30,183 nt of DNA from a virus. Its lineage: Duplodnaviria > Caudoviricetes. The notes beneath the pieces are model-generated. The model did not search any database. It was given only the letters and a program-made list of their open reading frames with translations, and had not been told where the DNA came from. The translations under genes and the position numbers were made by a program. The DNA is taken from positions 1 to 30,183 of the IMG/VR virus record IMGVR_UViG_3300032330_000609; one strand, written 5' to 3'. This document shows, piece after piece, positions 1 to 30,183 of this stretch (positions are counted from its first letter, which is position 1; every line of letters begins with the position of its first letter).

Positions 1-57
1 GAGCCTGAAGCGATTTGTAAACTTTGGGTAATCCCAGAATCGTCAATCACTGAATAA
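1..57 (+). CDS. 3' end of a convergent gene (partial, ...EPEAICKLWVIPESSITE*); resembles the C-terminus of HiPIP-like small Fe-S proteins
   Basis: Frame 1 is open from the window edge to TAA at 55-57, just before a bidirectional terminator. The P-x-x-x-C-K-L-W pattern recalls HiPIP C-termini, but only 18 residues are visible. Confidence 0.4.
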   Translation, partial: EPEAICKLWVIPESSITE

Positions 58-69
58 TTCAGTTAAATC

Positions 70-104
70 AAAACCCCCGGCTCACCTCTGAAACCGGGGG
101 TTTT
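70..104. terminator. Bidirectional intrinsic terminator
   Basis: AAAACCCCCGG (70-80) / CCGGGGGTTTT (94-104) inverted repeat with A and T tails, between convergent genes. Confidence 0.85.
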
Positions 105-122
105 GTCTTGTCGGGATTCCGC

Positions 123-362
123 CTACGGCAGTAGGACGCTTATTGCAGACACTAGGACTGCAAGAATAGCAATAGCAACTGCGACCTTGTTGCTCTTGTC
201 ATCGCGCTGAGTTTTTAGTTCCTTGACATCGAGTTCGATCTCGTTGATGCGAACATCCTGTGCATCAAATTTCTTTTCCATGCGTTCTTGAGATTCGCGC
301 ATATTGCGAACACTCTCCTCAATTCTACCAAGAGTTACATAAAGTTCAGGCGATTCCGACAT
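123..362 (-). CDS. Lysis-cassette membrane protein (coiled coil plus one C-terminal TM helix; holin-accessory/XhlA-like)
   Basis: Charged heptad-like N-terminus, then hydrophobic VAVAIAILAVLVSAISVLL; last gene after the endolysin and holin. Confidence 0.65.
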   Translation of the reverse strand: MSESPELYVTLGRIEESVRNMRESQERMEKKFDAQDVRINEIELDVKELKTQRDDKSNKVAVAIAILAVLVSAISVLLP

Positions 363-363
363 T

Positions 364-618
364 TTACTTCTCTGAATCGTGCTTTTCGATCAACTTCGCA
401 GCCGAAGCATCGAGTTCATCTTGGGTGATTTGACCATCATTTAGGTAGTTGCGAGACATTTCTTCTGCAATTTCCATGATTCCGGCGATAGATGCCATAG
501 CGATTGACTGCCAGAACTGCAGGCCGATGGCAGAACCACCAACAAAAGTTCCGCTTACTTTCATGATCACATAAGCAATTGTGCGGCCTGAGATGGCCTT
601 GAACATTGACTTGTCCAT
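364..618 (-). CDS. Putative holin
   Basis: 84 aa with two hydrophobic segments and a charged C-tail; follows the endolysin; GGAG RBS 5 nt before the ATG. Confidence 0.65.
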   Translation of the reverse strand: MDKSMFKAISGRTIAYVIMKVSGTFVGGSAIGLQFWQSIAMASIAGIMEIAEEMSRNYLNDGQITQDELDASAAKLIEKHDSEK

Positions 619-670
619 TCATACTCCAATGGTTAAGCGCCCATTGGTTAATAGATAATTCTATTGTATC

Positions 671-1474
671 TTATGAGATTTTAATAGTGTCGCCGGGGTG
701 GAGTGCCTTATTAGCATTTAGTTTCTGCAATTCCTGAACACGCACAGCGGTAGTTTTACCGGCTACTGGATGTTTTTCCGCAATTGCCCAGTATGAATCA
801 CCGGCAACTACCTCATATATGGCTCTGTGTGGCTCGCTGAGGACTTTTGGTGCTAGTGCTGGTGTTTCTGCCTTTGCAGCAGCCTTTTGAGCCTTATATG
901 CGGCTTCTACGGTAGCGGCCTGCGCTTCATCATGAGTAGGTGCTGGTGCTGGCTCTGCGCTTGGATCTGCCAATACTGGCGCAGTAGCGATTACTGCTTC
1001 TTTGGCAATAAGCGCCTTAAAGAAGGCAATTGGCTCAATGTAGTTCTTACCATTTGCATCCCAAATGTGCTTCTTACCAATACGCAACTCCCAGTGCAGG
1101 TGCTTACCAGTAGACATACCGGTAGTCCCCATCTTGCCTAGTGGATTTCCGGCTTCAATTTTCTGACCCTTTTTGACCTTCAACGAACCATCCTGCATAT
1201 GTGCGAATAGGCTCGTATAGAAAACGCCATCAATCTTCATTAGCAAGATTACATAGTTACCAAAGCCGCCACCGGCTGCCTTTGATTTGGTTGCTTCAAG
1301 CACAGTTGCATCGTATGGTGCTTCGATCCAGCAAGGCTCGTGGCTTGACCAGATATCAGTTCCATTGTGGTGCTTTTTCTGGTGAGTAACTGGATGGATA
1401 CGCATACCCATCAACGAAGTTACTTTGAAATCTTTACCTAGTTTGCCGTCAATCGGCATCTGTGCTTTAGCCAT
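671..1474 (-). CDS. Endolysin: M23 peptidase, Ala/Pro/Lys linker, C-terminal LysM
   Basis: M23 motifs HNGTD (HxxxD), GFGNYV and TGKHLHWE (HxH); LysM-like YEVVAGDSYWAIA...LQKLN...LHPGDTIKI. Confidence 0.92.
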   Translation of the reverse strand: MAKAQMPIDGKLGKDFKVTSLMGMRIHPVTHQKKHHNGTDIWSSHEPCWIEAPYDATVLEATKSKAAGGGFGNYVILLMKIDGVFYTSLFAHMQDGSLKVKKGQKIEAGNPLGKMGTTGMSTGKHLHWELRIGKKHIWDANGKNYIEPIAFFKALIAKEAVIATAPVLADPSAEPAPAPTHDEAQAATVEAAYKAQKAAAKAETPALAPKVLSEPHRAIYEVVAGDSYWAIAEKHPVAGKTTAVRVQELQKLNANKALHPGDTIKIS

Positions 1475-1483
1475 TATTTATCC

Positions 1484-1846
1484 TTATGCGTAGGTGCTTG
1501 CGAACCAAGTTAGAGTTAGGGTTTCTGCGGTTACAGAAGATAGGCAGTGAACTTTTGCTACAAAGCCGGTTGTGGTTGGGTTTGAGTAAACAGTTGCAAT
1601 GTATGGAGTTGCAGTTGCTGAATTTGAAACAGTAAGCACAATCTTTGGTGCAGTTGCAAAAGTTACTGGAAATGTAATAGTTACGGTTGCTGGAGTCCCA
1701 GATGCGCTAGGACCAGTAAATGTAGTAGTTCCGGTAAGCACTCCAGTATTGTCTGCACTAGATGCTAGGTTTGCAAAGTGCGTTTCAAGCGGGGCAATGC
1801 TATCGCCAGATGTTGGGTATGTAATTCCCTTAATCGTATTAGCCAT
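1484..1846 (-). CDS. Minor tail/fibre protein with H-type-lectin-like C-terminal domain
   Basis: Thr-rich beta protein with VTITFPVTFATAPKIVLT...TTTGF...LTWFA, a common phage fibre-tip pattern; located at the end of the tail module. Confidence 0.6.
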   Translation of the reverse strand: MANTIKGITYPTSGDSIAPLETHFANLASSADNTGVLTGTTTFTGPSASGTPATVTITFPVTFATAPKIVLTVSNSATATPYIATVYSNPTTTGFVAKVHCLSSVTAETLTLTWFASTYA

Positions 1847-2031
1847 TATTCGTTCGTTTCGCTAGGCGCACTAAAGTTAGTGCCATCAAAAAGCCATCCG
1901 GTAGTAATGGCAGAATTCTCACTAGATGCATCAACCGATGAATCTGCAGTAGTAATTGCATCAAATAGTTTGTCGTTGCAGTTCAAAACCGCTAGAACCA
2001 TACCATCTTTAATAAATGCGATTTTTTTCAT
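1846..2031 (-). CDS. Small tail-fibre-associated (assembly chaperone-like) protein
   Basis: 61 aa, KIAFIKDG...GWLFDGTNFSAP pattern seen in small fibre-adjacent proteins; its stop overlaps the next gene's start. Confidence 0.5.
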   Translation of the reverse strand: MKKIAFIKDGMVLAVLNCNDKLFDAITTADSSVDASSENSAITTGWLFDGTNFSAPSETNE

Positions 2032-2040
2032 AATAATCTA

Positions 2041-2784
2041 TTATACCTTTGTAATTTGCACAGTTACGAAGCGCAGATTAGCCGCGCCAGACATTGTTCC
2101 GCTAGCAGTATTAGTGACCCTTAGATCTGGATTCCAAGATAGATCACCACTTGCTGAGACTGTATAAGCACCAACAACCACCAATGATCCACCGCCATAG
2201 ACCTGAGATCCAGTTGCAGTTGTCTTTACTCCAGAATATGTTGAGTTGAATGGATCAGTGCCACCAGTTCCATAAATACGGGCAGTAAGAGACTGTCTAG
2301 CCAGAGTGCTTGCTGCAGTATTTGTAGTAGAAATATCAACATCGAATACTGCGGTAACGATTACTTTACGCTGACCGCCAGTTTCAGGAATATCAATGTA
2401 TGTTGTGCCGTAGTAATCAATAACATATTCATCAGTTTTGCCAGCACCGGACCAACTAGCACTTGCTAGTGCATAGTAAGTATATGTAGTTAGACTTGAG
2501 AGAATATCCACAGCATCGTTTGCTTTATTAGCAGCAGATTGTGCGAGTGCCGCTGCTGCAATAGCAGTATTTGCTGCACTCTGTGCCTGTGCAGTAGTTG
2601 CCTCAAGTTGCACAACCGTAGCATCTAGCCTTCTATAGTTTGATGCAAGTTGGTTATCTCGCGCAGTATTATTGATATCGCTTGATGTAACCATCAAGTC
2701 TAGATCTTTTAGTTGCTTCTCTACTTCTCGACCCCAAGGCTGCGAGGATGTTGGAAGATAACTTGTTGGAAATACATTCGCCAT
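2041..2784 (-). CDS. Minor tail protein / short fibre (anchor, Ala-rich coiled coil, beta head)
   Basis: N-terminus FPTSYLPTSSQPWGREVE, Ala-rich helical middle, beta-rich C-terminus; follows the baseplate genes. Confidence 0.65.
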   Translation of the reverse strand: MANVFPTSYLPTSSQPWGREVEKQLKDLDLMVTSSDINNTARDNQLASNYRRLDATVVQLEATTAQAQSAANTAIAAAALAQSAANKANDAVDILSSLTTYTYYALASASWSGAGKTDEYVIDYYGTTYIDIPETGGQRKVIVTAVFDVDISTTNTAASTLARQSLTARIYGTGGTDPFNSTYSGVKTTATGSQVYGGGSLVVVGAYTVSASGDLSWNPDLRVTNTASGTMSGAANLRFVTVQITKV

Positions 2785-4367
2785 TATGACCTCGCTAGTG
2801 GAATTACTGAAAACTCATTAAATTTTAGAGCATCAAGTGGATGCGTAATTGGGTCTAATGCAAAGGTATTTAGATCCGAAAAATCCGCATCTGCCCACTT
2901 TTCATTAAAGTTTGTAAATGTTGCACAGGGAGTAGCGGTAATGCTTATGTTGTTAGGCGAATAATTTGCAGTAGTGATTCTAAACTTGTTATCGCGATAC
3001 TCATATACACTGCCAATAGAACTACCAAATGCAAGTTTATCTGTAGTTCCAAGCGATAGTGAGATTGCTGGACCACAAGCAGCCTGAGCTGCTGCAATAC
3101 CGCGTGTGCTTTGATCCATATCAGTAGTAATAAAGATATTATCTACAGTTTGATTAGCATCTTTTGATGTGAATTCGTCATCTGCACCAGTAACAAATGT
3201 TTTTAATTCTTTACTGAAGAACACGCCAGTTCCAGTAATGTAAAGTGCCGGATAGTCTGCTTCACCAGATGATTCAACACCGATTTTATATGGTGCATAA
3301 GTTAATTGATTTGGGTCGCTTGCAGTTGGCAAAGACGCAGCCGGTGGTGCAACAATTGTAATTTCAATTTCGTAGGGATTATCCGTAAGCGAAACAGTAA
3401 GGCTTCCGCCCTGACCAAGCCACTGAGCAGGTAGAATCGGTAGATCATCATTACCAACAACTACATATTGACCAGTAGTTCCGACATATGGCAATGGGAA
3501 AATTGCTTCAACACATTGTGGTTGATTTACCTGAGACAATGAAGCGTTGATGGCAAAACGCTTTGTAATTACTGCGCCAGCATCAACCTGCATGCTATCT
3601 GTGATAGATACGCTTTCATTTACGGTAAATAGGTTATCTAACTGTCTCTGCTGCTCGCGCACAACCTTATTTACACCATATTCAGTTTTATAGCGAATAA
3701 CATCAATTGTCTTTGCGCTATTGAATGTATCGACTGAATATGTCTCAGTTGTTTTTTTATTGATTAATACTTGATTTGTCTTTGCTTTTCTAAAAACAAG
3801 ATCGAAGCCATTAATATACATTTCAATGCCAACATTATCTGTATCACTTACAGTAATTGCGGAACACATCATCTTTAGGTATTCCCAGACATTTCCAGTC
3901 CAACCAAGATAATTGACATCAATGTTTTCAAGTTCAGCAGCAAATACTTCATCTATTACAGGACTTATTCCAACAAGCGAACAATAGTATTGAATAGCAC
4001 TTAGAACAGTTGCACCACCGCCACCATGTGGTAATGCAGTTTTAGTAACATTAAGTCGAGACATAACTGTATCGCCAGTAATGCTTGCTAGGTTATTAGC
4101 AATTGATACTTTTTTAACCTGAAACTCTACTGATCCATAGTTAGAGTCAGTCAATTCCATAGAGTTATTTATGGCTAGCGCGCTATTAGGATGCGTGCCA
4201 TCGACTGTATTCTCAGACATTGCTACGCCAGTTAGGTTTACTTGGCTTACACCACCAGACATGCTTGTTGGGTCTAGTGCAGTTACTTCTTCTGAATAAG
4301 AATATGCTGAGACAGCATTATTTTTTATGTGACCGCTACCGGTTAGGTTTTTTAGGGTTACGCTCAT
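2784..4367 (-). CDS. Minor tail protein (baseplate hub/Tal position)
   Basis: 527 aa beta-rich ORF, second gene after the tape measure, with overlapping start/stop; called mainly on synteny. Confidence 0.65.
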   Translation of the reverse strand: MSVTLKNLTGSGHIKNNAVSAYSYSEEVTALDPTSMSGGVSQVNLTGVAMSENTVDGTHPNSALAINNSMELTDSNYGSVEFQVKKVSIANNLASITGDTVMSRLNVTKTALPHGGGGATVLSAIQYYCSLVGISPVIDEVFAAELENIDVNYLGWTGNVWEYLKMMCSAITVSDTDNVGIEMYINGFDLVFRKAKTNQVLINKKTTETYSVDTFNSAKTIDVIRYKTEYGVNKVVREQQRQLDNLFTVNESVSITDSMQVDAGAVITKRFAINASLSQVNQPQCVEAIFPLPYVGTTGQYVVVGNDDLPILPAQWLGQGGSLTVSLTDNPYEIEITIVAPPAASLPTASDPNQLTYAPYKIGVESSGEADYPALYITGTGVFFSKELKTFVTGADDEFTSKDANQTVDNIFITTDMDQSTRGIAAAQAACGPAISLSLGTTDKLAFGSSIGSVYEYRDNKFRITTANYSPNNISITATPCATFTNFNEKWADADFSDLNTFALDPITHPLDALKFNEFSVIPLARS

Positions 4368-5221
4368 TCAACTTCTACCCAATCTAGAGACATTCCAACC
4401 CATCCATTATTTACATTAGACGAGTAATAATCCATTTGTGGAAATGATGCAAATTCTAAGCCAGTAGTTCCACGACCAGAAATAAAGCCACCATTTTCAA
4501 CTGATGAATTTTCAGGAAGTAACTGCGCTATCATCCCAGTAATTTTAACAGTAGTAGCAGTGGTAGTTGCTAGGAAGATTTCAACATGGGTATATGTATC
4601 ACCCTTGATCTTTGTATTAGTTCTAGTTGTGCTAGATACATCTAGTCGAGTTGGGTTTAGTGCAGTATCAGCAGATCCATCTACTCGCTTATATGGAACA
4701 ATTCTTATTCCAGCAGTAGAAGCGCCAGATGGTCCATGCCAACCAAAATTTAGTGCATAATCTTTAGGAATAATTATTGTAAGTTTTTGAGTTGATACAA
4801 AGTTATCTGAAGTGGTGAACTCAATGTGTTTTACTGGATAATCATTTACGCTAGTTGCAGATGCATAGGTTGGCACAAGTGAGCCAGCAGATAGATCTGT
4901 CCAGCCCTTTTCTGCTAATGCAGGTGATGCCCAGTGTGGTGGAAGAATGTTTTTGTCAGCAGCAAATGGGTCTACCCAGTAAAATGGGCCATCACCATAA
5001 ATTCCATCAGCATAATCTTTTACGACATGGAAATCTTCAATAGAGCCATTCCAAGTTGCGCTAAATTTACGGTGTGAGCCGCTAGAGCGATCAATCGATG
5101 CCCCACCATTCAGCAACTGCGCCTCAGTGACATAGCCAACCGAGCCAGCCTTCATTCCAGATGCGGGAGCCTTAATCCACATCTGCTTGCTTTTATTGCC
5201 AAAATAAACCTGACCGGCCAT
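4364..5221 (-). CDS. Minor tail protein (distal tail, Dit position)
   Basis: 285 aa directly after the tape measure, translationally coupled. Confidence 0.65.
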   Translation of the reverse strand: MAGQVYFGNKSKQMWIKAPASGMKAGSVGYVTEAQLLNGGASIDRSSGSHRKFSATWNGSIEDFHVVKDYADGIYGDGPFYWVDPFAADKNILPPHWASPALAEKGWTDLSAGSLVPTYASATSVNDYPVKHIEFTTSDNFVSTQKLTIIIPKDYALNFGWHGPSGASTAGIRIVPYKRVDGSADTALNPTRLDVSSTTRTNTKIKGDTYTHVEIFLATTTATTVKITGMIAQLLPENSSVENGGFISGRGTTGLEFASFPQMDYYSSNVNNGWVGMSLDWVEVE

Positions 5222-8200
5222 TAGTTTAGACCCCTTTGGGCTAGTAGCGCATTTCCGTTACTGACGGTTGATGCCAACTGTGCAGTATCCGCATATAGAT
5301 TAATTGGTCGATCAATTGCTGCGCGTAGTAATTGTCGATCCTCTGGCGATAGATAAGTTATTTGAGTTCCACCCTGAGATGTATTTACTGTAGATCCCAT
5401 AGACGCACGACTAAAGTTCATCTGATTTAGTGAGTTCATAAAGTCAACACCATAAGTTTTTACAGCAGATGCATTCATTACATATTCACCATTTGAAAGC
5501 ATTGCAGAAATTGCATCGCTTCTAGATCCACCCGGACCAGCAACATAGCCACCATTAGCATAAGCAAGTTTTACATCGAATGGCTTGTATTTTGTGCCGT
5601 TCTGTAGTTCCCAGTTGCCAATGTATTTCATTGCATTATCAAGAATCATGGCATGTGGAATCTTGGTCATCAATTGCTCAAACCAATTCTTTTTATTCCA
5701 AATATCCATTTCAGCCTTCAGGTCGTTATAGACCTTTAGGTAAGTAGCCAAGCCCGGTGGGGTTGCTACAACTGGAGTTACAGGTGCTGCTGGAACACGA
5801 GGCAAACTACCGCTTCCAGTTCCGCTACCCGAACCAGTGCCAGTGCCAGTGCTACCACCGCTAGTAGTTGGAATGCTATTTAGCACGCCATCATCTGTGC
5901 GAACAACCTTGACATTTAGTTTGTGTTCTTTTGCTAGATATTCCTGCACAGCATTGAACTCTGCACTCTTTGTAGCATCAAATTCAACGGTTACATCGCG
6001 AGGTGTATCATGAACGGTCTTAGCATATGCATCAAATTGAGCAGCATATTTTTCAAGTTCAGTTGCGTTATACCCAACTTCTTTACCCTGAGCAATAAAC
6101 TCTGTCTTTAGTCCAGAAACCGCATTCTCAAGTTCAGTTCCCTTCATGCCAGTAGCGGCTAGTGTCTTGATATATTCCTGATACTTACCAAGCATATCTA
6201 TAATATTGCTGCGGTTCGCTGCTGCAGCAGATCCATTGCCAACAAGCGATGTATTTGCTTTATCCTGCGCATCTGATAGAGAGTTATTAGCCTTAGCAAG
6301 ATCTGCAGTATTCTTTGCTAGTTTTGCACGAATGGCCTCAGCGCGCTTTGTATCGCCATAGCGCACAGCCACACCGAGCTGGAATTCTAAGATGCTTTTA
6401 TCTGCAGTAAGTTCTTTGATGCTCTGATTAGCATTATCAATTGCTTCTTGAGCAGCCTTAGCGTCATCCTTAATCTTTCTCCAGCCACCAGCAATTCCAT
6501 CAAGTGCAGTTTGCTTTGAGAACTGAATATCATCAATACGCTTAAAAACAGAAATTAGATCATTTGCATAGTCAACTACAGTTCTAACTGTTTGACTTAG
6601 TTTTCCGGTATCTTTAGTTAGTTTAGTAAGGTCAATTCCGGTGGTTTTTGCTGCATTTCCGAGATCTACTAAACCGTAACCCATAAGGTAGGCTTCACCA
6701 ACCGCACCGGCAAGCGTATCTTTCAACTGCTCTAGCGGGAAATTAAAACCATTCCAGAAGTCTGATTTTAGAATTGTTGGAGTCTTTAGTCCAAGTCTGT
6801 TTCCTTTTGATTCAAGGGTATTGAAATAGGCATCAAGGGCGGCTTGACCCTTTTTAGCGGCAGCACTTGCATCAGTAAAGTTATAGCCAACCTTACGCAA
6901 GTAGTCAACGGTCTTAGTGTCTTTAGCAATATTTGCAAAATCACCAGACTGAAGCATTCTCTGCTGAAGCCATAGGTCATAGTTTTGACCCAAAACAATG
7001 TTCTGCTGCTGCAAAGCACCAGTTGTAGTATTTAGACCATTTGGTAGATCGGTTCCAGCGATTACCGCAAAACCCTGTGCAGTTTTAGATGCATCATAAA
7101 CAGCAGCATCATTTTGCTGCATTGAGGTTGTCATGCCAGCAATCTGACCTGATGCAATTGCGGCATTCACGCCAGCCTCTGAACCAAAGTCCTTTAGTGC
7201 TTGCTGATAGTCAGCAGTTAGTGCTTCCTGAAGTCCAGAGAATCCATTGAGTAGGTTCTCAGCCTTTTGCGTTACTGGGGCAAGGGCCTCGCCAACCATT
7301 GAGATTGCCTGCACAACAGCGCCCAATACTGCTAGCCATCCAGTTGCTTTTAGAGCGGTGTTGAAGAACTTAGCAGCAACAACACCCTTATTCAAAGCGC
7401 CGGTAGTTGCATTTACTGCACCTTCAACGCCGATCATTGCAATTGCATAGGCTTTTATAGCAGCCTGACCAAGAGCAACAACCGCATTGATGGAAGTAAA
7501 TGCCGCGACAACACCAAGTAGTCCAATAGTTAGTGGCATTACCCAGTCACGAATGAATGGGCTACGCGCTGCATTATTTAGAGTCTGCAGGAATGATGTA
7601 ATTGCATCTAGCAAGCCCTTGAACATGTCGCCAGTTGCGCCTTCACCAAGGCTAGCCAATAGGTTATCCCAGTTATTTTTTAGAACCTCTAGTTTTGCTG
7701 CAACAGTATCCTGAATTTGACCATATGCAGCAGAAAGGAATGTGCCTTCGGTATATGCCTTACTAGCATTTCTAATTGAATCTGCGTAAACATTGTAGTT
7801 ATCGCCAAGTTTTTGAATAGTCTGAATATCGCGCACATTGTGCAGACCGATGCCACGAAGCACAGAGTCAAGATTCTGACCATTATCTGACATAGACTGC
7901 AAACCGCCTAAGAATGCATCAAAAGCCTTTTGACCATTTGTTTGCCATGTCTTAGCGAAATCTTCTGCACTCATTCCAGCAATATTTGCATAGTTTTTAA
8001 GAGCAGAACCACCAGCGCCAACCGCCTGATTAATTCCAGCAAATGTGCGGATGATCGATCCACGAGCCGCTTCAGGTGCAATACCAACAGATGATAGTGC
8101 AGTTGCTAGACCGACAACCTCTGGCGTTGAAAATTTAGCCATCTTTGCAGTAGTTGCAATTTCCTTAGTTACAGATGCAATCTGTTCTTCAGTTGCAACT

Positions 8201-8898
8201 GCCTTTACACCGGCATAAGCAATAGCCGATCCAAGTTTGTTATAGTCACCCTCATTTAGAAGTTCACCGATACGACCAAAAGACATGGCGGTAGCCTGTG
8301 CGGTCATTCCAGTTGTAGCCGAGAACTGAGCAACGGTTTTAGTAAATGATTCTAGCCTGCCCTGAGCAATACCCAACTGATTACCAATTGTAGCAATTTC
8401 AGTTACCTTGCTAAATGATACCGGGATCTGAGCTGCAACCTCAGTAAGGCTGAATTTCATTGCACGAGCAGCCTCGCCAACCTTTACTGAGTAGAACTCA
8501 GTGGTTCTGGCAACATCCGCAAAAGAACGCTCATAACTAATAGCAGCATCTGCCATGGCCTTGATTGATCCCATTGTGATTCTGGAGACTTGCTGATAAG
8601 CAGCAGCAACATCGTAAAGAGCATAACGCTCACGCGCCATTGCGCGAACATTAGCATTACTAGCATCAGCCTGCTCCATGGCTGCATTTGCCATTGCCTT
8701 GCGACCCGGAATGCTTGATGTATTAGCAGCACCAGTAGCAGCACCTGCATTGCCAGTAGCAGCACTTACTGTAATCTTCTTTTTATTGAGTGCGTCTATT
8801 TCACCATTTAGGCTTTTTACGGCTGCTCTAGCGCGCTCGATGCCGGCTAGAAATGGGCCTACATCGAGATTTATTTGTGCATCAAAATTTAATGACAC
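5221..8898 (-). CDS. Tape measure protein
   Basis: 1225 aa, Ala-rich and helical, with a central hydrophobic stretch and the typical C-terminal YANGGYVAGPGGSRSDAISAMLSNGEYVMNA motif; follows the chaperone pair. Confidence 0.95.
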   Translation of the reverse strand: MSLNFDAQINLDVGPFLAGIERARAAVKSLNGEIDALNKKKITVSAATGNAGAATGAANTSSIPGRKAMANAAMEQADASNANVRAMARERYALYDVAAAYQQVSRITMGSIKAMADAAISYERSFADVARTTEFYSVKVGEAARAMKFSLTEVAAQIPVSFSKVTEIATIGNQLGIAQGRLESFTKTVAQFSATTGMTAQATAMSFGRIGELLNEGDYNKLGSAIAYAGVKAVATEEQIASVTKEIATTAKMAKFSTPEVVGLATALSSVGIAPEAARGSIIRTFAGINQAVGAGGSALKNYANIAGMSAEDFAKTWQTNGQKAFDAFLGGLQSMSDNGQNLDSVLRGIGLHNVRDIQTIQKLGDNYNVYADSIRNASKAYTEGTFLSAAYGQIQDTVAAKLEVLKNNWDNLLASLGEGATGDMFKGLLDAITSFLQTLNNAARSPFIRDWVMPLTIGLLGVVAAFTSINAVVALGQAAIKAYAIAMIGVEGAVNATTGALNKGVVAAKFFNTALKATGWLAVLGAVVQAISMVGEALAPVTQKAENLLNGFSGLQEALTADYQQALKDFGSEAGVNAAIASGQIAGMTTSMQQNDAAVYDASKTAQGFAVIAGTDLPNGLNTTTGALQQQNIVLGQNYDLWLQQRMLQSGDFANIAKDTKTVDYLRKVGYNFTDASAAAKKGQAALDAYFNTLESKGNRLGLKTPTILKSDFWNGFNFPLEQLKDTLAGAVGEAYLMGYGLVDLGNAAKTTGIDLTKLTKDTGKLSQTVRTVVDYANDLISVFKRIDDIQFSKQTALDGIAGGWRKIKDDAKAAQEAIDNANQSIKELTADKSILEFQLGVAVRYGDTKRAEAIRAKLAKNTADLAKANNSLSDAQDKANTSLVGNGSAAAANRSNIIDMLGKYQEYIKTLAATGMKGTELENAVSGLKTEFIAQGKEVGYNATELEKYAAQFDAYAKTVHDTPRDVTVEFDATKSAEFNAVQEYLAKEHKLNVKVVRTDDGVLNSIPTTSGGSTGTGTGSGSGTGSGSLPRVPAAPVTPVVATPPGLATYLKVYNDLKAEMDIWNKKNWFEQLMTKIPHAMILDNAMKYIGNWELQNGTKYKPFDVKLAYANGGYVAGPGGSRSDAISAMLSNGEYVMNASAVKTYGVDFMNSLNQMNFSRASMGSTVNTSQGGTQITYLSPEDRQLLRAAIDRPINLYADTAQLASTVSNGNALLAQRGLN

Positions 8899-8931
8899 AA
8901 AACACCGCCTAAACTTATGAGAATACTATAA

Positions 8932-9357
8932 CTATTCTACCTTATCCTTCTCAGAGAAGTCTTTGTAGAATTGCATCCTAGAAGGCATTGCCGAGCCATC
9001 GTAGGTATATGGCACAGTGTATGGAGACACTCCATAGTCTTTTTTAGAAGATTTTTTCTTTTCTTCTTGTTCCTGCCAACGCTCTAACTCGGCCCTTGCA
9101 TAGCAAATGCTAGTTCGAACTTTAAATCCAATATTGCTTGCAAACTCATTTCGGCACACCCAGATAGGGCTACCACATTCTGGGCAGGTTTCATCTTCGA
9201 GAATCTGCATTGCCTCAACTAGCAAGAAGTCCAATTCCGTCCATGGGTCTGTTGGTTGTTCATGGAACAACATCGCGGCTGGACGGATAGAGGCTTTGAG
9301 GGCTGCCTTTATCTTGGTTATATAACCGCGATTACCTTCCCAAGTTAGGACTTCGGT
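8932..9357 (-). CDS. Tail assembly chaperone, -1 frameshift extension (gpT-like); includes the listed ORF 8932..9273
   Basis: The -1 frame is open from the slippery site (9357) through TEVLTWEGNRGYITKIKAALKASIRPAAM into MLFHEQ...; contains CPECG and further Cys residues. Confidence 0.8.
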   Translation of the reverse strand, partial: TEVLTWEGNRGYITKIKAALKASIRPAAMLFHEQPTDPWTELDFLLVEAMQILEDETCPECGSPIWVCRNEFASNIGFKVRTSICYARAELERWQEQEEKKKSSKKDYGVSPYTVPYTYDGSAMPSRMQFYKDFSEKDKVE

Positions 9358-9953
9358 AAAAAACCTGCGTCAGTCAATCCCTTGAAGTAAGCACCGGCTA
9401 GGGTCAATTGCTGCATTTTCTCAGTAACTAGATCCCAAACTTCTTTTGGAAGATGCTTACGGAACTCATTTACATCATCTGCAGTAAATACGCGCTCGTC
9501 AAGTTCGCCATCTGCGTTCTCAACGCTAATTAGGTTTGCAGCAACTAGGCTACAGGTCCAAACTCGAACCCAATCAGCATTTGCTTCTTCTTGACCAAAA
9601 GCATTTACGGTAGTTGGAAAATCCTTGTTGCACTGCTCTGTAATGCGTTCAATAGTCTCTTGATTGACTCCACGCATGTGAAATACAATCTTAGATTCCA
9701 GAATCTTTTTTGAGATCTCCTGAGCCTTTTGCTCTAGTCCTACAAGTCGATCTTCTTCGCCAAGAGCGGCATCATTGATTTCTTTATTGATTTTACTTAG
9801 TTCATATGCTGAATCTACATCTAGATATGCAGTTACAGAATCCTGCGGATAGGCGCGACCCTTTGCAAAATCTACAATATTGAATGTGCCTTTTGCCTGC
9901 GCCTTTTCGACTAGTTTAAGGACTTGTTCTCCGTTAAGTTCTTGTTCGCTCAT
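9345..9953 (-). CDS. Tail assembly chaperone (gpG-like); probable start ATG 9953 (MSEQ), upstream ATG 9977 also possible
   Basis: Lies between the major tail and tape measure genes; ends GGT TTT TTA CCG AAG TCC TAA with a slippery heptamer. Confidence 0.85.
   Translation of the reverse strand: MSEQELNGEQVLKLVEKAQAKGTFNIVDFAKGRAYPQDSVTAYLDVDSAYELSKINKEINDAALGEEDRLVGLEQKAQEISKKILESKIVFHMRGVNQETIERITEQCNKDFPTTVNAFGQEEANADWVRVWTCSLVAANLISVENADGELDERVFTADDVNEFRKHLPKEVWDLVTEKMQQLTLAGAYFKGLTDAGFLPKS
9357..9363 (-). promoter_or_regulatory. -1 programmed ribosomal frameshift site U UUU UUA
   Basis: Canonical X XXY YYZ heptamer in the correct frame, 3 codons before the stop; the -1 frame joins the downstream ORF. 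Confidence 0.85.
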
Positions 9954-9971
9954 TTTTCGCCTGTTCTTTTT

Positions 9972-10028
9972 GCCCATTAGAGAGGTGAAGGTCGGGGGTG
10001 GCGAATGGGCGCAAATCCACCCCCGACC
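9972..10028 (-). promoter_or_regulatory. 12-bp GC hairpin with potential H-type pseudoknot between the major tail and chaperone genes
   Basis: GGUCGGGGGUGG/CCACCCCCGACC stem; loop GCCCAUU is complementary to the downstream AAUGGGC (9978-9972). Confidence 0.65.
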
Positions 10029-10038
10029 AGTCTATTTG

Positions 10039-11118
10039 CTAGTCAGCAATAACGCTTACATTTACGCCCAACTTACCCTGTGCGGCAAAGTTGACCATAA
10101 ACTTAACGCTGTCCTCACCTTCGGTGTTGTCCATAAATGCATCAGCGATGAACTTAAGAACATTAACCTTCTGGTTAGCAGCAATAGCAGTAGTTGCAGG
10201 AACGCCAACGCGAGTTACTAGGTAACCACTTGGGCGAGTTCCATCAGTTGCTGACTTGAATGCTGCAAAAGCATCTGCGTAAGAACCGGTAGTCTCTGAT
10301 GTAATTCCGCGGAAGAAGGTTAGAGAACCTGCAAACTGTGCGAAACCACGAGACTGAACAGCACCTTCATCAACAATGCCGCGATCATCGATCTTGTTCG
10401 AGTCGCTTGCGCCAAGGTTGTATCCATCCCAAGCGATTGCAGGAGTCAAGTCAAGACCAAATTCGCTAATCTGGTAGTCAGTAGGTGCAGTTAGGAATTG
10501 CTCCTCGTTTGAAATGTCGTCAGCAGCAACCCACCAAACCTTTAGTCTACCGTTTGACTGAACCTTAGTTCCGGTTGCGGTTACTAGAAGTGGGCCAACG
10601 CCAGCAGTTCCAGCAGCAACTGGAATGTTAACCTTTACTTCACCGGTGGTTAGGAAGCGCGCACCAATGCGTAGCATCTCACCATCGCCAAGTAGGTCAA
10701 CTGGAAAGTCGGTCTTTACGCCGTAGATTGAGATTTCCTGACCTGCTGCAAAGGCTGCATCGTGTGCATAACCAATGCGCTTAATCAAGTAATACTTGAC
10801 ATCAGCAGTCTGGAACAACTCGGCAAATAGGCCGTAAGAGGTCTCTGCGTTTGGATCTACATCGCGGAAACCATCTAGAGATGCCTCATAGTTGTTGTAA
10901 GTAGGGGTGTTAACTGACGCGTTATCGACAATTGCAAGTGAATTGTCCATGTTCGAGTCAGTCATGTTTAGGGTGAAGTTGTCCGTAACGGCTGGTGAAA
11001 TGTTGAAAACATTGCTTGCATTGGTGATTTCAGTAAGCGTAGGGGCTTTCCAGTCAGCAAATGCATTTGCAGTCGCAACATAAATACCAACATTAGGGCG
11101 AAGCATTTTAGTAGACAT
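10039..11118 (-). CDS. Major tail (tube) protein made of two tandem homologous domains
   Basis: Located between the tail terminator and the chaperones. The halves align: ISPAVT-DNFTLNMTDSNMDNSLAIVDNASV vs LTPAIAWDGYNLGASDSNKIDDRGIVDEGAV; YLIKRIG vs YLVTRVG. Confidence 0.88.
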   Translation of the reverse strand: MSTKMLRPNVGIYVATANAFADWKAPTLTEITNASNVFNISPAVTDNFTLNMTDSNMDNSLAIVDNASVNTPTYNNYEASLDGFRDVDPNAETSYGLFAELFQTADVKYYLIKRIGYAHDAAFAAGQEISIYGVKTDFPVDLLGDGEMLRIGARFLTTGEVKVNIPVAAGTAGVGPLLVTATGTKVQSNGRLKVWWVAADDISNEEQFLTAPTDYQISEFGLDLTPAIAWDGYNLGASDSNKIDDRGIVDEGAVQSRGFAQFAGSLTFFRGITSETTGSYADAFAAFKSATDGTRPSGYLVTRVGVPATTAIAANQKVNVLKFIADAFMDNTEGEDSVKFMVNFAAQGKLGVNVSVIAD

Positions 11119-11121
11119 GCT

Positions 11122-11337
11122 TTATTCCTTGTTCTCTTTAATGTCGATTTCTGGCTCAGGTAGAACTTCTACCTCAACCTCTGGAGCAGGCTGCTCCTTC
11201 TTTTTTGTTTCTTTTTTTGGCGCAGCCTGAACTTCGTCTGTTACCAGAACAAGGTTCTTGCCCAAAACTGGATGACCCACATAGTGGTCTGGCACATTTT
11301 TGACGATACCAGTATTCTTATTTTTTACCAATGGCAT
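11122..11337 (-). CDS. Small hypothetical protein with charged C-tail
   Basis: 71 aa, GAGG RBS and an upstream extended -10; fills the gap exactly. Confidence 0.7.
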   Translation of the reverse strand: MPLVKNKNTGIVKNVPDHYVGHPVLGKNLVLVTDEVQAAPKKETKKKEQPAPEVEVEVLPEPEIDIKENKE

Positions 11338-11361
11338 GCTAAGATTCCTCTCGAACCATAA

Positions 11362-11793
11362 CTATGATACCACAGTATTGACCGCGAACACGAACGGTAT
11401 CTCAGTAACATAGTGGGTTGGAACGGCTGCATTGTCAGTTTTTGCATAACTTGCACCACCAGAAGATAGCCGGAGTTCACCTGCATCAGTTGGCGTAAAG
11501 CCAGTCAATTTGTCACGCACAAGGCCAGCAACCTGCTTTGCCGCTCGATCTGTTGGAGCAATGCAGCGAACAATTACATAACTAACGCCAGAATTGTGGC
11601 GCACAGATGTGATTCCTCGACCGCGCGGGCTTTCGCTCATATCGCCATAGAAGGCAACAATATATGGCAAGAACAACTTATTGTCATACTTGACTTTTTC
11701 GTTATCAGGCACAGCGGTCTCATAGACATCCTGTGGGAGTTCTCTTAGTTTTGCGGTAATCTGGTCCTGAACCGCTAGCAAATCTAGGCTCAA
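11362..11793 (-). CDS. Tail terminator protein
   Basis: 143 aa, PYIV motif and A..VA..VRDKLTGF pattern; standard position. Confidence 0.75.
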   Translation of the reverse strand: MSLDLLAVQDQITAKLRELPQDVYETAVPDNEKVKYDNKLFLPYIVAFYGDMSESPRGRGITSVRHNSGVSYVIVRCIAPTDRAAKQVAGLVRDKLTGFTPTDAGELRLSSGGASYAKTDNAAVPTHYVTEIPFVFAVNTVVS

Positions 11794-12335
11794 AATAACT
11801 CACTTTCGCCAGATGATCTGAAGCCCTTAGACTTCATTGAAGTTTCAAGTTGGTTTCTGGCAGCCATCATTGCGCCAAAGTTCTGAAGAACTCCGCGACT
11901 ATCTCCGGTTGCAGAGTTTAGCAATCCCATACCGATATGCTTACCAGTGTGATAGTTACCAGAGTCTTGCTCTACAAAGTAGGCATTACTAGCAACTTTA
12001 TCTGAATCAATCCAACCAAATAGACCAACAATTTTAGAATTATCTGGAGATACTGCTGGACCTAGAGCATCTACTTCGCGAAGCATATTTCCAGCATCCA
12101 TATGAACATCGCCAATGCTAGGGTCTGTATTTCCAATACGCGAACCCTGTGGATAACCATTTCTGGCATTCTTATTGTCATGCCAAGGAGATCCAGTTGG
12201 GCTTCCTTCAAGGATGAATTTACGCATGTATTCAGCACCAGAATCAATTGTTTCTTTTAACGCCTGACCGCCAGCAGAAACTACCTGCTTTATGAAGGTA
12301 ACTGAATAGCCATCAAATTCCATAAGTTTAGGCAT
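11790..12335 (-). CDS. Neck/tail completion protein (HK97 gp10-like position); probable start ATG 12335 (MPKL)
   Basis: The ATG overlaps the end of the upstream gene; lies between the stopper and terminator genes; SPTG...AGNML...GW...YF..QD.G pattern. Confidence 0.65.
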   Translation of the reverse strand: MPKLMEFDGYSVTFIKQVVSAGGQALKETIDSGAEYMRKFILEGSPTGSPWHDNKNARNGYPQGSRIGNTDPSIGDVHMDAGNMLREVDALGPAVSPDNSKIVGLFGWIDSDKVASNAYFVEQDSGNYHTGKHIGMGLLNSATGDSRGVLQNFGAMMAARNQLETSMKSKGFRSSGESELF

Positions 12336-12792
12336 CTGGATCGCTCTCCATATCCACATCGCAAACAATTGTTCTCTGCCAAGGATTAGAACTATTAATC
12401 ACAGAGCGCACGATGTAGATAAACTTCTTAAGTTGTTCATCTACCGGGCTATCGGTAACGATGATGTAATTACCCGGGCGAATATCCGTCATAGCGCCAT
12501 TAGAGCCAGTAAGCGTATTACCCTTAAAATCCAACTGCATTGTTACCTGATGGGCGCTTGTGGCGTTTCCTACGGCATTTGGAGTGGTTGATCCAGTATT
12601 AGGCTGAATCCTGGCCTTGCCAGCCCATACGGCCGTCTCAGAAGTATCCCAAGTGTTTGTAGTGGCATTGTATGTGCGACTAGACAGGACTTCATTATAG
12701 ATAGTTATGCTGCACAACTGAAAGGCGCGAGCAACTGCCCGATGGTGAAAGAACCATCGAGAGTCAATTGTTGGTCTGCCATTCAAGGCCAT
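12328..12792 (-). CDS. Head-to-tail stopper (DUF6093-like)
   Basis: YNATTNTW...VWAGKARIQP...DIRPGNYIIVT pattern of actinophage stoppers; synteny. Confidence 0.72.
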   Translation of the reverse strand: MALNGRPTIDSRWFFHHRAVARAFQLCSITIYNEVLSSRTYNATTNTWDTSETAVWAGKARIQPNTGSTTPNAVGNATSAHQVTMQLDFKGNTLTGSNGAMTDIRPGNYIIVTDSPVDEQLKKFIYIVRSVINSSNPWQRTIVCDVDMESDPDA

Positions 12793-12794
12793 TA

Positions 12795-13202
12795 TTAGAA
12801 CCTGTCGTAGTGAAGGTGAAAGGTATGGAAGTCTACTATTTCAAATGACTCATAAGAATCTTGAACAGCATCTTTATCAGCCTCGGCAACCAACTGAGCA
12901 GCCTGTGCGCGAAGTTCAGCACCTAACTTAGCACCATCGGTCTGCAGATCATTAGTCTTTATGACCTTGCTAATGAGTGCCTCTGATGTTGCAAGCACAA
13001 GTTTTGCCTGAGCTGCGGCACGCTTTACATTATCAGAGTAGAGACTTGCAAATGCCTGAATCTGTGCGTCACTAAAGATATAGGCAGCAGACGAAGATGG
13101 ATCAGATAGATCCTCTAGTTGCTCCGTATCCGGAATTAGTAGACGAATCTGACCTACTACGCCTGAATAGTCAGGTGGATATAGGTCTGGGATTACAGGC
13201 AT
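12795..13202 (-). CDS. Head-to-tail adaptor
   Basis: VGQIRLLIPD...YIFSDAQIQAF...VKRAAA pattern of actinophage adaptors; synteny. Confidence 0.78.
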   Translation of the reverse strand: MPVIPDLYPPDYSGVVGQIRLLIPDTEQLEDLSDPSSSAAYIFSDAQIQAFASLYSDNVKRAAAQAKLVLATSEALISKVIKTNDLQTDGAKLGAELRAQAAQLVAEADKDAVQDSYESFEIVDFHTFHLHYDRF

Positions 13203-13210
13203 TTTTTATC

Positions 13211-13399
13211 CTATTCAGCAGGTGGTGTATATACTGGACGATTTAGGAATGTTTCTGCCCATGCTTCGGCTTCAGTCCTTGATGCAAATGGAGATCCATC
13301 TCCATCTGGGTCATGAGGCTGGATAAGTGCAGGCTCTACCTGCTCGTCACCATAAATTAAAACAACATTATCTTTATCAATTTCATAGCGAATAGCCAT
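13211..13399 (-). CDS. Small fibre-associated hypothetical protein
   Basis: 62 aa, QP..P.G.PF....EAEAWA pattern, strong AAGGAG RBS; follows a fibre-head gene. Confidence 0.6.
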   Translation of the reverse strand: MAIRYEIDKDNVVLIYGDEQVEPALIQPHDPDGDGSPFASRTEAEAWAETFLNRPVYTPPAE

Positions 13400-13409
13400 T
13401 TTTATCTCC

Positions 13410-14642
13410 TTAGTTTAGGGTTTGAACAACATCGCCAGCAAATTGGAATGCAAGCGGAACTCCACCATACATGTCAGTTGAAACGGCAGATGGTGCAACA
13501 TATTTATTATTTACATAAACACAACTCTTACTAGGTGATCCACATCCCCATTTCCATGTAGAGAAATTTGTGCTATAAAGAGTTAGAGTTGGATTTGAGT
13601 ATGAACCACCACTCCAGACTCCTGAAATTATTGCAGTTCCATTAGCATATGCAAATGTATTATATGTCCAAGTTCCAGTAAATGCATTGCCAAGAATAGT
13701 TCCCTGAGCATGCGGTTGAGATGCAGTAACAGAACCAGTAGTGTTTATGGTTAGGAAATATGATCCACTGGCACTAAGCCAGTTAGTGCCATTCCAAGAT
13801 AAACCAACAGACTGAGCATATGTTTGAACATATGTCCATGTTGTTCCATTAGCAGAATATCCATAGGCGCCTACATAGGTAGTATCACCGGATCCACCAG
13901 TTGCAATATATGCAAACTGTGAACCGTTCCAGCGAACAGTCCCAGTCCAAATATTATTCCAGTTAGAATTAAGTCTGCTAGTCCAACTAATACCATCAGT
14001 TGATGAGTGTCCTTGAACTCCCCAAGCGCCAGAATAAACTCTTCCACCCATAAAGAATATTCCATTACCAAAGGTAATGTCAGTAAATGCTGGAGTTCCA
14101 GAACCACCCAAAAGTGTTGCAGCGGTTGTTCTTGCAGTCCAAGTAACCGCATCTGGTGATGTGTAGACCTGCGATGATGAAATAGCAACAAATAGGCTAT
14201 TTCCATAGGCCATAGCAATAAATGAGGCTGGAGTTGTTCCAATTTGTGTTAGGTTATCGGATGTAGTTCCTCGCCAAATTGTGCTATCACCCTTAAGGCT
14301 AAATAAATATCCATTAATTTGGCCAACCCAGTTAGAGCCGGTGATACCAGTTGGACCAGTTGCCCAGTTCTGGTGTGTAATTATGGAATTTGTTTGAGCA
14401 GTTACAGGAAATTGATAAAGAGTAACATACTGAGCAGTTCCAATACCAACATTTGTTCCATCACCAGAAATATAGCGAAGTTGTGTTGAATTTCCAGCAA
14501 GATAACAGTTTCCAGCAGGATGATTTGGAACAATATATCTTCCGGTTGATGCATATCCATGAGTAATCATGGCATAGCCAGTAGTGGCAGCGGGTGCTGT
14601 TACTACTGATGTAGTTGCTACTGGAAAAGTATTAATAGCCAT
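13410..14642 (-). CDS. Virion appendage head / receptor-binding-like protein with beta-propeller (BNR-like) repeats
   Basis: Repeated S.DG..WT motifs (TSPDAVTWT, SSTDGISWT, YSANGTTWT, YSTNFSTW) and AYGN/FGNG/YANG strands; Gly/Ser/Thr rich. Confidence 0.7.
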   Translation of the reverse strand: MAINTFPVATTSVVTAPAATTGYAMITHGYASTGRYIVPNHPAGNCYLAGNSTQLRYISGDGTNVGIGTAQYVTLYQFPVTAQTNSIITHQNWATGPTGITGSNWVGQINGYLFSLKGDSTIWRGTTSDNLTQIGTTPASFIAMAYGNSLFVAISSSQVYTSPDAVTWTARTTAATLLGGSGTPAFTDITFGNGIFFMGGRVYSGAWGVQGHSSTDGISWTSRLNSNWNNIWTGTVRWNGSQFAYIATGGSGDTTYVGAYGYSANGTTWTYVQTYAQSVGLSWNGTNWLSASGSYFLTINTTGSVTASQPHAQGTILGNAFTGTWTYNTFAYANGTAIISGVWSGGSYSNPTLTLYSTNFSTWKWGCGSPSKSCVYVNNKYVAPSAVSTDMYGGVPLAFQFAGDVVQTLN

Positions 14643-14971
14643 TATGAAATCTCGCTTCCAAATGCACTAAATGAGGCATTTGTATCTGATGCATAAACTG
14701 AAATAACATCAGTAGTTGCAAGCGTAATTCCCAAAGTAAGTGCAGTAGTAGAGTTTGCAGCAAGCGATGCACCATATACCAAATAGTGCTTAGGATCAAT
14801 TGCTGCACCTGCCGGGCGAACAGCAATACGGAAAGTAATTGCTGCTGCTGATATATTTGCAACAGTAATAGTTGAAACAACTGCAGATGTGGCACTCGGA
14901 ACAGTATAGAGTGATGTTAGCGTAGTTGCTGCTGGATTAGACTGTCCTAGCACCTTATATGATGTAGCCAT
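14642..14971 (-). CDS. Small structural fibre adaptor protein
   Basis: 109 aa beta-sandwich-like (YKVLGQ...LYTVP...FSAFGSEI), coupled to the next gene. Confidence 0.6.
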   Translation of the reverse strand: MATSYKVLGQSNPAATTLTSLYTVPSATSAVVSTITVANISAAAITFRIAVRPAGAAIDPKHYLVYGASLAANSTTALTLGITLATTDVISVYASDTNASFSAFGSEIS

Positions 14972-14982
14972 TATTTACCTTC

Positions 14983-15378
14983 CTAAGCGCCCATTAGCAT
15001 GAACGAATCAAAACCTGAAGCCGGCGCTGCGGCATTTACCCATTTAGTTCCATTATAACTTAGCAATTGACCGGTAACTGCTGAAGTAATCTGAAAATCT
15101 GTAAGATCTGCAATTGCATGGGTGTGAGCAGTTGGAGTTCTTGAATCGCTCAAGCGTGAATCTGTTGTAATAACCGCAGTTCCAGTTACCTGAGATGGTG
15201 CAATTGCCCCACCCGGATTACTATATGAAAGTGATGTCCATGCAGTTGAGCCATTACCAATCTTTACTTTACCAGTATCAGTTTCATAGCCCTGCTCACC
15301 AGCGGCAAGTGTAGGGTTAGCCGAGGTCCAGTTAGCAGCAGTATCTCTGCGTAGTTTAATTACGGTTTGCGCTGCCAT
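14983..15378 (-). CDS. Fibre protein with Mtd_N (major tropism determinant N-terminal)-like domain
   Basis: IKLRRDTAANWTSANPTLAAGEQGYETDTGKVKIGNGSTAW matches the Mtd_N/phage hyaluronidase N-terminal pattern; HTH(A)I fibre repeat. Confidence 0.78.
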   Translation of the reverse strand: MAAQTVIKLRRDTAANWTSANPTLAAGEQGYETDTGKVKIGNGSTAWTSLSYSNPGGAIAPSQVTGTAVITTDSRLSDSRTPTAHTHAIADLTDFQITSAVTGQLLSYNGTKWVNAAAPASGFDSFMLMGA

Positions 15379-16892
15379 TAGGCTGCTCCTCCATCGATGA
15401 TATTGCTATTTTCCCATAGGCTAGTAGCATTGTTATATTTTAGCAGGTCACCATTAGATGGTGATCCAGCGGATACATTGTGTAGTTCCTCTAGTTCGAA
15501 GCCATTAGCAATTCGAACATAGATCTGACCTGTTGTTGCGTGTGCTTTTACACAAAAACCAACAGTAACCAAGTGGTTTGGAGCAGATGGCTTGGTAGAT
15601 GTCATGCCACCAGCAATGCTTGGCGATAGGTATACTGCAGCACCCTCAGTAAGTCCAGCAGTATTAACATTAGTCAGTAGACCCTGAGTAACAATATAAC
15701 CATTATTGTTATTGGTTAAATCGCCAAATAAGAGTCCAGCAGTCTTTGATGAAGCAACTTCGCTATTTGCCTGAGATAGTGAAATAAGAGCATTATTACC
15801 ATTTGATCCACTAAAATAAACAACCTGCCCCTTAGTTAAGTCAGAGCCAGTTGTATTTCGCACAGGAGAGCCGAGGGCCTGACCGGTAAAGGTATATCCA
15901 GATGGGTCAAAACTAATAGTTGAAGTTGTTGAATTATAGACAATTGGAAGGGTTGCACTTAGATTTCCAAGATTTCCAGCAGGACCCTGAATACCCTGAA
16001 TTCCCCTTGGAATAGTTAGATTTAGTGTCTGGCTTGGTGCTGATCCAGTAATAGTTGCACCCGCAGGATCACCAGAATTACCAGTAGTAACTGTGCCAAT
16101 AGCAAGAGAGTTTGGTTGACCAACATCACCGCGTGGAATTGTGAAACTTACGGTTTGAGTAGGTGAAGTTCCGGTAATGCTTACCGAGGCACTAGATCCT
16201 GGATTTCCAGTAGTTACCGTTCCAACAGATAGAGTATTTGCTGGACCGGTTGCACCAGTATTACCAGTATCACCCTTAACACCCTGAATTCCCTGAATTC
16301 CCTGATCTCCACGCGGAATAGTAAGGCTAAGTGTTTGAGATGGCGCAGTTCCGGTAATAGTTGCAGATGCACTAGACCCTGCAGATCCAGTAGTAATAGT
16401 CCCGATTGAAAGGCTATTTGCAGGTCCTGTTGCGCCAGTAGGTCCGACTAAGTAATATGTTCCATTTGCTGCAGGAACTGGTGATAGCGATGTTAGGTCA
16501 ACAGTTGTTCCGCCTGGTAGGGAAAAACTAAACGGGTCTACATTAACCGCAGTTCCATCGGCATCTGTTAGTTGAAATGAAACAGTCCAAGTCCAGTTAA
16601 TTGGATTTGCATCGGTATCGTTTGTGGCAGTAAGGATAATTCCACGAGTCGTGCCATATCCGCATAGATAGCCTTCACTATCTAATGTTGCCTCAACTAC
16701 GGCTGGAAGAATAGTTACTGGTGCTGGAGATGCACTAGAATCAAGAATTTTTGCTGGAGATGCTTTAAAATATATTTTTCCAGCAGCCGGAATTGCATCT
16801 GGCTCAGATCCAGAATCTGCACTATCAGCATAGGCAAGAATAAAACGACCAGTAACTGTGCCGTAGGAAAGATTGCTAGGAATGTTAGCCAT
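15378..16892 (-). CDS. Collagen-like fibre protein with three internal beta repeats and a C-terminal DUF2190-like domain
   Basis: Short GXY runs; three SL.IGT.TTG..G..A..TITG..P.QT....IPRG repeats; C-terminal domain paralogous to that of 17109..18884. Confidence 0.75.
   Translation of the reverse strand: MANIPSNLSYGTVTGRFILAYADSADSGSEPDAIPAAGKIYFKASPAKILDSSASPAPVTILPAVVEATLDSEGYLCGYGTTRGIILTATNDTDANPINWTWTVSFQLTDADGTAVNVDPFSFSLPGGTTVDLTSLSPVPAANGTYYLVGPTGATGPANSLSIGTITTGSAGSSASATITGTAPSQTLSLTIPRGDQGIQGIQGVKGDTGNTGATGPANTLSVGTVTTGNPGSSASVSITGTSPTQTVSFTIPRGDVGQPNSLAIGTVTTGNSGDPAGATITGSAPSQTLNLTIPRGIQGIQGPAGNLGNLSATLPIVYNSTTSTISFDPSGYTFTGQALGSPVRNTTGSDLTKGQVVYFSGSNGNNALISLSQANSEVASSKTAGLLFGDLTNNNNGYIVTQGLLTNVNTAGLTEGAAVYLSPSIAGGMTSTKPSAPNHLVTVGFCVKAHATTGQIYVRIANGFELEELHNVSAGSPSNGDLLKYNNATSLWENSNIIDGGAA
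15990..16430 (-). repeat. Three ~40-aa intragenic repeats (coordinates approximate)
   Basis: ANSLSIGTITTG...LTIPRG / ANTLSVGTVTTG...FTIPRG / PNSLAIGTVTTG...LTIPRG. Confidence 0.8.
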
Positions 16893-16911
16893 AATACTCT
16901 ATTCTACCACG

Positions 16912-17108
16912 CTAGGCAGTTCCACCATCAATGGTAGTTGGTTGACCAACCATCGGATTATATGGAAGGTTATTGTATGTAGTTACGCCATCACCAATTT
17001 TAATTTTTTTTGTATCTGTTTCTACAACTAATTCGCGTTCAGCAAGAACCGGATTAGCAGATGCCCACTGAGCAGCAGTTCCACCCCTAAGTTGAATTTG
17101 AACAGCCA

Positions 17109-17109
<1 letters not shown>
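16912..17109 (-). CDS. Stand-alone Mtd_N-like mini protein
   Basis: IQLRGGTAAQWASANPVLAERELVVETDTKKIKIGDG; ends IDGGTA. Confidence 0.75.
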
Positions 17110-18884
<1,775 letters not shown>

Positions 18885-18902
18885 TCAACAATTCTATCAT
18901 TA

Positions 18903-18972
18903 CAAATAAAGAACGCCCCGGAGCGAAGGCTCAACGAGGCGTTCTATAGGGCAACGAAGGAGAAAGCGTTGC
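18903..18972 (-). ncRNA. Putative ~70-nt small RNA with an anti-Shine-Dalgarno loop and its own terminator
   Basis: Upstream TGcTAAAAT (hexamer 18984-18979); hairpin GCAACG-CUUUCUCCUU-CGUUGC; second hairpin AGAACGCCUCG..GAGC-CUUC-GCUC-CGGGGCGUUCU followed by UUAUUUGU. Confidence 0.6.
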
Positions 18973-18987
18973 ATGTCAATTTTAGCA

Positions 18988-19020
18988 CAAAAGAAAAACC
19001 CCCGCCTTTCAGCGGGGGCT
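18988..19020 (-). terminator. Intrinsic terminator after the major capsid gene
   Basis: AGCCCCCGCU-GAAA-GGCGGGGGUU followed by UUUCUUUU. Confidence 0.92.
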
Positions 19021-19037
19021 AATCTTAGGGAGTGCTA

Positions 19038-20147
19038 TTAAGCGCCTGCACCGGTTGAAGCAAAAGTTCCAGCAGGAACTAGGAAGCCACCAGTTGCAAG
19101 GTGACGAATTCGCATCTGGAAGTCGTCGTTGTCGAATGAGCCAGCACGAACTGGAACATCGCCGCCACCTAGAAGCATGCCACCCTCACTCTTTACGCGA
19201 AGTTCAGGAGTCTCGTGTCCACGAAGGAATGAGAGAACAACTGATGGGTTTAGCGAGGTTGCAGGAGCAGGAATCAAGAACCAGTAAGCACCTGCGTTAG
19301 CGTTGATGCGGGTCAACCAGTGGTTAACAACTACATCTACACGACCAGCAACAGGGTTGCCATGGATCTGTAGGTCATTACCAACGGTAGTGCGTAGTTC
19401 AGTTACAGAAAGGATGTTGCGAGCAGTCATCTCAAGTGCAGGTGAGACTACAAGAGTCCAACGCTGAACAGGAGTGATTGGGCGACCATTGTAGGTCTGC
19501 TGGTTAACAGCATTCATAGCCTTCTGTAGTGAGTCAATGCTTAGAGCAGGGTTCACACCAGCACCGTTACCCGAAGAACCAATGTTCTGGTTTCCTGAGT
19601 TAAAGTTAGTGGTGTTTAGACCTGAAGCAGAAACCAACTGCTTGGTTGCTTCGCGGTCCTCAAGACCTGCAGCGTGCATAGCAAGTTCCATAGGCAAACG
19701 CTCAATGACACCGAAGTTGTTGTCGTTGATGATTGACTCCCATGAGAAGCGGATGCGCTCACCAGACTTCTTGATGCTGATTTCCTGCTCAGTTGCTGAG
19801 AATGAAAGAGTAGGATACTCGTCATACTCACCAACATTTGGAAGTGAGCCATCGATGAATGCGTTTCCACCGTTCTCAGCAGGAATGTTGTCCTGATCGA
19901 ACTTGAACTGGAAATACTTTTGTGGACGGAAGTCGTCCAAAACGGTCTTGGTAGCGAATGCATCCCACACCTTTGGAAGTGCAGCATAGTTCTCTAGCAA
20001 GATGCGGTTTAGGTAAGGCTGGATCTGAACTGGGAAGTCCGAGGTCGAGATGCCTTCCTTAACCTTCAACTGGTCCATACGGTCGCCACGAAGTGCGCCG
20101 TCTAGAATCTTCGCAGCCTCAAGCTGACGAGCAGTGATATTAGACAT
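19038..20147 (-). CDS. Major capsid protein (HK97 fold, Mu gpT-like family)
   Basis: 369 aa; EGISTSDFP, V.EY.EYP, FSWESIINDN, FLRGHETPE and GSFDNDD motifs; follows the scaffold and cement genes; codon bias suggests high expression. Confidence 0.9.
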   Translation of the reverse strand: MSNITARQLEAAKILDGALRGDRMDQLKVKEGISTSDFPVQIQPYLNRILLENYAALPKVWDAFATKTVLDDFRPQKYFQFKFDQDNIPAENGGNAFIDGSLPNVGEYDEYPTLSFSATEQEISIKKSGERIRFSWESIINDNNFGVIERLPMELAMHAAGLEDREATKQLVSASGLNTTNFNSGNQNIGSSGNGAGVNPALSIDSLQKAMNAVNQQTYNGRPITPVQRWTLVVSPALEMTARNILSVTELRTTVGNDLQIHGNPVAGRVDVVVNHWLTRINANAGAYWFLIPAPATSLNPSVVLSFLRGHETPELRVKSEGGMLLGGGDVPVRAGSFDNDDFQMRIRHLATGGFLVPAGTFASTGAGA

Positions 20148-20158
20148 TATTTTCCTTC

Positions 20159-20497
20159 TTACTTCGCAGCAATCTTAACCCAAGCCTCGGCTGCACCAGA
20201 TGCAGACTTAGCCTTGATTGCGAAACCGAATAGGGTGTTACCAGAAGCGGTAGTGTTCAATGCACCAGCAGAGGTGATGTAAACAGGAGCGCCTACGGTT
20301 AGAGTGCCAGTTACGGTTAGGCGGAATACGCCTTCGAACTTGACGGTGGTGTAGTAGTTGCCATCTTCGCCAACAGTTGCATCCTTAAGAGCAACACCGA
20401 CAAGAGAACCAACGATTACTGGCGCTCCCGAAACTACGGTGCTTGCTACTGGGAGAACGAGCGAGTCGGCATCATTGTATACTTCATTAGCAGCCAT
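20159..20497 (-). CDS. Capsid decoration/cement protein (DUF2190-like)
   Basis: 112 aa, V.SG.PV.VGSLVGVAL.D...EGVF...G.PVY pattern; next to the major capsid gene. Confidence 0.8.
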   Translation of the reverse strand: MAANEVYNDADSLVLPVASTVVSGAPVIVGSLVGVALKDATVGEDGNYYTTVKFEGVFRLTVTGTLTVGAPVYITSAGALNTTASGNTLFGFAIKAKSASGAAEAWVKIAAK

Positions 20498-20499
20498 GA

Positions 20500-21477
20500 T
20501 TAGCCTTTCTTAGCGCGAGACACAATTGCCTCGAACTCGTCGATTAGGGTGGTTGGTTCTGCAGATTCCTTGATGTTACCTACTACGGCAGCAGCAGGTG
20601 CAGCAGCCTCAGCGACAACTTCACCGCGGATTGCAGTTGCGTAAGCAACTTCTTCAGCGATTAGTTCATCTACAGTCTTGGTGTTTGACTCAGACTTCAT
20701 TGACTCTGCTACACGAGTTAGCGCAATCTTTGGTAGTCCTGATTCGTTGAATTTCTCAGCAACTTCAACTGGGTCAAGAGCAGGGGTTTCCTCGCCCTCA
20801 ATTTCCTCAGCCGGCTTTGCAGCCTCAGCAAGAATCGAAACTGATTCTACAACTGGGGTGAGTGCCTCAACGAAGGCAGCCTTGAGTTCAGCAATTGCTG
20901 ACTCAAATTCTTCCTTTGTAATAGACATATTTCCTTCTTCTTCTAGTGATTCGTCAACGAATGTCAACGCTTCATTTGATTTGTAACTTTCGAGTAGCGA
21001 GATAAACTTGCCACCTGCTCCAGCCACAGTTACCACATCGACACTTGTAAGCGGATCTGCCACAAGTGATTCAACGATCGGTCCTTTTCGCCCATCGGCT
21101 TCGCCCATTTGGGCATTACCGAGAGCATGAATTGATAGACCCACATCGCCAGCCATCTCTTTGATGATTGGTGCGTAGTGTGAGTAAAATTGCACATCAG
21201 CGTAAAGCGACTTATCGCTCTCGTTGAAGGTTGCATCAGAAACAAGTTTTCCAGCCAACTGGTGAACATCGCGTTCTGGGCGGTCATTAGCCTCGCCTGC
21301 AGATGGGTGGTTCATGAATACCTTTGTGCCAGATTTGAAAACCTGTGGCCCGTATTCCTTAAGCATGTCTGCGCCATAATAGCCTGAAGATCCCCAACCG
21401 GCTTCGATAACTTTAATGCGCCACTTGTTACCAGATTCGCTGGCGTTAAAGCCAACAGATTCATCTAGTCTACGCAT
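20500..21477 (-). CDS. Capsid maturation protease fused to scaffold; probable start ATG 21477 (MRRL)
   Basis: IEAGWGSSGYY, FMNHP, VGLSI and SVDVVTVAGAGG motifs, then an acidic helical C-terminus; GGAG RBS before 21477. Confidence 0.82.
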   Translation of the reverse strand: MRRLDESVGFNASESGNKWRIKVIEAGWGSSGYYGADMLKEYGPQVFKSGTKVFMNHPSAGEANDRPERDVHQLAGKLVSDATFNESDKSLYADVQFYSHYAPIIKEMAGDVGLSIHALGNAQMGEADGRKGPIVESLVADPLTSVDVVTVAGAGGKFISLLESYKSNEALTFVDESLEEEGNMSITKEEFESAIAELKAAFVEALTPVVESVSILAEAAKPAEEIEGEETPALDPVEVAEKFNESGLPKIALTRVAESMKSESNTKTVDELIAEEVAYATAIRGEVVAEAAAPAAAVVGNIKESAEPTTLIDEFEAIVSRAKKG

Positions 21478-21534
21478 AATACTCCAAGGTTGGAAACAAA
21501 ACAATTGCTATTAGTAATAATAGCACAAGCGTTT

Positions 21535-22995
21535 TTAGTTCTTACCCTGATCTGCGTTGCGCGCTGAATTATTGTCAGTTACCGATCCAACTTTTCCACT
21601 AACACCCTGTGATGGAACTACAGAACTAGTATCCGGGTTCGCATCATTTGACTTCGTAGCGGCATACTTCGAGTTATTTGGAAGCATTACGCCATTAGGT
21701 GCAGATGAATCAGTCTCAACGATGTCAAGAATATCTACGATTGCAGCGCGGTATTCATCTTCGTTCAAGATGCCAGACTCCCATGCCATAGCAAGTGCCT
21801 GAACCATGCGGTGAGTAGGCTCAACCTCAATTGAAGGCCAAGTAACGCTGATGTTATCTGGTGCGCCAGAAAAGCGTAGTAGACGCTTGAAGAATAGTGA
21901 CCAAACATTCTGGCGAGCCTGCATTGCCTTCATAGTTGGAGTATCTAGGGTCTGTGCAGTTCCGTATGAACCAGATGAAGATGGGTCTGCAAGAAGCGCC
22001 ACAATTGAAACTTCCAAACCAGAAGCAATCATTGCTGCGAGTGACTTGCCAGATTCAAAGTCATAACCAGAGCCACGAGTCATTGGGGTTAGATCTACAT
22101 CTGCGCCCATAGCAGCAGTTGCACCAACACGATTTTTACCACCATCAGCAACTGCAATCTTTGCAGCAGCGTTGTTCACTCCGGCACGAGACTTAGCCGA
22201 TACCTTGTAGGCAAACTGGGCTAGAGCCTTGGTCATGATTGAACCATTCTCAAGGTATTCGCGATATAGTCGCGCCCAAGCCAATACTGACAGGGCATCC
22301 GGCACACCGAAGGTCCAGCCAACCTGACTATTGAATGCTTGGTGAAACATGACATAGCCAAGATCTACTTCATCATCCGAGCCTGTGCTGCTCTTTAGTC
22401 TGCGCGACTTAGGCATTTCGTCTGGGTAAGAATCGGTGTAATACCACTTGCTTACGATCTGGCTAGTGCCATTTGAGAACATGCGATTCCATGTTCTACG
22501 GATAGCCCAGATAACTTCATTGTTATCCGGGTCAGTCATAACGCCGCTAATTTCATTTAGCGGAACACGCATAAACTGTTGGTCTGCAACGCGACCAAGC
22601 ACGAAAACATTGCCATCTGTATAGGCAGCAAGTTCTAGTTCTTCGAATGCCATGTGTGAGAACAAAGCGCGCTCATTTACTGGCGAAGATAGTTTATTCT
22701 TGACACGAGCCGATAGTTTTGGAAGATTAAAGCCGCGAGACCATACATAAGAAGAACGCAATTTGTAGCCACGCTTGATTAGCGGGTTGCCCACTGCCAT
22801 CTCGCGAATCTGCTCAGATGCGCGCTTTAGATCAAATAGGTTCATTCCAGAGAACTCAATCTCGTGGATTGTTGACCAGCCCTTATTATCGAGCATCATC
22901 GAAACATTGTTCAATGATTCGTGTAATTCGAGATTTTCGAGTTCTAAGCGCGAAAACTTCTCATTTAGGGCAGTTAAGTCTAGATTTTCTTCCAT
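21535..22995 (-). CDS. Portal protein
   Basis: 486 aa right after the terminase; NPLIKRG, DGNVF, FGVPD and VTWPSI motifs. Confidence 0.88.
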   Translation of the reverse strand: MEENLDLTALNEKFSRLELENLELHESLNNVSMMLDNKGWSTIHEIEFSGMNLFDLKRASEQIREMAVGNPLIKRGYKLRSSYVWSRGFNLPKLSARVKNKLSSPVNERALFSHMAFEELELAAYTDGNVFVLGRVADQQFMRVPLNEISGVMTDPDNNEVIWAIRRTWNRMFSNGTSQIVSKWYYTDSYPDEMPKSRRLKSSTGSDDEVDLGYVMFHQAFNSQVGWTFGVPDALSVLAWARLYREYLENGSIMTKALAQFAYKVSAKSRAGVNNAAAKIAVADGGKNRVGATAAMGADVDLTPMTRGSGYDFESGKSLAAMIASGLEVSIVALLADPSSSGSYGTAQTLDTPTMKAMQARQNVWSLFFKRLLRFSGAPDNISVTWPSIEVEPTHRMVQALAMAWESGILNEDEYRAAIVDILDIVETDSSAPNGVMLPNNSKYAATKSNDANPDTSSVVPSQGVSGKVGSVTDNNSARNADQGKN

Positions 22996-23013
22996 AATGC
23001 TTATTTTAGCATG

Positions 23014-24546
23014 CTAAATTGGCATTCCGCGGCGATCATCCATCTCCATGAGTTCCCATGGATCATATGAGACCATGCTGCCAACTTCAAGTTCCGCGTA
23101 TGGATTATTTATCAGCGCATCAATTTCGGCGCAGGCGTAAACTGCAGCATCCAGATTGTCAGGAGACTTCATGCCGCGTGAGCGCATATCATCCTTAGAT
23201 TCAATCTGAATTCCACCCTTTGGCGAGAACTTAAACTTAATCATTAGCATTTCATCAAGCAATTTTTCGTCATTTGGGTCAATGTCGAGTGTGCTAGTCT
23301 GCATTTTCTCGCGCATCTGGTCATAATAAAGCGCACGAGCGTTTAGCCAGCGCAAAGTATCCGGTGAGCGCCCAGAACCAATCATGGCGATTACCTTGTA
23401 TGGCTTGCGATCGTATGAACTATCATTCATCAAGATATCAATAACACCAGCACCAATACCAGAGCCGTCAATACGGATTTCGGTAGCCATTAGGTCTAGC
23501 GCAGCCCTGTGGATGCGCCCGGCTGTCTCAGTAAGCGTTACCTTGTTCCAAGTGCTGTGCAAGCGCAGTCTGCCACCGCGATTCACATAGATCGAGTTGT
23601 AGTCCTCACCCATGCGCGCGATGTCCACACCCAAGATACATTCCTTCTCAAAATCCTCTGGAATATCTGCATCAACCGACTTATCGATTGCGGTCTGGGT
23701 GAAGAACATAGAGTCTGATTCTTCTGGGAACTCCGCAAGAATCTTGCTCTTAAAGCGGCTAGATTCCTCTCCCCATTGAATCTTCATATCTTCTACCCAT
23801 TGTGGCTGTGGTAGCAGTGCGCTCAAATGTTCAGATACAATCTCGCCAGTAAAGTTCGGAGTATCGTGAACCGAGATAGTCATACGATTCCAAGTCGAGT
23901 CCTCGCGCTTGAAGATCTTGCCAAAAGCACTCTGGTAATCATCTGGGTTAGCAATTGCCAAGATGCGACAGTTGGCAGCAGTTGTGTTTACTTCGGCCGC
24001 GGTAAAGATCATCTCCGGGCAACCCACTGCCTCGTCAATCAGAAATAGCACACCATCTGGGCGGTGCAGACCCTGAAAGGCAGACATATCCATGTCAGCA
24101 GGGCGGCGACCAAATGCTACCTGCTTCTCGATGATTCGCTTATTACCCTTTTCATCAATACCCTCAACCGGAATCTTCCATTGATCATCTTGGGTAATCT
24201 TGCCAGCCAGACCATGCTCTACGAAGTGCTTACGGACTTCTTCCCAAAGAATGTTGTGAACCTGATTGTAAGTAGGTGCAGTAGAAACTACGAGCGAGTT
24301 TGACCCGCGTGTAGATACCCACCAACATGCTGCGATGCCCATCGTGTATGACTTGCCTGTCGAGTGCGCGGATTTGACGGCAGTTCGCTTATTGTTAGCA
24401 AGAGACCGTAGCATTTCCTTTTGCTTGGAATATAACTCCGCGCCCAATACTTCTTCAGCCCAAAGAACCGGATCGTTAAAATATACTTCGTTCTTTGACT
24501 TTTTGCGGAGAATCTCCAGCGCCCCATCGATAACTTCATCAAGCAT
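23014..24546 (-). CDS. terL: Terminase large subunit
   Basis: Walker A KSAHSTGKS, TAPT..Q, Walker B LFLIDEA, RNase H-like GVDIAR and SPDNLDA. Confidence 0.95.
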   Translation of the reverse strand: MLDEVIDGALEILRKKSKNEVYFNDPVLWAEEVLGAELYSKQKEMLRSLANNKRTAVKSAHSTGKSYTMGIAACWWVSTRGSNSLVVSTAPTYNQVHNILWEEVRKHFVEHGLAGKITQDDQWKIPVEGIDEKGNKRIIEKQVAFGRRPADMDMSAFQGLHRPDGVLFLIDEAVGCPEMIFTAAEVNTTAANCRILAIANPDDYQSAFGKIFKREDSTWNRMTISVHDTPNFTGEIVSEHLSALLPQPQWVEDMKIQWGEESSRFKSKILAEFPEESDSMFFTQTAIDKSVDADIPEDFEKECILGVDIARMGEDYNSIYVNRGGRLRLHSTWNKVTLTETAGRIHRAALDLMATEIRIDGSGIGAGVIDILMNDSSYDRKPYKVIAMIGSGRSPDTLRWLNARALYYDQMREKMQTSTLDIDPNDEKLLDEMLMIKFKFSPKGGIQIESKDDMRSRGMKSPDNLDAAVYACAEIDALINNPYAELEVGSMVSYDPWELMEMDDRRGMPI

Positions 24547-24881
24547 TATTCTCCAAGTAGGTATTCAACTAATTCTGGATTATCGCGAAGGACCATTACC
24601 ATCGGTTCTTCATAAAGCCCTATGAAGTAATGCTCCCAGTCTAGAAACTCTGTAGACTTGCCCGGCTTGAATGAACCGCCGAAGGTAGATAGAATAGCAT
24701 GCATTACTTCGTGTAATAGTGTTGTGCGCTTCATCTGCACAGTGAGTTCGGCATCGATTATGATTGTGCCGTCTTTGTAGTTGGTGAAGCCGTAGTGATC
24801 ATCAGCCGCATGCTTGCGCTTTTGCTCGGAGACTTCCCAGACCTGCGAGCCAATCTTTATCTTGCTAGGTAACTTAGTCAT
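24546..24881 (-). CDS. Small HExxH zinc metallopeptidase-like protein (ImmA/IrrE-like fold)
   Basis: YGFT...IIIDAEL...TTLLHEVMHAIL; translationally coupled to terL. Confidence 0.75.
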   Translation of the reverse strand: MTKLPSKIKIGSQVWEVSEQKRKHAADDHYGFTNYKDGTIIIDAELTVQMKRTTLLHEVMHAILSTFGGSFKPGKSTEFLDWEHYFIGLYEEPMVMVLRDNPELVEYLLGE

Positions 24882-25380
24882 GCATACCTTCCGCGGCTAG
24901 TTCATACTTAGCCTTCACGAGACCTTCGTGTGCCAACTTATCAATCTCGCCCTTTTCAATCTCTGGAAACTTCGCGGTGAGTTCCTTCTTGACATGCTCA
25001 AGGGCCACATCAAAGGCGCGACCCATAATCTTAGCCTGATGCTCGGTTACAAGCGAGACATCAATATCCAACTTCTTACTCTCTGCATCAAGGCGCTGCG
25101 CAATGGCCTGTAGAGTTTGCAGCAAAAGTCGTGCGTGTTGTGGGTCTTTAACATCCATAGCGTTTTGCTTGAGCGAGTCTTTGAGTTCATTTAACTCGAG
25201 CAGTAGCAACTGCCGGCGCTCCAACTCGGTCCAGATATCACGATTCTGGAGCATGCGCTTAACATGCACAACGGCCTGAGCAGCGTTGATACCAGTTTGG
25301 CGCTCCATCTCCTCGCCTGATGCTCCACCCGCTGCTAGGCGCAGCAGGAGTTCATCTAGGACATTTACTTCTTTAGGCAT
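24874..25380 (-). CDS. Probable terminase small subunit
   Basis: 168 aa, helical, with an N-terminal HTH-like segment (GASGEEMERQTGINAAQAVVHV); two genes upstream of terL; synteny-based. Confidence 0.55.
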   Translation of the reverse strand: MPKEVNVLDELLLRLAAGGASGEEMERQTGINAAQAVVHVKRMLQNRDIWTELERRQLLLLELNELKDSLKQNAMDVKDPQHARLLLQTLQAIAQRLDAESKKLDIDVSLVTEHQAKIMGRAFDVALEHVKKELTAKFPEIEKGEIDKLAHEGLVKAKYELAAEGMHD

Positions 25381-25565
25381 TCATCAACCTTTGCTTCAAT
25401 CTCATTTAGGCGCTTTTCCAAGTAGTAGTAGAGAGCGTCAATCATCTCTTGCGCTGATGGCACAGGTGTAGTAGGTTCAGATAGTTCTTCAGGAGCGTCT
25501 GCGATTCCGCGAGACGAACTTGATTTTCCAGAAAAACCTATTGAAAAATTTTTTAGGTCAGGCAT
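25365..25565 (-). CDS. Hypothetical protein
   Basis: 66 aa, overlaps both neighbours in an operon-like way. Confidence 0.6.
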   Translation of the reverse strand: MPDLKNFSIGFSGKSSSSRGIADAPEELSEPTTPVPSAQEMIDALYYYLEKRLNEIEAKVDECLKK

Positions 25566-25779
25566 TATCGAGACTCTCGCTTGCTATGAATTCTTTGAAT
25601 GCATCTGCACCGATGGCAACGATGTCCCAGAGTTCGGCATCATGTGGCGCTTCAAAGAACACGACAACATCGTCATGCTTGAATTGCCAGACTACTGTAT
25701 GCAGGTCTGGATCTGGATCGACAAGACTCAACTCAAGAGCAACCGTCTTGCGAAATCCCAAACTAAGTAAAAAGGTCAT
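25558..25779 (-). CDS. Hypothetical protein, probably leaderless
   Basis: 73 aa; TATGAT lies 6 nt before the ATG. Confidence 0.6.
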   Translation of the reverse strand: MTFLLSLGFRKTVALELSLVDPDPDLHTVVWQFKHDDVVVFFEAPHDAELWDIVAIGADAFKEFIASESLDNA

Positions 25780-25813
25780 AACTTAATCATAGTATGTGTG
25801 ATTAAATAACAAG

Positions 25814-25865
25814 ACCCCGGCCGTTTGATCGGTTCTCAAAAGAACTACAGGGACGGTTCCGGGGT
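25814..25865 (-). other. Long irregular hairpin after tRNA-Trp (terminator or extra small RNA)
   Basis: Nested stems ACCCCGG/CCGGGGU, CCGU/ACGG and GUUCU/AGAAC, followed by a U-rich tract. Confidence 0.5.
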
Positions 25866-25870
25866 ATCAG

Positions 25871-25941
25871 CACCGCCACTAGGAATTGAACCCAGTCCAA
25901 CGGGTTTGGAATCCGTTGTGCTTCCGTAACACTTTGGCGAT
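25871..25941 (-). tRNA. tRNA-Trp (CCA); 3' CCA not encoded
   Basis: Acceptor AUCGCCA/UGGCGGU, D arm GUGU/GCAC, anticodon loop UU-CCA-AA, T arm CUGGG-UUCAAUU-CCUAG, discriminator G. Confidence 0.88.
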
Positions 25942-25948
25942 TCAGCGA

Positions 25949-26022
25949 GACCGAGTGAAGGACTCGAACCTTCCATCTTCCCTAAGTTGGTTGGGATGTG
26001 ATCACCCATTCACCTACTCGAT
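25949..26022 (-). tRNA. tRNA-like element with an aberrant anticodon arm (identity undetermined)
   Basis: Acceptor AUCGAGU/ACUCGGU, D arm GUGA/UCAC, T arm GAAGG-UUCGAGU-CCUUC; the anticodon arm UCCCAACCAACUUAGGGA is 18 nt and has no U33. Confidence 0.7.
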
Positions 26023-26032
26023 CTGCGAATCT

Positions 26033-26041
26033 AGTATAGCA
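26033..26041 (-). promoter_or_regulatory. Extended -10 promoter for the tRNA/late region
   Basis: TGcTATACT, 10 nt upstream of the tRNA-like element. Confidence 0.65.
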
Positions 26042-26153
26042 CTAAAAGTCAAAAAATGGTGAAATAGAACATACGGTTCGTAGATTGCCGCCAACTCGCG
26101 AATTCGCTAAAAAAACGATTTCTTTGCCCGCGATTCCAAAGCTGCGAGCGCGC

Positions 26154-26187
26154 AAAAGCCCGCCGAGTTGTCTAGTCTCGGCGGGTC
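26154..26187 (-). terminator. Intrinsic terminator after the amidoligase gene
   Basis: GACCCGCCGAG/CUCGGCGGGCU stem followed by a U run. Confidence 0.85.
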
Positions 26188-26203
26188 TGCGCTCCGGTCT
26201 GGT

Positions 26204-27139
26204 TTAGCGGGTCTTGCGAACTTGGAGCAACTGCCACGCTTGCGCGAAGGTCTGCGCCTGTTCGAGCCAAAGGGTCGTTGCATTGGTCTTGGCGAACTCG
26301 ACAATTTGCATTAGCAAAATCGCCCAAGCGCGAATTTCGGCGGTCGAGTTTGTTCCGGCGTGCTGTCTAAATTCGATGGTCTGCGCGGTGCGGTATCCAC
26401 GCGCTCCGGCAAAGTGTGGCGCGGTGTTTACGGCGTAATACTTCTCTGTGCTTTCGGCTTCGAATTGTAGGCGGTGCGCTTGGCTGTCGCTGTTCTTCTG
26501 CGCGTAGTAAGTTCCGGCGCGCTCGGCGATAGGGTCGAGAATGTGCGACATCGAGCGGTAAACGCGGATAACATTTGCAAGGTCGCGAGCGGTTAGGTCT
26601 GCGCTTCCTAGGTGAATGTGAAGCCCGCAAGTGTCGTTTATTTCGACATCCGCCAAGCCCGCTAGGTCTAGCGCTCCAAGGTGTTGCGGGTGCGTGCCTT
26701 CGCAATAGGTTGCCGGCTTTATCTCTTGGTAATCGCCCGCGCCGTTGCACTCACTATTCCCGCAGTCGTGTTCTGGGTCATCGTTGTAATCTCCGCAGTT
26801 GTCGCAGTTGCACTCATGATAGGTGCAACTTCTGCACTCGCACTCGCACTCATCGCTCCCGTTCTCGCGACTAACCGAGCCGTCTCCGCAGAAGGCGAGA
26901 ATGTCGCGCGGGTCGTTGTGTTCTCCCATGATCTCGATAAGTTCCGGTGTCTGCTGGCGGTAGTTTGCGCCTAGGTTCATGTGAATAGTGTCTGCGTCTG
27001 GTGTCTCAATTTCGAAAGCCCAAGTGCGAGCGGTTGCGGTCGGCTCGGCAGTTGCCAAGTCTTGCGCGAATTTGTCGAACTCGGCACGAATAAAGGCGCT
27101 CTGCTCGCGGGTGCTAGTGAATTTTGGTGCTTTTTGCAT
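26204..27139 (-). CDS. Putative amidoligase (COOH-NH2 ligase, glutamine synthetase fold, Amidoligase_2-like) with a Cys-rich insert
   Basis: WAFEIET, DGSV, QEIK, INDTCGLHIHLG, KYYAVN and TIEFRQHAGT motifs in family order. Confidence 0.88.
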   Translation of the reverse strand: MQKAPKFTSTREQSAFIRAEFDKFAQDLATAEPTATARTWAFEIETPDADTIHMNLGANYRQQTPELIEIMGEHNDPRDILAFCGDGSVSRENGSDECECECRSCTYHECNCDNCGDYNDDPEHDCGNSECNGAGDYQEIKPATYCEGTHPQHLGALDLAGLADVEINDTCGLHIHLGSADLTARDLANVIRVYRSMSHILDPIAERAGTYYAQKNSDSQAHRLQFEAESTEKYYAVNTAPHFAGARGYRTAQTIEFRQHAGTNSTAEIRAWAILLMQIVEFAKTNATTLWLEQAQTFAQAWQLLQVRKTR

Positions 27140-27163
27140 GGTCGTTTTCTTTCTTTTGTCGGG

Positions 27164-27319
27164 TTATTTGGTGCGGTGAATGTAGCGGATAAGGAGCGCG
27201 CAGATTCCAAGCGGAATAAGTGCGCCGAGCGGTGCGAGTAGCGCGCCGATGATTTCGGCAAGCGCGCAAAGTGCGAGCAAGCCGAAGGCGATTAGTAGTG
27301 CGGTTGCGGTCGTTTTCAT
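27164..27319 (-). CDS. 51-aa two-TM membrane protein, leaderless; not in the ORF track
   Basis: MKTTATALLIAFGLLALCALAEIIGALLAPLGALIPLGICALLIRYIHRTK*; ATG 6 nt after TAGAAT; stops 24 nt before the amidoligase start. Confidence 0.78.
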   Translation of the reverse strand: MKTTATALLIAFGLLALCALAEIIGALLAPLGALIPLGICALLIRYIHRTK

Positions 27320-27325
27320 GGTTCG

Positions 27326-27355
27326 ATTCTAGCCGATTTTGCACCTTCTATGCAA
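27326..27355 (-). promoter_or_regulatory. SigA-type promoter for the membrane protein-amidoligase operon
   Basis: TTGCAT-N18-TAGAAT-N6-ATG with an A-rich upstream tract. Confidence 0.75.
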
Positions 27356-27410
27356 GCCAATTCGAGCAATTTTGCAAACTTTTTTTATTTTATTTTCTGG
27401 CGTGTCGCTA

Positions 27411-27440
27411 TTGACTAAACCCGCTCCGGCATGGTATAAG
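27411..27440 (+). promoter_or_regulatory. Possible rightward promoter into the non-coding region
   Basis: TTGACT-N18-TATAAG with a TG extension, preceded by GGCGTGTCG. Confidence 0.5.
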
Positions 27441-27471
27441 CGCGAGCTGCAACCGGTCGAGCCGGTGCAAG

Positions 27472-27490
27472 TTAGGTAAGCCTTACTTGA
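27472..27490. promoter_or_regulatory. IdeR/DtxR-like iron box
   Basis: TTAGGTAAGCCTTACTTGA matches TWAGGTWAGSCTWACCTWA at 17 of 19 positions. Confidence 0.7.
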
Positions 27491-27543
27491 CTACCTTCAA
27501 CCCTAGGTCGAGGGTTTCGCGCTCGCGGGGTCGGTTCAGCCGG

Positions 27544-27598
27544 CTCTCAGGAAACTCTCAGGAAACTATCAGGCAGCTTGCAGGATCTTCTCAGGGTC
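27544..27598 (+). repeat. Five tandem 11-bp units with a CAGG core; MprA/OmpR-family-like boxes
   Basis: CTCTCAGGAAA CTCTCAGGAAA CTATCAGGCAG CTTGCAGGATC TTCTCAGGGTC. Confidence 0.75.
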
Positions 27599-27634
27599 AA
27601 AAATGCCTATTTCCCGCGCGTGTGCGTGCGCCAG

Positions 27635-27811
27635 CGCGAATTCCCAAATGTTGCCCGCACCGGCGCGAATTCCCAAAATACGCAGGTGTGCCTAGCGCCC
27701 GCGAATTCCTAAATGGCAGGGATGTATTGCGTTGTGCCTAATGCGCGAATTCCCAAACACGATCTTTATCCATACCGCGAGCGCGGTGCATACACAGCGC
27801 GAATTCCTAAA
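27635..27811 (+). repeat. Five 14-bp direct repeats CGCGAATTCCYAAA with unique spacers
   Basis: Starts at 27635, 27664, 27700, 27744 and 27798; spacers of 15, 22, 30 and 40 bp. Confidence 0.92.
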
Positions 27812-27837
27812 TAAAGGAGCGCGCGTATCCGCGAGCG

Positions 27838-27867
27838 CGTATAGCACAAACTAGGATGGTCTGTCAA
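27838..27867 (-). promoter_or_regulatory. Possible leftward promoter into the repeat array
   Basis: TTGACA-N18-TATACG with a TG extension; the -10 lacks the final T. Confidence 0.45.
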
Positions 27868-28018
27868 GTGTTTTTCGAATAAATCTTTTTTGCAAATGAA
27901 CTTGCGTATGTCGCAATAGTATGCAATCATGTTCTTACGGCGATGAAGCCGGCGCGTGAGTATCCTGTAAATATCTCTCCGCGCATGTTGGTCGGTATCC
28001 CCCATACTCGACTAACTC

Positions 28019-28058
28019 GGGTGCTTACTCTTTGCTTGGTCGTTTCGAGTAAGCACCC
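28019..28058. other. Perfect 12-bp inverted repeat (hairpin)
   Basis: GGGTGCTTACTC (28019-28030) / GAGTAAGCACCC (28047-28058). Confidence 0.7.
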
Positions 28059-28083
28059 CCCAAAAATTTTTCATCGAATCAAC

Positions 28084-28112
28084 TTGACATAACATTTTTA
28101 TTCGATTAGACT
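28084..28112 (+). promoter_or_regulatory. SigA-type promoter for the amidotransferase
   Basis: TTGACA-N17-TAGACT, followed by an AAGGAG RBS. Confidence 0.8.
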
Positions 28113-28154
28113 ATGTAATACAATCAAACAATTCAATAAAGGAGAAACGATAAT

Positions 28155-29231
28155 ATGTGTTCAATTGGTGGCTTTTCATTATCAACAAACAGCCGTATCA
28201 ACCCGCGCAAGTTGGCTAACGCACTACTAACCGAAATGGATGTGCGCGGTAATCAGGCTTCGGGCTATGCATGGCAGTCAAGCACAGGTTCAGGTGTCTA
28301 CAAAAAAGACACTTCGGGCGCTCGTCTCTCCATGAAGCAGATGTCAAAAGGCACACGCCTAGCCGTTCTACACACTCGTTATGCAACGCATGGCACAATT
28401 CGCGACATGGCTAACAATCACCCTGTTCTATCACCGGACAAGTCTGTTGCACTCGTTCACAACGGCGTTATCTACAACCACGATCGAGTTCGTAGCGAGA
28501 TGTCTATCGGCTCGATTCTGCCAGAAGTAGATACCGCAGTTATCCCTGCACTCTTGCAGGAGTTCGACCGCGACACCGACAAGTTCGACATGCTAGACGG
28601 AGACGCTTCGGTTGCATGGCTAGACGACAACGACCGACTAGTTATGAAACTCGCTCGTATCTCGCACTCGCCATTGTGTATCGCACAACTTGCAGACGGC
28701 TCATTCGTATTCGCTTCGACCGAGAGCATTCTTTGGAATGCACTCAAAGTTGCAGGTCTCGCACCGGTCTACATGGAGAATGTGCCAGAGCGCGTTCTCA
28801 TGACGATTCGAGACGGCGTTCTTGCCGATGTCGAAGCATTACCAGAACTCGACAAGAAGTATGAGAACGACTGGACTTCTTACTACTCGAAGTCAAGTTA
28901 TCGCGGTATGACTGCCGGTGGCAAAGGCGTAAGCATTTACACCAGCGAGCCTAACGCGAGTATCTTTGGCGATGTAGAAGATACCGAGATGATCGAGTTC
29001 CCAGAAGTAGACGGCATGATTCCAAACGAGTTTGGCGAATACTTTGACGAAGCGGGTATCTACATGGGTAGCGTTGACGACTTGATTGAGACCGGCTATC
29101 TCTACTATGACGAAGTGTATGGCAAGTATGAGAAAACCGGTAAGTTCAACGAGCAAATCGACTTCTGCTACGCGCAAAAGCCGAAGGTAAAATTTAGCGA
29201 CATGTGGGGAGATGTTAGTGAACTTTTCTAA
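28155..29231 (+). CDS. Class II (Ntn) glutamine amidotransferase with an acidic C-terminal extension
   Basis: Cys at position 2 (MCSIGG); RGNQASG, HTRYATHG, NNHP, HNGVIYN and VDT motifs. Confidence 0.92.
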   Translation: MCSIGGFSLSTNSRINPRKLANALLTEMDVRGNQASGYAWQSSTGSGVYKKDTSGARLSMKQMSKGTRLAVLHTRYATHGTIRDMANNHPVLSPDKSVALVHNGVIYNHDRVRSEMSIGSILPEVDTAVIPALLQEFDRDTDKFDMLDGDASVAWLDDNDRLVMKLARISHSPLCIAQLADGSFVFASTESILWNALKVAGLAPVYMENVPERVLMTIRDGVLADVEALPELDKKYENDWTSYYSKSSYRGMTAGGKGVSIYTSEPNASIFGDVEDTEMIEFPEVDGMIPNEFGEYFDEAGIYMGSVDDLIETGYLYYDEVYGKYEKTGKFNEQIDFCYAQKPKVKFSDMWGDVSELF

Positions 29232-29245
29232 AAACATCTCTCACC

Positions 29246-29293
29246 ATTAGTTATTTATATAAATATTATAATAATAAATAATATATATAAATA
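29246..29293. other. Almost pure A/T tract (possible DNA unwinding element)
   Basis: ATTAGTTATTTATATAAATATTATAATAATAAATAATATATATAAATA. Confidence 0.7.
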
Positions 29294-29319
29294 CCCTGTA
29301 CCCCAGACCGCACCATTTT

Positions 29320-29533
29320 GAATCGAATATGGTCAACAAAACCCGATTTTCGACCATATTTGATTCACCCAAGAACCCCAATCACCAAAAAAAACTAAAC
29401 AATTTTGCAAAACATCAACATTTTGTCAAACAAGTTGTGTAGGATGTAAATAGCAAAACAAGTTTCATCGCAAAATCTGCTTGACATATTTGATTCACGA
29501 ATCGAATATGGTAAGCACCGAATCGAATATGGT
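29320..29533. repeat. Five copies of 14-bp GAATCRAATATGKY (operators or iterons)
   Basis: Plus strand at 29320, 29499 and 29520; minus strand at 29353-29366 and 29483-29496. Confidence 0.88.
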
Positions 29534-29549
29534 AAAAGGAGAAAACGCC

Positions 29550-29720
29550 ATGAGTAAGTCAGCAAGATCACTATTCAAAATCAAGACCACGCTCGCGATG
29601 TTGTCAATGCAGTCAAGCGTTGATTACTATCTGCTAGCAGACGATAGCGCGATTCGCGATTACTACGAGAATGGCGCAGACTTCGATACCATTTTGAACT
29701 ATGTCAATGAGAACTACTAA
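29550..29720 (+). CDS. Hypothetical protein (56 aa; probable start ATG 29550)
   Basis: AAGGAG RBS 8 nt before the ATG; the upstream extension in the ORF track only translates the repeat motifs. Confidence 0.75.
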   Translation: MSKSARSLFKIKTTLAMLSMQSSVDYYLLADDSAIRDYYENGADFDTILNYVNENY

Positions 29721-29733
29721 GGAGAACAGCAAC

Positions 29734-30012
29734 ATGCCACCACTAGAAGCCGATGTAATCGCAAACAAAATTAGCAACGACATTGCAAGCGCAGAAGCGC
29801 GCATTGCAGACTACGCCGGAAACCTAAGCCGTTGGTTCGGCAAAGACCGCGAGTTGACCGACATCGTAAACCCAAACATGCCGTTCGAATCGCAGTATGT
29901 AAAAGCCATGCTCGACAAGATGAATGGCGAGTATCGCAACCTGCTACAACTACAAGCACAACTCACCGAGTTCCAGATGAACTCAACTGAAAAGGAGACT
30001 GCAAATGTCTAA
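29734..30012 (+). CDS. Hypothetical helical protein (92 aa; probable start ATG 29734)
   Basis: AAGGAG RBS overlapping the previous stop codon. Confidence 0.75.
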   Translation: MPPLEADVIANKISNDIASAEARIADYAGNLSRWFGKDRELTDIVNPNMPFESQYVKAMLDKMNGEYRNLLQLQAQLTEFQMNSTEKETANV

Positions 30013-30183
30013 CATCGAAAACAATGACATCCACTACGAAGTAGTTATCGAGACTACGACCAAGCACCGCGTTTATGTCTACGCGCCAGACCGCGAGACC
30101 GCGCAGATTCAGGCATGCTCGGCAGTATTGCGAACATTCCATGAAGAAGAAGCGCCAACCGGCAAAGTATGGTCGCACCAGAC
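30005..30183 (+). CDS. Hypothetical protein, truncated by the window edge (MSNIENNDIHYEVVIETTTKHRVYVYA...)
   Basis: AAGGAG RBS, ATG at 30005, frame open to the end of the window. Confidence 0.7.
   Translation, partial: MSNIENNDIHYEVVIETTTKHRVYVYAPDRETAQIQACSAVLRTFHEEEAPTGKVWSHQ

Follow-up and report, generated by a model that had tools for sequence, protein, structure and literature searches.

The window, the whole 30,183-nucleotide stretch of DNA analyzed here, is a 30-kb phage contig in which the terminase, portal, capsid, tail, and lysis genes all lie on the minus strand and a plus-strand gene block starts at 28155. Between the genes for the major capsid protein and a collagen-repeat fibre lies a short unit of two hairpins (P1 and P2), the first of which displays an anti-Shine-Dalgarno (anti-SD) loop (Table 1).

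Table 1. Features of the post-capsid unit, its flanking genes, and the predicted target ribosome-binding sites (RBSs)
Feature	Position	Strand	Remarks
Major capsid protein gene	19038..20147	-	Upstream of unit; RBS AAGGAA, without AGGAG
Capsid-operon intrinsic terminator, 5' boundary of unit	18990..19020	-	Relatives have an equivalent terminator
Extended -10 promoter-like site TGCTAAAAT, no -35	18979..18987	-	[TA]GnTAnnnT upstream in 43/47 distinct units vs 5.6% of random windows
Hairpin P1, 6-bp covarying stem, begins at predicted +1	18951..18972	-	Both-side changes in 5/6 and 6/6 pairs (two alignments)
10-nt anti-SD loop, CUCCU core, U-type, complementary to AAGGAGA	18957..18966	-	Core in 47/47 distinct units
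Linker between P1 and P2	18946..18950	-	0-26 nt in relatives; TGTG (UGUG in RNA) in 30/47
Hairpin P2, terminator stem, invariant G-C / U-led bulge / G-C, A-U motif	18910..18945	-	Lower stem covaries
U tract, predicted 3' end	18903..18909	-	At least 5 T within 8 nt past stem in 41/47 units
Promoter-like site TGATAGAAT of leaderless collagen-fibre gene	18891..18899	-	TAnAAT and start codon within 14 nt in 42/47 vs 2.4% of random windows
Collagen-repeat fibre gene	17109..18884	-	Downstream of unit; leaderless
Predicted target RBS, glutamine amidotransferase gene (28155-29231)	28139..28148	+	-10.9 kcal/mol with loop
Predicted target RBS, 56-codon ORF at 29550	29536..29547	+	-11.2 kcal/mol with loop
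Predicted target RBS, 92-codon ORF at 29734	29719..29727	+	-9.9 kcal/mol with loop
Predicted target RBS, ORF at 30005 (runs off contig)	29992..29999	+	-9.1 kcal/mol with loop

The P1 stem pairs bases 18972-18967 with 18956-18951, and its first base, G18972, is the seventh past TGCTAAAAT; P2 has a UU bulge at 18934-18933 and a single G-U pair (18937/18918); TGATAGAAT lies 7 nt ahead of the collagen ATG (18884). The initial annotation had named the terminator, TGCTAAAAT, G18972, the hairpins, the U tract, and the new promoter, and had every position right. The unit folds at -29.2 kcal/mol (z -4.9 to -6.0; none of 200 shuffles is as good) and its plus strand at -28.4, so the strand is settled by the relatives and the promoters and not by the window's fold. 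The G-U pair of P2 had been taken as a mark of the strand; the pair is there, but the plus strand folds nearly as well, and it is the frequency of G-U pairs in the relatives that fixes the orientation.

The window has eight sites for AAGGAGA, the word complementary to the loop, where 3.4 would be expected, a count matched in 3 of 100 shuffles. Four of the eight sites lead plus-strand ATG ORFs (28155, 29550, 29734, and 30005; predicted pairing -9.1 to -11.2 kcal/mol), just as had been read earlier, including the complementarity of 11 of 12 bases at 29536. One late gene (13399) had been named as an exception; it does pair, at -9.1 kcal/mol, but pairing energies of -8.1 to -8.5 are obtained for three more (15378, 24546, and 12335). 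No AGGAG is seen for the amidoligase gene of the minus strand (27139), which is perhaps early. With this number of sites and with strands that fold alike, the window taken alone is modest evidence.

The window capsid protein is 37-44% identical to those of the closest cultured relatives, whose hosts are mostly Arthrobacter, Clavibacter, and Curtobacterium, and WhiB is encoded in relatives of the phage. A Rhodoluna-binned contig carries the capsid gene, the unit, and the fibre gene, so the host is probably a Rhodoluna-like member of the Microbacteriaceae, binning being no proof; a capsid search across GTDB genomes gave no confirmed match. The closest cultured capsid relative, Jojan60 (L076, ON045087.1), is deposited as a Stenotrophomonas phage; its promoter style and its unit are common to actinobacterial phages, and the host label may need checking.

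Elsewhere in the window, an amidoligase gene (26204-27139, minus strand) and the glutamine amidotransferase gene (plus strand) form a divergent pair. The ORF-poor divergence region at 27150-28150 contains several repeats of GCGCGAATTCC(C/T)AAA and -35/-10 promoter-like sites, and is likely an origin, a genome end, or an operator array. A tRNA-Trp(CCA) lies at 25870-25941 (minus strand), and a second tRNA-like stretch may sit just upstream.

Conservation of the unit and its bulged terminator

Of the 524 capsid relatives in IMG/VR, the best 80 were fetched, and a covariance model was built on the window and 19 of them. The unit was found in 67 of the 80 capsid loci at E < 1e-7 (19 of the 67 being among the model-building sequences); in the other 13, which are fragments or lie at a contig end, the sequence stops 1-3295 bases past the capsid gene. 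The unit is present, as one strong copy each, in 13 of the 14 records with a completeness of 90% or more, and the sole miss (G029, with 50% capsid identity) has a divergent version recognized by eye. The unit lies right after the capsid terminator or past inserted genes (RNR, NrdH-like, other small RNAs), at most 3.6 kb off.

Covariation across relatives, proposed earlier as a check, was found in both stems: 14 of 20 pairs change on both sides in a MAFFT alignment and 17 of 20 in a model-fitted alignment (0 of 500 shuffles), the latter having 96.6% of cells paired over 55 distinct rows. RNAalifold, applied to the raw 45-sequence MAFFT alignment, recovered P2 and missed P1 because P1 stems vary in length; rows L087, L088, and L125 of the scripted alignment are mis-parsed at P2. 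In P1 the CUCCU loop is kept while the stem sequence turns over, and the loop conservation on which the initial annotation depended extends to every distinct unit. The search word for the loop core was CTCC[T/C]; circularity in this count appears to be limited by the near-universal presence of the unit in unselected capsid loci.

At gathering and E-value thresholds, Rfam 15 yields a tRNA only in the whole window; the top hit within 18850-19050, located on the capsid terminator, reaches 24.8 bits where the cut-off is 50, and 20 related loci give no match, so that the unit matches no known Rfam family. A promoter-like site, a terminator, and a new downstream promoter are common in the relatives, with a new -10 downstream in all 47 distinct units, which agrees with the earlier proposal of a stand-alone unit. 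This is a real, conserved, structured RNA family, whose stand-alone unit is predicted to give an RNA of about 70 nt.

A relative about 90% identical and carrying the unit is present in two sequencing runs (as contigs, probably DNA). Among cultured phages, Clavibacter phage CN1A has a homologue (E 7e-7), and Microbacterium phage WaterT has, near record position 6120-6190, a weakly scoring one, recognized by eye, that shares the bulge motif; anti-SD units of different shape occupy the same post-capsid site in Jojan60, Arthrobacter phage Amigo, Jacko, Satis, and CMP1. The exact window hairpin has 0 matches in IMG/VR, and a promoter-anchored pattern among 65 loci and a pattern scan of 12 of 64 metagenome parts returned mostly chance matches. 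Save for one weak WaterT site, the scanned records hold no second long-stemmed P2.

The same slot houses other small elements and looks like a cassette for small RNAs. An RNA of about 80 nt with a tRNA-like acceptor and T arm and no anticodon arm is found in three relatives (L085:4089-4170, L087:5186-5267, and L125:5201-5280); ARAGORN reported nothing there and Rfam tRNA scored 23 bits, below cut-off. We take it to resemble the tRNA-like domain of tmRNA without the coding part. A hairpin unit of about 42 nt, with its own promoter-like site, a near-identical large loop, and covarying stems, occurs in two relatives (L082:5178-5218 and L125:5160-5200), and a similar insertion is present in the contig data of the relative that is about 90% identical. 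Tiny K/R/H-rich ORFs (about 28-37 codons) just past the capsid terminator (L108, L112, L117, and L135) could possibly encode DNA- or RNA-binding peptides.

P2 contains a motif that the initial annotation of this hairpin had missed: three pairs are unvarying among 52-53 sequences, and the bulge is U-led in 47 of 47 units. The arginine sandwich motif of 7SK/TAR has a layout with a U:A-U triple cap; P2 resembles it in its bulged U, with a G-C pair before and G-C and A-U pairs after, a likeness in secondary structure only and to be taken as a lead (PMC6189040). A scan with the P2 terminator only returned 36 loci (30 distinct), 16 of them with CTCCT at most 75 nt upstream, compared with 42 of 816 windows taken as background. 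The carriers are mostly unrelated phages, in which the terminator lies in the terminase-portal gap or beside other terminase types. The co-occurrence of U-bulged P2 hairpins with anti-SD words in unrelated phages points to P2 plus an anti-SD seed as a recurring module.

Carriers with the terminator in the terminase-portal gap are L271, L276, L285, L291, L318, and L337, and further unrelated carriers are L259, L261, L272, L302, and L330; these U-bulged terminators are preceded by one, two, or three anti-SD words, and a promoter-like site is often present too. In the cultured podoviruses Rollin and RHph_TM27A the terminase is followed by the next gene without a gap. One genome of the probable host family has a prophage-like locus (L405:1501-1567), between HNH and small terminase genes, that carries a promoter, P1, and bulged P2 with a different loop. 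A search of 151 genomes of that family gave no host homologue of the unit: the single full match lies on a phage contig, and the other hits are this prophage-like locus and two plain terminators; of 29 matches in a GTDB pattern search, only the Rhodoluna contig scores.

Ribosome-binding sites and the loop

RBS usage was compared in 24 records (23 fetched plus the window), in which ORFs were called without regard to RBS. AGGAG leads 29 of 444 late-module homologues, 41 of 388 other same-strand ORFs, and 230 of 716 opposite-strand ORFs, the method background being 62 of 4497 (1.4%). No capsid, decoration, or protease gene (0/24 each) and no major tail gene (0/20) is AGGAG-led; their RBSs are AAGGAA, AAGGAU, AAGGUA, or AGAAAGG, and the adaptor and fibre genes are mostly leaderless. 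These virion words remain able to pair with the 3' end of the 16S tail, as read from four genomes of the probable host genus. The base after AGGA is G at 23 of 136 late sites versus 208 of 296 opposite-strand sites, and in five held-out records AGGAG leads 4 of 82 late and 53 of 163 opposite-strand ORFs.

In 22 of 22 records, pairing with the loop is weaker for late RBSs than for those of the opposite strand. Late RBSs pair more weakly with 16S too (median -7.2 vs -9.0); in bins matched for 16S pairing, loop pairing is again weaker for late RBSs in three of four, and the difference vanishes in the weakest bin. As a control, AGGAG leads 19 of 75 annotated late starts in five phages in which no unit was detected, and 5 of 51 in eight carriers (p 0.04), a small comparison with several cases read by eye; Yappy (1/11) and Pan2 (0/5), left out of the 19/75 count, have no unit detected and still avoid AGGAG. 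Nonagon, a cultured exception, has a unit-like RNA yet an AGGAGG capsid RBS. Together the counts support the view that virion RBSs systematically avoid the AGGAG word. The initial annotation had late genes spared because most are leaderless or use other RBSs; avoidance is indeed seen, but the sparing would owe less to leaderless starts than to RBSs that do not extend to the fifth G (AGGA-A/U, AAGG-U/C).

The base 5' of the loop core is U or C, and the loop switches between UCUCCU and CCUCCU several times among the relatives. The ratio of AGGAGA to AGGAGG among opposite-strand sites is 54:9 for the six U-loop records and 93:90 for the 16 with a C-loop, in a tally that omits G008 and G029. The families most consistently led by AGGAG are SSB (18/23), Sak4 (13/17), exonuclease (13/17), and primase (9/17). 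Among SSB, Sak4, and exonuclease orthologues, 42 of 54 rows are AGGAG-led, and the next base in these is A in 10 and G in 0 U-loop rows, and G in 24, A in 7, and T in 1 C-loop rows. G217, the closest relative with an early region and a U-loop record, has AGGAGA at 14 of 15 sites. Held-out AGGAGA:AGGAGG counts are 10:0 in G217 (U) and 5:6, 2:10, and 2:6 in G218, G220, and G221 (C). Two records with C-type loops, G015 (9:0) and the held-out G219 (7:0), are exceptions in having no AGGAGG site.

On a quick capsid tree, the loop label must have changed five times or more. The two informative sister contrasts (G002 vs G003/G004; G005/G013 vs G001/G027) both go in the predicted direction; since only two are independent and informative, p-values overstate the case, and a host effect on both loop and RBSs may lie behind their association. 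The match first noticed between the loop and the phage's own non-virion RBSs extends, G015 and G219 excepted, to co-variation across relatives. C-type loops closely copy the 16S tail; the U-loop departs from the tail of the four probable-host-genus genomes yet fits the phage RBSs, which favors mRNA pairing over tail mimicry.

A putative translational switch and its alternatives

We consider it fairly probable that the unit encodes a two-hairpin RNA that pairs in trans with the AGGAG RBSs of the phage's own non-virion genes, the effect being a lower translation of these genes once infection is past its midpoint. The predicted RNA of about 70 nt would be made from a late-type promoter; its loop would cover AGGAG sites on replication-gene mRNAs and block 30S loading, the main predicted targets being the replication and recombination genes for SSB, Sak4, exonuclease, and primase. 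Virion mRNAs would escape because their shifted SD (AAGGA-A/U, AGAAAGG) uses a neighboring register of the host 16S tail or because they have no leader. P2 would end transcription, and its invariant U-bulge would likely bind a protein. From the sequence record we infer expression, timing, repression, and protein binding alike; the seed is short (6-9 bp). A late translational switch over early genes had been proposed from the window; a seed that co-varies with non-virion RBSs while virion RBSs avoid it speaks for the pairing on which such a switch would depend. Late timing is less clear, as the promoter type of the unit is also that of RNR and NrdH-like genes of relatives.

That shared promoter type would also suit an RNA that pairs with the same early mRNAs but tunes or stabilizes them (middle-phase dosage, decay protection); co-variation tells of pairing and not of its sign, and the lambda sRNA PreS is described as both activating and repressing (10.1101/2024.10.31.621285). 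Such tuning is nevertheless unlikely: the pairing covers the SD itself, loop-to-RBS sRNAs characterized in published accounts repress (PMC6486639, PMC10746234), and avoidance by late genes fits escape from a repressor. That avoidance, together with the close copying of the 16S tail by C-type loops, could also be expected of a generic anti-SD blocker that mainly shuts off the host and frees ribosomes for virion mRNAs, phage early genes being collateral. We regard this as improbable, since a loop set by host mRNAs would not be expected to track phage RBSs and AGGAG leads 42 of 349 (~12%) ORFs sampled from two probable-host-genus genomes, a figure that also lends little support to the silencing of host mRNAs suggested in the initial annotation.

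Toxins that cleave the anti-SD exist, and the loop might mimic the 16S 3' tail as a decoy that titrates such a host factor, with the bulged hairpin as a handle. The invariance of the P2 bulge motif, its fit to the arginine sandwich description (PMC6189040), and its recurrence in unrelated phages and in the prophage-like locus with a different loop would all be accommodated. A decoy should stay on the host tail, however, and U-type loops leave it to follow the phage RBSs; avoidance by late genes would be left unexplained, and no conserved arginine-rich small phage protein was found among the 62 most widespread families (ORFs of at least 55 aa), so that we think a decoy role improbable as well. 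Action in cis, as a leader or insulator of the downstream fibre gene or as the RBS of an antisense ORF (22 codons from 18973), seems very unlikely. The unit does stay directly upstream of the fibre gene even where genes are inserted after the capsid gene, and the window plus strand has AAGGAG ahead of an ATG, but in 47 of 47 units a separate promoter serves the downstream gene, which is mostly leaderless and differs in several relatives. The antisense ORF was rejected, its start not being conserved: in 31 of 46 relatives the antisense AGGAG is not followed by a start codon.

Accounts of temporal control in lytic phages usually place it at the level of transcription. A broader reading of the proposed switch, which we advance tentatively and at somewhat short of even odds, is that this lytic lineage has a two-class RBS code (AGGAG(A/G) for replication genes; shifted SD or no leader for virion genes), that one small RNA switches translation from early to late, and that the U-bulged terminator is a portable protein-binding module which unrelated phages attach to anti-SD seeds. 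If true, a single anti-SD RNA telling two RBS classes apart would amount to a genome-wide translational switch; the co-variation of loop and RBS would be a rare compensatory signal in trans that names targets beforehand. The homologues in the cultured phages WaterT and CN1A make the unit testable, and it may offer a chaperone-light design for class-selective translation control in Actinobacteria.

Comparison with known regulatory RNAs

In Staphylococcus, RsaE and RNAIII, which are host regulators of Firmicutes, block SD sequences with unpaired C/U seeds; the unit likewise presents an unpaired C/U seed but differs in the seed itself, in not being a host regulator, and in having no Rfam match. 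The phage base-pairing sRNAs PreS (lambda) and VpdS are reported to aid the lytic cycle; PreS, unlike the unit, is Hfq-bound, acts mostly on host genes, and has a specific seed, and that account presents neither as an anti-SD switch for phage mRNAs as a class (10.1101/2024.10.31.621285). A literature search found no description of this phage RNA, and a catalogue of phage structured RNAs has no match in seven supplements, its unsearchable files 1 and 2 being places that may hold an unnamed model (PMC10690425).

Closer parallels come from bacterial sRNAs. The cuckoo or alpha-r14 sRNAs of Alphaproteobacteria (RSs0680, NfeR1) are described as chromosomal or plasmid-borne, with two to four hairpins each carrying CCUCCUCCC; as in the unit, an anti-SD motif is fixed in a hairpin loop and the stems are variable, and they act in trans on RBSs, as is predicted for the unit (PMC4615179, PMC10746234). 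The unit differs in having one seed loop, a shorter core, and a bulged terminator, in being phage-borne, and in a seed that tracks phage RBSs; no listed loop of the 47 units reads CCUCCUCCC. The 6C (B11) sRNA of Actinobacteria, which is reported to repress by loop-to-RBS pairing independently of a chaperone, shares the actinobacterial setting and the loop-displayed pyrimidine seed; as described, it is a host chromosomal gene with two C-run loops for G-rich sites, and the unit has a single C/U loop (PMC6486639). At the level of sequence, the unit has the promoter and terminator of its own that mark trans-acting anti-SD sRNAs, and its seed co-varies with the target RBSs except in G015 and G219. 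It lacks the defining features of the cuckoo/NfeR1 and 6C sRNAs and has no Rfam family, but its predicted way of working is like theirs.
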